This document shows, one piece after another, positions 1 to 8,882 of a stretch of DNA of 8,882 bases. Made by a program: the position numbers and the translations under genes. The stretch comes from a virus (lineage: Duplodnaviria > Heunggongvirae > Uroviricota > Caudoviricetes). The stretch is from the IMG/VR virus record IMGVR_UViG_2534681772_000013. The stretch is one strand, 5' to 3'. The notes under the pieces are model-generated. The model saw nothing but the letters and a program-made list of their open reading frames with translations. It was not told the origin of the DNA and searched no databases. Each line of letters starts with the position of its first letter. Position 1 is the first letter of the stretch.

Positions 1-55
1 GGTATCCGTTCTGCTGAAGTGTCATGGCGTTGATTTTACGGTGACTCTTCGACAG

Positions 56-83
56 TGAAAAGAAAAAAGGCCGCAGAGCGGCC
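56..83 (-). terminator. Putative intrinsic terminator ending the minus-strand cassette (possibly bidirectional)
   Basis: Perfect 6-bp GC stem GGCCGC(69-74)/GCGGCC(78-83) with 3-nt loop; on the minus strand it is followed by a U-run (plus-strand A-run 56-68). It lies about 110 nt downstream of the stop of the 193..747 gene. Confidence 0.5.
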
Positions 84-192
84 ATAAACACAAACAAAAA
101 TCAACAAGTTAGATAATTATCAAAGACTTACAGACACACAAAAACACAGCCAACCACAACAAATAACAGAGATGTGGTCAATTTGTGGATCA

Positions 193-747
193 TCAGCCAA
201 CAAATTTAGCAACAAATACAGCAACCGCCGCCGTGAAAATGGTTGTGCATACTGGCACAATAATGCCACTCCAACGCCACTTCGTATTATCATCAACCTT
301 GTCAAACCGCCGATTCATCTCATCCATAATCTTGTCAAAGCGTTTATCCATCGCTTCGGTAAGCTCACCCTTCAGGCTGTTAATGTCTGATTTGAGCTGC
401 TCTTTCAGGTGAGCTGTATCAGATTTAAGCTCACCTTTCAGATTCGCAATATCGCATTTAAGATCACCTTTCAGATGAGCAATGTCTGCTTTGAGCTCAC
501 CTTTCACCTCACCAACATCGGCTTTGGTTGAGAGGTTTGTAGTGCGTTCAGCAAGCGTCGCAAGGTCGTTTCTTGTTAGCGATAAATCACTTTCGAGTCG
601 CTCAATTCGCCTTTCAAGTTTATCTGACATTCCACCTCCACTACTGCCGCCATCGCCGCCATGATAAAGCACATCACGCTCAGAATGCGACATACTACCT
701 GCTGAATTACCGAAAAGGTTTCTTGCTACATTACCCATTTTCACCAT
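193..747 (-). CDS. Coiled-coil protein with Gly/Ser-rich N-terminal linker, five hendecad repeats (LKGELKxDIAx) and a single C-terminal transmembrane anchor; function unknown
   Basis: 184-aa ORF from the track. Residues 81-135 form five 11-residue repeats; the C-terminus WRWSGIIVPVCTTIFTAAVAVFVAKFVG is a hydrophobic helix. An internal ATG at 736-738 has an AGGA 8 nt upstream and may be the true start. The start overlaps the stop of the upstream zinc-ribbon gene, suggesting translational coupling. Confidence 0.6.
   Translation of the reverse strand: MVKMGNVARNLFGNSAGSMSHSERDVLYHGGDGGSSGGGMSDKLERRIERLESDLSLTRNDLATLAERTTNLSTKADVGEVKGELKADIAHLKGDLKCDIANLKGELKSDTAHLKEQLKSDINSLKGELTEAMDKRFDKIMDEMNRRFDKVDDNTKWRWSGIIVPVCTTIFTAAVAVFVAKFVG
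343..507. repeat. Five tandem copies of an approximately 33-bp unit encoding the hendecad repeats of the coiled-coil protein
   Basis: Recurring motif visible in the DNA (gagctcacctttcag / gatttaagctcacctttcag / atttaagatcacctttcag) at about 33-bp spacing, matching protein repeats VKGELKADIAH-LKGDLKCDIAN-LKGELKSDTAH-LKEQLKSDINS-LKGELTEAMDK. Confidence 0.6.
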
Positions 748-1093
748 CCTGTGCTTTGTCTTTCTCCAACCACTTCAGCACCGCAGACGTACGGTAAAGG
801 CTCAGGTAACCACAATTCAGGCAATGCAGCGTGTAATAAGTTTTGCGCATATCAGGTATGCTCTTAACATCACCCAAAAAAGTATAAGATACATAATGCT
901 TTATGTTCTCTTTAATTAACTCACTCTGCTCCTCCAAGGGTAGATTGTTAAAATTTTCTGGTTTCTTATTTTTATCCCAGCAAAGATCCATACTTTCAGG
1001 CACAGATAATCGAGACGATCCACATGAAGGGCAGACACTGGAAACCCCCTTCTCAGACAAGAAACGGAAGAAGATTTCTGGCGTAATCTCCAT
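731..1093 (-). CDS. Small zinc-ribbon protein (CPSCG ... CLNCGY), AT-rich, function unknown
   Basis: The track gives 731..1126 (131 aa). The internal ATG at 1091-1093 (MEITPEIFF...) is preceded by a strong SD (TAAGGAGCGGCTG-ATG), whereas the ATG at 1126 has only a weak AAGAAG, so 1093 is preferred. Two CxxC pairs suggest a Zn ribbon. The region is markedly AT-rich compared with the integrase. Confidence 0.55.
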   Translation of the reverse strand: MEITPEIFFRFLSEKGVSSVCPSCGSSRLSVPESMDLCWDKNKKPENFNNLPLEEQSELIKENIKHYVSYTFLGDVKSIPDMRKTYYTLHCLNCGYLSLYRTSAVLKWLEKDKAQDGENG

Positions 1094-1232
1094 CAGCCGC
1101 TCCTTATGTTTATTGACACGACTCATCGACTTCTTATTGATTTCATCAGCTTCTTCTTTGCATTTATCTTCTATATATTTCGATAGTAAATAGTCATATA
1201 ACTCTTTTTTTGTAGGTTTTTTATTTCCATAG

Positions 1233-2210
1233 TTACATTCCTCCCAAGGGATTAAACCTCACCGCATCCTGCAGGTAATCCGGCGCAAGATGGGCATAAA
1301 TCATCGTTGTCTGAATCTTTGCGTGCCCCAGAATTTTCTGGAGCGTCAGAATATTGCCGCCGTTCATCATGAAATGACTGGCGAAGGTGTGGCGCAGCGC
1401 ATGAACAGCCTGGCCGTCAGGAACATCAGGTGCGACCGTTTTGATGACATCGCGAACCAATGGATAATCCAGCGTCGGAAACACCAGTTTCCCGCCCCGT
1501 TTTTTGATCTTTTCAAACAGGCTTTCAGAAATAGGAACGGTACGGTTTTTGCTGTTCTTCGTTTTTGAAAAAGTGATTCGACAATGAAGAACACGGCGCT
1601 GCTCCAGTGCCGCTACCTCGCCCCATCGCGCCCCGGTCGACAGAAGGATTTCGACAGCCAGCCGTTCATCGGGATTTTCAGCCAGTGCATCCAGCAACTG
1701 AACACATTCAGACTTACTCAGATATCCCATTTCGCGCTCGTTAACCTTCATTCCTTTAAGGCCTTGAACGGGGTTATCGTTAAGAAAATGGCCGGATGAG
1801 ATGAGTGCGGTAAACATCGCGCTTAACGCCCCAATCTCTCGATTAATGGTGCTGGGCTGTATCCCCTGCTCTATCCTGGACACACGCAGCTCGGTGAGCA
1901 TCGTTGTATTAAGTTTATGCACGCACGGGTCATCCATTGCCTCACTCAAGCGCAGCAATTTAAGGCGCGTGTTATGCCCTGACTTCATTAGCTGACCGTG
2001 GTATTTCCACCACAAGTCAATAAGCACTGACAGCGGACGGCGATCAATGGAGTTTCCTTTCCACTCATTGTTATGCTGTTGCGCCAGCACCCACCGCTCA
2101 TATAAAACTGCATCCGATTTCGTTTTAAATTTTTTACGAATGCGCTTGCCTTTGCGCCCCTCTGGACGCATGTCAAGAAGATAACCTCCCGGAATTGATT
2201 TTATGCTCAT
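1233..2210 (-). CDS. int: Tyrosine site-specific integrase, P2-family
   Basis: C-terminal catalytic signature HALRHTFASHFMMNGGNILTLQKILGHAKIQTTMIYAHLAPDY (R, H-x-x-R, Y) and an N-terminus MSIKSIPGGYLLDMRPEGRKGKRIRKKFKTKSDAV typical of P2-like integrases. The track ORF extends to 2360, but that extension overlaps the 3' end of the repressor gene in another frame; the ATG at 2208-2210 gives a 326-aa protein of the expected size. Confidence 0.9.
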   Translation of the reverse strand: MSIKSIPGGYLLDMRPEGRKGKRIRKKFKTKSDAVLYERWVLAQQHNNEWKGNSIDRRPLSVLIDLWWKYHGQLMKSGHNTRLKLLRLSEAMDDPCVHKLNTTMLTELRVSRIEQGIQPSTINREIGALSAMFTALISSGHFLNDNPVQGLKGMKVNEREMGYLSKSECVQLLDALAENPDERLAVEILLSTGARWGEVAALEQRRVLHCRITFSKTKNSKNRTVPISESLFEKIKKRGGKLVFPTLDYPLVRDVIKTVAPDVPDGQAVHALRHTFASHFMMNGGNILTLQKILGHAKIQTTMIYAHLAPDYLQDAVRFNPLGGM

Positions 2211-2259
2211 TCGTGAAACCCCAGCGTTACAAGACCACCATGCCCCCAGCGTTCCATGA

Positions 2260-2570
2260 TTAGCCGGGCTGTGTGCCAGTCTTGCGGGATTTTTGAGAAG
2301 ACGATGTGTTTTCTGGCCCATCAGGGGAGAGAGAGGGACTGATCTGCCCTGCAGCCTCATTTGTTTTTCCCGTCATAAGCCATATAGTGTATTTTTCGAA
2401 ATCCTTAGAATTAATTACGCGATCAACAACGCTTAAACCAACCTCTCTTTTACCGCTCTCATAATTCTTTATAGTTCCGAGATTTATCCCAGTAACATCA
2501 GCAAACTCAGCTTGAGTTAACCCTTCACTTTTCCGTATCTCTTTCAGTTTTTTTCGTACCCACTTGACAT
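2260..2570 (-). pseudogene. C: P2 C-type immunity repressor (XRE-family HTH), interrupted by a 1-nt frameshift in an A7 homopolymer
   Basis: ATG at 2568-2570 reads MSSGYEKN then stops. Shifting by 1 nt at the A7 run (plus T-run 2548-2554) gives MSSGYEKKLKEIRKSEGLTQAEFADVTGINLGTIKNYESGKREVGLSVVDRVINSKDFEKYTIWLMTGKTNEAAGQISPSLSPDGPENTSSSQKSRKTGTQPG (about 103 aa). This has a clear HTH and, from memory, a P2 C-like C-terminal tail. Position and orientation relative to int match P2. Confidence 0.55.
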
Positions 2571-2661
2571 GGTGGTCTCCAGACGACTAAATTAACCCTA
2601 AAAGTCGCCTAGAGACGACTTTTAGCAACAAATAACCACAGACTGAACAGGTTATCACATC
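2571..2661. promoter_or_regulatory. Divergent immunity switch region with operator-like repeats
   Basis: 90-bp intergenic region between divergent genes. Inverted repeat CTAAAAGTCG (2598-2607) / CGACTTTTAG (2616-2625) with an 8-bp spacer; direct repeat AGACGACT at 2581-2588 and 2613-2620. Confidence 0.5.
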
Positions 2662-2940
2662 ATGACAAAGCTCTTGAACACATACGAGCAAGCGGATTTT
2701 GAGCGTTTGGCGGCGTTCTACCCATACCGCGATGAGCATGGATTACCGGTACTCGAAGAAAGCCTGAAAGATTACGCGAAGCGTACCAATCAAACTGTTA
2801 ATGCAGTGAAAAGGCAGGCTGACAGAGCAGCCCTTCCCATCAACCAAGAAGAAAAAAACTCAAAACGTACAGTAAATCTCTTCGCAATTTTCCTGAAAAC
2901 CATCAGAAACGCAGAGAAATACGTGCAGATGACAAAATAA
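2662..2940 (+). CDS. First early-operon gene; possible Cox/Apl-like small DNA-binding regulator
   Basis: 92-aa ORF divergent from the repressor. The segment DYAKRTNQTVNAVKRQADRAALPI loosely resembles the HTH region of P2 Cox as I recall it. The RBS is weak, so the start is uncertain. Confidence 0.45.
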   Translation: MTKLLNTYEQADFERLAAFYPYRDEHGLPVLEESLKDYAKRTNQTVNAVKRQADRAALPINQEEKNSKRTVNLFAIFLKTIRNAEKYVQMTK

Positions 2941-2954
2941 CGAGGTGTAATTTT

Positions 2955-3293
2955 ATGCTGAAGCAACGCCGTAATTTTTTTACCGGAACGGAACGCCACG
3001 CTAACCGTTTCGCTACCAGTGCATCACGTAGTAACTCCCGCTACAGCCTGAGCGAGACACACGCAACACCGGATGGTCACCCCGTAAAACAAATTGGTGA
3101 ACACACTTGGCTGATTGAGAAAGCTGGAATCGTGATCCACAAATGCCCACGCAATCCGTTTACCGGAAACCGCATTTTTGCATTGAGCTGTGGCGACAAT
3201 CAGTTCGGGCAGGATTTCACATTATACGAAGCACTTCGCACGGTTGATCGTCTGCTTCGCGGGCAAAATTTTATTAAACAGGCTGATTTATAA
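2955..3293 (+). CDS. Hypothetical early protein
   Basis: 112-aa ORF with a good SD (GAGGTG 7 nt upstream of the ATG at 2955); same strand and tight spacing with neighbours. No recognisable domain. Confidence 0.5.
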   Translation: MLKQRRNFFTGTERHANRFATSASRSNSRYSLSETHATPDGHPVKQIGEHTWLIEKAGIVIHKCPRNPFTGNRIFALSCGDNQFGQDFTLYEALRTVDRLLRGQNFIKQADL

Positions 3294-3303
3294 CAGGTGC
3301 TTT

Positions 3304-3591
3304 ATGACCAAAGACCATGCACAAGGTGTATTTATCCGTTTTATTGATTTTCGCGGTGAACTGTTATTACGTGCATCCGCTATTGACGGAGTGACTCCGG
3401 CGGGTAAAAACGGAGCCGACGAAGCCACTTACGTTTATCTGAACGGCACGCGACTGCTTGTGGAACTTCCGTACCAGATCGTACGAGAAATCATTAGCGA
3501 AGCTGAAAAGGCACGCCAAGTTAATGGCGATGAACCCTATATCGAAATTATTTGTATGGATTCAGAAGCTGAAATACAGAAAGCAGATTAA
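3304..3591 (+). CDS. Hypothetical early protein
   Basis: ATG at 3304 preceded by AGGTG. Translation MTKDHAQGVFIRFIDFRGELLLRASAIDG... The longer track ORF 3190..3591 overlaps the previous gene and is less likely. Confidence 0.5.
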   Translation: MTKDHAQGVFIRFIDFRGELLLRASAIDGVTPAGKNGADEATYVYLNGTRLLVELPYQIVREIISEAEKARQVNGDEPYIEIICMDSEAEIQKAD

Positions 3592-3603
3592 AGGGCGTTG
3601 TGA

Positions 3604-3608
3604 TGGGC
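3604..3608. repeat. IS2 target-site duplication, left copy (TGGGC)
   Basis: The 5-bp TGGGC immediately outside the IS2 end at 3609 is identical to 4940-4944 outside the other end. Confidence 0.8.
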
Positions 3609-3619
3609 TGGATTTGCCC

Positions 3620-4525
3620 CTATATTTCCAGACATCTGTTATCACTTAACCCATTACAAGCCCGCTGCCGCAGATATTCCCGTGGCGAGCGATAACCCAG
3701 CGCACTATGCGGATGCCATTCGTTATAATGCTCGAACGCCTCTGCAAGGTTCTTTGCTGCCGTTAACCCGTCTGGTTTGGGCATGATACTGATGTAGTCA
3801 CGCTTTATCGTTTTCACGAAGCTCTCTGCTATTCCGTTACTCTCCGGACTCCGCACCGCCGTGTTCTTCGGTTCAAGTCCCAACATCCGGGCGAACTGGC
3901 GTGTTTCATTAGCCCGGTAGCATGAACCATTATCCGTCAGCCACTCCACTGGAGACGACGGAAGATCGTTGCCGAAGCGGCGTTCCACCGCTCCCAGCAT
4001 GACGTCCTGTACTGTTTCACTGTTGAAGCCGCCGGTAGTGACCGCCCAGTGCAGTGCCTCACGATCACAGCAGTCCAGCGCGAACGTGACACGCAGTCTC
4101 TCTCCGTTATCACAGCAGAACTCGAACCCGTCAGAGCACCATCGCTGATTGCTTTCTTTCACGGCCACTCTGCCTGTATGTGCCCGTTTCGATGGCGGTA
4201 CAGCAGGTTTTCGCTCAAGCAACAGCGCATTCTGGCGCATGATCCGGTAAACACGTTTGGCATTGATCGCAGGCATACCATCAAGTTCTGCCTGTCTGCG
4301 AAGCAGCGCCCATACCCGACGATAACCATACGTGGGCAGCTCTCCGATAACATGGTGTATACGGAGAAGCACATCCGTATCATCAGTGTGACGACTGCGG
4401 CGGCCATCCATCCAGTCATCGGTTCGTCTGAGAATGACGTGCAACTGCGCACGCGACACCCGGAGACAACGGCTGACTAAGCTTACTCCCCATCCCCGGG
4501 CAATAAGGGCGCGTGCGCTATCCAC
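3620..4525 (-). CDS. insD: IS2 transposase OrfB (DDE integrase domain)
   Basis: 301-aa translation matches IS2 InsD as recalled ([34 protein letters not shown] ... [14 protein letters not shown]). Confidence 0.93.
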
Positions 4526-4848
4526 TTTTTTGCCCGTCCATATTCAACGGCTTCTTTGAGGAGTTCATTTTCCATCGTTTTCTTGCCGAGCAGGCGCTGG
4601 AGTTCTTTAATCTGCTTCATGGCGGCAGCAAGTTCAGAGGCAGGAACAACCTGTTCTCCGGCGGCGACAGCAGTAAGACTTCCTTCCTGGTATTGCTTAC
4701 GCCAGAGAAATAACTGGCTGGCTGCTACACCATGTTGCCGGGCAACGAGGGAGACCGTCATCCCCGGTTCAAAGCTCTGCTGAACAATTGCGATCTTTTC
4801 CTGTGTGGTACGCCGTCTGCGTTTCTCCGGCCCTAAGACATCAATCAT
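4483..4848 (-). CDS. insC: IS2 transposase OrfA (HTH)
   Basis: Translation from the internal ATG at 4846-4848 is [56 protein letters not shown]... (121 aa). The track's longer 136-aa start lies in the IS2 terminal region and is not the native start. Confidence 0.9.
4506..4512 (-). other. IS2 programmed -1 ribosomal frameshift heptamer A-AAA-AAG (produces the InsCD fusion transposase)
   Basis: Minus-strand GCA-AAA-AAG-TGG in the insC frame, located in the insC/insD overlap, as is typical for the IS3 family. Confidence 0.7.
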
Positions 4849-4938
4849 CTGTTCTCCAATGACTAGTCTAAAAACTAGTATTAAGACTATCACTTATTTA
4901 AGTGATACTGGTTGTCTGGAGATTCAGGGGGGCAGTCT

Positions 4939-5181
4939 ATGGGCAAAGAATATAAAACTCTCATTAACAAAGCACTTGAGCGTTTTTATTTTCGCTTAAG
5001 TGCATCAGGCGCTCATGCTGAACGTGCGGCCCGTGACTCATTGACCAGAGCAATCCGAAGTCTGTATGACGTGGCTTTTTACGCTGATGATCTGGATGCA
5101 CTTAACGAACTTTCCGAGCTGATCTGTGCCGCAGAATGCGGGGAACATATTGAACCGTATAAGCTGGGAAATATCGCATGA
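4939..5181 (+). CDS. Hypothetical early protein whose start codon is split by the IS2 insertion
   Basis: ATG-GGC-AAA-GAA... encodes MGKEYKTLINKALERFYFRLSASGAHAERAARDSLTRAIRSLYDVAFYADDLDALNELSELICAAECGEHIEPYKLGNIA (80 aa). The ATG is rebuilt from the terminal A of IS2 plus the TG of the duplication; the original RBS and ATG (3591-3605) are now 1.3 kb upstream. Confidence 0.45.
   Translation: MGKEYKTLINKALERFYFRLSASGAHAERAARDSLTRAIRSLYDVAFYADDLDALNELSELICAAECGEHIEPYKLGNIA
4940..4944. repeat. IS2 target-site duplication, right copy (TGGGC)
   Basis: Identical to 3604-3608. Confidence 0.8.
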
Positions 5182-5291
5182 GTATATTTATCTCATGGCT
5201 TGTTCTGATTATTTCGGTGGTCTGCGCCATTGGGATTATGCGAATTATTAATTCAGTGAAAAAGATCGAGCGTTTTTTCTCTGATGAATAA
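5178..5291 (+). CDS. Small hydrophobic peptide (37 aa, one predicted TM helix)
   Basis: ATGA overlap with the stop of the upstream gene. Translation MSIFISWLVLIISVVCAIGIMRIINSVKKIERFFSDE. Below the ORF-track size cutoff, so not listed there. Confidence 0.35.
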   Translation: MSIFISWLVLIISVVCAIGIMRIINSVKKIERFFSDE

Positions 5292-5383
5292 CGATACAAA
5301 TAAAACATCAAATTAAATAAGAAAACGTGAAAACCATCCGTATTAATGGAGGTATTCGCACGCGTAAATAACGGAGATATAAA

Positions 5384-5800
5384 ATGAAAGCAAAAGAAGA
5401 AGGCATTATCGACACATTAAAAAAAATATCAGAAGCGGAAGATGAAATGGCTAAAGATGCCGTGAAGCGTAGCCAACATATGGCAGCACTTCACGCACTG
5501 ACCATTGCAAAAATCACCGCTGACGCAGCCAAAATTATTGAGGAACAGGGCAAAGAAATCGACACTCTTAAAACACAGTCAACAGTTGCAGCCATGAATC
5601 CGTCCAGCATTGGACGCCGCATTTACATTCTTGGTTCGGCAATAATGACGCAATACACCATTATTGCCGAACTGCACGGCAAATACCTGATAACGCCTTA
5701 CCACACAAAAGAGTCAGAGCTTCTGACAAATCTCCGCCTGATAGAACGCTCTCAAGCTGTATTCATTGATGACACGCAACGTGCCGTATTTAACGCATAG
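5384..5800 (+). CDS. Hypothetical protein, AT-richer than its neighbours (possible moron)
   Basis: 138-aa ORF with GGAG SD upstream of the ATG at 5384, preceded by about 90 bp of AT-rich non-coding sequence. No recognisable domain. Confidence 0.55.
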   Translation: MKAKEEGIIDTLKKISEAEDEMAKDAVKRSQHMAALHALTIAKITADAAKIIEEQGKEIDTLKTQSTVAAMNPSSIGRRIYILGSAIMTQYTIIAELHGKYLITPYHTKESELLTNLRLIERSQAVFIDDTQRAVFNA

Positions 5801-5823
5801 GGTTACTGGACAAAAGGGGCGCA

Positions 5824-6027
5824 ATGGCAATTAAGCATTTTCCCGTCGTTCGCTTTACCTCCAGAGGGCGCGAATACGAGGTCGACGAACGCCTGATTAC
5901 CACTATCGACAAACATCGTTCGGAAAAGGATGCACACCACATCTACCTCACTGACGGCACTTACTTCTGCGCCACCAACGTGGCGCGAGTAAATCTTATC
6001 CGACAGGTACAGGAGCCACGCAGATGA
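5824..6027 (+). CDS. Hypothetical small early protein
   Basis: 67-aa ORF with AAGGGG SD; its stop overlaps the next start (ATGA at 6024-6027). Confidence 0.5.
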   Translation: MAIKHFPVVRFTSRGREYEVDERLITTIDKHRSEKDAHHIYLTDGTYFCATNVARVNLIRQVQEPRR

Positions 6028-6290
6028 CCATTCTGGACTACATCGCTACTCATCCGGGGTGTAGCGGCGGAGAGATCGCCGCAGCACTGAATACCCCAAC
6101 CACAGCCATTAATGCTGAGTTACGCCGACTCTGGCGCGGCGGCTTAGTCATCAGAACAAACCGCAGCACAGGTGGTCGCGCTCGCAAAACAGGAGGCCAG
6201 GCTTCTTACCACGTAAACCCGATGCCGTTCGGGTGTAGCAATCCACTTACTCACATGTTTAACCAGCTACTGAAGGAAGCCAGAGCATGA
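6024..6290 (+). CDS. Small winged-helix-like DNA-binding protein
   Basis: 88-aa protein MTILDYIATHPGCSGGEIAAALNTPTTAINAELRRLWRGGLVIRTNRS... with a pattern typical of wHTH regulators; translationally coupled to both neighbours by ATGA overlaps. Confidence 0.55.
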   Translation: MTILDYIATHPGCSGGEIAAALNTPTTAINAELRRLWRGGLVIRTNRSTGGRARKTGGQASYHVNPMPFGCSNPLTHMFNQLLKEARA

Positions 6291-6577
6291 GCACCATCAA
6301 CCACCAGAAGCTACGCGAACTGGCATTTGCCCTGCAACGAATGGCAACGCCTCAAAAATTACTGGCATTTCGCGCAATGCTCTCGCCGTCTGCTGTGCTG
6401 GCACTGCTGAATGAGCTGGAGCACGCCAGAACCACGGCTCCTGCCATTCGCCTGACGCTCCATCATGAAATCGCTGATTTCTGCGCGACGTTGGAGGCGC
6501 CGGGCGAACCGGAAACGCCGGAAGCAATACAGCAAGAGCTGCTGCAACGCATTGACAAGGTTTTTGATTTTTTCTGA
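6287..6577 (+). CDS. Hypothetical protein, possibly Ead/Ea22-like
   Basis: 96-aa ORF with an ATGA start overlap. The motif SPSAVLALLNELEHARTTA resembles the conserved region of Ead/Ea22-like phage proteins as I recall it (weak). Confidence 0.5.
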   Translation: MSTINHQKLRELAFALQRMATPQKLLAFRAMLSPSAVLALLNELEHARTTAPAIRLTLHHEIADFCATLEAPGEPETPEAIQQELLQRIDKVFDFF

Positions 6578-6708
6578 ACCAGTAAGAAACCAGAACATGC
6601 ACACACAAAAAAAACCGCTTGCCATGCCGCAATCAGTCAGGTTACATTTCCGCTGCACCTCATAAAACGGGTGCCGGGATTTCCACCCCGCTGACAACTA
6701 CAGCGCAC

Positions 6709-6729
6709 AACCGCGCCAGCGGTTTTTTT
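6709..6729 (+). terminator. Putative intrinsic terminator within the non-coding gap
   Basis: AACCGC-GCCA-GCGGTT stem-loop followed by a T7 run (6723-6729). Confidence 0.45.
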
Positions 6730-6908
6730 GTGCGTACTGTATCGCCACGTCTTTTTCGCACACGAATTATGGTGGGGCGTACGGGGCCGACTTCGGTCGG
6801 GCCGGGTTCTGTAGTTGCCGGTTGTGGAAACCCTGTACGTCTCACCACCCCGAGTTTTCCACCTCTGGATGGTGAGTTTTCAAAACTTGCAACTACAGAG
6901 GCCACACC

Positions 6909-7139
6909 ATGGCAAACCGCAAACAGCACCGCGCTATCGCGGAGCGTCGTCACATCCAGACTGAAATCAACCGCAGACTTTTCCGCGCATCACGCGTCGC
7001 GCAAATCATGCACATCAATATGCTGCATGAGCGCAGCCACGCACTATCAAACATCTATTCCGCCGCTGTTTTCAGCTATCTGGCGGATGATCTGCACGAG
7101 CTTCAACAGCTCATCCAGCAGCAAAACAAACTCCATTAA
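6909..7139 (+). CDS. Hypothetical small basic protein
   Basis: 76-aa ORF with AGAGG SD 8 nt upstream. Its composition is sensible, unlike the overlapping 198-aa track ORF. Confidence 0.5.
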   Translation: MANRKQHRAIAERRHIQTEINRRLFRASRVAQIMHINMLHERSHALSNIYSAAVFSYLADDLHELQQLIQQQNKLH

Positions 7140-7211
7140 TTCCTGTTCCGGGCCTTTCCTGCACCTTGCGGCGGGAGGCCTTCGCACATCTGTAACAAGA
7201 GGATTGCCGCA

Positions 7212-7577
7212 ATGATTCTCGCCAACGACTTTCTTGAATACCTGCTCAACACAGAACGTGATCTTGCCGCTCGCGTGCGTGAACGTTATGACATGTACCT
7301 GAAATCCCTGCCTGTACCGCAGCTCGCTGACGGAAAGATTGTTATTGATGGTCGCTACATGATTGACAGCCACGAGGGAAATTACAGGCTTTACCGCATT
7401 GAAGGTGGCACCCCGTCCGTTATTGGCATTTACCAGCGCCCATCCTCTTCAATCGTCGATGTGATTGCCGACAGCATCCGCATCACACATCGCCATGCCG
7501 ACACAGAAGACACCGTGCTGGAAATTCAGCGGCTGGCTACAGTCTGCCGCGACACCCTGAATGGCATGACGAAGTAA
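7212..7577 (+). CDS. Hypothetical protein immediately upstream of the replication gene
   Basis: 121-aa ORF with AAGAGGA SD; ends 6 nt before the gpA start. Confidence 0.55.
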   Translation: MILANDFLEYLLNTERDLAARVRERYDMYLKSLPVPQLADGKIVIDGRYMIDSHEGNYRLYRIEGGTPSVIGIYQRPSSSIVDVIADSIRITHRHADTEDTVLEIQRLATVCRDTLNGMTK

Positions 7578-7583
7578 ATCACT

Positions 7584-8882
7584 ATGACGGCAGAGTACAT
7601 CAGGGACTGGCAACAACCGCGCCACGCAGTGGGGCGTGAAGGAACGGGGATCCCCGCTCCTGAATCCGCGCTTTCCTCCTGGCTGGATGCCTACCGGGCA
7701 GAGAACGAGCGCCGCCAGGAAATGGCTGATGCGGCGTTCTCCGCCACGCCGCTGGGCAACCTGATTAATAAAAGCCTGGACGCACAGGAAAAACAGGACA
7801 AAACCATCACACTGGCAGGAGACGCCAGAAAACAGGCACGCGGCGCGGTGGATGAAGCCATGGCCTCGCTGCGCCTGCTGCCGTCCTATCTGCGCGATCC
7901 GCTTATTCGCCACCTCTCCTTCCTTCGCAAAAAACAGGAAGCCGATCGCCGGAAAGGCAAAAAGAGCTGGCAGGCGGAACGCTATGCACGCGGAACCCTG
8001 CGCAAAATATTCGAACGTCTGGATCGCACTGACGGACGCTGGCTGACACCGGGTTATCGCTCCCTTGCCGGACGCGAACGCCTGGACGATTTGCTTTACC
8101 TGCCGCAGCTCAACAAACACCAGATACAGACGCTGGCCACCATGACGGCAGCGATGTTCAGCAGCACCTTCGAAAAACTCTGCGATGGCTTTGGCGCGAC
8201 TGATGGCGAACTGACCATGGATGTATCGCTGAAGGCGTATCAGATGCTGGCCCGCATGGCGTTACACCTGCACGCTATGCCTCCACATTATGACGCACTG
8301 ACAACAGATAAAGACCGGAGGAACGAACCGGACACAGAGCTGCTGCCGGGCGCAATCCTTCGCCTGACCTGTGCGGAATGGTGGAAACGCAAACTGTGGC
8401 TGTTACGTTGCGAGTGGAGAGAAGAACAACTCCGCGCCGCCTGTCTGGTTTCCAGAAAAACATCGCCCTATCTGAGCCAGGACGCGTTAAGCGAGTTTCG
8501 CGCACAGCGCGAGAAAACACGCGATTTCCTGAAAAGTTTCATGCTGGAAAACGAAGACGGGTTCACGATTGATCTCGAGACAGTGTATTACGCGGGAGTA
8601 AGTAACCCGGTTCACCGTAAGGCAGAAATGATGGCCACCATGAAGGGACTGGAACTTCTGGCCGAAGCCCGTGGCGACAGAGCGGTGTTTCTGACTGTCA
8701 CCTGCCCGTCAAAATACCACGCAACAACAGAGAACGGTCATCCGAATCCCAAATGGAACGGGGCCACCATGCGCGACTCCAGCGATTACCTGGTTAACAC
8801 GTTTTTTTGCGGCGGTCCGCAAGAAACTGAACCGCGACGGCCTGCGCTGGTATGGCATCCGCACGGTGGAGCCTCACCATGA
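7584..8882 (+). CDS. A: P2 gpA-family rolling-circle replication initiator, frameshifted at a T7 run and truncated by the window end
   Basis: The 432-aa frame-0 translation ends ...NTFFCGGPQETEPRRPALVWHPHGGASP. After the T-run 8811-8817 the +1 frame reads AAVRKKLNRDGLRWYGIRTVEPHH, which matches the conserved gpA-family motif as I recall it, and stays open to the window end. A T6 run would give one continuous ORF. Confidence 0.8.
   Translation: MTAEYIRDWQQPRHAVGREGTGIPAPESALSSWLDAYRAENERRQEMADAAFSATPLGNLINKSLDAQEKQDKTITLAGDARKQARGAVDEAMASLRLLPSYLRDPLIRHLSFLRKKQEADRRKGKKSWQAERYARGTLRKIFERLDRTDGRWLTPGYRSLAGRERLDDLLYLPQLNKHQIQTLATMTAAMFSSTFEKLCDGFGATDGELTMDVSLKAYQMLARMALHLHAMPPHYDALTTDKDRRNEPDTELLPGAILRLTCAEWWKRKLWLLRCEWREEQLRAACLVSRKTSPYLSQDALSEFRAQREKTRDFLKSFMLENEDGFTIDLETVYYAGVSNPVHRKAEMMATMKGLELLAEARGDRAVFLTVTCPSKYHATTENGHPNPKWNGATMRDSSDYLVNTFFCGGPQETEPRRPALVWHPHGGASP

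What the first reader, a model, noticed from the sequence alone, without database searches (positions are those of the whole stretch)
193..1232. AT-rich two-gene cassette beyond the integrase stop: zinc-ribbon protein plus repeat-bearing, membrane-anchored coiled-coil protein
In P2 the attachment site directly follows int. Here two translationally coupled minus-strand genes with lower GC and their own terminator (56-83) sit in that position. The pairing of a small Zn-ribbon protein with a tail-anchored coiled-coil membrane protein is not a P2 core function and I do not recognise it as a described family. It fits a cargo module (candidate phage-exclusion or abortive-infection pair, or membrane toxin with partner), but whether it is phage cargo or adjacent island DNA cannot be decided from this window.
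Basis: partly seen in the sequence, partly recalled or inferred. Interest (0 to 1): 0.75.

Follow-up and report, generated by a model that had tools for sequence, protein, structure and literature searches.

The report
Prophage zinc-ribbon plus membrane-anchored coiled-coil pair
Two small undescribed genes sit inside a P2-like E. coli prophage between its integrase and its attachment site, recur as a fixed pair in many temperate phages, usually beside the genes that maintain lysogeny, and are a good but untested candidate for a new phage-exclusion system.

Summary
Two minus-strand ORFs (193-738/747 and 731-1126) follow the integrase stop. They have lower GC, an 8-nt stop/start overlap, a 33-bp tandem repeat, a C-terminal TM and two CxxC knuckles.

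Two corrections:
- The "own terminator" (56-83) is the host ihfA terminator. It is also the 25-bp att core (59-83), so the cassette lies inside the prophage.
- The window's Zn-ribbon gene has lost its first 35 codons to a 1-bp deletion in an A-run (1217-1222).

The pair is a conserved module. All 17 contexts of the Zn-ribbon family that I examined (P2-like, lambdoid, Mu-like, tail-operon islands) have a downstream partner with the same architecture: a variable N-tail, a Gly/Asp linker, a coiled coil and a tail-anchor TM. Two partners are cut short, by an IS element or a contig end.

The coiled coil carries the DUF1640 β-layer motif, and alleles differ by exact 11-residue steps. The Zn-ribbon subtype tracks the partner's N-tail, not its stalk.

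The Zn-ribbon fold has no known structural relative. There is no PADLOC hit and no paper on the pair.

Best reading (about 0.4): a lysogen-expressed, membrane-tethered exclusion or abortive-infection pair. Function is untested.

The parts
59..83 (.). 25-bp attachment core (GGCCGCTCTGCGGCCTTTTTTCTTT on the minus strand). It is the host ihfA intrinsic terminator, and here it is the btuC-side copy.
   Evidence: The identical 25 bp sits at both prophage ends in TW10590 (L003 1208-1232 and 38745-38769) and once in the empty K-12 site, 17 bp after the ihfA stop. The match of all 5,426 E. coli genomes ends at position 83. Terminator scan.
84..191 (.). Conserved attP arm on the int side. It ends in the invariant direct repeat GTGGTCAaTTTGTGGATC (174-191), which I infer to be arm-type Int binding sites.
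   Evidence: The segment is conserved across all cargo variants in E. coli and, in part, in Salmonella. Similarity stops exactly at the cargo stop codon. The binding-site role is inferred, not tested.
193..738 (-). Partner gene: a tail-anchored coiled-coil protein of 181 aa (an alternative in-frame ATG lies at 747).
- Disordered N-tail plus Gly/Asp linker: residues 1-36 (631-738).
- β-layer L-S-T-K-A-D: residues 69-74 (517-534).
- Hendecad repeats: residues 79-133.
- TM: residues 156-181 (196-273).
   Evidence: ORF. AF2 gives residues 1-35 as disordered, with helices 37-67, 72-146 and 150-180. Pfam CCDC90-like scores 26.2 bits against a cutoff of 33.5. The β-layer motif is defined in PMC4786415. 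Homologs come as an 11-aa length ladder.
402..525 (-). 33-bp tandem repeat of 3.8 copies that encodes the hendecad coiled-coil repeats. Copy number varies between alleles.
   Evidence: TRF. The spacer between the β-layer and the EAMD motif is 19, 30, 41, 52, 63 or 74 aa in different alleles.
731..1126 (-). Zn-ribbon gene: the intact remaining ORF of 131 aa, which equals the conserved family core. Its stop overlaps the partner's start by 8 nt.
   Evidence: ORF. PHROG 4293 at 9.5e-23. A profile search finds 91 representatives, many of them 110-130 aa and aligning from query position about 40. Invariant C67, C70, C137, C140, G141 and W154. AF2 pLDDT 83.
1127..1230 (-). Ancestral 5' end of the Zn-ribbon gene. 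The ATG is at 1228-1230, with a GGAGG 9 nt upstream inside the int 3' end. The reading frame is broken by a 1-bp deletion in the A-run at 1217-1222.
   Evidence: Alignment with TW10590. All 160-166 aa homologs conserve the N-terminal helix. Sequence read directly.
1233..2210 (-). P2-type tyrosine integrase. Its stop codon is 2 nt before the Zn-ribbon ATG.
   Evidence: Pfam Int_N at 2e-28 and Phage_integrase at 4e-20. RefSeq annotation in TW10590.
2260..2571 (-). HTH immunity repressor (C-type), the first gene of the leftward operon repressor - int - Zn-ribbon - partner.
   Evidence: RefSeq annotation of the 99.9% identical TW10590 locus. The simple scan finds no promoter-like site on the minus strand between 193 and 2360; its only other minus-strand terminator-like hit there is a weak one at 218-234, inside the partner's 3' end.

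Best explanation
SHOWN.
- The window is the int end of a P2-like prophage integrated into the ihfA terminator, between ihfA and btuC.
- Two genes fill the slot between the int stop and the attP arm, and they form a conserved, mobile two-gene module of temperate phages.
- Gene 1 encodes a small, mostly acidic cytoplasmic protein. It has an invariant Cys4 site made of two CxxC knuckles about 67 residues apart, and its fold has no known structural relative.
- Gene 2 overlaps or abuts gene 1. It encodes a tail-anchored inner-membrane protein with four parts: a disordered N-terminal peptide, a flexible Gly/Asp-rich linker, a coiled coil with the DUF1640 β-layer motif and hendecad repeats, and a C-terminal TM.
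- Alleles of gene 2 differ by whole 11-residue units.
- The Zn-ribbon subtype co-varies with the partner's N-tail, not with its stalk or TM.

INFERRED.
- The stalk is a trimer standing on the cytoplasmic face of the inner membrane.
- Its N-terminal peptides, on flexible tethers, dock the Zn-ribbon subunit. The module is therefore one membrane-tethered complex.
- It is transcribed in the lysogen as the tail of the repressor-int operon, and transcription stops at the ihfA terminator regenerated by integration.

MOST LIKELY FUNCTION (inferred, about 0.4).
- A prophage-encoded superinfection-exclusion or abortive-infection device with Rex-like logic.
- The fast-evolving Zn-ribbon and N-tail part recognises a component of an incoming phage.
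- The XhlA-like tail-anchored stalk acts on the membrane, either perturbing it or blocking genome entry.

In this particular window the module is probably impaired by the frameshift in gene 1.
For: Location inside the prophage:
-.

Conserved pairing in 17 of 17 contexts:
- E. coli subtypes 1, 2 and 3.
- Salmonella, Klebsiella and Providencia P2-like elements.
- L031.
- Lambdoid prophage, where the pair overlaps the stop of the cI-like repressor gene opposite cro.
- Mu-like prophage.
- SPN3UB, S107 and ST101-KPC2phi6.1.
- L034, L043, L044/45 and L046/47.

Purifying selection and protein architecture:
- Invariant Cys4, Gly and Trp in the Zn-ribbon family.
- β-layer K and D invariant in the partner.
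- The AF2 helix breaks at the β-layer, and the N-tail is disordered.

Evolution of the pair:
- 11-aa length ladder among alleles.
- Zn-ribbon identity correlates with N-tail identity (rho 0.36) but not with the rest of the partner (rho about 0).
- Subtype 1 vs subtype 2: Zn-ribbon 28% identical, stalk 99%.
- SPN3UB vs S107: Zn-ribbon 98% identical, stalk 22%.

Operon structure:
- 2-nt gap between int and gene 1, with an SD inside int.
- No internal promoter-like site in the simple scan; the only terminator-like hit inside the cassette is a weak one at 218-234.

Support for a defence-type role:
- The int-att slot is variable and is listed as a minor P2 defence hotspot.
- Short partners give near-full-length XhlA matches of 24-26 bits, and XhlA acts with a holin in membrane lysis.
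- The Zn-ribbon proteins are acidic, which fits protein binding rather than nucleic-acid binding.
Against: - There is no functional evidence of any kind. There is no homology to any PADLOC model and no informative fold match.
- Position is circumstantial. Lysogeny-operon placement also fits lysogenic-conversion or regulatory genes.
- The link between the N-tail and the Zn-ribbon subtype is confounded by physical adjacency of the coding DNA.
- The correlation uses non-independent pairs.
- Trimerisation, topology and complex formation were not tested.
- In one Mu-like phage the pair sits directly before holin and endolysin genes, which favours a lysis role.
- A single TM differs from the polytopic RexB.
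- Frameshifted gene 1 copies with an intact gene 2 occur at least twice. Either the module is dispensable or these prophages are decaying; this window also carries an IS insertion.
Confidence: 0.4

Rival explanations
1. Lysis accessory. The tail-anchored protein would be an XhlA-type holin partner or lysis-timing factor, with the Zn-ribbon protein as its regulator. The pair would then act during the phage's own lytic cycle rather than in the lysogen.
For: - Short partners match Pfam XhlA over nearly the whole model at 24-26 bits.
- Weak PHROG holin, hemolysin and spanin hits.
- XhlA is required together with XhlB and XlyA for PBSX lysis.
- In Mu-like L033 the pair lies directly upstream of holin and SLT genes.
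Against: - All XhlA scores are below the Pfam cutoff.
- In the P2-like elements the lysis cassette is about 17 kb away in the late operon, while the pair sits in the leftward repressor-int operon.
- In lambdoid L035 the pair overlaps the repressor gene's stop.
- In three phage types it sits in tail-operon accessory islands.
- 158 sibling prophages replace it with an unrelated gene, so it is not needed for lysis.
Confidence: 0.15
2. Membrane-tethered regulator. The stalk would sequester the Zn-ribbon protein at the membrane and release it on a signal such as envelope stress or infection. Release would then alter phage or host gene expression, as in anti-sigma-type or lysogenic-conversion logic.
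For: - Tethering architecture: an N-tail on a flexible linker, and an N-tail that co-varies with the Zn-ribbon subtype.
- Zinc ribbons are common in nucleic-acid-binding regulators, and there is a weak Zn_ribbon_13 hit at E = 0.001.
- Placement in the lysogeny operon.
Against: - Most Zn-ribbon members are acidic, pI about 5-5.5.
- No HTH or other DNA-binding domain, and no fold similarity to Ogr, Com or TFIIS-type regulators beyond chance.
- No conserved target gene lies nearby across the different contexts.
Confidence: 0.15
3. Addiction or toxin-antitoxin-like stabilisation module. The small membrane protein would be a toxin held in check by the Zn-ribbon protein, stabilising the prophage.
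For: - Two small overlapping genes on a mobile element.
- A single-TM membrane protein of the kind that can depolarise cells.
- A Hok/Gef gene at the other prophage end shows that this phage carries such functions.
Against: - Gene 1 is frameshifted in the window and, independently, in RM12367, while gene 2 stays intact. That should be lethal for a classical antitoxin, unless translational coupling silences gene 2 at the same time.
- No similarity to known TA families.
- A partner of 100-190 aa with a long structured stalk is unlike type I toxins.
Confidence: 0.1

Closest known systems
DUF1640 / CCDC90-like family (PF07798; MCUR1 and CCDC90B and their prokaryotic homologs), trimeric β-layer coiled-coil membrane proteins
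   Same: - C-terminal TM anchor.
- Long coiled coil with the β-layer motif [aliphatic]-A-T-K-[polar]-[DE]; here it is L-S-T-K-A-D, and other subtypes have F-A-T-K-S-D.
- RefSeq labels the protein DUF1640 or CCDC90 family.
- Weak PDB sequence hits to trimeric β-layer coiled coils (7o92, 6h9l).
   Different: - The Pfam score of the window protein (26.2 bits) is below the 33.5-bit cutoff.
- It adds a disordered N-tail, a (G/D)n linker and variable hendecad repeats.
- It is obligately paired with a Zn-ribbon gene. DUF1640 genes of Liberibacter phage SC2 and of APSE-1 are unpaired.
- There is no head domain.
XhlA (PF10779), the membrane-associated lysis protein of B. subtilis prophage PBSX
   Same: - Small phage protein with an N-terminal coiled coil and a C-terminal TM.
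- Short partners of the same module align over nearly the whole XhlA model.
- A membrane-active role is plausible.
   Different: - Scores are below the cutoff.
- XhlA sits in a holin-endolysin cassette and has no Zn-ribbon partner.
- Here the gene is in the repressor-int operon of a Gram-negative phage.
Lambda RexA/RexB and analogous prophage two-gene exclusion pairs next to the repressor (for example mycobacteriophage and Gordonia phage systems)
   Same: - A two-gene module co-oriented with and immediately downstream of the immunity repressor. In L035 it overlaps the cI-like gene's stop, and here it follows C-int.
- One soluble and one membrane component.
- Accessory and variable between related prophages.
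   Different: - No sequence or fold homology.
- RexB is polytopic, whereas this partner has a single tail-anchor TM and a long stalk.
- Function is untested here.
Accessory genes near int in P2-related phages, and small membrane Sie proteins (K139 glo; lactococcal Sie2009; HK97 gp15 moron)
   Same: - Small membrane-associated proteins encoded in lysogeny modules or tail-operon morons of temperate phages.
- The int-att slot is reported as a minor P2 defence hotspot.
   Different: - Those are single proteins with N-terminal anchors or periplasmic location.
- There is no Zn-ribbon partner, no β-layer coiled coil and no homology.
- The comparison rests on my own knowledge of those systems, apart from the hotspot statement.

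Membership tests
DUF1640 / CCDC90-like (PF07798) | Pfam HMM score at or above the gathering threshold (33.5 bits) | tested here: not met
   26.2 bits, E = 8e-6, covering residues 56-177. Close homologs carry a precomputed PF07798 hit. RefSeq names the protein DUF1640 or CCDC90 family.
DUF1640 / CCDC90-like (PF07798) | β-layer motif [aliphatic]-A-T-K-[polar]-[DE] at the start of the C-terminal stalk (Hartmann et al. 2016) | tested here: met
   L-S-T-K-A-D at residues 69-74 (Ser in place of Ala). Subtype 3 and Salmonella have F-A-T-K-S-D. K and D are invariant. The AF2 helix breaks at 68-71.
DUF1640 / CCDC90-like (PF07798) | C-terminal transmembrane anchor | tested here: met
   Hydrophobic residues 156-181 form a helix at the extreme C-terminus. 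The same holds in every intact partner examined.
DUF1640 / CCDC90-like (PF07798) | Homotrimeric coiled coil | not testable with these tools
   Only monomer prediction is available. Weak PDB sequence hits (E about 0.1-0.2) go to three-chain entries 7o92 and 6h9l.
XhlA (PF10779) | Pfam HMM score at or above the gathering threshold (34.7 bits) | tested here: not met
   The window protein is not listed. Short partners score 24.3 and 26.4 bits over profile positions 2-61 of 67.
XhlA (PF10779) | Encoded within a holin-endolysin lysis cassette | tested here: not met
   In the P2-like prophage the holin and endolysin lie about 17 kb away in the late operon. Only Mu-like L033 shows adjacency to a holin.
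RexAB-type exclusion | Sequence homology to RexA or RexB, or to any catalogued defence protein | tested here: not met
   PADLOC gives only coiled-coil noise for the partner and nothing for the Zn-ribbon proteins.
RexAB-type exclusion | Co-transcription with the immunity repressor in the lysogen | tested here: inconclusive
   Gene order and overlaps fit: C-int-pair here, and cI-pair in L035. The simple scan shows no internal promoter-like site and only one weak terminator-like hit (218-234) inside the cassette. No expression data are available.
RexAB-type exclusion | Protection against superinfecting phage | not testable with these tools
   Requires phage challenge experiments.
Zinc ribbon (Cys4, two knuckles) | Two CxxC knuckles conserved and brought together on β-hairpins | tested here: met
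   C67, C70, C137 and C140 are invariant in 44 divergent members. AF2 places them after β-strands, at pLDDT 83. All named Pfam zinc-ribbon families score below their cutoffs.
P2 accessory (defence) hotspots | Location in a variable slot between conserved phage landmarks | tested here: met
   The slot is bounded by the int stop (1233) and the conserved attP arm (up to 191). Its content varies among 303 E. coli prophages at this site. It is not one of the two classic hotspots (A-Q, Z/fun). It is the minor int-att hotspot of 10.64898/2026.02.27.708500.
Type II toxin-antitoxin | Recognisable toxin or antitoxin domain | tested here: not met
   None found in Pfam, NCBIfam or PADLOC.

The most novel reading that the evidence does not exclude
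The pair would be a previously unrecognised, widespread family of prophage immunity devices.
- A trimeric tail-anchored stalk presents, on flexible (G/D)n tethers, short peptides that hold a novel Cys4 sensor protein at a set distance from the inner membrane.
- The sensor and peptide part, and the stalk and anchor part, are exchanged independently between phages.
- Hendecad copy number works as a rapidly adjustable ruler, about 1.6 nm per repeat.
- Engagement by an incoming phage component triggers membrane perturbation or blocks genome entry.
Probability: 0.25. Interest if true: 0.8.

Novelty: new variant of a known kind. Interest (0 to 1): 0.58.

Why it matters
If the pair is an exclusion or abortive-infection system, it would add a new architecture to prophage-encoded immunity: a membrane-tethered Zn sensor on a repeat-length-variable stalk.
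- It is absent from current defence catalogues (PADLOC) yet present in about 40% of the P2-like prophages at one E. coli site, including STEC O157, O145, O103 and O26 strains.
- It also occurs in lambdoid, Mu-like and SPN3UB-type phages.
- It would give bacterial DUF1640/XhlA-like tail-anchored proteins a function, and give a novel Cys4 fold family a first partner.
- The natural subtype swaps and 11-residue length ladder amount to ready-made mutant series, which makes the hypothesis cheap to test.

Independently of function, the analysis defines the attB/attP core (the ihfA terminator) and the exact cargo slot of this prophage lineage. It also corrects RefSeq start sites and one missed gene.

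Tried and rejected
Searches that found nothing useful:
- PADLOC, Pfam, NCBIfam and PHROGs gave no functional assignment. The only solid hits are PHROG 4293 and PHROG 9415, both of unknown function.
- tblastn of the 166-aa Zn-ribbon protein against 50,697 phage records: no match. Distant members did hit isolated phages.
- PDB sequence or profile searches: nothing significant.
- The search for related loci with the diverse alignment failed for lack of a conserved stretch. With the close alignment it returned only near-identical E. coli prophages.
- Literature and supplement searches by family name, accession and architecture: nothing on this pair.

Readings I rejected:
- Adjacent chromosomal island or housekeeping genes. 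The att core lies outside the cassette.
- Chance ORFs. The Cys4 site and the pairing are conserved across phage types.
- A role as int or excision accessory. The pair occurs without a neighbouring int in lambdoid, Mu-like and tail-operon contexts.
- An Ogr, Com or TFIIS-type regulator. No such family was detected (no significant Pfam or fold match) and most members are acidic.
- A periplasmic stalk. There is no signal peptide, few or no residues follow the TM in most intact partners, and the partner is a cytoplasmic Cys4 protein.
Full report
**1. What is in the window**

The window carries two minus-strand ORFs directly downstream of a P2-type integrase (1233-2210; Pfam Int_N 2e-28 and Phage_integrase 4e-20). 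They lie at 193-747 (184 aa) and 731-1126 (131 aa). GC falls from about 0.50 in int to 0.38-0.46 across the two ORFs.

The downstream ORF contains a 33-bp tandem repeat (402-525, 3.8 copies). It encodes 11-residue units: KGELKADIAHL, KGDLKCDIANL, KGELKSDTAHL and KEQLKSDINSL. The protein ends in a hydrophobic helix. The upstream ORF has two CxxC pairs.

The stop of the upstream ORF and the likely start of the downstream ORF overlap as ATGGGTAA, with an AGGA 9 nt upstream.

**2. Where the prophage ends**

All 5,426 complete E. coli genomes match window 1-83 and nothing further. Only 23 carry the whole cassette.

In the empty K-12 site these 83 bp lie between the ihfA stop and the btuC start. In strain TW10590, which is 99.9% identical to the window, a complete 37.5-kb P2-like prophage sits between ihfA and btuC. 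The 25-bp sequence GGCCGCTCTGCGGCCTTTTTTCTTT occurs at both of its ends and once in the empty site.

This 25-bp sequence is the ihfA intrinsic terminator and corresponds to window 59-83. Three things follow:
- The att core lies beyond the cassette, so the cassette is phage cargo.
- The "own terminator" is the host ihfA terminator, regenerated on both sides by integration.
- On the btuC side this terminator ends the leftward phage operon.

The segment 84-191 is conserved among all cargo variants and partly in Salmonella. It ends in an invariant direct repeat, GTGGTCAnTTTGTGGATC, at 174-191, and similarity stops exactly at the cargo stop codon. I read this segment as the attP arm with arm-type Int sites, which is an inference. 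The cargo slot is therefore sharply bounded by the int stop on one side and the attP arm on the other.

**3. The window's copy is damaged**

RefSeq annotates the upstream gene as 166 aa, starting at an ATG 2 nt after the int stop with a GGAGG 9 nt upstream. The window has A6 where TW10590 has A7, at 1217-1222.

All close homologs are 160-166 aa and conserve the N-terminal 35 residues. The window allele is therefore a frameshift. It is unique among the 23 complete-genome copies, so it could also be a homopolymer sequencing error.

The remaining 131-aa ORF equals the conserved core of the wider family. However, its ATG has only a poor SD-like element upstream.

Strain RM12367 has an independent frameshift that removes the second CxxC. 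The window's prophage also carries an IS2-like insertion at about 3620-4893, which is absent from TW10590.

**4. The Zn-ribbon protein**

A word-indexed search found 18 clusters, all in Enterobacterales. A full profile search found 91 representatives at 50% identity, many of them 110-130 aa. Across 44 divergent members, C67, C70, C137, C140, G141 and W154 are invariant.

AF2 gives a confident model (pLDDT 83, pTM 0.65). It has a long N-terminal helix that is specific to this subfamily, a short helix carrying the VTPExF motif, and a β-rich core with the two knuckles followed by a C-terminal helix.

No related structure turned up:
- Foldseek against BFVD finds nothing below 1e-3.
- PDB profile searches are empty.

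Most members are acidic, with pI about 5-5.5. That argues for protein binding rather than nucleic-acid binding.

**5. The partner**

Pfam CCDC90-like (DUF1640) scores 26.2 bits, below the 33.5-bit cutoff. RefSeq nevertheless names the protein DUF1640 or CCDC90 family.

Hartmann et al. 2016 (PMC4786415) describe DUF1640 as membrane proteins that carry the β-layer motif [aliphatic]-A-T-K-[polar]-[DE] at the start of the stalk. The window protein has L-S-T-K-A-D at residues 69-74. Other subtypes have F-A-T-K-S-D, and the K and D are invariant.

The AF2 monomer model shows:
- a disordered N-tail (residues 1-35);
- a helix at 37-67, then a break at 68-71, exactly at the β-layer;
- a helix at 72-146;
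- a C-terminal helix at 150-180.

β-layers are features of trimeric coiled coils (PMC4786415). The weak PDB sequence hits are to three-chain entries 7o92 and 6h9l. Trimerisation itself is inferred.

I infer the topology as N-in and tail-anchored. There is no signal peptide, no residues follow the TM, and the partner protein is a cytoplasmic Cys4 protein.

Short partners from other phages match Pfam XhlA over nearly the whole model, at 24-26 bits, which is below the cutoff.

**6. Repeat-number polymorphism**

Homolog lengths fall on two ladders, depending on the start site that was called: 112, 123, 134, 145 and 156 aa, and 148, 159, 170, 181 and 192 aa. The segment between the β-layer and the EAMD motif is 19, 30, 41, 52, 63 or 74 residues long. 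Alleles therefore differ by whole hendecads.

From standard helix geometry I estimate about 1.6 nm of stalk per unit. The (GGD)n linker also varies in copy number between near-identical partners.

**7. The pair is a conserved, mobile module**

Every Zn-ribbon gene examined is followed, with an overlap or directly abutting, by a gene with the same architecture: an N-tail that often contains a DFP-like motif, a Gly/Asp linker, a coiled coil and a C-terminal TM. The contexts are:

| Context | Placement |
|---|---|
| E. coli subtype 1 | int-att slot |
| E. coli subtype 2, strain 2D (Zn-ribbon gene unannotated in RefSeq) | int-att slot |
| E. coli subtype 3, SE11 | int-att slot |
| Salmonella | same ihfA-btuC site |
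| L031 | same ihfA-btuC site |
| Klebsiella P2-like element (Zn-ribbon related at hhalign 98% probability) | after int |
| Providencia | next to ogr |
| Lambdoid prophage L035 | overlaps the stop of the cI-like repressor gene, opposite cro |
| Mu-like prophage L033 | upstream of holin and SLT |
| Salmonella phages SPN3UB and S107, Klebsiella phage ST101-KPC2phi6.1 | accessory island beside Arc/Ant, upstream of the tape-measure gene |
| Myovirus L044/L045 | baseplate operon |
| L043 | upstream of an integrase |
| L034 | short contig, no informative neighbours |
| L046/L047 | degraded or cut copies |

By contrast, the DUF1640 genes of Liberibacter phage SC2 and of APSE-1 have no Zn-ribbon neighbour.

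**8. Modular exchange**

Across 12 pairs, Zn-ribbon identity correlates with N-tail identity (Spearman 0.36, p = 0.003; the pairs are not independent). It does not correlate with the stalk and TM (rho about 0).

| Comparison | Zn-ribbon identity | N-tail identity | Stalk + TM identity |
|---|---|---|---|
| E. coli subtype 1 vs subtype 2 | 28% | 39% | 99% |
| SPN3UB vs S107 | 98% | 70% | 22% |

The exchange boundary is the Gly-rich linker. I infer that the N-tail is the docking peptide for the Zn-ribbon protein. The caveat is that the two coding segments are physically adjacent, so linkage alone could produce the same pattern.

**9. The slot is variable**

Of the 303 E. coli genomes with this prophage end:
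- 23 carry subtype 1;
- about 12 carry subtype 2;
- 86 carry subtype 3;
- 158 carry an unrelated single 138-aa gene (E2348/69 type), which has no Pfam or PADLOC hit.

[quoted passage not shown] Rousset et al. 2022 describe the two major hotspots elsewhere in the genome.

**10. How it most likely works**

Shown:
- the anatomy of both genes and proteins;
- the obligate pairing;
- the position in the leftward operon repressor - int - pair;
- the terminator at the att core;
- subtype and length diversification.

Inferred: a trimeric stalk on the cytoplasmic face of the inner membrane presents tethered peptides that hold the Zn-ribbon subunit, and the module is expressed in the lysogen.

The functional reading I favour, at about 0.4, is a prophage-encoded exclusion or abortive-infection device with Rex-like logic. 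The reasons are:
- lysogeny-operon or moron placement in several unrelated phage types;
- presence in a variable slot known to hold defence genes;
- rapid diversification of the putative recognition part;
- an XhlA-like membrane-active anchor.

Rivals:
- a lysis accessory (XhlA similarity, and adjacency to a holin in one Mu-like phage), about 0.15;
- a membrane-tethered regulator, about 0.15;
- an addiction module, about 0.1.

None of these is tested by any data available here.

**11. Novelty**

No catalogue (PADLOC 2.0, Pfam, NCBIfam, PHROG function labels) assigns a function. No paper or supplement I searched mentions the pair.

The kind of thing is familiar: a small accessory cassette in a prophage lysogeny module. 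The components and their architecture are not described. I therefore rate it a new variant of a known kind, of moderate to good interest, and directly testable.

Noticed in passing
window 3620-4893: An IS3-family element interrupts the prophage early region. Its ORFs (136 aa and 301 aa) look like IS2 InsC/InsD from my own knowledge. It is absent from the otherwise 99.9% identical TW10590 prophage, so this prophage copy is probably grounded.
   Followed up: partly
window 6655-6729 and 6765-6852 (+): Rfam hits above gathering score to isrK Hfq-binding sRNA (63.6 bits) and C4 antisense RNA (80.5 bits). They lie side by side in the P2-like early region, just upstream of a 76-aa ORF that corresponds to the 'Derepression'-family (PF25738) gene of related loci. 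This looks like a P1/P7-type antisense immunity element in a P2-like phage.
   Followed up: no
window 1217-1222: The homopolymer is A6 here and A7 in TW10590 (alignment); match lengths suggest the same for the other complete-genome copies except RM12367. It frameshifts the Zn-ribbon gene. It could be a real mutation or a homopolymer sequencing error.
   Followed up: yes
L042 (E. coli O145 RM12367-C1) 934-1347: An independent frameshift in the same Zn-ribbon gene removes the second CxxC knuckle, while the partner gene remains intact.
   Followed up: partly
L014 2690-3106 (E. coli 100181; same sequence in E2348/69): Alternative cargo in the same int-attP slot: a single unrelated 138-aa ORF present in 158 complete E. 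coli genomes. It has no Pfam or PADLOC hit.
   Followed up: partly
L013 3224-3637 (E. coli strain 2D): RefSeq leaves the subtype-2 Zn-ribbon gene unannotated (137 aa, TTG start). It also starts the partner at an internal Met in many genomes, which hides the conserved N-tail.
   Followed up: yes
L003 1494-1634: A Hok/Gef family toxin gene sits just inside the other prophage end, between the ihfA-side att core and ogr.
   Followed up: no
L003 26937-29678: The classic P2 A-Q hotspot of the TW10590 prophage holds ParM and a partition/stability family gene, plus a DUF4760 gene and a hypothetical gene, rather than a recognised defence system.
   Followed up: no
L044 vs L045 (5381-5749) and L046 vs L047: The (GGD)n linker of the partner differs by one or more 3-residue units between otherwise near-identical copies. 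This is a second length-variable element besides the hendecads.
   Followed up: partly
window 59-83 and Salmonella loci L007, L031: The same ihfA-terminator attachment site is used by related P2-like prophages in Salmonella. There the hairpin loop differs by two bases (GCAATGC vs GCAGAGC).
   Followed up: partly

What the first reader, a model, noticed from the sequence alone, without database searches (positions are those of the whole stretch)
343..507. Five tandem 33-bp repeats encoding an 11-residue periodic coiled coil
Near-exact DNA tandem repeats inside a coding region are prone to slipped-strand expansion and contraction, so the length of the coiled-coil stalk could vary between strains. 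Hendecad periodicity with a C-terminal membrane anchor loosely recalls membrane-tethered repeat proteins.
Basis: seen in the sequence. Interest (0 to 1): 0.45.

Follow-up and report, generated by a model that had tools for sequence, protein, structure and literature searches.

The report
Variable-length membrane-anchored coiled-coil prophage protein
The 33-bp repeats are real and encode the 11-residue stalk units of a small membrane-anchored coiled-coil protein carried by a P2-like prophage; the protein is a relative of the Borrelia Bdr / DUF1640 family, and strains differ by whole units (2 to 7), but its function is still unknown.

Summary
Window 364-528 (minus strand) has five in-frame 33-bp units. 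Adjacent units are 58-85% identical, so they are not "near-exact". Two more 11-residue units of a second type lie at 298-363.

They sit in a 145-aa (or 181-aa) gene at the end of a P2-like prophage inserted upstream of btuC. The order is C repressor, integrase, zinc-ribbon protein, this gene, terminator.

The protein has an N-terminal helix, then the beta-layer motif L-S-T-K-A-D that marks DUF1640 proteins. A continuous hendecad helix follows (period 3.69), then a C-terminal membrane helix.

Homologues with 90-100% identical flanks carry 2, 3, 4, 5, 6 or 7 units. At DNA level these are clean 33- or 66-bp indels or duplications. Five is by far the commonest count (29 of 30 viral contigs; 36 of 36 complete E. 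coli genomes with the full-length gene), so this is slow polymorphism, not a hypermutable switch.

The protein is detectably related to Borrelia Bdr proteins and to phage DUF1640 proteins (Liberibacter SC1, APSE-1). The wider family has thousands of members with the same plan. A homologous four-Cys zinc-ribbon gene always precedes it in P2-like prophages.

Function is unknown here and for Bdr. It is a new member of a known kind.

The parts
364..528 (-). Array of five in-frame 33-bp units encoding 11-residue (hendecad) stalk units: TKADVGEVKGE, LKADIAHLKGD, LKCDIANLKGE, LKSDTAHLKEQ, LKSDINSLKGE
   Evidence: TRF period 33; register and unit identities; lag-33 control; unit-number variants in homologues
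298..363 (-). Two further 11-residue units of a second type (LTEAMDKRFDK, IMDEMNRRFDK) that continue the same helix. One allele family lacks the second of these.
517..534 (-). Beta-layer motif L-S-T-K-A-D at the start of the stalk. T, K and D are the most conserved residues of the family.
   Evidence: Motif definition in PMC4786415; conservation in alignment A1; the AF2 helix breaks exactly at L-S-T
535..630 (-). N-terminal helix (MSDKLERRIERLESDLSLTRNDLATLAERTTN), starting at the ATG that RefSeq uses as the start (628-630). The SD-like GGAGGTGGA lies just upstream.
631..738 (-). Possible N-terminal extension (about 36 residues, predicted disordered, ending in a Gly-rich run). Its ATG (736-738) overlaps the stop of the upstream gene (ATGGGTAA). 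Whether it is translated is unresolved.
   Evidence: Frame open in at least 5 unrelated allele types; in-frame indels of 18 and 27 nt; but substitutions spread evenly over codon positions
199..291 (-). C-terminal membrane anchor: the invariant Trp of 'TKWRW', then the hydrophobic helix GIIVPVCTTIFTAAVAVFVA. Only about 4 residues follow it. Stop codon at 193-195.
193..630 (-). Coding sequence of the DUF1640 / Bdr-like protein (145 aa as in RefSeq; 181 aa if the ATG at 736-738 is used)
59..83 (-). Intrinsic terminator-like hairpin GGCCGCTCTGCGGCC plus a T-run, downstream of the gene. It could belong to the prophage operon or to the host site.
731..1230 (-). Upstream partner gene: a four-Cys zinc-ribbon protein (166 aa when intact). 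In the window it is frameshifted by an A6 tract at 1217-1222, where most copies have A7.
1233..2210 (-). P2-type tyrosine integrase, immediately upstream on the same strand
2260..2570 (-). C-type HTH repressor gene heading the same-strand gene string. In the window it is frameshifted by an A7 tract at 2548-2554, where TW10590 has A8.

Best explanation
The repeats encode the stalk of a small tail-anchored inner-membrane protein of the DUF1640 / Bdr type, carried as cargo at the integrase end of a P2-like prophage.

Shown here:
- The protein has an N-terminal helix, a beta-layer motif (LSTKAD), about 75 residues of continuous helix with 11/3 (hendecad) periodicity, and one C-terminal transmembrane helix.
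- Each 33-bp unit encodes exactly one hendecad.
- Strains differ by whole units (2-7, modal 5) between otherwise near-identical flanks.
- The gene always follows a homologous four-Cys zinc-ribbon gene, on the same strand as the repressor and integrase.

Inferred:
- The protein forms a parallel trimer, because beta-layers are a feature of trimeric coiled coils.
- The bulk of the protein lies in the cytoplasm, because there is no signal peptide, Lys/Arg residues precede the TM helix, and almost nothing follows it.
- Rare unequal recombination or replication slippage between the diverged units adds or removes one hendecad, about 1.6 nm. This leaves the core register and the orientation of the head unchanged, so length variants stay functional.
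- The protein works as a membrane-anchored spacer or scaffold. It holds its N-terminal helix, and probably the co-translated zinc-ribbon partner, at a set distance under the inner membrane.
- It is expressed in the lysogen from the repressor-integrase operon. It therefore serves the prophage, through protection against other phages or through prophage/replicon maintenance, rather than virion assembly or lysis.

The biological process it acts on is not known. The confidence given applies to the structural and genetic account as a whole. The specific 'protects the prophage against other phages' step alone I would put at about 0.25.
For: Repeat and periodicity.

Structure: AF2 gives helix 37-68, a break at L69-S70-T71, helix 72-146 (pLDDT above 90 over residues 81-120) and helix 150-180.

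Family motif: [aliphatic]-A-T-K-[polar]-[DE] at the start of the stalk of DUF1640 membrane proteins, and beta-layers in trimers (PMC4786415). T71, K72, D74 and W154 are the conserved columns of alignment A1.

Solved relative: the A1 profile hits PDB 6H9L at E 1.2e-10. That entry has three chains and tandem ATKEDIEALRK 11-mers.

Unit-number variants: a 66-bp deletion (L007, 3' flank 362/363 identical), a 33-bp deletion with a hybrid junction unit (L009), a unit duplication (L012), and three copies against one of a unit (L014 vs L003). Across protein clusters, 36 of 38 scorable spans are exact multiples of 11 residues, with 2-7 units.

Context: the order C, int, Zn-ribbon, this gene is the same in TW10590 and in all variants. 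It also holds in Klebsiella and in other att sites. The pair was present in all 30 IMG/VR loci found with this protein and in 21 of 21 loci found with two other partner alleles and having enough downstream DNA. The partner alleles are homologous, with invariant CxSCG...CxxCG.

Relatives on other mobile elements: Borrelia Bdr, Liberibacter phage SC1 gp26, APSE-1 P47. The family has 5,564 representative clusters. Of 135 short top hits, 110 have a C-terminal TM helix and unit chains run from 2 to 11.
Against: - No experiment and no annotated relative gives a function. Bdr function is 'yet to be discovered' (PMC10016077), and papers mentioning DUF1640 give no bacterial function.
- The trimer state, topology and partner binding were not tested. 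The AF2 model is a monomer with pTM 0.33.
- The window protein scores 26.2 bits against PF07798, below the 33.5 cut-off.
- No anti-phage defence model matches beyond coiled-coil noise.
- Co-transcription with C and int is inferred only from gene order and the lack of a promoter-like site between them.
- The gene is disrupted by IS elements in two genomes. Most prophages at this att site carry other cargo instead. It is therefore dispensable.
- The unit number hardly varies within the common allele, so any 'tuning' by length may be neutral drift.
Confidence: 0.6

Rival explanations
1. Replicon tether. The protein anchors phage or plasmid DNA, or its replication/partition machinery, to the inner membrane, with the zinc-ribbon partner as the DNA- or protein-binding end. 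This is a rival for the process served, not for the structure.
For: Family members sit next to replication or maintenance genes on several mobile elements. Liberibacter SC1 gp26 directly follows the P4-type primase. APSE-1 P47 lies between the DNA polymerase and the SSB/exonuclease genes. The B. miyamotoi bdr lies near a plasmid maintenance gene. All cp32s carry a bdr allele adjacent to the replication locus (PMC10016077). Small Col(156) plasmids carry a DUF1640 ORF. The partner's only structural resemblance is to TFIIS/Rpb9-type zinc ribbons.
Confidence: 0.15
2. Surface-lying amphipathic 11-mer helix. Like apolipoprotein, alpha-synuclein or LEA repeats, the array lies on the membrane surface and senses or remodels lipid rather than forming a coiled-coil stalk.
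For: The top Pfam hit is Apolipoprotein A1/A4/E (E 5e-6). The PDB profile search finds ApoA-IV at E 2e-4. The 11/3 periodicity is shared with those families.
Against: The Apolipoprotein score of 26.8 is far below the 90-bit cut-off. The hydrophobic stripe is narrow, only 3 of 11 positions (L1, I5, L8), and is flanked by Lys on one side and Asp on the other. That is the pattern of a coiled-coil core with inter-helix salt bridges, not a wide lipid-binding face (read from the sequence; established coiled-coil knowledge). The array also starts with a beta-layer motif typical of trimers.
Confidence: 0.08
3. Contingency locus. The repeats are a hypermutable tract that switches or varies the protein at high frequency, for example for immune or phage evasion.
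For: In-frame tandem repeats with real copy-number polymorphism. One allele (L014) has three nearly identical consecutive units.
Against: Units are only 58-85% identical, with shared exact runs of about 11-13 nt. Five units are found in 29 of 30 viral contigs and in 36 of 36 complete genomes with the full-length gene. Changes never shift the frame, and the predicted location is cytoplasmic. [quoted passage not shown]
Confidence: 0.05
4. Lysis accessory. A coiled coil plus a C-terminal TM helix recalls XhlA or spanin-type proteins, so the protein may help membrane disruption at the end of the lytic cycle.
For: Weak profile hits: PHROG Rz-like spanin at E 0.0047, and XhlA at E 0.0011 for the Liberibacter homologue.
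Against: The gene lies on the repressor/integrase strand at the att end, away from any late or lysis genes. The hits fall in the coiled-coil noise range and below the cut-offs.
Confidence: 0.05

Closest known systems
Borrelia Bdr (Borrelia direct repeat) proteins
   Same: Both have tandem 11-residue units with nearly the same consensus ((D/E)LKSDIxxxK(S/G)). Unit number varies between strains: bdrT has about 9 against about 6 repeats in B31 and N40 (PMC3303823). Both have a 'KW..G' motif followed by a C-terminal hydrophobic anchor. Bdr is inner-membrane associated (PMC2525819, PMC10016077). Both are carried on prophage or plasmid replicons. Function is unknown for both. Similarity is measurable: tblastn E 1e-6, BLASTP E 2e-13 at 34% identity.
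   Different: The conserved Bdr N-terminal domain (NCBIfam NF040499) is absent from the window protein but present in the B. miyamotoi Bdr at E 7e-23. The B. miyamotoi Bdr examined here has no (A/S)TKxD motif. No zinc-ribbon partner gene was annotated next to that B. miyamotoi bdr. The host and element differ: E. coli and a P2-like prophage.
DUF1640 / CCDC90-like family (Pfam PF07798; human MCUR1 and CCDC90B; PDB 6H9L)
   Same: Both have the beta-layer motif at the start of the stalk, then a coiled-coil stalk and a C-terminal TM anchor (PMC4786415). RefSeq names the E. coli protein 'DUF1640 domain-containing' or 'CCDC90 family'. The family profile hits 6H9L at E 1.2e-10. In MCUR1 the coiled coil faces the matrix, which is the topological equivalent of the bacterial cytoplasm (bioRxiv 10.1101/2025.10.14.682030).
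   Different: The window protein scores below the Pfam cut-off (26.2 against 33.5). It has no globular head, only a 32-residue helix. In 6H9L each 11-mer carries the full ATK-x-D motif, whereas here only the first unit does; later units have Leu in place of Thr, and AF2 models them as continuous helix. MCUR1 is a mitochondrial scaffold, and no such role can be transferred.
Phage DUF1640 proteins: Liberibacter phage SC1/SC2 gp26 and Hamiltonella phage APSE-1 P47
   Same: The plan is the same: head, ATKAD motif, 4-5 tandem 11-mers (ELKQDIANVRT; IADVRKDLSAE), 'KW', then a TM helix. BLASTP E is 3e-19 against SC1 gp26.
   Different: The genomic neighbourhood differs: these genes sit beside replication genes and have no zinc-ribbon partner. 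They are also uncharacterised.

Membership tests
DUF1640 / CCDC90-like (PF07798) | Score at or above Pfam's gathering cut-off | tested here: inconclusive
   The window protein scores 26.2 bits, E 8e-6, against a cut-off of 33.5. Relatives with the same plan pass: B. miyamotoi Bdr 45.1 and APSE-1 P47 34.8. RefSeq labels the E. coli gene DUF1640/CCDC90.
DUF1640 / CCDC90-like (PF07798) | Beta-layer motif [aliphatic]-A-T-K-[polar]-[DE] at the beginning of the C-terminal stalk (PMC4786415) | tested here: met
   L-S-T-K-A-D lies at the first repeat unit. T, K and D are conserved in at least 90% of 28 homologues. The AF2 helix breaks at exactly L-S-T.
DUF1640 / CCDC90-like (PF07798) | Integral membrane protein with a C-terminal transmembrane anchor | tested here: met
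   A 20-residue hydrophobic segment at the extreme C-terminus, modelled as helix 150-180, with an invariant Trp at its start. Membrane insertion itself was not tested.
DUF1640 / CCDC90-like (PF07798) | Parallel trimeric coiled coil | not testable with these tools
   Only a monomer model could be made. The trimer is inferred from the beta-layer motif and from the three chains of 6H9L.
Borrelia Bdr family | Conserved Bdr N-terminal domain (NCBIfam NF040499 Bdr_N_group1) | tested here: not met
   The window protein has no hit at E up to 1. B. miyamotoi Bdr hits at 7.3e-23. The window protein is therefore related to Bdr but is not a Bdr family member in the narrow sense.
Borrelia Bdr family | Central tandem 11-residue repeats whose number varies between alleles | tested here: met
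   2-7 units among close homologues. The unit consensus is shared with Bdr.
Borrelia Bdr family | C-terminal hydrophobic anchor and inner-membrane localisation | tested here: inconclusive
   The anchor is present and aligns with that of Bdr. Localisation cannot be tested here.
Simple-sequence contingency (phase-variable) loci | Identical or near-identical short units giving high-frequency copy-number change | tested here: not met
   Units are 58-85% identical. Five units are found in 29 of 30 viral contigs and in 36 of 36 complete genomes with the full-length gene.
Apolipoprotein / LEA-type 11-mer amphipathic repeats | Family profile match above the cut-off and a wide lipid-binding hydrophobic face | tested here: not met
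   PF01442 scores 26.8 bits against a cut-off of 90. Only 3 of 11 positions are hydrophobic.
Known anti-phage defence systems (PADLOC-DB v2) | Match of either gene of the pair to a defence-system protein model | tested here: not met
   The stalk protein gives only coiled-coil-type hits to LmuB, ZorA and LeoBC at E of 5e-5 or weaker. The partner gives none.

The most novel reading that the evidence does not exclude
The zinc-ribbon protein and the Bdr-like stalk protein form a previously unrecognised two-gene function expressed from the lysogeny operon of P2-like prophages. It could be a membrane-based phage-exclusion or prophage-maintenance device, in which the number of hendecads sets a working distance from the membrane. 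Because the stalk protein is homologous to Borrelia Bdr and to DUF1640 proteins of many phages and plasmids, solving it in E. coli would reveal what this whole family does on mobile elements.
Probability: 0.15. Interest if true: 0.7.

Novelty: new member of a known kind. Interest (0 to 1): 0.4.

Why it matters
Bdr proteins have been known for about 25 years and still have no function. Bacterial DUF1640 proteins are likewise uncharacterised, although the family runs to thousands of clusters and includes human MCUR1 and CCDC90B.

This locus puts a clear relative into E. coli, on a P2-like prophage. It has a conserved partner gene and natural 2- to 7-unit length variants. That gives a genetically easy system in which to ask what the family does and whether stalk length matters.

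The finding itself is modest. It is a correct reading of a repeat-encoded coiled coil, with a real but slow length polymorphism.

Tried and rejected
- Foldseek of the stalk model against the PDB gave nothing usable, as expected for a single long helix (best E 7.6).
- PADLOC, NCBIfam and PHROGs gave no functional label. PHROG 9415 (stalk protein) and 4293 (partner) are 'unknown function'.
- Two alignment-based locus searches failed for lack of a conserved block. A scan of one genome per species with a partner alignment found nothing.
- The Adlakha et al. 2019 Structure paper on MCUR1/CCDC90B and the primary Bdr papers (PMC116504, PMC2640845) are not held. A search for the PDB codes 6H9L, 6H9M, 7O92 and 7OAH in papers found nothing, so the source organism of 6H9L is unknown to me.
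- I tried to settle the start codon. The upstream frame is open in every allele type and its indels are in frame. However, substitutions are spread evenly over codon positions (7/6/8 and 4/6/5). The question stays open.
- I considered that the frameshift in the partner gene might be a biological phase switch. I rejected that as the first choice because the window has a second -1 difference in another poly-A run, in the repressor gene. That pattern is typical of homopolymer sequencing error.

Full report
**1. The observation**

The window has a 33-bp periodic array on the minus strand. Tandem Repeats Finder reports period 33 at 402-506 and 402-525, with 3.2-3.8 copies, 74-77% matches and scores of 126 and 115.

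Read in the frame of the minus-strand ORF 193..747, the units are TKADVGEVKGE, LKADIAHLKGD, LKCDIANLKGE, LKSDTAHLKEQ and LKSDINSLKGE. They occupy window 364-528. Two 11-mers of a second type follow, LTEAMDKRFDK and IMDEMNRRFDK, at 298-363.

Lag-33 self-identity reaches 0.70 over 132 nt at position 362. That is the top value for any lag from 6 to 60 in the whole window. Random first-order Markov windows never exceeded 0.41.

The coordinates are 21 nt out of register, and 'near-exact' overstates the similarity. Adjacent units are 58-85% identical, and the longest shared exact runs are about 11-13 nt.

**2. The gene and its surroundings**

RefSeq annotates the identical sequence in E. coli TW10590 as a 145-aa 'DUF1640 domain-containing protein'; other genomes label it 'CCDC90 family protein'.

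It is the last gene of a P2-like prophage inserted just upstream of btuC. On one strand the order is:
- HTH repressor (C-type)
- tyrosine integrase
- a hypothetical protein of about 130-166 aa
- this gene
- a strong terminator-like hairpin at window 69-83

The other strand carries a Cox-like gene and the replication endonuclease (gpA-like). A Klebsiella P2-like genome shows that the pair lies between int and the phage attachment end, followed by tail genes. It is therefore phage cargo, not host DNA.

About 260 further E. coli genomes have the same type of prophage at the same site, sharing only window 100-193 with this one. In the three I opened, the same slot holds other contents. Two have an unrelated single 131-aa ORF (E2348/69; strain 08_4358). 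One has a divergent version of the same pair (ETEC1703). The int-att junction is thus a variable cargo slot.

**3. Protein anatomy**

AlphaFold2 was run on an alignment of 28 homologues and gave mean pLDDT 72.5, above 90 across residues 81-120. In numbering of the 181-aa form it predicts:
- residues 1-36 disordered
- helix 37-68
- a three-residue break at L69-S70-T71
- one uninterrupted helix 72-146 through all repeat units
- a short break, then helix 150-180, the hydrophobic C-terminus

The most conserved columns of the alignment are T71, K72 and D74, plus W154 at the membrane edge.

Hartmann et al. (eLife 2016, PMC4786415) describe the motif [aliphatic]-A-T-K-[polar]-[DE] as a beta-layer. 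This is a three-residue beta element that interrupts trimeric coiled coils. [quoted passage not shown] Here the motif is L-S-T-K-A-D. It sits exactly where the array starts, and the model breaks at exactly its first three residues.

The stalk's hydrophobic periodicity peaks at 3.69 residues per turn (11/3 = 3.67). Power at the heptad value of 3.5 is essentially zero, and 1 of 300 shuffles reached the observed peak. Core positions are L1, I5 and L8 of each unit, flanked by Lys and Asp. That pattern fits a coiled-coil core rather than a lipid-binding face.

A profile of the family hits PDB 6H9L at E 1.2e-10. That entry is an 'uncharacterized protein' with three chains and tandem ATKEDIEALRK 11-mers.

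The trimer state and the cytoplasmic location of the stalk are inferences. The grounds are the beta-layer motif, the absence of a signal peptide, basic residues before the TM helix and almost nothing after it. There is also an analogy with MCUR1, whose coiled coil faces the matrix.

**4. Length polymorphism**

Forty-eight homologous protein clusters were found, mostly from E. coli, Salmonella, Citrobacter and Klebsiella. Their lengths fall on a ladder with 11-residue steps.

I counted units between the TKxD motif and the EAMDKRFD block. Of 38 scorable clusters, 36 have spans that are exact multiples of 11:

| Units | Clusters |
|---|---|
| 2 | 3 |
| 3 | 7 |
| 4 | 14 |
| 5 | 7 (162 member sequences) |
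| 6 | 3 |
| 7 | 2 |

At DNA level the variants lie at the same locus and differ by clean events:
- L007/L008 lack units 2-3, a 66-bp deletion; the 3' flank is 362/363 identical to the window.
- L009-L011 lack one unit and carry a hybrid junction unit.
- L012/L013 have unit 3 duplicated (32/33 identical).
- In a second allele family, L014 has three copies of LKADIAHLKGE where L003 has one.

Assembly collapse is unlikely. The units are distinguishable, and the same counts recur in independent assemblies (10 contigs for the 3-unit form, 8 for a 4-unit form).

The common allele is very stable. All 36 complete E. coli genomes that carry the gene at full length align without a 33-bp indel. Among viral contigs, 29 of 30 have five units and one has six. 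The ETEC1703-type allele is 109 aa in all 18 complete loci where it was seen.

It is a slow polymorphism, consistent with rare unequal recombination or slippage between diverged units. It is not a contingency switch.

Each unit is a complete hendecad, three helical turns in the coiled-coil frame. Whole-unit changes therefore alter stalk length by about 1.6 nm without changing the core register. That follows from established coiled-coil geometry, not from a measurement here.

**5. Relatives**

A tblastn search of plasmids returned 18 records. Sixteen are Borrelia genes annotated 'Bdr family repetitive protein' (E about 1e-6, 33-35% identity over about 80% of the query).

Pairwise BLASTP against a B. 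miyamotoi Bdr gives E 2e-13. The alignment covers both the array (ELKSDIMSVKS / DLKSDIMSVKS) and the 'KW..G' plus TM end. That Bdr passes Pfam PF07798 at 45.1 bits against a 33.5 cut-off.

In phage genomes the relatives are Liberibacter phage SC1/SC2 gp26 and APSE-1 P47. SC1 gp26 reads ATKADL, then four ELKQDIANVRT units, then TKWFMG and a TM helix; BLASTP E is 3e-19. P47 has five IADVRKDLSAE units.

A profile search of 1.84 billion representative proteins found 5,564 clusters at E up to 1e-3 and 791 at E up to 1e-10. Among 135 short top hits, 110 have a C-terminal TM helix, 79 match a strict beta-layer pattern, and unit chains run from 2 to 11.

The window protein lacks the Bdr N-terminal domain (NCBIfam NF040499). 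It is a relative of Bdr, not a Bdr protein in the narrow sense. It scores just under the PF07798 cut-off (26.2 bits) while meeting the motif and anchor criteria.

The literature held here says the following:
- Bdr proteins are inner-membrane associated and carried on cp32 prophages and plasmids.
- bdrT has about 9 repeats in B31 and about 6 in its 99.4% identical N40 orthologue.
- Bdr function is unknown (PMC3303823, PMC2525819, PMC10016077).
- None of the 13 held papers that mention DUF1640 gives a bacterial function.

**6. The partner gene**

The upstream ORF differs strongly between alleles (21-57% identity) but is homologous throughout. It has invariant C-x-S-C-G ... C-x-x-C-G ... Y ... 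W, which is a four-Cys zinc ribbon.

The pair occurs together in every P2/186-like prophage examined, including Klebsiella and other integration sites. It was present in all 30 IMG/VR loci found with this protein. It was also present in 21 of 21 viral contigs found with two other partner alleles that had enough downstream DNA.

**7. Start codon, unresolved**

RefSeq starts the stalk protein at the ATG at 628-630, which is preceded by GGAGGTGGA. Other gene callers start about 36 codons upstream, at an ATG or GTG that overlaps or abuts the partner's stop (ATGGGTAA in the window).

For the long form:
- The frame is open in at least five unrelated sequence types.
- It always ends in a Gly-rich run.
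- Observed indels are 18 and 27 nt.

Against it:
- Substitutions are evenly spread over codon positions (7/6/8 and 4/6/5).
- The internal Met is conserved.

Both forms may be made. The repeat array is unaffected either way.

**8. What it most likely does**

The structural reading is well supported: a tail-anchored protein, probably a trimeric hendecad stalk, built from repeat units. The process it serves is not known.

I commit to a membrane-anchored spacer or scaffold acting with the zinc-ribbon partner in the lysogen, for the benefit of the prophage. Exclusion of other phages is my first guess, and a replicon or maintenance tether is the main alternative.

The grounds are these:
- The gene lies on the repressor-integrase strand at the att end.
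- It occupies a variable cargo slot.
- It is dispensable, with IS insertions in strains M1/5 and 300709.
- Family members recur on phages and plasmids, often beside replication genes.

No known defence model matches.

**9. Verdict**

The feature is a new member of a known but functionally uncharacterised family. Its main value is that it offers a tractable E. coli system, with natural length variants and a conserved partner, for a family whose function has long been open.

Noticed in passing
window 1217-1222: The zinc-ribbon partner gene has an A6 tract just after its ATG, where 19 of 21 related loci have A7. In the window it is therefore frameshifted at about codon 4. One IMG/VR contig (L022) shares A6.
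   Followed up: yes
window 2548-2554: The C-type repressor gene has A7 where TW10590 has A8, so it is also frameshifted and does not appear as an ORF. Two -1 differences, both in poly-A runs, suggest homopolymer sequencing errors in the source assembly rather than biology.
   Followed up: partly
window 3620-4893: Two overlapping minus-strand ORFs (136 aa and 301 aa) look like an IS3-family transposase pair. They are IS2-like by my recollection, which was not tested. They are inserted in the early region of the prophage, and TW10590 has no such insertion there.
   Followed up: no
L019:4591-4986; L021:4591-4986; L020:4610-5408: The slot between int and the prophage end is variable cargo. E2348/69-type prophages carry an unrelated 131-aa ORF. 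ETEC1703 carries a divergent zinc-ribbon plus stalk pair (109-aa protein: FATKSDV, three 11-mers, TM helix).
   Followed up: partly
L035 (IMG/VR contig), Gly-rich region upstream of the internal ATG: An in-frame 27-nt expansion, (DGG)x3, lies in the Gly-rich run before the internal Met. This is a second small repeat polymorphism in the same gene region.
   Followed up: no
L002:2823-4337 and L006:4022-5675: The stalk gene is disrupted by IS elements in two complete genomes. In strain M1/5, ISEc52 removes the N-terminus. In strain 300709, an IS3-family element removes the membrane anchor.
   Followed up: partly
P0049 (3006 aa), P0081 (1723 aa) and other long hits: Some very long proteins contain dozens of related 11/22-residue units (e.g. 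NVTILRGEIDSNLATARTDLQS) between beta-rich regions. The same repeat type therefore also builds long fibres that lack a membrane anchor. Some of these look like phage fibre proteins.
   Followed up: no
window 628-738: A conserved internal Met with a strong SD-like sequence lies inside an upstream frame that is always open. This raises the possibility of two protein forms made from two starts.
   Followed up: partly

Follow-up and report, generated by a model that had tools for sequence, protein, structure and literature searches.

The closest described relatives of the locus studied here are genes annotated in RefSeq as encoding a 166-aa 'hypothetical protein' (WP_000403443.1 and WP_000403441.1), which occur in P2-like prophages beside btuC in E. 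coli, where they lie 2 nt after the integrase gene (int) and are followed by a DUF1640-like gene and btuC itself. At a greater distance, PHROG 4293, a group of phage proteins with a 124-position profile and no function attached, matches core residues 39-163 of the same product (E = 1.4e-22), with a profile that lacks the 35-40-residue N-terminal helix of this enterobacterial clade. The window (the whole 8,882-nt stretch of DNA analysed in this work) carries such a gene in the same place and with the same neighbors, identical to the RefSeq-annotated locus over 601 nt except for a single A (99.8%). Compared with WP_000403443.1, a run of seven A residues is shortened to six, and the annotated start is thereby out of frame; restoring the missing A yields a 166-aa protein equal to WP_000403443.1. 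The gene is already annotated in its intact form in RefSeq, and the case presented by the window is an ordinary one.

The genomic organization of the window is that of a P2-like (Peduoviridae-type) early region, including int, an HTH repressor, a divergent early operon and the gpA replication endonuclease. The corresponding domains were identified as Int_N and Phage_integrase with Pfam, and as HTH_3, DUF4761, DUF4754 and Phage_GPA on the source contig, together with the annotation of strain TW10590. An IS2 copy (orfA/orfB, 3609-4938, minus strand) lies within the prophage early operon, and this insertion is absent from the otherwise near-identical sequences of TW10590, GCA_000250315.2 and a further assembly (L057). 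The features of the int-proximal end of the window are listed in Table 1.

Table 1. Features surrounding the junction between int and the putative zinc-ribbon gene, in window coordinates.
Feature	Position	Strand	Basis or remark
Terminator-like hairpin GGCCGCTCTGCGGCC with T tract	69..83	-	Placed to end the putative int/zinc-ribbon/partner transcription unit
Downstream partner gene, 181 aa, coiled-coil, DUF1640/CCDC90-like	193..738	-	
Zinc-ribbon gene, codons 6-166 and stop	731..1216	-	100% identity to WP_000403443.1 apart from the indel
Short out-of-frame ORF MEIKNLQKKSYMTIYYRNI, ending at a stop	1171..1230	-	Translation; opened by ATG 1230 in this allele
A_AAA_AAG heptamer	1204-1210 (feature 1204..1211)	-	Reads CA_A AAA AAG in the frame of ATG 1230
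Second A run, A7	1205-1211	-	Sequence
First A run, A6 (A7 in intact copies)	1217..1222	-	Alignment and run-length counts; single-base frame-breaking contraction
True ATG of the 166-codon gene	1228..1230	-	Annotated CDS start in three relatives
Shine-Dalgarno sequence GGGAGGA	1239..1245	-	Within the final int codons; identical in 23 of 23 complete genomes
P2-type tyrosine integrase gene (int)	1233..2210	-	Pfam Int_N 2e-28, Phage_integrase 4e-20; annotated phage integrase in relatives; 325-aa form per relatives' annotation, longest ORF reaches 2360

As called from the window, the putative zinc-ribbon gene is a 131-codon ORF running from an ATG at 1126-1124 to a stop at 733-731. In the same minus-strand frame, 44 stop-free codons (1127-1258) precede that ATG and overlap the 3' end of int (stop TAA, 1235-1233) by 26 nt, up to a bounding TGA at 1261-1259, giving the translation stop-GLIPWEECNYGNKKPTKKELYDYLLSKYIEDKCKEEADEINKKS-M. 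A preliminary description of this DNA had reported the frame as open for about 40 codons upstream of ATG 1126 and across the int stop, devoid of ATG, GTG and TTG and unusual for AT-rich DNA, and this account proved accurate. The open stretch has a G+C content of 29.5% and contains no in-frame start codon, the only near-starts being ATC, ATA and ATC. Because only 1.05% of 100,000 shuffled sequences were stop-free, and only 0.11% were both stop-free and start-free, this stretch is unlikely to have arisen by chance. The Shine-Dalgarno sequence that the description had assigned to a second internal ATG, at 1093-1091, is also present (AAGGAG at 1105-1100, with a 6-nt spacer).

A further ATG, at 1230-1228, had been overlooked in that description. 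It lies in another frame, 2 nt past the int stop and 9 nt after a GGAGG sequence (1244-1240), and it is the first start codon following an in-frame stop, used as the start in divergent homologues as well. In the window this ATG is out of frame with the remainder of the zinc-ribbon gene, which occupies the -1 frame relative to it, with the A6 and A7 runs (1222-1217 and 1211-1205) lying between the two. An uninterrupted ORF from the int-adjacent ATG is accordingly absent from the window, where the ATG 1230 frame reads ATG GAA ATA AAA AAC CTA CAA AAA AAG AGT ... TAG and closes after 19 codons.

A megablast search with positions 700-1300 of the window against 5,426 complete Escherichia coli genomes returned 23 full-length matches, 22 of which are one base longer than the query. 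The lone alignment gap falls in the first run, where the window has A6 and intact copies have A7. Over a 100-nt stretch comprising the 3' end of int, the ATG and both runs, every one of the 23 genomes matches the A7+A7 form at 100% identity. In strains SCU-176, O103:H2 12009 and TW10590, the locus is annotated as a 501-nt CDS (166 aa) starting 2 nt past int, in the order int, 166-aa gene, DUF1640-like gene and btuC. An untargeted exact-pattern scan of metagenome and IMG/VR contigs, with the length of either run left free, recovered the A7+A7 arrangement in 4 of 4 metagenome contigs and 15 of 16 IMG/VR contigs. Overall, 42 of the 43 untargeted copies are A7+A7 and contain a single ORF. The intact product begins MEIKKPTKKELYDYLLSKYIEDKCKEEADEINKKSMSRVNK..., and the upstream translation of the window corresponds to its residues 6-35. 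The alignment with intact homologues hence bears out one part of the suggestion made in the preliminary description, that the called ORF is a 5'-truncated version of a longer gene, since the N-terminal extension of the intact proteins matches the upstream translation residue for residue. The other part, that the gene was cut by integration or recombination, did not hold: the Shine-Dalgarno sequence and ATG 1230 are both present and the 5' end is collinear with the intact copies, with one A missing.

Conservation across more distant homologues shows the N-terminus to be genuine coding sequence. In a search over 5.8 billion proteins, the homologues with 45-63% identity, from Salmonella, Providencia and other E. 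coli, were all 160-166 aa long, with query coverage of 94-100%. The N-terminal segment (a MEIKxPTxxEL..KY helix) is conserved in 16 full-length homologues, and residues M1, P6, T7, L11, L15, L16, K18, Y19, E21 and N32 show little or no variation in the alignment. In the DNA of three divergent homologues, the gene begins at the same ATG, which lies 2 nt past int or overlaps it, and A runs are lacking at these positions. An AlphaFold model of the protein (mean pLDDT 83) presents residues 8-46 as one long helix (block-mean pLDDT 76-89) preceding the four-cysteine core. A profile search over 1.8 billion representatives found this N-terminal helix only in the close clade; distant relatives of 104-135 aa lack it and begin at approximately residue 40. 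The internal methionines encoded by ATG 1126 and ATG 1093 (Met36 at 1126-1124 and Met47 at 1093-1091) show no conservation in the homologue alignment, and every homologue of the clade begins with MEIK or MDxK, which tells against the proposal of an internal start at 1093. Homologues beginning at the position of 1093 or 1126 with unrelated upstream sequence were absent from this clade.

Positions 731-1230 of the minus strand thus form one 166-codon gene starting at ATG 1230-1228. Its anatomy, the one-A indel and the conservation of the N-terminus are directly observed, and the anatomy is the same whether the loss of the A is artefactual or real. The predicted product, a small zinc-ribbon protein with four cysteines and a long helix at its N-terminus, is apparently prophage cargo, encoded immediately after int in a P2-like prophage whose insertion site adjoins btuC. 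The GGGAGGA sequence within the last int codons would serve ATG 1230, an arrangement that suggests translational coupling of the zinc-ribbon gene to int. With A6 in place of A7, ATG 1230 opens a 19-codon dead-end frame, and the remaining 161 codons are displaced to the -1 frame, where the first start codon is that of Met36; this displacement accounts for the start-less open frame. By comparison with intact copies, the missing A in the A7 run is the sole lesion in the gene.

The missing A is probably a homopolymer-length miscall in an older draft assembly, one that the living genome would not share. Over its full length of 8,882 bases, the window matches contig AIHG01000006.1 (draft GCA_000250335.2) at 100% identity and stops 43 nt short of the contig end; the AIH* series belongs to what we take to be a 2012 draft collection. 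With respect to the nearest complete genome, TW10590, the window differs over 7,555 aligned columns by four substitutions and five one-base homopolymer indels, besides the IS2 insertion. These indels affect 5 of 10 runs of at least seven bases and none of 117 runs of four to six bases, with changes in both directions, and they also truncate the C-repressor-like gene (95 versus 103 aa) and the gpA replication gene (432 aa). Sister assemblies (GCA_000250315.2 and the Logan contigs of SRR096909 and SRR096910) show no substitutions with respect to the window, only differences in homopolymer length. At the two A runs, the sister drafts read 7+6, 6+6 and 6+6, versus 6+7 in the window, and a run in gpA is T7, T6 and T5 in three near-identical sequences. 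Indels that are length-dependent, bidirectional and mutually inconsistent have the look of homopolymer miscalls. The indels of the window resemble pyrosequencing-type homopolymer errors in being single-base, bidirectional, length-dependent and confined to runs of at least seven bases, and in the inconsistency among assemblies of near-identical strains, the likeness being one of indel pattern. A sequencing miscall is favored because discordance is concentrated in long runs and far outstrips substitution, and because the sister drafts disagree at the same runs. The 3.9-kb chromosomal flank is identical to TW10590, and none of its three length-7 runs is discordant; this counts against a purely artefactual origin, although three runs are too few to separate error from real change.

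A real A7-to-A6 slipped-strand contraction in this lineage, which would reduce the gene to a frameshift pseudogene within a decaying, IS2-bearing prophage, is possible, though we regard it as distinctly less likely than a miscall. At least nine recent assemblies (GCA_051816135.1, GCA_052705545.1 and GCA_054592055.1 among the newer ones with this allele) carry A6+A7 on a haplotype approximately 2% divergent from that of the window, and one (L016) carries A7+A8; the A6+A7 assemblies were reached through two annotated truncated proteins, that is, by a targeted look-up. Because A6+A7 and A7+A8 alleles are found in these newer assemblies, real slippage at the A runs must occur in nature. On the haplotype of the window itself, L057, a second and distinct assembly, shares both A6+A7 and the T7 run at 2554, and the IS2 element is inserted in the window copy only. 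Independent damage to the same gene is seen in the complete genome of E. coli O145 RM12367-C1, where a one-base C deletion at the equivalent of window position 875 truncates it; by this example, genuine loss of the zinc-ribbon gene does occur on occasion. A real contraction could leave a residual protein initiated at ATG 1093 (120 aa) or ATG 1126 (131 aa) with the whole zinc-ribbon core retained, and the existence of the 104-135-aa relatives without the N-terminal helix implies that such a truncated product could fold. Against a real contraction, however, half of the long homopolymers of the window are discordant with TW10590 for just four substitutions, clone-mate drafts with no substitutions differ among themselves at the same runs, and A6 is found in none of the 23 complete genomes carrying the gene.

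It is highly unlikely that the runs form a functional arrangement, either as tandem tracts constituting an ON/OFF phase-variation switch or as an A6 allele decoded by -1 frameshifting or transcriptional slippage. The second run reads exactly A_AAA_AAG in the frame of ATG 1230, a -1 shift there would restore the long frame, and slippage on the heptamer at 1210-1204 would give MEIKNLQKK-ELYDY.... The heptamer is the same as that of the -1 sites of dnaX and of IS3-family elements (IS911, IS2), it is in phase and the required shift has the same direction; it also ranks among the three most shift-prone heptamers in E. coli, but when bare of a stimulator it yields only about 0.3% frameshifting (PMC4066793). 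In contrast to the dnaX and IS3-family sites, the window heptamer has neither a stimulator nor conservation. Neither a Shine-Dalgarno-like sequence approximately 10-14 nt upstream nor a stable structure 5-9 nt downstream was found at the heptamer: the sole Shine-Dalgarno sequence lies approximately 29 nt upstream, and folding of 1250-1130 gave -8.4 kcal/mol (z = 0.44). The two-frame layout with its heptamer is not conserved among homologues, given the plain single ORF of the 42 A7+A7 copies and the divergent homologues without A runs. Programmed frameshifting was rejected on these grounds, and the resemblance to a frameshift site is an accident of the one-base loss; at most, the heptamer would lend slight leakiness to the A6 allele, were that allele real.

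Several run-length alleles occur in public assemblies; the states recorded (6+7, 7+6, 6+6 and 7+8) come mostly from old drafts or from the search targeted at truncated proteins. Runs of seven bases are short for known contingency loci. That the two A7 runs in the first nine codons form a slippage hot spot switching the gene in nature, with A6+A7 as a common, leaky OFF allele, strikes us as very improbable; were it so, the leakiness would stem from the contraction itself, since this brings A_AAA_AAG into the phase in which a -1 ribosomal shift restores the frame.

The explanations offered in the preliminary description, a 5' end cut by integration or recombination or a natural internal start (at 1093, or likewise at 1126, the open frame upstream then being due to chance), are barely credible, for although gene callers choose ATG 1093 on frameshifted copies, and PHROG 4293 and the distant relatives of about 104-135 aa are similarly short, the whole 5' end with its Shine-Dalgarno sequence and ATG is collinear with intact copies minus one base, the N-terminal 35 residues are kept down to 45% identity, the int-to-gene junction is the same in Salmonella, and the open start-free stretch has a chance probability of approximately 0.1-1%.

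Four cysteines arranged in two CxxC pairs, C67 and C70 (1033-1031 and 1024-1022) and C137 and C140 (823-821 and 814-812), are invariant in the homologues and present in the window, and zinc binding by this protein is predicted from them. Searches with Pfam and NCBIfam returned only sub-threshold generic zinc-ribbon matches, and no significant match to the zinc-ribbon protein was obtained with PADLOC or in the PDB; likewise, tblastn against 50,697 phage records gave no match, and Foldseek against BFVD returned nothing at E <= 0.001. An overlapping coiled-coil gene is always located 3' of the zinc-ribbon gene. In E. coli it is DUF1640-like, and in the window its ATG overlaps the zinc-ribbon stop (ATGGGTAA at 738-731), whereas in Salmonella and Providencia the coiled-coil partner is 154 aa or 107 aa long. 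In E. coli and Salmonella, the zinc-ribbon/coiled-coil pair follows int and adjoins btuC; in a P2-like prophage of Providencia, its neighbors are ogr and gpD. No assignment of the pair to a known defence system or family was found. The pair resembles a two-gene cargo module of P2-like prophages and is probably transcribed together with int.

The main importance of these results lies in annotation, and they have no bearing on the biology of the conserved zinc-ribbon/coiled-coil pair. The deposited 120-aa and 131-aa 'proteins' (e.g., WP_000406875.1) would be artefacts produced by taking the first in-frame ATG past a homopolymer frameshift, the true product being 166 aa long and beginning beside the int stop. 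A record exists for the 120-aa product; none matches the 131-aa product exactly. Some of the truncated proteins deposited from alleles of the approximately 2%-divergent haplotype carry the label Shigella sonnei. More generally, when AT-rich DNA contains a long open frame lacking a start codon, an out-of-frame ATG with a homopolymer close by should be sought.

Several other sites in the window show features of the same kind. The IS2 copy in the early operon has its own in-phase A_AAA_AAG orfA/orfB site at 4531-4525, of the genuine type. At 2548-2554, the window has T7, against T8 in TW10590 and two further sequences; with T7, the C-repressor-like HTH gene has a displaced start and is called at 95 aa in place of 103 aa. 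The run at 8796-8802 is T7 in the window, T6 in TW10590 and T5 in L057; with T7, the gpA endonuclease is truncated at 432 aa, and the window ends exactly with the resulting stop codon. The two remaining discordances with TW10590 are T6 versus T7 at 6568-6573 and A8 versus A7 at 6607-6614, the former altering the C-terminus of a 96-aa ORF at 6287-6577.

Follow-up and report, generated by a model that had tools for sequence, protein, structure and literature searches.

The locus at positions 2260-2570 raises the question of whether the immunity repressor gene of this P2-like prophage is really broken, or appears so because one letter is missing from a run of adenines. It lies on the minus strand of a window of 8,882 nt (the whole stretch of DNA analyzed here). 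The first-pass annotation had proposed that the gene can be read only if its run of seven adenines (A7) holds eight (A8). It had left two explanations side by side: a genuine frameshift, tolerated because the lytic functions of the prophage were already dead, and a homopolymer sequencing error. The argument turns on the following features of the immunity region.

1233-2210, minus strand: tyrosine integrase gene (int), 325 aa
2260-2570, minus strand: P2 C-type repressor gene, with a mini-ORF encoding MSSGYEKN and a stop at 2570-2544, and the helix-turn-helix frame at 2547-2260
2548-2554, minus strand: homopolymer run and apparent frameshift site, A7 here and A8 in relatives
2564-2593, plus strand: predicted Pe-like early promoter, with TTGACA at 2564-2569, 18 nt, and TAAATT at 2588-2593, matching the consensus at 10 of 12 positions
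2572-2620, plus strand: two direct repeats, candidate C operators, with the core AGACGACT at 2581-2588 and 2613-2620
2662-2940, plus strand: cox-like first gene of the early operon, 92 aa, matching PHROG 11533 at 1e-56 and, weakly, PHROG 575 (Cox-like excisionase/repressor)

A GGAG motif resembling a Shine-Dalgarno sequence precedes the minus-strand ATG at 2570-2568, from which the reading frame runs ATG TCA AGT GGG TAC GAA AAA AAC TGA and closes at the TGA at 2546-2544. The run at 2548-2554, A7 on this strand and T7 on the plus strand, places that ATG out of frame with the helix-turn-helix frame, which contains KKLKEIRKSEGLTQAEFADVTG and has no stop between 2568 and the TAA at 2262-2260. An ATG, GTG or TTG start was sought in the latter frame and none was encountered before an internal ATG at 2376. 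One additional A in the run restores a repressor of 103 aa, and the proposal that the gene is readable only with eight As is therefore correct as far as the reading frame goes. The NCBI annotation of the source contig has the repressor begin at a CTG at 2547, which yields 95 aa. In relatives the run is A8 and the gene forms an unbroken CDS of 312 nt, the 103-aa product of which is WP_000094527.1. The ORF with its normal start, which the window does not contain, is intact in all of the 82 complete genomes described below and in the draft assembly AIHF. The 38-aa residual ORF, taken as a marker of further A7 assemblies, was not called elsewhere in the collection searched.

The identity of the gene is well established by the restored protein, which aligns along its entire length with PHROG 147 (transcriptional regulator; 1.3e-35), matches the Pfam domain HTH_3 over residues 9-51 (2e-10), and shows 56% identity with the C protein of Wphi over residues 7-99, representing 90% of its length (E = 3e-28). 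The C genes of many P2-like phages are also 56% identical to it. The order of int, repressor and cox-like gene, the first two on the minus strand and the third on the plus strand, is identical in Wphi. Together, the PHROG 147 and HTH_3 matches, the likeness to Wphi C and the position between int and the cox-like gene confirm the initial assignment to the P2 C-type immunity repressors. Like the C proteins of Wphi and P2 (Peduovirus), the repressor has about 100 aa and an N-terminal XRE/HTH_3 domain and is encoded between int and a divergent cox-like gene; unlike them, it represents a distinct immunity type and its ORF is interrupted as written in the window. It also differs from Wphi C by an extra Lys codon, which stretches the A-run to eight. 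Among P2 C-type repressors this is an ordinary gene, and its immunity type is common in E. coli prophages. A comparison of the immunity-region DNA with 50,697 phage records returned nothing at or above about 85% identity, which indicates that this type has no close sequenced phage.

Beyond the cox-like gene, annotated as a DNA-binding protein in relatives, the DUF4761 and DUF4754 genes, a MarR-like gene, a “derepression” gene and gpA compose a P2-like early region; the prophage adjoins btuC. On the other side of the repressor, the integrase frame is open for 150 nt upstream of the real start of the gene (1233-2360, minus strand) and extends over the 3' end of the repressor gene. The 375-aa ORF reaching 2360 is a spurious extension of the integrase. 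Prodigal-type callers adopt it where the repressor ORF is interrupted or truncated, as observed in the Logan contigs L009 and L010.

The predicted Pe-like promoter points to the cox-like gene and its -35 element abuts the ATG of the repressor. The two direct repeats are found 32 nt apart, one on either side of the predicted -10 element. As candidate operators placed around a predicted -10, these repeats would be comparable with the direct-repeat operators of P2 and Wphi; their 32-nt spacing is a point of difference from P2-type C systems. At 2598-2625, downstream of the Pe-like promoter and ahead of the first codon of the cox-like gene, the two 13-nt arms CTAAAAGTCGCCT and AGACGACTTTTAG form a palindrome that overlaps the second direct repeat; it appeared as terminator-like on the minus strand in a scan, and could be an operator or an attenuator. 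We infer the promoter and operator roles from the sequence.

The window is an exact substring of the draft contig AIHG01000006.1 of E. coli DEC13B (GCA_000250335.2). It corresponds to the last 8.9 kb of this contig, which ends 43 nt past the window. The closest complete genomes, TW10590 and E300082, share 99.8% identity with it over the 551-nt immunity region, and in the alignment with TW10590 the missing A is the sole difference. Searched with an 80-nt query centered on the run, the complete RefSeq E. coli genomes provided 82 that carry the gene, and A7 occurs in none of these: no match reached 99% identity, each differs by one base, and the listed hits span 81 nt. All four complete-genome examples that were aligned have A8. 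The same length was found in seven of seven metagenome contigs by a pattern scan accepting either A7 or A8, all of them having the 32-nt form, so that the variant is missing from the high-quality assemblies, as would be expected from an artefact. The comparison of run lengths thus gave A8 in every reliable close relative. Contigs with the exact 103-aa protein number at least 1000, compared with four for the 95-aa form starting at CTG: AIHG, the sister draft AIHH01000035.1, CP015887 and a second O104:H4-type assembly. A7 is also found in the Logan re-assembly of run SRR096910, and is thus restricted to a handful of assemblies of low quality.

The occurrence of A7 in both AIHG and AIHH, which are identical to each other over 5 kb, and its recovery from raw reads by an independent assembler give some credit to a genuine A8-to-A7 replication slippage in the common ancestor of DEC13B and AIHH, and slippage is naturally frequent in long A/T runs. 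Under this hypothesis, which we regard as unlikely, the frameshift would be an ordinary pseudogenisation in a cryptic P2-like prophage, the repressor having been lost in an already defective element or immunity being supplied in trans. Run lengths within the DEC13 group, composed of the NCBI drafts AIHF, AIHG and AIHH (adjacent accessions) and the Logan re-assemblies of SRR096909 and SRR096910, are directly relevant to it. They are given below for the runs at 1205-1211, 1217-1222 and 2548-2554, in that order.

AIHG: 7/6/7
AIHH: 7/6/7
AIHF: 6/7/8
Logan SRR096910: 6/6/7
Logan SRR096909: 6/6/8
TW10590: 7/7/8, with 7/7 at the first two runs in 11 other loci as well

No substitution separates the five DEC13-group assemblies over more than 6 kb, and run lengths alone differ between them, with four incompatible length combinations across the three runs. 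All four possible combinations are present for the run pairs 1205/1217 and 1205/2548, a pattern that a clonal tree with a single mutation at each site could not produce. The mutually incompatible combinations count against an inherited slippage, as does the sibling AIHF, which has A8. In AIHF and in run SRR096909, A8 goes with an intact 103-aa repressor gene that was called as such. Measurement noise is by far a simpler account of this pattern than repeated changes of run length unaccompanied by any substitution.

The inconsistency extends to other runs of the contig. Over 12.4 kb, the DEC13B contig and the near-identical TW10590 are separated by four substitutions and five indels. All five indels are gains or losses of a single base in runs of six to eight, both directions being represented; five of 21 runs of six or more are discordant, compared with none of the 186 runs of four or five, and no indel lies outside a run. 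Such a restriction of indels to long homopolymers, with few substitutions, is the signature expected from miscalls. The five discordant runs are listed here as read on the plus strand.

1217-1222, plus strand: T6 in the window, T7 in 12 other loci including TW10590
2548-2554, plus-strand reading of the repressor run: T7 in the window, T8 in TW10590
6568-6573, plus strand: T6 in the window, T7 in TW10590; near the 3' end of a 96/99-aa ORF
6607-6614, plus strand: A8 in the window, intergenic; A7 in all 17 other loci including TW10590
8802-8808, plus strand, in gpA: T7 in the window, T6 in 16 other loci including TW10590, T5 in AIHH and CP015887

Two of these lengths, A8 at 6607-6614 and T7 at 8802-8808, are unique to the DEC13B contig. 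T6 at 1217-1222 shortens to 120 aa a conserved 166-aa ORF adjoining int, which has two adjacent T-runs (1205-1211 and 1217-1222) at its 5' end and is intact in all ten other loci with the same integrase allele. Errors as the origin of all five discrepancies were considered and rejected, T6 at 6568-6573 being a natural allele found in at least six other assemblies (P2-like prophages). This polymorphism counts against an artefact to the extent that some discrepancies are not errors. The proportion of indels is nevertheless hard to reconcile with real slippage: five homopolymer indels are opposed to four substitutions over 12.4 kb, and two to none in the left 5 kb, a ratio far from natural. Mutation-accumulation studies find indels to be a small minority of the mutations in repair-proficient E. 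coli. All of the discordant runs are in the prophage and none is in the chromosomal flank, a distribution which speaks for real slippage and would also be expected under relaxed selection on a dead prophage. With none of six chromosomal runs (of six or seven bases) discordant compared with five of 15 in the prophage, the difference is not significant, and this distribution was discarded as a discriminator owing to the small sample.

An independent assembly reveals how the same change can be produced. Of the two A7 assemblies of the O104:H4 clone, the one examined was CP015887.1 (O104:H4-type), which is deposited as a complete genome and is absent from the RefSeq set searched. Compared with the finished genome 2011C-3493 over 16.3 kb, it has 11 single-base homopolymer deletions, for only one other single-base insertion and two substitutions. 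Set against other finished sequences of this clone, it has about one homopolymer deletion per 1.5 kb, and the genes broken are aroH, ydiV and nlpC as well as gpA (T6 to T5) and the prophage repressor (A8 to A7). Many other finished genomes of the O104:H4 outbreak clone have A8. The homopolymer deletions of CP015887 imply that the exact A8-to-A7 change does arise as an artefact, and this proven case weighs against slippage as the cause of A7 in DEC13B.

The view that a true frameshift would be tolerated relied on two further lesions, an IS2 insertion and a frameshift in gpA, which are described as follows.

3609-4939, minus strand: IS2, 1331 bp, 100% identical to annotated IS2, with the target duplication TGGGC at 3604-3608 and 4940-4944
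7584-8882, plus strand: replication endonuclease gpA, N-terminal part; it stops out of frame here and is intact, with 940-946 aa, in relatives

The IS2 reported by the first-pass annotation is real to the extent that an assembly can attest it, given its full identity with annotated IS2 over 1331 bp and its TGGGC target duplication. The insertion point is the ATG of DUF4754, a gene of the early operon, and the transposase genes oppose the direction of that operon. An A from the IS2 end together with the duplicated TGGGC regenerates the start codon of DUF4754, and the gene is separated from the Pe promoter. DEC13B is the one assembly, of those examined, that has this insertion. A polar IS2 in the early operon of DEC13B would agree with a repressor lost in a defective prophage; AIHH, however, has A7 and lacks IS2, and a loss of the repressor tolerated through IS2 consequently does not fit the distribution of the two changes.

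The discrepancy behind the gpA frameshift is itself in a homopolymer, T7 here, T5 in AIHH and T6 in 16 loci, located 80 nt from the end of the window and about 120 nt from the end of the contig. Three of the four substitutions relative to TW10590 lie within about 75 nt of this run, clustered in the last 160 nt (8720-8882), which suggests a poor or chimeric contig end. Both Logan contigs break at the same point, w3165, and a second, partly homologous P2-like prophage is suggested in this genome, making a chimeric consensus possible in the right half of the window. T7 and T5 in sibling genomes are moreover incompatible with real slippage, since a shared ancestor could not have had both; T7, T5 and T6 among assemblies add to the inconsistent run lengths observed within the clone, which are those expected from miscalls. 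Taken with AIHH, which combines A7 with the lack of IS2, the doubtful gpA lesion leaves unsupported the view that a genuine frameshift is tolerated because the lytic functions are already dead. The IS2 insertion is the only credible lesion in the window.

A further hypothesis is that A7 is real and that a low level of repressor would still be made by recoding in DEC13B and the AIHH strain, a possibility that the sequence makes conceivable and that we consider highly improbable. Three routes may be envisaged, each of which would provide a functional or almost complete repressor: ribosomes could slip by -1 on A_AAA_AAC, which is in the zero frame and adjoins the UGA; RNA-polymerase slippage on the A/T run could add one A; or termination could be followed by reinitiation at the CUG overlapping the UGA, which would give the 95-aa form with the whole HTH_3 domain (9-51) kept. 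The heptamer A AAA AAC is indeed a slippery motif in the zero frame with UGA directly next to it, a -1 shift would regenerate MSSGYEK(K/N)LKEI..., and the HTH_3 match begins at residue 9, just past the run. Recoding at A-runs is known from dnaX and from IS elements, in which -1 frameshifting occurs on A AAA AAG, and transcriptional slippage rescues poly(A) frameshifts in endosymbionts. The slippery A-rich heptamer in the zero frame beside a stop codon is common to these systems and to the present locus. Unlike them, the shifted arrangement is not conserved here, every reliable relative having an in-frame A8, and no stimulatory structure accompanies it: a downstream stimulatory RNA structure was sought and the fold is unremarkable (z = -1.5, 14 of 200 shuffles folding as well). 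The run is reduced to A5 in Wphi C and to A6 in the 102-aa immunity type, which also goes against recoding, and these lengths led us to rule out the long A-run as a conserved switch in C genes. Recoding presupposes, in addition, a real A7, which is unlikely in its own right, and as an evolved feature it is not supported. Were it true, it would make this a low-repressor, hair-trigger P2-like prophage in which the A8 tract (codons 6-8) would act as a mutational and transcriptional switch in a phage type that lacks SOS induction.

The evidence as a whole makes it most likely that A7 is a one-base homopolymer undercall in the error-prone 2012 draft assembly of DEC13B. The sequencing error that the first-pass annotation had offered as its alternative is thereby favored by comparison, A8 being the length in all reliable relatives. 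The pattern resembles miscalls of the pyrosequencing type, as runs of six or more are the only ones affected, over-calls and under-calls are both present and siblings and assemblers disagree with each other without substitutions. Also in common with known homopolymer miscalls of draft or long-read assemblies, conserved genes are broken, and an identical error is present in CP015887. This error pattern suggests reads from a platform prone to homopolymer errors, for instance pyrosequencing. The main point against a miscall is that A7 is found in two drafts (AIHG and AIHH) and was produced by two assemblers (NCBI draft and Logan SRR096910), which implies that most reads in those data sets read seven. 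Random homopolymer noise would not behave in this way, and a bias affecting the majority of the reads is needed. Conversely, a truly repressor-less prophage in AIHH would have nothing evident to prevent it from killing its host, its sole other lesion in this region being the doubtful gpA run.

With the run miscalled, the gene of the living DEC13B would most likely have A8 and encode an intact 103-aa P2 C-type repressor. Acting at the direct-repeat operators, this protein would silence the divergent early promoter (Pe/cox), and the prophage adjoining btuC would be a P2-like lysogen of the usual repressed kind, with an IS2 inserted in its early operon. A real frameshift would amount to a further pseudogene in a prophage undergoing decay and would be of minor interest. 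The practical value of the case is as a warning about this contig, in which runs of six or more cannot be relied upon. Within 8.9 kb, long runs account for at least three apparent gene breaks, in gpA, in the C repressor gene and in the 166-aa ORF, and inferences of prophage decay drawn from them are unsafe. A fourth ORF (96/99 aa) differs in its C-terminus at the naturally polymorphic run.

Two other ORFs of the window deserve mention. A 76-aa ORF at 6909-7139 (plus strand), preceded by a non-coding gap of 330 nt, matches the Pfam family PF25738 (“Derepression protein family”) with 31.8 bits for a cut-off of 27 bits. Its product may counteract C-type repressors as an antirepressor. A LexA box was looked for upstream of this gene and across the window, and the four matches obtained, for 2.8 expected, are at chance level. 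At the border between prophage and chromosome, an ORF at 193-747 (minus strand) encodes a predicted coiled coil with repeated heptads of the LKGELKSD type and has weak CCDC90-like and DUF1640 matches; it is called as 145, 166 or 181 aa, varying by strain.

Follow-up and report, generated by a model that had tools for sequence, protein, structure and literature searches.

IS2 is classically polar on an operon when inserted in the arrangement termed "orientation I," with its transposase gene reading opposite to the operon. The same element can also generate fusion promoters, as Jaurin and Normark reportedly found for ampC in 1983, and acrEF and neoR are further cases of this kind. With regard to the phages concerned here, the replication genes of P2 and 186 are driven by the early promoter. 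Phage P88, which is P2-like and inducible, was obtained by induction of E. coli K88 (PMC5285337). In the galEP3 reporter, IS2 acts as a cassette of Rho-dependent terminators, the orientation that carries them not being stated in that paper (PMC3737525). The ends of the element have been described as a 41-bp right inverted repeat (IRR), the bottom strand of which starts with TGG, and a 42-bp left inverted repeat (IRL) starting with TAG, with TTAA at residues 39-42, ATAAGT at residues 43-48, and the TGAT of a weak inward promoter, P_IRL, at residues 48-51 (PMC3299598). Its documented outward promoter element is a -35 in IRR, which belongs to the junction promoter (PMC9330008).

The DNA analyzed here (hereafter the window, 8,882 nt) is the left arm of a P2-family (Peduoviridae) prophage of the P88/Xuanwuvirus type, located beside btuCED (btuC). 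Its integrase and C repressor genes diverge from an early operon whose last gene encodes a GPA-type replication endonuclease, and the nucleotide similarity points to the same family. Identity to phage P88 and its relatives, including Xuanwuvirus P884B11, amounts to 93-94% at the nucleotide level, and the window shares with these phages the order DUF4761, orf95, DUF4754, 37-aa protein, MarR-like protein, isrK, C4, derepression protein, and gpA. The integrase and HTH repressor genes, too, stand in the order seen in P88. In contrast to the window, P88 carries no IS2; its immunity region (C/Cox) also differs, and the alignment starts only at position 2989 and runs onward from there. We consider it highly probable that IS2 has recently entered a P88-like prophage beside btuC, landing in its early lytic operon, in one strain, with a predicted polar effect on the genes behind it. 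The features on which this reading draws are collected in Table 1.

Table 1. Features of the prophage left arm and of the inserted element, in window coordinates
Feature	Position	Strand	Basis or remark
Tyrosine integrase	about 1232..2209	-	Pfam Int_N/Phage_integrase
HTH C-type repressor	about 2259..2570	-	HTH repressor in relatives
Presumed early promoter Pe, a strong promoter-like site TTGACA-18-TAAATT, facing the C-repressor gene	2564..2593	+	promoter scan; analogy with P2/186
First early gene, 92-aa protein, Cox position	2662..2940	+	gene order
DUF4761 gene	2955..3293	+	Pfam
orf95, 95 aa, phrog_3800, intact	3304..3591	+	stop 11 nt before ancestral ATG
Neo-ORF made by the insertion, 30 codons	3603..3695	+	ORF reading; native RBS and ATG-GGC fused to IRR
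Target-site duplication TGGGC, left copy (bases 2-6 of ancestral DUF4754 ORF)	3604..3608		sequence
IRR, right inverted repeat, 41 bp	3609..3649	-	plus strand TGGATTTGCCCC...; end sequence and published anatomy (PMC3299598, PMC9330008)
IS2 orfB (InsD), 301 aa	3620..4525	-	HTH_21, rve, rve_3 DDE core
IS2 orfA (InsC), 121 aa	4483..4848	-	HTH_Tnp_1
A6G programmed -1 frameshift window, AAAAAAG on minus strand, intact	4525..4531	-	sequence; PMC3299598
IRL, left inverted repeat, 42 bp	4898..4939	-	minus strand TAGACTGCCCCCC...CACTTAA
Target-site duplication TGGGC, right copy	4940..4944		sequence
DUF4754 gene, 80 aa, P88 gp06 homologue, ORF intact	4939..5181	+	Pfam DUF4754 1-80 of 80; phrog_2549 1-80 of 80
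37-aa membrane protein gene	5178..5291	+	starts within DUF4754 gene end (ATGA)
orf138 (5384..5800), orf67, MarR-like wHTH protein, orf96, in this order after the 37-aa gene	to 6577	+	gene order
Non-coding gap after orf96	6578..6908		ORF map
isrK promoter-like site TTGCCA-18-TACATT	6619..6648	+	-10 ends 7 nt before isrK Rfam 5' end
isrK-family sRNA gene	6655..6729	+	Rfam 63.6 bits, gathering threshold 50
C4-family antisense RNA, upstream of the 76-aa derepression gene	6765..6852	+	Rfam 80.5 bits, threshold 45
76-aa "derepression" protein gene	6909..7139	+	gene order; C4 RNA upstream
orf121, between derepression gene and gpA		+	gene order
gpA, GPA-type replication endonuclease	7584 onward	+	Pfam Phage_GPA

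The insert occupies positions 3609 to 4939 on the minus strand and is a complete IS2 of the IS3 family, exactly 1,331 bp long and 100% identical over that length to IS2 copies annotated on numerous chromosomes and plasmids of E. coli. Its plus strand opens with TGGATTTGCCCCTATATTTCC, the reverse complement of the opposite end opens with TAGACTGCCCCCCTGAATCTCC, and both ends reproduce the published anatomy base for base in the placement of TGG, TAG, TTAA, ATAAGT, and TGAT; it is because of this agreement that the limits of IRR and IRL were set as in Table 1 (PMC3299598). Just inside IRL lie TAAATAA, the motif bound by OrfA, and the P_IRL TGAT, as expected for a member of the IS2 group, and the length, the inverted repeats, the two overlapping ORFs with their A6G window, and the 5-bp target duplication all conform to that group as well. 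This copy of IS2 is intact and presumably still active.

On both flanks of the element the same pentamer, TGGGC, was found, a match with a chance of about 1 in 1,024 for two 5-mers. Removal of IS2 together with one TGGGC yields GTGATGGGCAAAG, which is exactly the sequence of the IS-free relatives. The healed junction (...TAAAGGGCGTTGTGATGGGCAAAGAATAT...; ...GATTAAAGGGCGTTGTGATGGGCAAAGAATATAAAAC...) is identical to the same region in phage P88 and in the prophage of E. coli TW10590, which lacks the IS, the empty site in relatives holds a single copy of TGGGC, and the ancestral ORF so restored is the one now read from 4939 to 5181. The sequence-only reading had named the element IS2 and placed it opposite to the early operon, with a 5-bp duplication, an insertion point exactly at the start codon of an ancestrally contiguous ORF, and a downstream ATG rebuilt by the terminal A of IS2. 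Re-examination bore out each of these points: orfA and orfB lie on the minus strand and the early genes on the plus strand, TGGGC was re-read on either side and corresponds to bases 2-6 of the ORF, this ORF runs uninterrupted in TW10590 and P88, and the A at position 4939 completes the new ATG.

These junctions show how the site was formed. The transposase cut the two strands with the 5-bp stagger typical of it, at TGGGC (bases 2-6 of the DUF4754 ORF), and because the cut fell there both junctions retain ATGGGC. On the left side, the native RBS now starts a 30-codon junk ORF running into IRR. To the right, the ATG is restored by the terminal A of IRL, and the G-run of IRL supplies a Shine-Dalgarno-like sequence. 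The regenerated start codon is a coincidence, in which the terminal A of IS2 met a target beginning with TG, and not a mechanism.

The filled site was seen solely in the source draft contig, AIHG01000006.1 (GCA_000250335.2; 209,500 nt), which is also the one contig on record with the exact 432-aa gpA product of the window. This contig ends 43 nt beyond the window, within gpA, and the remaining prophage lies on other contigs. The filled site was missing from all 5,426 complete E. coli genomes queried with 200 nt of the left junction and with the 4.3-kb region, and exact junction patterns were absent among GTDB species representatives and JGI metagenomes. The empty site was present in 1,344 complete E. 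coli genomes (300-nt healed-junction query, coverage of at least 80%). Among the IS-free genomes, TW10590 has this prophage integrated at the identical chromosomal site. Its identity to the window is about 99.9% over the prophage part and 100% over 1.6 kb of btu flank, with zero substitutions against window positions 1 to 8225, and a TW10590 plasmid harbors the identical IS2 variant. Given this near-identical IS-free prophage and the lack of any other filled site, the insertion is very recent and, on the present data, limited to a single strain. Comparison of the sequences thereby establishes its recency along with its identity, position, and orientation.

We take the orientation of IS2 at this locus to be the classical polar "orientation I." The plus-strand RNA over IS2 contains 29% C versus 24% G overall, reaches 33-37% C in 78-nt windows, and lacks translation after the 30-codon neo-ORF. 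A promoter scan of the plus strand returned no promoter-like site wholly inside IS2 at the standard threshold. Moreover, IRR with its outward -35 points leftward, away from DUF4754, and it is IRL that abuts the gene, so that the -35 of IRR cannot activate DUF4754. RNA polymerase starting at Pe would have to traverse about 1.2-1.25 kb of untranslated, C-rich antisense IS2 RNA, within which Rho-dependent termination would be expected; the Pe-driven expression of DUF4754 and the following genes would then drop sharply, at least up to the next promoter (isrK, about 6620). Such a strong fall is expected because the RNA is C-rich and untranslated and because the IRR -35 points away. Polarity of IS2 on the downstream early genes is thus plausible from the composition and layout of the locus, and we infer that phage viability may be lost through it.

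A close parallel to this arrangement is galEP3 (gal3), where the same element lies at the start of the gal operon, near a gene start, and a Rho-dependent loss is likewise to be expected (PMC3737525). In the present case, by contrast, the target is the early operon of a prophage and the cut falls within a start codon; the polarity is predicted, and the orientation is taken to be the classical polar one. IS2 fusion promoters resemble the locus in having the same IS directly upstream of a coding sequence, but they need the outward -35 of IRR beside the gene (PMC9330008), whereas here IRL adjoins the gene and IRR lies upstream. With IRL against DUF4754, the vicinity of this end offers as an outward promoter only one weak plus-strand promoter-like site just inside IRL (TTAAGA-17-GATACT, 8/12, positions 4881 to 4909). 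Two further candidates were considered and set aside. A fusion promoter at IRR and the left flank was rejected, as the flank offers CCCATC or CCATCA at the -10 position, and a 9/12 hybrid site at 3598 to 3626, with its -35 in phage DNA and its -10 in IRR, reading into IS2, was given no weight because shuffled sequence yields at least as many sites of this kind as the region does.

Translation of the separated gene was considered next to its transcription. The G-run of IRL (positions 4926 to 4932) forms a Shine-Dalgarno-like AGGGGGG seven bases upstream of the rebuilt ATG, and anti-Shine-Dalgarno pairing in silico gave -10.2 kcal/mol for this IS2-derived leader versus -4.8 kcal/mol for the native leader. 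The local fold, also computed, partly buries the IRL-derived run. Owing to the rebuilt ATG and the Shine-Dalgarno-like run, the DUF4754 ORF should be translatable in principle. Since this run pairs well and the weak site at 4881 to 4909 lies in front of it, some residual expression of DUF4754 is possible, and on these predicted signals it could be appreciable. The DUF4754 gene overlaps the following 37-aa gene by the ATGA shared at their junction.

A near-neutral insertion would account for the same locus if DUF4754 were dispensable or still expressed, if gpA were transcribed from downstream promoters, and if the prophage were still inducible. We regard this as unlikely, while noting that several features speak for it. 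The ORF, a Shine-Dalgarno-like run, and the ATG of DUF4754 are all kept, and the weak outward promoter-like site near IRL could add transcription. In addition, the isrK promoter-like site and its terminator lie between IS2 and gpA and are conserved in P88 and TW10590, both of which keep isrK and the C4 RNA; at the 3' end of isrK, a hairpin followed by seven T residues forms an intrinsic terminator. The isrK promoter of Gifsy-1 gives transcripts that end at the terminator or pass through it to yield the downstream mRNA (PMC4825925), and comparable read-through here could supply gpA. Against a near-neutral effect, six early ORFs (5178 to 6577) precede the isrK promoter with no promoter-like site reaching 10/12. 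The dependence of the P2 and 186 replication genes on the early promoter also speaks against it.

The same elements limit how far a polar effect may be carried. Polarity had at first been extended to all downstream early genes including gpA, and this overstated the case: because the isrK promoter-like site and terminator and the C4 RNA intervene, gpA is not demonstrably on one uninterrupted Pe transcript. Polarity of IS2 extending to gpA is possible. An SOS promoter downstream of IS2 was also considered and rejected, no exact LexA box (CTGT-N8-ACAG) having been found there; the region downstream of IS2 contained only one-mismatch matches at chance frequency, and positions 6578 to 6908 contained none.

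Five single-base indels and four substitutions, in addition to IS2, set the window apart from TW10590. The indels (positions 1217, 2548, 6568, 6607, and 8802) include both gains and losses, are all confined to homopolymers 6-8 bases long, and strike four of the ten runs of at least seven bases. The four substitutions are all in gpA (8226 to 8823), and three of them, as well as the gpA frameshift at 8802, are no more than about 200 nt from where the contig ends. Taken literally, the indel at 2548 breaks the C-repressor frame at codon 8 and that at 8802 stops gpA at codon 432 of 940, while those at 1217 and 6568 shorten a 166-aa ORF and alter the last residues of orf96, respectively. Because the pattern is confined to homopolymers, with zero substitutions across positions 1 to 8225, we read the indels as sequencing error and not as decay; the repressor and gpA frameshifts are probably homopolymer errors of the draft assembly. 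Real decay through these two frameshifts was rejected as a leading view on the same pattern.

The frameshifts are central to the proposal that the prophage has been domesticated, or grounded, the polarity of IS2 blocking replication and late functions and either permitting or preceding the loss of the C repressor (2548) and gpA (8802), and the host keeping the locked-in remnant. In the window as given, the C-repressor frame is indeed broken and gpA does reach only 432 of 940 codons, and a repressor-null prophage would be tolerable only with its lytic functions blocked. However, five indels that are all homopolymeric, in both directions, without a substitution over positions 1 to 8225, are the signature of sequencing error, and the gpA lesion sits with most of the substitutions at the contig end. 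A domesticated prophage would have its lesion shared or fixed and retained under selection, whereas the filled site occurs in one assembly, with no sign of fixation or selection. The sequence-only reading had offered the insertion as a plausible domestication event, and this part did not survive: a single draft assembly holds the insertion, against 1,344 genomes with the empty site, including the sister that is about 99.9% identical. With the lesion limited to a single strain and empty sites prevailing, domestication lacks support, and we judge it quite improbable. The insertion is routine prophage damage of a kind already known and not a demonstrated domestication.

A related possibility, to which we give very little credence, is that of a prophage locked by two hits. 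Here the frameshifts would be real, the polar block imposed by IS2 would have made loss of the C repressor tolerable, Pe would be derepressed, and the left end of IS2 would donate both a Shine-Dalgarno sequence and a start codon to DUF4754. If this were true, the first early gene (Cox position), DUF4761, and orf95 would be expressed constitutively from the derepressed Pe, and the homopolymer frameshifts, if real, would add weight to it. That an IS2 copy was merely misplaced into the prophage during assembly is hardly credible at all, for although genomes hold IS2 in several copies (median 3 places, maximum 41) and the contig of the draft source assembly breaks off 43 nt past the window, a misassembly would not give a perfect 5-bp duplication, exact termini, a 1,331-bp insert, and a base-exact restoration of the ancestral sequence.

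For the recent insertion that we favor, the importance is slight beyond annotation, where 4939 to 5181 should be entered as an intact DUF4754 ORF parted from its promoter and the prophage flagged as probably impaired. As a useful by-product, the source strain, with IS2 at this site, and TW10590, with the site empty, make up a natural near-isogenic pair, which could serve to measure the polarity of IS2 in the present orientation. The same pair could show which promoters drive gpA in P88-like phages, with isrK and C4 in their early region.

IS insertions in prophages are commonplace, and the present case is one more example. IS2 is also found in the integrase region of SfX and in Stx2 phages, and a sister P88-like prophage, in strain 23CRST024, carries an independent IS insertion of its own. 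These IS-disrupted prophages of E. coli and Shigella represent the same class of event, which adds to prophage decay, and they differ from the locus described here in no point of principle; in the latter, IS2 happens to regenerate a start codon. The element in 23CRST024 is an IS5 that struck the 3' end of DUF4761, the second gene before DUF4754, and its transposase is likewise opposed to the operon.

Comparison of the window with the IS2-free prophage of E. coli TW10590, to which it is 99.9% identical, revealed five single-base indels (window 1217, 2548, 6568, 6607, and 8802), all located in homopolymers of 6 to 8 bases. Read literally, these indels would disrupt the C repressor from codon 8 and cut gpA short at 432 of 940 codons. 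Because positions 1..8225 of the window carry no substitution relative to TW10590, the five indels are most likely homopolymer sequencing errors of the draft assembly. All four substitutions, along with one indel, fall within the final 660 nt (window 8226..8882), and the source contig stops within gpA only 43 nt past the window (positions 11300..11342 of L003, a stretch of this contig). Such clustering of differences at the contig end suggests either that the assembly broke at a repeat, which may be a second P2-like gpA, or that the last part of the contig is of low sequence quality.

Promoter-like sites were found at both ends of IS2, one reading into the element and the other outward; both are consensus matches only, occurring at the frequency expected by chance. 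An independent IS5 was observed in the sister P88-like prophage of E. coli 23CRST024 (NZ_AP045783.1; positions 2153..3375 of L004, the stretch carrying this prophage). The insertion point is the 3′ end of the gene for DUF4761, the second gene upstream of DUF4754, and the transposase of this IS5 is opposed to the early operon, as is that of IS2 in the window.

In the window, downstream of IS2, an isrK and C4 RNA pair (6619..6852, plus strand) directly precedes the genes for a 76-aa "derepression" protein, orf121, and gpA. Both RNAs are kept in TW10590 and in phage P88, and in the latter a minus-strand hypothetical coding sequence (5033..5221) is annotated over part of the pair. This region looks like an RNA-controlled antirepressor module within a P2-family early region.

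Features located in the window.
Feature	Position	Strand	Remark
DUF1640 coiled-coil/membrane protein gene, cargo-like	193..747	-	between btuC and integrase
Cargo-like gene with CxxC pairs	731..1126	-	between btuC and integrase; product 166 aa in TW10590
Hybrid promoter-like site TTGTGA-17-TATATT	3598..3626	+	spans left junction, reads into IS2
Weak promoter-like site TTAAGA-17-GATACT	4881..4909	+	just inside IRL, reads outward to DUF4754
Promoter-like site of isrK	6619..6648	+	
isrK-family sRNA	6655..6729	+	own terminator
C4-family antisense RNA	6765..6852	+	3′ of isrK

Both cargo-like genes are located outside the early region. Window 1..130 (minus strand), which lies in the chromosomal stretch separating btuC from the end of the prophage, matched the Rfam family of the enterobacterial sRNA STnc540 below threshold (21.2 bits, gathering score 38, E = 0.42); the match takes in a hairpin, GGCCGC..GCGGCC, that has a U-run.

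Follow-up and report, generated by a model that had tools for sequence, protein, structure and literature searches.

The locus examined here raises two questions: whether a very short open reading frame behind a DUF4754 gene in a P2-like prophage is a gene at all and, if so, what its hydrophobic product would do for the phage. The window, by which we mean the whole 8,882-nucleotide stretch analysed (viral record IMGVR_UViG_2534681772_000013), carries this frame on the plus strand at 5178..5291, with an ATG at 5178, 37 codons, and a TAA stop at 5289-5291; the product is MSIFISWLVLIISVVCAIGIMRIINSVKKIERFFSDE (37 aa), a predicted single-pass inner-membrane peptide. This is where a sequence-only reading of the same DNA had placed the frame, and the ATGA overlap with the preceding frame (5178-5181) is present as that reading had described. 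The same reading had also called the frame unannotated and of a kind routinely missed by gene callers, and neither statement held. The product is identical to RefSeq WP_000021666.1, a 'hypothetical protein' whose annotated coding sequence in E. coli TW10590 matches the small-ORF part of the window at 100% DNA identity, PGAP calls the small ORF in every E. coli genome row that was inspected, and the ORF is absent from the annotation in only two of eight phage records (Shae_phiSM and phage 520873). Copies in six phages share 84-92% identity with the window peptide. One of the public entries is gp07 of phage P88 (YP_009113050.1, 'membrane protein'), also 37 aa and 89% identical, which is a member of the same family at the same locus and overlaps its DUF4754 gene by 4 bp as in the window; the records of both vB_EcoM-569R5 and P88 label the peptide as a (putative) membrane protein. 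No structural difference separates gp07 or WP_000021666.1 from the window peptide, and these entries are annotations without a described function. The gene is therefore already public, under the names hypothetical protein or membrane protein, and the evidence of selection comes from the present comparison. Searches of Pfam, PHROGs, NCBIfam, and PADLOC returned no family match for the peptide, the best Pfam/NCBIfam signal (DUF2975) being sub-threshold (13 bits, cut-off 27), and comparison of its sequence with the PDB gave nothing meaningful and no solved relative. No paper on the gene was found in the literature on DUF4754, P88/Xuanwuvirus, the peptide and its accessions, or small membrane proteins of P2-like phages.

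Conservation of the small ORF in related prophages, which had been put forward as one way to check it, was indeed found. Frame and overlap are both maintained, the ATGA being retained in 118 of the 119 related loci and a 37- or 41-aa frame in 109. From four phylogenetically independent sequence pairs, a summed pN/pS of 0.35 was obtained in the small-ORF frame (binomial P = 1.6e-5), and the same test gave 0.84 and 2.03 in the other two frames. Pairwise dN/dS of the peptide was 0.07-0.38 wherever dS was unsaturated, and between subfamilies the amino acid identity was 43-70% at pS 0.43-0.81, with many pairs saturated. A full HMMER scan, which covered 1.84 billion representatives, placed homologues of the peptide in 8 clusters, including 41-aa forms, and a search with the family profile (first sequence 41 aa, membership cut-off E <= 0.01) matched 149 database proteins, nearly all of them from Escherichia. 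The 41-aa homologues, at about 50-60% identity, are always found with a DUF4754 gene and the ATGA, within P2-like early operons whose last gene is gpA and whose flanking genes vary. Over long range the peptide is better conserved than its neighbour, with 49-65% identity versus 26-41% for DUF4754. It could be argued that a frame of just 37 codons, which has no family assignment and a weak Shine-Dalgarno (SD)-like element in the window, arose by chance in AT-rich, intergenic-like DNA and was spread by gene callers. This explanation is effectively refuted by the comparative data on the overlap and on pN/pS, which is low in one frame only, and it is further opposed by the homologues at about 50% identity with saturated synonymous sites and by the hydrophobicity of the product, which tops that of all 65 ATG-initiated ORFs of at least 30 aa in the window (Kyte-Doolittle); we consider its probability to be negligible. 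These sequence comparisons strongly support 5178..5291 as a true protein-coding gene that belongs to P88-type (Xuanwuvirus, P2-like) prophages, and it is very probable that the gene is real and translated and that its peptide is inserted into the membrane. An antisense ORF of 69 aa at 5102..5311 was also considered as a real gene and was rejected, as its frame is not kept open in relatives.

The single transmembrane helix and the charged tail that had been read from the letters were borne out by the Kyte-Doolittle profile, the helix predicted by AlphaFold2, and the K/R residues after the helix. Hydrophobicity, conservation, and the AlphaFold2 helix all point to a transmembrane segment IFISWLVLIISVVCAIGIMRII encoded by codons 3-24 (5184..5249, plus strand), within which residues 3-21 give the best 19-residue Kyte-Doolittle mean, 2.81. 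It is followed on the same strand by an amphipathic charged tail NSVKKIERFFSDE (codons 25-37, 5250..5288), which is predicted to be cytoplasmic; the tail RIINSVKKIERFFSDE has four K/R and three D/E residues and a hydrophobic moment of 0.72-0.87, and across the family its net charge is +1 to +3. For 56 family members AlphaFold2 predicted one unbroken helix over residues 2-35 with a mean pLDDT of 88.5. It is thus strongly supported by the models that the peptide would form one continuous helix, with residues about 3-24 in the membrane and residues 25-35 as an amphipathic, mostly basic extension. According to the positive-inside rule, the two-residue N-terminus would be periplasmic and the K/R-rich tail cytoplasmic (N-out/C-in). 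When column conservation was analysed for 91 unique peptides, F4, S6, W7, L10, I11, A17, G19, I20, I23, and I24 in the transmembrane segment and K28, I30, E31, and F34 in the tail were found to be near-invariant. Conservation is concentrated on one face of the helix, in small or specific residues (S6, W7, L10, S/A13, A17, G19, and I23/I24), and G19, the hydrophobic character, and the K-x-I-E-x-x-F tail are kept in subfamilies at about 50% identity. The end of the tail varies in some copies: it is altered in 8 of the 119 loci, where the peptide has 45 aa, and in phage Chuche, where it has 30 aa. The existence of such variants suggests either that the last residues of the peptide are dispensable or that some copies are decaying. 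The 45-aa tail variants, which have T5, arise at the T6 run at 5273-5278.

The frame had been assigned to a phage early region, and the surrounding genes agree with this assignment, as a P2-type C repressor gene and a Cox-like gene are located upstream and the gene for the gpA replication endonuclease is located downstream. There is strong support for placing the cassette within the long early (Pe) operon, downstream of cox and upstream of the replication gene A. The best candidate for the early promoter Pe, TTGACA-18-TAAATT with 10 of 12 matches, is present on the plus strand at 2564..2593 before the Cox-like gene. The promoter scan was run on an IS2-free twin locus (L001), in which 11 bp lie between the preceding gene and the cassette, and the site was then placed in the window. 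Between the Pe candidate and the start of the cassette the scan of this intact locus showed no promoter-like site, and the one other promoter-like site on the plus strand is a weak 9-of-12 match within the DUF4754 coding sequence. The window itself contains a 1331-bp IS2 on the minus strand at 3609..4939, which was recognized by its junctions, length, inverted repeats, and two minus-strand transposase ORFs, and which corresponds to an annotated IS2 (H41). The insertion lies inside the DUF4754 start codon, with a target duplication, TGGGC, at 3604-3608 and 4940-4944, and the last base of IS2 regenerates the ATG. Since IS2 parts the cassette from the early promoter, the small gene may be silent in the window. 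Downstream, a stem-loop with a 5-bp stem and a tetraloop (TCCGT ATTA ATGGA, then GG; 5337..5350, plus strand) begins 46 nt past the small-ORF stop, is single-copy in the window, and accompanies the pair of genes in most related loci, in front of several different downstream genes. In its alignment 99% of the cells are paired, with one CG<->UA covarying pair and two G.U variants, and no Rfam family was found for this region. Fifteen locus records of the 41-aa subfamily, among them several duplicates of one another, showed no hairpin over a distance of about 130 nt, and in these a second small hydrophobic ORF comes after the peptide.

The gene that constantly adjoins the small ORF, directly in front of it, encodes the DUF4754 protein (4939..5181, plus strand; PF15946, E = 2.8e-54; phrog_2549), which is acidic, all-helical, and 80 aa in length, with its true start at ATG 4939 and its stop at TGA 5179-5181. 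Its net charge is -3 to -6, and that of the C-terminal half is -5 to -8. The AlphaFold2 model (pLDDT 90.8) has helices at residues 4-48 and 52-66 and matched no PDB fold at E <= 0.001; the search returned generic helical bundles, the best at E = 1.7, and DUF4754 therefore gives no functional clue. A scan of genome contigs with DUF4754 yielded 2 loci. Natural fusions of DUF4754 with the peptide were considered and rejected, as the database entries of 103-128 aa are frameshifted mis-assemblies that read other frames. It is strongly supported by the sequence comparisons that the small gene and the DUF4754 gene would constitute a fixed two-gene cassette. The translational coupling that had been proposed from the overlap is plausible, as the ATGA (5178..5181, plus strand), the proposed point of termination and reinitiation, is kept even where the DUF4754 proteins are only 26-40% identical, and every lineage has an SD-like element. 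Other ATGA overlaps are found in the same operon, for example at 6024 and 6287, and such overlaps being common there, the overlap alone is no proof of a functional link with DUF4754. In one locus (L093), a DUF4754 gene of the window type is joined to a 41-aa peptide gene of the type in L092, which suggests that the two genes can be recombined without strict co-adaptation.

Ribosomes that end at the DUF4754 UGA would reinitiate at the overlapping AUG, helped by the weak SD upstream, so that production of the peptide would accompany that of DUF4754 and be limited to times when the early operon is active, after infection or derepression. In the window, the weak SD-like GGGA is located at 5166..5169 on the plus strand, 8 nt before the ATG and within the last DUF4754 codons. 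A purine-rich SD-like element was found 3-9 nt upstream in every lineage examined, with -4.2 to -8.5 kcal/mol, of which the window element (-4.6 kcal/mol) is the second-weakest of 17 variants; these values are weak evidence alone, as about 20% of random 22-mers from the window reach -4 kcal/mol, but the element recurs across lineages despite sequence divergence. In eight of eight lineages the fold leaves the initiation region less accessible than its 20-nt stretches are on average, and CAUGA pairs with UCAUG or UCGUG in all variants. Initiation may also involve this small hairpin, in which the AUG is paired with the Ser6-Trp7 codons.

With regard to the second question, the conserved helix face and the K-x-I-E-x-x-F tail suggest that the peptide makes specific helix-helix contacts, either by self-association or with a host inner-membrane protein, and the cytoplasmic tail would be open to the acidic DUF4754. 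Its role would be an early-lytic modification of a host membrane process rather than non-specific perforation. The explanation that we prefer as a whole, an early-lytic, N-out/C-in small inner-membrane protein that is coupled to DUF4754 and acts by specific helix contacts, appears to us evenly poised between right and wrong, and the specific partner-binding mode of action is offered as a tentative proposal that we would not call probable. E. coli has small single-transmembrane regulators of membrane proteins, such as MgrB, AcrZ, CydX, and SgrT, and CydX has 37 aa and is encoded by the last gene of its operon. The window peptide resembles this class of small modulators in having fewer than 50 aa, one transmembrane helix, an orientation set by flanking charges, and small residues conserved along one face of the helix, and the last of these features suggests binding to a larger membrane partner. 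In contrast to the members of this class, it is phage-encoded, and it has no sequence relationship to them.

The sequence-only reading had pointed to toxins, holin-like modulators, and exclusion factors as frequent roles of such peptides. The peptide could alternatively be a membrane-damaging toxin, similar to a holin or a type I toxin, which oligomerizes and depolarizes or permeabilizes the inner membrane. This is unlikely in our judgement, and the same applies to the purpose that such a toxin would have, namely host shut-off or lysis timing with DUF4754 as a cytoplasmic brake expressed alongside it, on the antitoxin-first or antiholin pattern of GhoS/GhoT or LydB/LydA. In size, single transmembrane helix, and charged C-terminal tail the peptide is like the Hok, Ldr, and TisB class of toxins and one-TM holins, and as a small hydrophobic single-helix membrane peptide it shares the general build of type I toxins such as Hok, Ldr, TisB, and Ibs (19-50 aa). 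The translation of Hok is coupled to the overlapping upstream frame mok, and the small ORF is likewise (proposed to be) coupled to an upstream frame, its start codon being able to fold into a small hairpin. However, unlike the type I toxin genes, for which an antisense RNA, an own promoter, or a long folded leader would be expected to be seen, none of which was found here, the window gene is part of a phage operon and follows a genuine gene for an 80-aa protein. No Rfam match was obtained in 4900-5450 even at E <= 1, a search that covers described RNAs, and an antisense promoter-like site (5262->5235) was discounted as a sign of a type I antitoxin, because such sites are at chance level (3 found versus 1.9 +/- 1.6 by chance) and a related locus (L096) does not preserve its hexamers. 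A gene order in which an acidic soluble protein comes first, together with an overlap of 4 bp, matches the usual toxin-antitoxin layout, with the order soluble protein and then small membrane protein shared with GhoS/GhoT and LydB/LydA, and in some relatives a second small hydrophobic ORF directly follows the peptide (L104, 1578..1673). In contrast, autonomous toxin-antitoxin operons have their own promoter and are usually autoregulated, and the scan of the twin locus detected no promoter of the cassette's own; DUF4754 was also not found to have a known antitoxin or DNA-binding fold, PADLOC and NCBIfam being blank for it. GhoT has two transmembrane helices, GhoS has an RNase fold, and LydA/LydB are late lysis genes, whereas the cassette is early and its helical DUF4754 has no fold match. 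With at least one transmembrane domain and a charged C-terminal tail the peptide resembles holins and pinholins, but its gene is early, between cox and A, and not in a late lysis cassette beside an endolysin. P88 has its own lysis cassette in the late region (gp30 holin/anti-holin, gp31 endolysin, and gp32 DUF2570), about 15 kb from gp07, plus a separate hok/gef. Furthermore, the peptide matched no toxin or holin family in the four databases searched, its conserved small residues and tail motif fit specific binding better than bulk membrane damage, and a depolarizing peptide made from the earliest transcript would be expected to harm replication of the phage.

A role in superinfection exclusion or another anti-phage function, with the peptide blocking DNA entry or another step in the manner of T4 Imm or HK97 gp15, is quite improbable. 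Exclusion factors are known to include small inner-membrane proteins encoded by phages, and the two named examples, which act against superinfecting phage, resemble the peptide in this respect. In addition, 28 peptide variants occur behind one identical DUF4754 protein in near-identical prophages, which could reflect an arms race. However, diversifying selection was rejected as the reason for these variants, because synonymous divergence is also high (for instance, between the window and locus L003 pS is 0.24 in the peptide and 0.07 in DUF4754) and the overall pN/pS is that given above; the extra variability at synonymous sites points to a mosaic boundary instead. HK97 gp15 is expressed from the prophage, and the P2-family conversion genes old, tin, and fun are separately expressed morons located elsewhere, whereas the window gene lies in the Pe operon, silenced by the C repressor in the lysogen, with no promoter-like site before the cassette and no moron position outside the repressed operons. 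An exclusion role in the lysogen therefore fits poorly, and no homology to T4 Imm, HK97 gp15, or another known exclusion or defence protein was found in PADLOC, PHROGs, or Pfam. It could also be that the act of translation is what matters and the peptide is a by-product, with ribosomes covering the mRNA up to the hairpin and the next gene and so averting Rho-dependent polarity or governing mRNA decay. A conserved A-rich stretch and the hairpin do follow the ORF in most loci regardless of the downstream gene, and RNA-level constraint could apply to the first 14 nt and to the Ser6-Trp7 codons. Nevertheless, purifying selection acts on the amino acids along the whole frame, beyond mere openness, the hydrophobicity, G19, and the tail motif persist at about 50% identity, and a spacer ORF would need no perfect transmembrane helix, which leaves this explanation with a very slight probability.

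A more novel reading takes in DUF4754 as well. DUF4754, the transmembrane peptide, and the hairpin may together be a self-contained, recombining early cassette found essentially only in P88-type phages of Escherichia and functioning as a two-component membrane effector, in which DUF4754 would dock on the K-x-I-E-x-x-F tail and either restrain the peptide or be tethered to the membrane by it. We regard this reading as distinctly unlikely; if it were true, the cassette would be a new module for host takeover, or a toxin with its brake, without described relatives. On the comparative evidence, what had been a short hypothetical ORF can be regarded as a membrane-peptide gene under selection, in which the conserved residues are defined and DUF4754 is the constant partner. 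This adds one case to the poorly explored small membrane proteins of phages and by itself changes no accepted idea. The gene was found in 1389 of 5426 complete E. coli genomes, about a quarter, among them O157:H7 and other pathogenic lineages, yet it has neither a family model nor a literature. Plasmid-borne copies are rare and were seen in 8 records.

The window corresponds to the left arm of an E. coli prophage of the P88 type (genus Xuanwuvirus, Peduoviridae, P2-like), and shares 99.8-99.9% identity with a prophage located beside btuC in E. coli TW10590. That locus encodes an integrase, a C-type repressor, a Cox-like DNA-binding protein, DUF4761, a 95-aa protein, DUF4754, the 37-aa protein, several small genes and the gpA replication endonuclease. 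The small ORF (MSIFISWLVLIISVVCAIGIMRIINSVKKIERFFSDE, 37 aa, + strand) runs from the ATG at 5178 to the TAA at 5289-5291 and, as the sequence-only reading had claimed, overlaps the preceding ORF, an ATGA at 5178-5181 holding both its start codon and the stop codon of the DUF4754 gene (80 aa, + strand, true start at 4939, Pfam E = 2.8e-54). Relative to the TW10590 prophage the window has five indels and no others, which are single-base changes at 1221, 2548, 6574, 6614 and 8802, all in T6-T8 or A7-A8 runs, and one of them cuts the C-type repressor frame (about 2259-2570, minus strand) short after 8 codons. This pattern looks like homopolymer sequencing error, and therefore the apparent frameshifts in the repressor, in the ORF ending at 6577 and in gpA near 8802 should not be taken as biology without reads.

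When 119 loci were gathered from phage records, IMG/VR contigs and genome contigs, using the neighbouring DUF4754 gene and not the ORF itself as the anchor, the ATGA was retained in 118, and the frame encoded 37 aa in 82 loci, 41 aa in 27 and 45 aa in 8, with a premature stop in 1. The sole frame-losing locus, in phage 503458, has a broken DUF4754 gene as well. Across 33 distinct 37-codon haplotypes, pN/pS was 0.26 in the ORF frame versus 1.0-1.5 in the two other frames, and four phylogenetically independent pairs gave a summed value of 0.35 (P = 1.6e-5) in the ORF frame and 0.84 and 2.03 in the others. An antisense 69-aa ORF was rejected as a gene for lack of conservation. Because the frame is kept, pN/pS is low and the antisense ORF is not conserved, these comparisons identify the small ORF as a real gene whose amino-acid sequence is subject to purifying selection, which answers favorably the conservation check proposed in the sequence-only reading. 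Scanned exhaustively with HMMER, 1.84 billion cluster representatives yielded only 8 clusters, including 41-aa forms at 51-62% identity, and a profile search returned 149 proteins, nearly all Escherichia by name. On the contigs of three 41-aa forms the order is again an 80-aa DUF4754 gene, the ATGA and the peptide, within a P2-like early operon that ends with gpA, and the flanking genes vary. Between subfamilies pS was 0.43-0.81 and often saturated, with peptide identity of 43-70% and DUF4754 identity down to 26-41%. The 45-aa form arises where T5 replaces T6 at 5273-5278 (codons 32-34), in 8 of the 119 loci and in several database clusters, turning the last four residues into a 12-residue tail on at least 3 different sequence backgrounds; it reflects either recurrent real homopolymer slippage or sequencing error. 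A cassette of DUF4754 and the peptide, 97-98% identical to the E. coli one, was also found on a 226-kb contig labelled 'Vagococcus sp. WN89Y' (NZ_JBQPOM010000071.1), a Firmicute, which is probably contamination or a mislabelled assembly.

The peptide had been described as unannotated, which was incorrect: the identical TW10590 CDS is WP_000021666.1 ('hypothetical protein'), P88 gp07 is a 'membrane protein', and the copy in vB_EcoM-569R5 is named 'putative membrane protein'. A 141-nt probe matched 1389 of 5426 complete E. coli genomes, and among the 30 matches listed, 29 have a 'hypothetical protein' annotated beneath, beside DUF4754, the other being a 40-nt partial match. The suggestion that such ORFs are routinely missed has some basis in Citrobacter phage Shae_phiSM and phage 520873, in which the ORF is intact and unannotated. 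No model for the peptide was found in Pfam, PHROG, NCBIfam or PADLOC; the small ORF is a small membrane-protein gene that has been catalogued but not studied.

The clean transmembrane helix and charged tail noted from the sequence were supported by several properties. Residues 3-21 have a mean Kyte-Doolittle hydrophobicity of 2.81, the top value among the window's 65 ATG-ORFs of >=30 aa. The tail is strongly amphipathic with 4 K/R and 3 D/E, and AlphaFold2 (56-sequence alignment) modelled a single unbroken helix over residues 2-35 (pLDDT 88.5). Since the positive charges all lie C-terminal to the helix, the well-established positive-inside rule predicts an N-out/C-in topology. Over 91 distinct full-length peptides, M1, F4, S6, W7, L10, I11, A17, G19, I20, I23, I24, K28, I30, E31 and F34 are near-invariant, and positions 5, 8, 9, 15, 16, 25-27, 29, 32, 33 and 35-37 are variable. 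One face of the helix bears the small or special residues S6, S/A13, A17 and G19, and the tail carries the motif K-x-I-E-x-x-F(T/S)(G/D)(E/D), extended in the 41-aa forms by a basic K-R/H-R/H-K end. We are highly confident that the gene is real, is translated, is paired with DUF4754 in a cassette, and that its product is inserted in the membrane. Overall, what the sequence-only reading observed stands, and its interpretation is supported in part.

How the peptide acts is predicted more tentatively. It would be a single-pass inner-membrane protein, produced jointly with DUF4754 in early lytic growth, that works by specific contacts between its helix and that of another copy or of a host membrane protein; such specific partner binding is a plausible reading that we hold with less than even confidence. 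The cytoplasmic tail might offer a docking site for DUF4754, which is acidic (net -3 to -6, C-terminal half -5 to -8) and was modelled as a long helix (4-48) followed by a second (52-66) at pLDDT 90.8, a model for which a structural-neighbour search returned nothing informative. If DUF4754 and the peptide did form a new two-component membrane effector, the finding would gain interest. A strict heterodimer is argued against, because locus L093 pairs a window-type DUF4754 with an L092-type peptide and because ATGA overlaps are common within this early operon. The L093 peptide is of the 41-aa type, and its combination with a window-type DUF4754 indicates recombination at or near the DUF4754-peptide boundary. 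L093 (GCA_900536625.1; 1..1795, 3762..4126) is a P2-like early region in which a Mu-type transposase gene (HTH_Tnp_Mu_1, Mu-transpos_C) occupies the usual place of integrase, C and cox.

The size and shape of the peptide and the soluble-protein-first gene order would also agree with a membrane-damaging toxin or holin-like peptide. However, no toxin or holin family match, antisense RNA or, by scanning, promoter-like site before the cassette was found, and P88 has both a late lysis cassette and a hok/gef gene elsewhere, making this reading unlikely. The latter gene, gp52 (phage P88, 28929..29069), is a hok/gef-family, 'MokW-like host killing' gene near the right end, so that a classical type I toxin lies elsewhere in a P88-type phage. 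An exclusion factor, which is hard to reconcile with the repressed position in the early operon and had no PADLOC match, is more doubtful still. Many peptide variants occur behind one identical DUF4754 protein; since synonymous divergence there is high too, this variation points to a mosaic boundary and not to positive selection. The amino-acid-level constraint contradicts a spacer that matters only for being translated, which is very improbable, and with the frame so kept, a chance ORF is scarcely credible.

In the IS2-free twin locus of TW10590, the best promoter-like site is TTGACA-18-TAAATT before the Cox-like gene (Pe), and the scan gave no promoter-like site from Pe to the cassette start; therefore, the small ORF should be transcribed only while the early operon is on. 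The other + strand site was a weak 9-of-12 match within the DUF4754 coding sequence, and no terminator-like site was found after the peptide. In the window, a complete IS2 (1331 bp, 3609..4939, transposase ORFs on the minus strand, TGGGC target duplications at 3604-3608 and 4940-4944) is inserted exactly within the DUF4754 ATG, which is restored by the terminal A of IS2 and the duplicated TGGGC. The insertion, absent from the TW10590 twin, detaches DUF4754 from its native upstream sequence and from Pe, and places all early genes from DUF4754 to gpA 1.3 kb farther from the early promoter, behind an oppositely oriented IS. Because the connection to Pe is lost and a scan of 4850-5500 showed nothing promoter-like pointing outward from the IS2 end, the cassette may be silent in this strain.

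At the level of translation, the ATG in the window is preceded at 8 nt by a weak SD-like GGGA (-4.6 kcal/mol), which says little alone because about one random 22-mer in five equals its strength, and an SD-like purine run is present in every lineage (-4.2 to -8.5 kcal/mol). Together with the conserved ATGA, this run is consistent with the established mechanism of termination-reinitiation coupling. The -14..+6 region was less accessible than the mean 20-nt stretch of the same fold in 8 of 8 lineages folded. Pairing is possible between the AUG and the codons for Ser6 and Trp7 (CATGAG with CTCATG, 5177..5198, + strand), as CAUGA(G) with (C)UCAUG or, through a G.U pair, UCGUG. CTCATG begins with the final base of codon 5, takes in the whole Ser6 codon and ends two bases into the Trp7 codon. 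All 17 variants that keep the ATG use either TCA or TCG for Ser6, and both pair with the U of AUG. A start-sequestering hairpin may enforce coupling; the stem is a lead only, because it is short and inseparable from protein-level conservation of S6-W7.

A second small hairpin or palindrome, TCCGT-ATTA-ATGGA (5337..5350, + strand), lies between an A-rich stretch and a GG and is kept 40-50 nt past the small ORF, independent of the next gene, except in 15 related locus records. Its stem is paired in 99% of cells; one CG<->UA pair covaries and two variants carry G.U. The element matched no Rfam family, had no second copy within the window, and might serve in RNA processing, in RNA stability or as a binding site for a protein. 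Some members of the 41-aa subfamily (L104 1578..1673, + strand, also L116, L118 and L119) have in its stead a second small hydrophobic ORF of 31 aa (MKNVKAILTIATVWVIFQVSALIWLALKIWE), 12 nt past the peptide gene. Farther downstream, the Hfq-binding sRNA IsrK (6655..6729, Rfam 63.6 bits, E = 3.9e-12) and a C4 antisense RNA (6765..6852, Rfam 80.5 bits, E = 4.8e-15) lie in tandem on the + strand, directly upstream of a 76-aa ORF (6909..7139); counterparts of that ORF carry the annotation 'derepression protein' (PF25738). The arrangement in this part of the P2-like early region resembles an antirepressor control unit of the P1 c4/ant-like or Gifsy IsrK type.

Follow-up and report, generated by a model that had tools for sequence, protein, structure and literature searches.

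We found that the non-coding gap at positions 6578-6908 of the 8,882-nt stretch of phage DNA analysed here (hereafter, the window) corresponds to two catalogued phage small-RNA genes, IsrK and the C4/CI antisense "immunity" RNA. Together these very probably (we would put it at about 85%) represent the leader of an RNA immunity cassette of the P4/P1 type in a P88-like (P2-family) prophage, where base-pairing most likely keeps the downstream anti-repressor and replication genes of a P2-like prophage off, by analogy with its characterised relatives. The parts follow each other in the order sigma-70 promoter, IsrK with the target sites a1 and b1 and a terminator, C4 with the recognition elements a' and b', a second pair of targets (a2 and b2) over the Shine-Dalgarno sequence, an epsilon-like "derepression" gene, and a replication gene. 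The feature is real, yet of a well-known kind, and the element itself is already known. A first, sequence-only reading had proposed a structured RNA or attenuator rather than spacer DNA, which agrees with the presence of two small RNAs of curated families; its other suggestion, a protein-binding site, found no support.

That reading had also described the gap as GC-rich and as lying within the early operon. The GC content is in fact only mildly raised (0.538, against 0.496 for the whole window and 0.51 and 0.56 for the genes upstream and downstream), and what stands out is limited to the C4 segment (0.625). As to the operon, the gap is not a mere spacer, since it possesses its own predicted sigma-70-like promoter, identified by promoter scan at 6619-6648 on the plus strand (-35 TTGCCA, 18-nt spacer, -10 TACATT). 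The transcription start predicted at about 6655 is the first base of the isrK match, and the -35/-10 match ends 6 nt ahead of the isrK model start in the window and in all relatives. Neither hexamer varies among 35 distinct P88-type sequences, and the pair is found at an equal distance upstream of isrK in eight distant phages and in P4. The predicted promoter occupies a position equivalent to those of P_LE in P4 and P1c4 in P1. This internal promoter, the antisense targets, the second (alternative) hairpin and the catalogued status of the element had all gone unremarked in the earlier reading.

The first RNA, IsrK (Rfam RF01394), is matched at 6655-6729 on the plus strand over the full length of the model (1-77 of 77), with 63.6 bits (E 3.9e-12) and above the Rfam gathering score of 50 bits. 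It is laid out as a first hairpin (6655-6674), a second hairpin (6675-6690) with a1 in its loop, a single-stranded linker with b1, and the terminator. The predicted fold has an energy of -26.1 kcal/mol (z -3.48 against dinucleotide shuffles), and in 15 sequences its 16 pairs are kept in 97.1% of cells, seven of them being compensatory, a result equalled by none of 500 shuffles. The terminator-like hairpin previously noted at 6709-6729 is present exactly as placed and is the intrinsic terminator of IsrK, recovered on the plus strand both by a terminator scan and as the 3' end of the isrK model. It has a 6-bp stem with a GCCA loop (AACCGC-GCCA-GCGGTT, 6709-6724) and a run of seven U (T7 at 6723-6729), is conserved with two compensatory pairs, and lies at a position equivalent to that of terminator t1 in P4. 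Although the leaders of P4, N15 and P1 score 42-51 bits with the Rfam c4-a1b1 model (RF03163), the window has no match to it at E <= 1, and on these model scores its leader is better described by isrK.

The second RNA begins 35 nt downstream of IsrK. C4 (CI-type antisense RNA, Rfam RF01695) is matched at 6765-6852 on the plus strand with 80.5 bits (E 4.8e-15, model 1-87 of 87), again over its full length and above the gathering score, here 45 bits; the founding members from P1 and P4 score lower (68.8 and 74.9 bits). Its helices are an outer stem of 17 bp (6770-6786 with 6831-6847) and, enclosed by it, hairpin 1, which has a UUCG loop (6787-6800), and hairpin 2 (6801-6822). Two further structures picked out by eye fall into place here: the UUCG hairpin, put at about 6784-6800, is GCCGACTTCGGTCGG at 6787-6800, that is, hairpin 1 of C4, and the possible long-range pairing of CGTACGGGG (6778-6786) with CCCTGTACG (6831-6839) is the inner half of the outer stem. 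The minimum free energy structure is the family structure (-45.3 kcal/mol, z -3.38 against dinucleotide shuffles). In 18 sequences all 486 of 486 cells are paired over 27 pairs, 13 of them compensatory; none of 500 shuffles equals this, and slid controls reach at most 47% paired. The hairpins are therefore kept and covary in relatives, with compensatory changes in IsrK and C4 alike, and chance falls far short of explaining these matches and folds. A search for tRNA and tmRNA gave none in the window.

An alternative hairpin is predicted at 6841-6880 on the plus strand, for which CTCACCA (6841-6847), from the 3' arm of the C4 outer stem, would pair with TGGTGAG (6870-6876), hold a2 in its loop and be followed by UUUU (6877-6880). 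It is predicted in all 19 of 19 sources, and compensatory changes in its stem are present in P14437 (CCACCGC/GCGGTGG), N15 (GCTACCACC/GGTGGTAGC) and P4 (GCTATCGCC/GGCGATAGC). Considered as a stand-alone stable structure it was rejected, its z being only -0.8, and it stays a candidate solely on account of its conservation and compensatory changes; as such, it may be an attenuator or terminator comparable to t4 of P4.

Within C4, the recognition element b' (CTGTAGTTG, 6809-6817) lies in the loop of hairpin 2, and a' (GTGGAAA, 6824-6830) in the single strand leading from hairpin 2 to the 3' arm of the outer stem; both have targets on either side, all on the plus strand. Upstream, a1 (TTTCCAC, 6680-6686) is an exact 7-nt complement of a' in the loop of IsrK hairpin 2, and b1 (CAACTACAG, 6695-6703) is an exact 9-nt complement of b' in the linker just upstream of the IsrK terminator. 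Downstream, a2 (TTTCCAC, 6856-6862) is complementary to a' and starts 4 nt after the C4 match, and b2 (GCAACTACAGA, 6889-6899) is an 11-nt exact complement of 6808-6818, which comprises b' and its flanks. This last target covers the first three bases of the Shine-Dalgarno sequence AGAGG (6897-6901), itself 7 nt before the ATG at 6909. In seven of eight distant phages and in P4, b2 is immediately 5' of GAGG, and in the Yersinia phage, where there is no such GAGG, its place is directly ahead of the ATG.

The targets occur at matching relative positions in 19 sources (ten P88-type alleles, eight distant phages and P4). Counted on 11 ungapped alleles, a1 covaries with a' with 100% of cells paired, and six of the nine b1/b' pairs are changed on both sides; for a2/a', 100% of cells are paired and four of seven pairs are compensatory, and for b2/b' the values are 97% and five of nine. 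Over both elements, the IsrK targets are 100% paired with C4, with two-sided changes in 10 of 16 pairs (covariation score 0.685, slid controls at most 0.167), and the downstream targets are 98.3% paired, with 9 of 16 pairs compensatory (0.666, slid controls at most 0.205).

P88-like phages carry at least 14 specificity alleles, in which the C4 loops and both target sites change together (98-100% of cells paired) within otherwise nearly identical backgrounds: the three sites, 100-190 nt apart, change in concert, and their flanks are about 90-100% identical. Mean predicted duplex energies are about -33 kcal/mol for cognate and about -21.5 kcal/mol for cross-allele combinations, values that include constant flanking bases, so that the gap between them is meaningful and the absolute figures are not; the cognate pair ranks best in 9/10 and 10/10 alleles. 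In one genome, two cassettes with different alleles stand in tandem. These observations bear on whether the region could be no more than a terminator or attenuator inside the operon, working in cis on transcripts of the early genes, with no stable trans-acting RNA. The intrinsic terminator and the second, U-tailed alternative hairpin would suit such an element, and covariation cannot separate cis from trans pairing. Nevertheless, we consider it very unlikely, given the conserved dedicated promoter directly upstream, the tandem arrangement of two different alleles, and the number of alleles, which is the pattern expected if an RNA must discriminate self from non-self in trans. Stable processed RNAs are moreover found among the homologues, namely STnc1160 in Salmonella and CI in P4 (PMC4825925), as well as c4 in the P1 record.

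That the gap holds no credible ORF was upheld, with the caveat that a plus-strand ORF at 6619-7215 is marginal on the Pfam family Phage_ASH (PF10554), with 27.2 bits against a cut-off of 26 over residues 9-100 (nt 6643-6918). If the region encoded an 'Ash' family protein, the hairpins would be incidental. Of 49 related sequences, 48 do keep the frame free of stops over the 267 nt that precede the epsilon ATG, an 'ash family protein' is sometimes annotated here in GenBank and RefSeq, and long ORFs across the region are annotated in cdtI, mEp460 and ST64B. However, an open frame is weak evidence because three of the six frames are open across the GC-rich RNA region. The variable columns of this frame are distributed 31/35/35 over codon positions 1/2/3, with no third-position bias, as opposed to 13/14/22 in the epsilon-like gene, and the allelic changes rewrite the Ash 'protein' yet preserve the RNA pairing. 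The starts annotated for Ash-containing ORFs are inconsistent (locus positions 1141, 1147, 1458, 1600 and 1604); in the window, the TTG start at 6619 coincides with the -35 hexamer, the intrinsic terminator lies inside the ORF, and the well-supported epsilon-like gene is overlapped out of frame. In Rha proteins, the conserved N-terminus (MATIP...) begins at the ATG just after b2. In each phage tested (six others), the Ash match falls exactly on isrK, C4 and the targets, including the historical 'cI gene product' of P4, where the factor conferring immunity is a CI RNA derived by processing from a primary transcript that is not translated (PMC4825925), and a review describes orf45 as conserved in nucleotides but not in amino acids (PMC12197685). 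On the codon-position statistics, the inconsistent starts and the overlap with promoter and terminator we rejected coding in this frame, the sole conserved one, and regard an Ash protein as extremely improbable. The "ash family protein" label appears to be an artefact of translating RNA genes, and the just-above-threshold resemblance of the window frame to PF10554 an annotation artefact rather than family membership. A minus-strand ORF at 6660-6953 was likewise rejected as coding; it has no family match.

The first gene regulated under the proposed model (6909-7139, plus strand) codes for a 76-aa epsilon-like 'derepression' protein, a putative anti-repressor (PF25738 Derepression, E 1.2e-7; phrog_3688, E 2.8e-46) with 29% identity to P4 epsilon (E 2e-8). 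The same transcription unit continues on the plus strand with orf121 (7212-7577; phrog_3237) and a gene A-type replication endonuclease, which starts at 7584 and runs past the window end at 8882 (PF05840 Phage_GPA, E 2.5e-83; phrog_91, 'nicking at origin of replication'). This gene order is alike in P88 and E. coli TW10590. The orf121 of the window has no similarity to orf151 of P4 (E 0.23), and the downstream proteins have no match to the Icd or Ant families. We found isrK and C4 upstream of the epsilon-like gene in all 80 of 80 viral contigs and, with identical offsets, in four of four further, more divergent loci. Of 5,426 complete E. coli genomes, 1,149 (about a fifth) carry the isrK-C4 module, mostly unannotated or labelled "ash family protein". 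GenBank and RefSeq leave the module blank or give it a spurious minus-strand ORF or the Ash label, in some records fused to the N-terminus of the Rha anti-repressor; the papers on P88 and phiSM do not discuss the region.

The characterised homologues in P4, P1/P7, N15 and Gifsy-1 combine antisense-controlled termination with a block of translation. From experiments on these systems we infer promoter activity, the 5' and 3' ends of the RNAs and their processing in the window phage. Most transcripts from the leader promoter would end at the IsrK terminator, and those reading through would be processed into a stable C4 RNA of about 75 nt, RNase P cutting the 5' side and the 3' end being trimmed. 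C4 would then pair with the leader at a2/b2, whether in cis or in trans, blocking ribosome access and promoting premature termination, so that the epsilon-like anti-repressor, orf121 and replication gene A would stay off in the lysogen as well as in any superinfecting phage with that allele. By pairing with a1/b1 on the nascent RNA, C4 may feed back on termination at the IsrK terminator, and free IsrK may titrate C4 and so open the switch. Were the block to fail, the epsilon-like protein would inactivate a P2-type C repressor; its action on the phage's own C repressor is extrapolated from that of P4 epsilon on P2 C. In P1/P7, c4 blocks translation of ant and sets heteroimmunity (PMC12197685), for which PMC2864571 cites Citron & Schuster (1990). 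The CI RNA of P4 is processed from the leader and terminates transcription via pairing with seqA and seqC, and IsrK is a structural homologue of the P4 seqA RNA (PMC4825925). The sign of IsrK action is disputed among homologues: in P4, CI-seqA pairing enhances termination, and in Gifsy-1 the short IsrK activates translation of the read-through mRNA.

The Gifsy-1 case suggests a mainly positive switch, with a short IsrK from the shared promoter pairing in trans with a translationally silent read-through isrK-C4-epsilon mRNA and turning on a short upstream ORF from the AUG at 6769, in the C4 5' arm, coupled to the downstream genes, and with free C4 being secondary. At the Gifsy-1 locus, IsrK raises an anrP translational fusion more than 100-fold via orf45, and compensatory mutations back the pairings (PMC4825925). 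The window leader could behave in this way: over 6655-6920 it folds with a z of -4.6 (-4.57) against dinucleotide shuffles, and its minimum free energy structure in cis is a closed form, in which the C4 loop region pairs with a2/b2 and the Shine-Dalgarno sequence is sequestered. Because a1/b1 are identical to a2/b2, IsrK can compete with them for the same partner in C4. The AUG at 6769 lies within the invariant AAUUAUGG, and its frame runs for 148 codons in 54 of 56 sequences, with a TGA overlapping the ATG at 7212. Yet we see no evident Shine-Dalgarno sequence before this AUG on direct reading, and the frame, which has no coding signature, spans the epsilon-like gene out of frame and has no stop near its start, unlike orf45 near anrP. 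In N15, the processed C4/CI-type (CA) RNA is reportedly the genetically defined immunity factor. The same role belongs to the processed C4/CI RNA in P4 and P1/P7 (PMC4825925; PMC12197685). We hold a mainly positive switch to be possible though rather doubtful; it is compatible with the RNA immunity cassette favoured here and describes how the same switch may open.

Among the known systems, the immunity leader of satellite phage P4 is homologous in layout to the cassette of the window, element by element. The P4 leader likewise has an isrK match (60.8 bits) followed by a C4 match (74.9 bits), within the arrangement P_LE, isrK-like leader (seqA/t1), CI RNA (seqB; the C4 match), seqC, epsilon, orf151, cnr and alpha. 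P4 has the terminators t1, t4 and timm, and RNase P takes part in its processing. Its complementarities (a1/b1 being seqA, a2/b2 being seqC) have offsets like those of the window, the alternative hairpin follows CI, and an epsilon homologue and then a replication gene lie downstream, as in the window. However, the replication protein is an alpha primase in P4 and a gene A-type nickase in the window, the IsrK-C4 spacer is about 107 nt against 35 nt, and about 245 nt, including an ORF of about 65 codons, separate CI from epsilon in P4, whereas the epsilon-like ATG of the window comes directly after b2. P4 is a satellite with no protein repressor, whereas the window derives from a full helper-type myovirus, and P88-like phages keep a P2-type C/Cox switch, so that the RNA is at most a second layer of immunity and not, as in P4, the sole one.

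The P1 record has the order promoter, a1, b1, c4, a2, b2, icd and ant, its c4 belongs to the same Rfam family (RF01695), and its b2 adjoins the ribosome binding site as in the window. Differently from the window, its leader is a member of c4-a1b1 (RF03163) and reaches only 35.1 bits with isrK, below the gathering score of 50, a C1 operator governs P2c4, the more upstream of its two c4 promoters, and the genes downstream in P1/P7 immI, icd and ant1/2, are unrelated to the epsilon-like protein. The heteroimmunity of P1 and P7 operates via allele-specific recognition (PMC12197685), which parallels the allelic series described above. The Gifsy-1 locus (isrK, orf45/STnc1160, anrP, isrJ) shares the IsrK family, a C4-type RNA (STnc1160) processed from read-through of the IsrK terminator, a downstream anti-repressor gene, and complementarity between IsrK and the RNA that follows it (Hershko-Shalev et al., 2016; PMC4825925). 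In that system IsrK is chiefly presented as an activator, via a translated orf45 coupled to anrP, and the output is the toxic antiterminator AntQ (PMC4825925); in contrast, the window has no short ORF ending at the start of the next gene, and its cargo is an epsilon-like protein and a replication nickase.

In lambdoid, Stx and N15 prophages (N15, Stx2a phages, cdtI, mEp460, ST64B), isrK and C4 are present at 67-76% DNA identity, and promoter, targets and alternative hairpin are conserved with the window. The downstream gene is different, being a Rha-domain anti-repressor (PF09669) or, in N15, where the CA RNA goes with antA/B/C, the ant genes. The IsrK-C4 spacer is 24-26 nt in seven of eight distant phages and 21 nt in PhiR49_2, compared with 35 nt in the window.

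The window is a defective P88-like (P2-family) prophage. An IS2 is inserted in its early operon at 3606-4939, and the C repressor gene, found intact with Cox beside int in P88 and TW10590, is present but frameshifted by a 1-nt deletion near 2547 that truncates it after codon 8. Positions 1-2989 have no match among phage records, and their context was taken from the E. coli TW10590 chromosome. With a defective prophage as its host, the cassette may no longer play any part in the source strain, and these lesions could even suggest that it is an inert relic of a dead prophage. This seems unlikely to us, as the 301 nt at 6608-6908 are 100% identical to those of P88, which is plaque-forming and mitomycin-inducible, and no pair or target is damaged. 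Should the C repressor really have lost its activity, tolerance of the remnant would be explained in part by a C4 block on epsilon and gene A that still works. In any case, such decay would bear on the present usefulness of the element and not on what it is.

The gap is therefore an antisense-RNA immunity leader of the textbook kind, one that annotation in the databases regularly overlooks or labels wrongly, and current understanding is not overturned. As a wider reading, which we advance tentatively and would not yet bet on, P88-like helper-type phages may gate an epsilon-type anti-repressor and gene A by RNA as a second immunity layer; heteroimmunity may drive diversifying selection, producing the at least 14 mutually non-cognate alleles; tandem two-allele cassettes may be intermediates in the birth of new specificities; and the immunity-plus-epsilon block of P4 may share ancestry with the helper-phage cassette. 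The allelic series offers a clean natural example of three-site co-evolution and ready-made orthogonal RNA-RNA pairs and, if the wider reading is true, the alleles would represent a natural set of orthogonal RNA regulators. The homologous locus of Gifsy-1 controls prophage induction, and the module therefore bears on how stable P2-like and Stx prophages are. The synteny with P4 epsilon gives a hint of how regulatory parts came to be common to a satellite and to helper-type phages: should the wider reading hold, the weapon of P4 against the P2 repressor would derive from the helper-type phage's own induction module.

The gap at 6578-6908, bounded by the stop codon of a 96-aa ORF (6577) and the ATG at 6909, holds two small RNA genes. 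An Rfam scan of the whole window placed two curated families there, both full-length, on the + strand and well above their gathering scores: isrK (RF01394; 6655-6729, 63.6 bits, E 3.9e-12, gathering score 50) and the C4 antisense RNA (RF01695; 6765-6852, 80.5 bits, E 4.8e-15, gathering score 45). We consider it nearly certain (probability of about 0.97) that the element is an IsrK/C4 cassette. The sequence-only reading, which had proposed a structured RNA, was therefore correct. The terminator-like hairpin that it described, a 6-bp GC-rich stem (6709-6724) followed by seven T's and also found by a terminator scan, is the 3' end of IsrK; its UUCG-capped hairpin (6787-6800) is C4 hairpin 1, and its long-range pairing, CGTACGGGG/CCCTGTACG, corresponds to the inner half of the 17-bp C4 outer stem (6770-6786 with 6831-6847). 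Its description of the gap as GC-rich holds only mildly (0.538 versus 0.496 for the window), and it is the C4 segment alone that stands out (0.625).

Single-sequence folding recovered both family structures (z -3.5 for IsrK and -3.4 for C4), and both carry compensatory changes among relatives. For C4 (18 sequences, 27 pairs), 486/486 cells are paired (100%) and 13 pairs have changed on both sides, while none of 500 shuffles matched the real pairing and slid controls were at most 47% paired. The IsrK structure (15 sequences, 16 pairs) is 97.1% paired, with seven compensatory pairs. Upstream, a promoter scan predicted a sigma-70-like promoter (TTGCCA-18-TACATT, 6619-6648, + strand) with a transcription start at about 6655, which is the first position of the isrK match. 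Both hexamers are unchanged across P88-type sequences, and a comparable -35/-10 pair lies at equal distance 5' of isrK in all distant relatives as well as in the satellite phage P4, where it corresponds to P_LE.

Two exposed elements of C4 are each exactly complementary to one upstream and one downstream site, named here according to P1 nomenclature. The element b' (CTGTAGTTG, 6809-6817) occupies the loop of C4 hairpin 2 and a' (GTGGAAA, 6824-6830) the single strand 3' of it. Their upstream targets lie inside IsrK, a1 (6680-6686) in the loop of its hairpin 2 and b1 (6695-6703) directly before the terminator, and their downstream targets follow C4, a2 at 6856-6862 and b2 at 6889-6899, the latter overlapping the Shine-Dalgarno sequence AGAGG (6897-6901) located 7 nt before the ATG at 6909. 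This anatomy of the cassette is shown by computation.

The arrangement and relative positions of the sites are common to 10 P88-type alleles, eight distant phages and P4, but their sequences differ. Nearly all variation in the P88-type alignment falls within six short blocks, which are a1, b1, b', a', a2 and b2, and these blocks distinguish 10 alleles in the P88-type set, to which other genomes add four. On an ungapped alignment of 11 alleles, 100% of cells are paired between the IsrK targets and C4, and 10/16 pairs have changed on both sides (covariation score 0.685, against at most 0.167 when slid); between C4 and the downstream targets, 98.3% of cells are paired and 9/16 pairs have changed on both sides (0.666, against at most 0.205). 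Duplex energies average about -33 kcal/mol for cognate and -21.5 kcal/mol for cross-allele combinations, the best partner being the cognate one in 9/10 and 10/10 alleles. Such concerted change is the signature of specific RNA-RNA recognition and fits the heteroimmunity precedent of P1/P7. In one E. coli genome (GCA_900448625.1), isrK, C4 and the epsilon-like gene are duplicated in tandem (2247-2722 and 3076-3551 of that locus); apart from the six recognition blocks the copies hardly differ, which places two different specificity alleles side by side.

A further conserved structure is an alternative hairpin (6841-6880), in which the 3' arm of the C4 outer stem (CTCACCA, 6841-6847) pairs with TGGTGAG (6870-6876). 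Its loop contains a2, it ends in a UUUU tail, and it is predicted in 19/19 sources, at the equivalent position in P4 and the distant phage loci (L083-L090), with compensatory changes in its stem in P14437, N15 and P4. This predicted fold is a candidate attenuator or terminator. A CI-dependent terminator, t4, is reportedly present in P4 between cI and timm, and the hairpin may be its equivalent. The minimum free energy structure of the whole leader (z -4.57) contains a cis pairing between the C4 loop region and a2/b2 plus the Shine-Dalgarno sequence. A purely cis-acting attenuator and an inert relic are both less likely readings, in view of the dedicated promoter, the allelic series and the 100% identity to a viable phage.

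Homology with P4, P1 and eight more distant phages makes the window a member of a well-studied class. The P4 immunity region carries isrK (60.8 bits) and C4 (the CI RNA, 74.9 bits) in the same order, with epsilon, orf151, cnr and the alpha replication gene downstream. The P1 record annotates a promoter, a1, b1, c4, a2, b2, icd and ant; its c4 scores 68.8 bits on the C4 model, and its leader with a1/b1 (48230-48311) is sub-threshold for isrK (35.1 bits, E 1.1e-5) and above threshold for c4-a1b1. The isrK match points to a distant homology between IsrK and the P1 a1b1 leader, and not to separate inventions. The isrK + C4 pair also occurs, usually 5' of a Rha-type anti-repressor, in Stx2a phages, cdtI, P14437, mEp460, ST64B, N15, a Yersinia phage and PhiR49_2. 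The P88-type cassette is present in 1,149/5,426 complete E. coli genomes, in up to four copies per genome and twice on plasmids; these copies are usually unannotated, RefSeq giving 'none' beneath most sampled matches. Two other strong Rfam matches were seen in the comparison loci: sRNA-Xcc1 in P14437 (2523-2606, 79.6 bits), directly 3' of the Rha gene and under an 'antB2' CDS, a position that recalls isrJ after anrP in Gifsy-1, and ryfA in Yersinia phage vB_YpM_39 (149-447, 134.6 bits).

Concerning coding potential, a + strand ORF (6619-7215) could make the gap part of a gene for an "Ash" protein: it matches Pfam PF10554 (Phage_ASH) at 6643-6918 with 27.2 bits (cut-off 26), and stays open across related sequences. 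The match is marginal, and we regard this reading as very unlikely. In every phage tested, which besides the window were six others (L082, L084, L085, L087, L088 and L090), Ash matches fall on isrK, C4 and their targets, and one is the historical "cI gene product" of P4, whose immunity factor is the CI RNA, a processing product of a primary transcript that is not translated (PMC4825925). Moreover, the open frame has no third-position bias (31/35/35 by codon position, versus 13/14/22 in the epsilon-like gene), its TTG start codon coincides with the -35 box, and the annotated starts of Ash-containing ORFs disagree among phages. PF10554, like the RefSeq name 'ash family protein', appears to represent translated RNA genes. 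In cdtI, mEp460 and ST64B, the annotated Rha anti-repressor CDS has about 210-220 additional N-terminal residues, which span both RNAs. An invariant AUG in the C4 5' arm (6769) matches the orf45 AUGs of Gifsy-1 in position and opens a 148-codon + strand frame (6769-7215) in 54/56 related sequences, which crosses the whole epsilon-like gene out of frame and whose TGA overlaps the ATG of orf121 (ATGA, 7212-7215); no coding signature was found in this frame across the related sequences.

The window comes from a P88-like prophage (genus Xuanwuvirus, P2-like Peduoviridae) integrated beside btuC and comprises its left end and early region; 301 nt of the window (6608-6908) are 100% identical to phage P88, where the sole annotation is a minus-strand "hypothetical protein". 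The gene 3' of the gap encodes a 76-aa protein with a PF25738 "Derepression" domain (E 1.2e-7) and 29% identity to P4 epsilon (E 2e-8), and is followed by orf121 and a gene A-type replication endonuclease (PF05840). In 80 viral contigs with this protein the gap is present in 80/80, at 86-100% identity, and the offsets from the ATG are -254 for isrK and -144 for C4 at four loci with more divergent epsilon-like genes. The prophage itself looks defective. An IS2 (3606-4939, minus strand; orfA 4483-4893, orfB 3620-4525), 99.5% identical to that of the SfX record and absent from related prophages such as TW10590 and P88, is inserted in its early operon, and a 1-nt deletion near 2547 breaks the P2-type C repressor gene (2260-2572, minus strand) after codon 8 (MSSGYEKN*), the intact E. 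coli TW10590 version being a 103-aa HTH protein (WP_000094527.1). Either the prophage is dead or this frameshift is a sequencing error. At the chromosome/prophage junction beside btuC (1-130, minus strand), we also noted a weak, sub-threshold match to the enterobacterial sRNA STnc540 (21.2 bits, gathering score 38, E 0.42) with a good terminator hairpin.

For the dynamics of the cassette, we infer from P4, P1/P7, N15 and Gifsy-1 the following scheme. Promoter output would be mostly short IsrK, and processed C4 would derive from read-through transcripts; the c4 and CI RNAs are processed by RNase P. Pairing of C4 with a2/b2 would block the ribosome binding site and make premature termination more likely, silencing the putative epsilon-like anti-repressor, orf121 and gene A both in the lysogen and in infecting phages that share its allele, and pairing with a1/b1 would provide autoregulation at the IsrK terminator. 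Free IsrK might open the switch by serving as a decoy, as in Gifsy-1; an activating role of this type is compatible with the IsrK/C4 reading and not exclusive of it. By analogy, the cassette of P88-like phages probably works essentially in this way.

IsrK and C4 are curated families whose adjacency, targets and mechanism are already established in several phages; the element in the gap is real and had been correctly interpreted, but it is ordinary. What is added here is the documentation of a P88-type instance that is closely syntenic with the P4 leader and epsilon, a set of 14 or more alleles in which three sites co-vary, a cassette with two alleles in tandem, a conserved alternative hairpin, and the proposal that Phage_ASH and "ash family protein" annotations would be translations of RNA genes.

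Follow-up and report, generated by a model that had tools for sequence, protein, structure and literature searches.

The gene at the 3' end of the stretch of DNA analysed here (8,882 nucleotides, called the window throughout) breaks off at a short run of T residues, and the locus raises the question of whether the break occurred in the cell or in the sequence record. The first-pass annotation had described a gpA-type replication gene interrupted by one base at a homopolymer, and had left the cause undecided between sequencing error and decay of a cryptic prophage.

The window forms the left arm of a P88-like prophage (Xuanwuvirus, P2 family) adjoining btuC in the E. coli draft genome GCA_000250335.2, and its base 1 directly follows the btuC start codon. 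The same btuC-adjacent site is occupied in TW10590, O103:H2 12009, O157:H7 FRIK944, E275a and E300082, which makes it a common integration site of this phage group. The gene under study belongs to the early operon of this Peduoviridae (P2-family) genome and is located downstream of the C repressor/cox switch. The gene order of the window matches that of P88 and TW10590 (integrase, HTH repressor, cox-like, DUF4761, DUF4754, MarR-like, derepression, a 121-aa ORF and then gpA) and parallels that of P2. The features discussed below are listed in Table 1.

Table 1. Positions, strands and properties of the features of the window
Feature	Position	Strand	Remark
5' part of gpA-type (Phage_GPA, HUH rolling-circle) replication endonuclease gene	7584..8882	+	432-aa product as recorded
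gpA continuation in +1 frame (AAVRKKLNRDGLRWYGIRTVEPHH)	8809..8882	+	leads to HUH motif in the 43 nt past the window
T7 homopolymer in gpA (TW10590 T6)	8802..8808	+	frameshift site; one T above the T6 of every intact relative
AAGAAA	8818..8823	+	AAAAAA in all relatives examined other than the three sister drafts
T6 run (TW10590 T7)	1217..1222	-	within codons 1-5 of a hypothetical 166-aa gene, called as 120 aa
T7 run, read on the + strand (TW10590 T8)	2548..2554	-	codons 6-8 of the HTH immunity repressor
T6 run (TW10590 T7)	6568..6573	+	close to the 3' terminus of a 99-aa gene, called as 96 aa
A8 run (TW10590 A7)	6607..6614	+	intergenic
IS2	3609..4938	-	1330 bp, reverse orientation; minus-strand ORFs 3620-4525 and 4483-4893

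The DNA between 7584 and 8882 shares 98.8% identity with the gene annotated 'replication protein' in P88 (Xuanwuvirus, Peduoviridae) and 99.6% with the one annotated 'replication endonuclease' in TW10590; of 5426 complete E. coli genomes, 1340 have a match to this stretch. Both TW10590 and P88 carry gpA as one 2823-nt frame encoding 940 aa, followed next by parM-like genes. The window departs from these two relatives in having T7 instead of T6 and in the presence of an IS2 upstream in the early operon, and from TW10590 in four substitutions.

Analysis of the reading frames agreed with the first-pass description of a nonsense tail in one frame and an open, motif-bearing frame next to it. The recorded ORF reads SSDYLVNTFF and then continues into a 24-aa out-of-frame tail, CGGPQETEPRRPALVWHPHGGASP, which ends exactly where the window does. 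Shifted by one base (+1), the frame encodes FFAAVRKKLNRDGLRWYGIRTVEPHH and contains no stop up to the end of the window. The 432-aa product, looked up as an exact sequence, occurs in a single contig, AIHG01000006.1 (GCA_000250335.2, 209.5 kb), the source of the window. This contig ends 43 nt past the window; following the +1 frame downstream, a check that had been suggested earlier, showed that it stays open through these 43 nt, to the end of the contig, and encodes DGTVHWHMMVFAHPE, which is the HUH motif. The metal-binding motif is thus present in the record, with EPHH at the end of the window and DGTVHWHMMVF in the next 43 nt; it aligns with EPHHDGTPHWHMMLF of P2, and the annotated start lies in another frame.

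The profile comparison places the break at the same point. Residues 179-407 of the ORF match positions 1-224 of the 321 positions of the Pfam profile PF05840 (Phage_GPA; E = 2.5e-83), so that the window gene belongs to this family by profile match, and the match ends exactly at the T-run; an intact homologue matches positions 1-321 (E = 1.7e-130). The switch from gpA to the +1 frame at the T-run is far beyond chance.

The P2 gene A protein, an HUH initiator of 761 aa that nicks at ori, aligned with the intact P88-type protein at 31% identity over 647 aa (E = 4e-80). The two have in common the metal-binding motif VEPHHDGT.HWHMM, and Y450 and Y454 of P2 correspond to Y491 and Y495 of the P88-type protein. 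The Y-x3-Y tyrosines of P2 gpA are catalytic. The P88-type protein differs from P2 gpA in its length of 940 aa, its longer N-terminus and its long C-terminal extension; the record of the window differs from P2 gpA in being in frame solely before the HUH motif. Judged by its sequence, the gene is a standard P88-like, P2-family gpA rolling-circle replication initiator, and its earlier identification as gpA-type is borne out by both the PF05840 match and the P2 gpA alignment. The position of the Y-x3-Y pair falls past the ends of the window and of the source contig, and in the TW10590 gene the pair is Y491/Y495. Since the HUH motif and the tyrosine pair both come after codon 408, the recorded 432-aa product could not nick DNA.

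Alignment of the window with TW10590 and P88 revealed a single extra T in the window, as expected from a one-base interruption at a homopolymer, and this T breaks the 940-aa ORF at codon 408. The run had been placed at 8811-8817; it does lie within the interval annotated for this feature (8790-8882), but at 8802-8808, nine bases away. When one T was deleted, the translation equalled the intact TW10590 gpA at 446 of 447 residues, the sole change being S215T. The 39 residues past the run are 100% identical, so that no decay is seen downstream of the frameshift.

The normal length of the run was established from independent loci. T6, followed by GCGGCGGTCCGCAAAAAACTG or a near variant, was found in 17 of 17 independent loci outside the source contig and the two sister drafts described below; these include P88, O103:H2 12009, O157:H7 FRIK944, E. 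albertii NBRC 107761 and ten contigs that were selected solely by an identical upstream 121-aa protein. The called gpA is 940 aa long in all ten of these contigs, and also at the annotated TW10590, P88 and O103:H2 12009 loci. Alignment to intact gpA homologues, another check proposed with the first-pass annotation, thus gave T6 and a single 940-aa frame throughout. Homologues that genuinely terminate at this position were not encountered: the intact relatives run to 940 aa.

A 58-nt query across the run was compared with 1294 complete E. coli records; as none of these fell into the band of at least 99% identity, none carries T7 in these flanks. The exact T7 string was absent from the metagenome contig collection as well. 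The sole species-representative genome with the exact stretch is that of E. albertii, where the run is T6. The AAGAAA at 8818-8823 is a second anomaly, 10 nt past the T-run and synonymous in the +1 frame; the equivalent sequence in the sister draft AIHF is AAAAAAAG.

The extra T in gpA is one of several run-length differences. When a 1330-bp insertion is left out of account, identity between the window and the TW10590 prophage is 99.8-99.9%, and the two differ by five indels and four substitutions. All five indels are changes of one base in A/T runs of 6-8, three of them contractions and two expansions; with the 1330-bp insertion set aside, no indel outside a homopolymer was found in the window against TW10590. 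Runs of at least six bases were discordant in 5 of 18 cases in the window, in both directions. For each site, every other complete genome alignable there was compared and all sided with TW10590, so that the window and its source contig carry the odd allele at five of five sites against 3-6 mutually agreeing independent complete genomes. The first-pass report of two homopolymer indels in essential genes was right in that such indels are real in the record, but they number five and not two. The frameshift it described in the repressor corresponds to a one-base change in the run at codons 6-8, which merely shifts the called start (95 aa against 103 aa) and leaves the HTH domain intact.

The discrepancies at 1217 and 2548 are common to the window and the sister draft AIHH, whereas those at 6568 and 6607 are private to the window assembly. 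The substitutions relative to TW10590 are located at 8226, 8729, 8747 and 8823, with none in the first 8.2 kb, and three of the four, all in gpA, are silent in the repaired frame.

All four substitutions cluster in the last 660 nt before the contig end, and in the sister drafts, too, substitutions are concentrated in gpA. The three sister contigs all end inside gpA or in the parM-like gene directly after it. The substitution cluster could represent a recombination mosaic, or an admixture of reads from another, related prophage close to a contig break induced by a repeat.

A look-up with another protein of the window located the same prophage at btuC in AIHF01000015 and AIHH01000035, which belong to drafts with accessions neighbouring AIHG. 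AIHF, AIHG and AIHH are probably the DEC13A, B and C drafts of the DEC collection of 2012. The chromosomal flanks of AIHF01000015 and AIHH01000035 differ from TW10590 by 0 and 1 substitutions, respectively, in approximately 9.8 kb. The T-run of gpA has a different length in each draft: T6 in AIHF, T5 in AIHH and T7 in AIHG, the draft of the window. In AIHF, the A6 run located 12 nt past the T-run of gpA contains an inserted AG, and the gene has two more one-base insertions. The called gpA pieces are accordingly 415, 223 and 273 aa in AIHF, 414 and 487 aa in AIHH, and 432 aa in AIHG. Three near-identical strains thus show three different gpA defects within 30 nt, none of which occurs in any finished genome, and to judge from this pattern the defects look like consensus errors in a low-complexity stretch and not like descent with mutation.

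Private run-length changes were also found elsewhere in the sister drafts. AIHF has lost one base in a chromosomal intergenic T7 run (reference position 3245) and one in a phage T7 run (reference position 12380), and AIHH one base in another chromosomal intergenic T7 run (reference position 4322). Since two of these runs are chromosomal and intergenic, the run-length discrepancy is not confined to the prophage.

The 1330-bp insertion is an IS2 flanked by duplicated target DNA (5 bp, TGGGC); it lies at the start codon of DUF4754 (gene at 4939-5181), whose ATG is rebuilt by the end of the element together with the duplication. The element is 100% identical to the IS2 of several finished genomes, and no homopolymer error was found within it by this comparison; a G6 run near its end is, given this identity, a natural variant and not an error. 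The IS2 is missing at this site from TW10590 and from both sister drafts, which identifies it as a real, strain-specific event. The element comes between the early promoter region and the early genes further downstream, gpA included, on which it is probably polar. This copy of the prophage shows no other solid sign of real damage, and the insertion, which the first-pass annotation of the gpA interruption does not mention, makes relaxed selection on gpA plausible. A different IS2-family element, 95.6% identical to that of the window, was observed in AIHF between nlpC and ydiV (AIHF01000015, locus L008, positions 12368-13697); at that place no such element is found in the source contig or in TW10590.

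Taken together, these comparisons make it likely that the frameshift in gpA was produced by sequencing or assembly and not in the cell. The extra T would mean that the draft consensus miscalled the length of a homopolymer, an error of the type made by flow-based or other homopolymer-sensitive sequencing, and the true gene would have T6 and encode an intact protein of approximately 940 aa. Such a miscall would be made worse at 8802-8808 by the closeness of the site to the contig end. The discrepancies of the window resemble draft homopolymer miscalls in being changes of one base in runs of at least six, in both directions, private to assemblies of close relatives and found in no finished genome; they are unlike plain draft miscalls in that those of the source contig cluster in the prophage. 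Among runs of at least six bases in the source contig, 0 of 14 are discordant in the 9.8-kb chromosomal flank, whereas the prophage has 5 discordant runs out of 15 (Fisher p = 0.042), and this contrast goes in the direction expected of prophage-specific relaxed selection. When the three drafts were pooled and runs of at least seven bases considered, the values were 2 of 20 in the chromosomal flank and 7 of 24 in the prophage (p = 0.15). With no discrepant run in the flank of the source contig itself, the argument for a genome-wide error rests on the sister drafts.

The clustering in the prophage is one of the observations that would fit a real and very recent +1 slippage, by which gpA became a pseudogene in a decaying, IS2-crippled prophage. 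Homopolymer slippage is the commonest natural indel mechanism, the IS2 with its target duplication is exclusive to the copy of this strain, and the two changes in common with AIHH, at 1217 and 2548, could be inherited mutations rather than systematic undercalls. The product of such a gene, the recorded 432 aa, would be devoid of the HUH motif and the catalytic tyrosines. We nevertheless regard this reading as unlikely: five homopolymer indels with zero substitutions over the first 8.2 kb form an unnatural mutation spectrum, the runs change in both directions, the T7 allele occurs in none of the 1294 complete records, the sister drafts combine T5, T6 and T7 at the same run with private changes in chromosomal intergenic runs, and the gene shows no decay downstream of the shift, most of its substitutions being silent once the frame is repaired. 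Between the two causes that the first-pass annotation had left open, error is accordingly the one favoured, and decay is disfavoured by the five one-base indels, by the lengths of the run in the sister drafts and by the intact downstream sequence. The break in gpA most likely stems from faulty base calling in an old draft genome, and would then not be a biological feature.

The three run lengths on record in three related strains could also be taken to mean that the T-run is functional, either as a recoding site (+1 ribosomal slippage on UUU UUU U, or RNA polymerase slippage) or as a T5/T6/T7 switch of replication competence. On the letters alone, a tRNA-Phe that slips by +1 on UUU_UUU_U would be able to re-pair perfectly. 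All intact relatives, though, use one frame with T6, so that the family has no need for recoding; a tract of 6-7 nt is short for efficient transcriptional slippage or phase variation; and the length variants are limited to one draft series, which itself has run-length discrepancies elsewhere. Recoding or switching at the run is extremely improbable, a low rating that follows from the two-frame arrangement being conserved in no homologue. It is likewise very improbable that the T-tract and the nearby A-tract form a hypermutable stretch of gpA that switches replication competence, with T7 giving residual full-length protein through +1 slippage. Programmed frameshifting and transcriptional slippage as such were ruled out, as every homologue has T6 and a single 940-aa frame.

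These results call for caution in the annotation of older drafts, where 'pseudogenes' caused by homopolymers do not amount to prophage decay unless reads support them. Should the T7 be real, a single prophage gene would have been inactivated very recently in a single strain, which is an ordinary event of a well-known kind. Neither the error reading nor the real-mutation reading raises a new biological question.

Two structured RNAs were identified in the window upstream of gpA by Rfam, both above the gathering score: an isrK Hfq-binding RNA at 6655-6729 (plus strand, 63.6 bits) and a C4 antisense RNA at 6765-6852 (plus strand, 80.5 bits). They stand in tandem directly upstream of the gene for the 76-aa 'Derepression' protein (PF25738), located at 6909-7139. 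Some RefSeq genomes have the isrK/C4 stretch annotated as a pseudogene for an incomplete 'ash family protein'. The tandem looks like an antisense control module of the P1/P7 immI type in a P2-family prophage.
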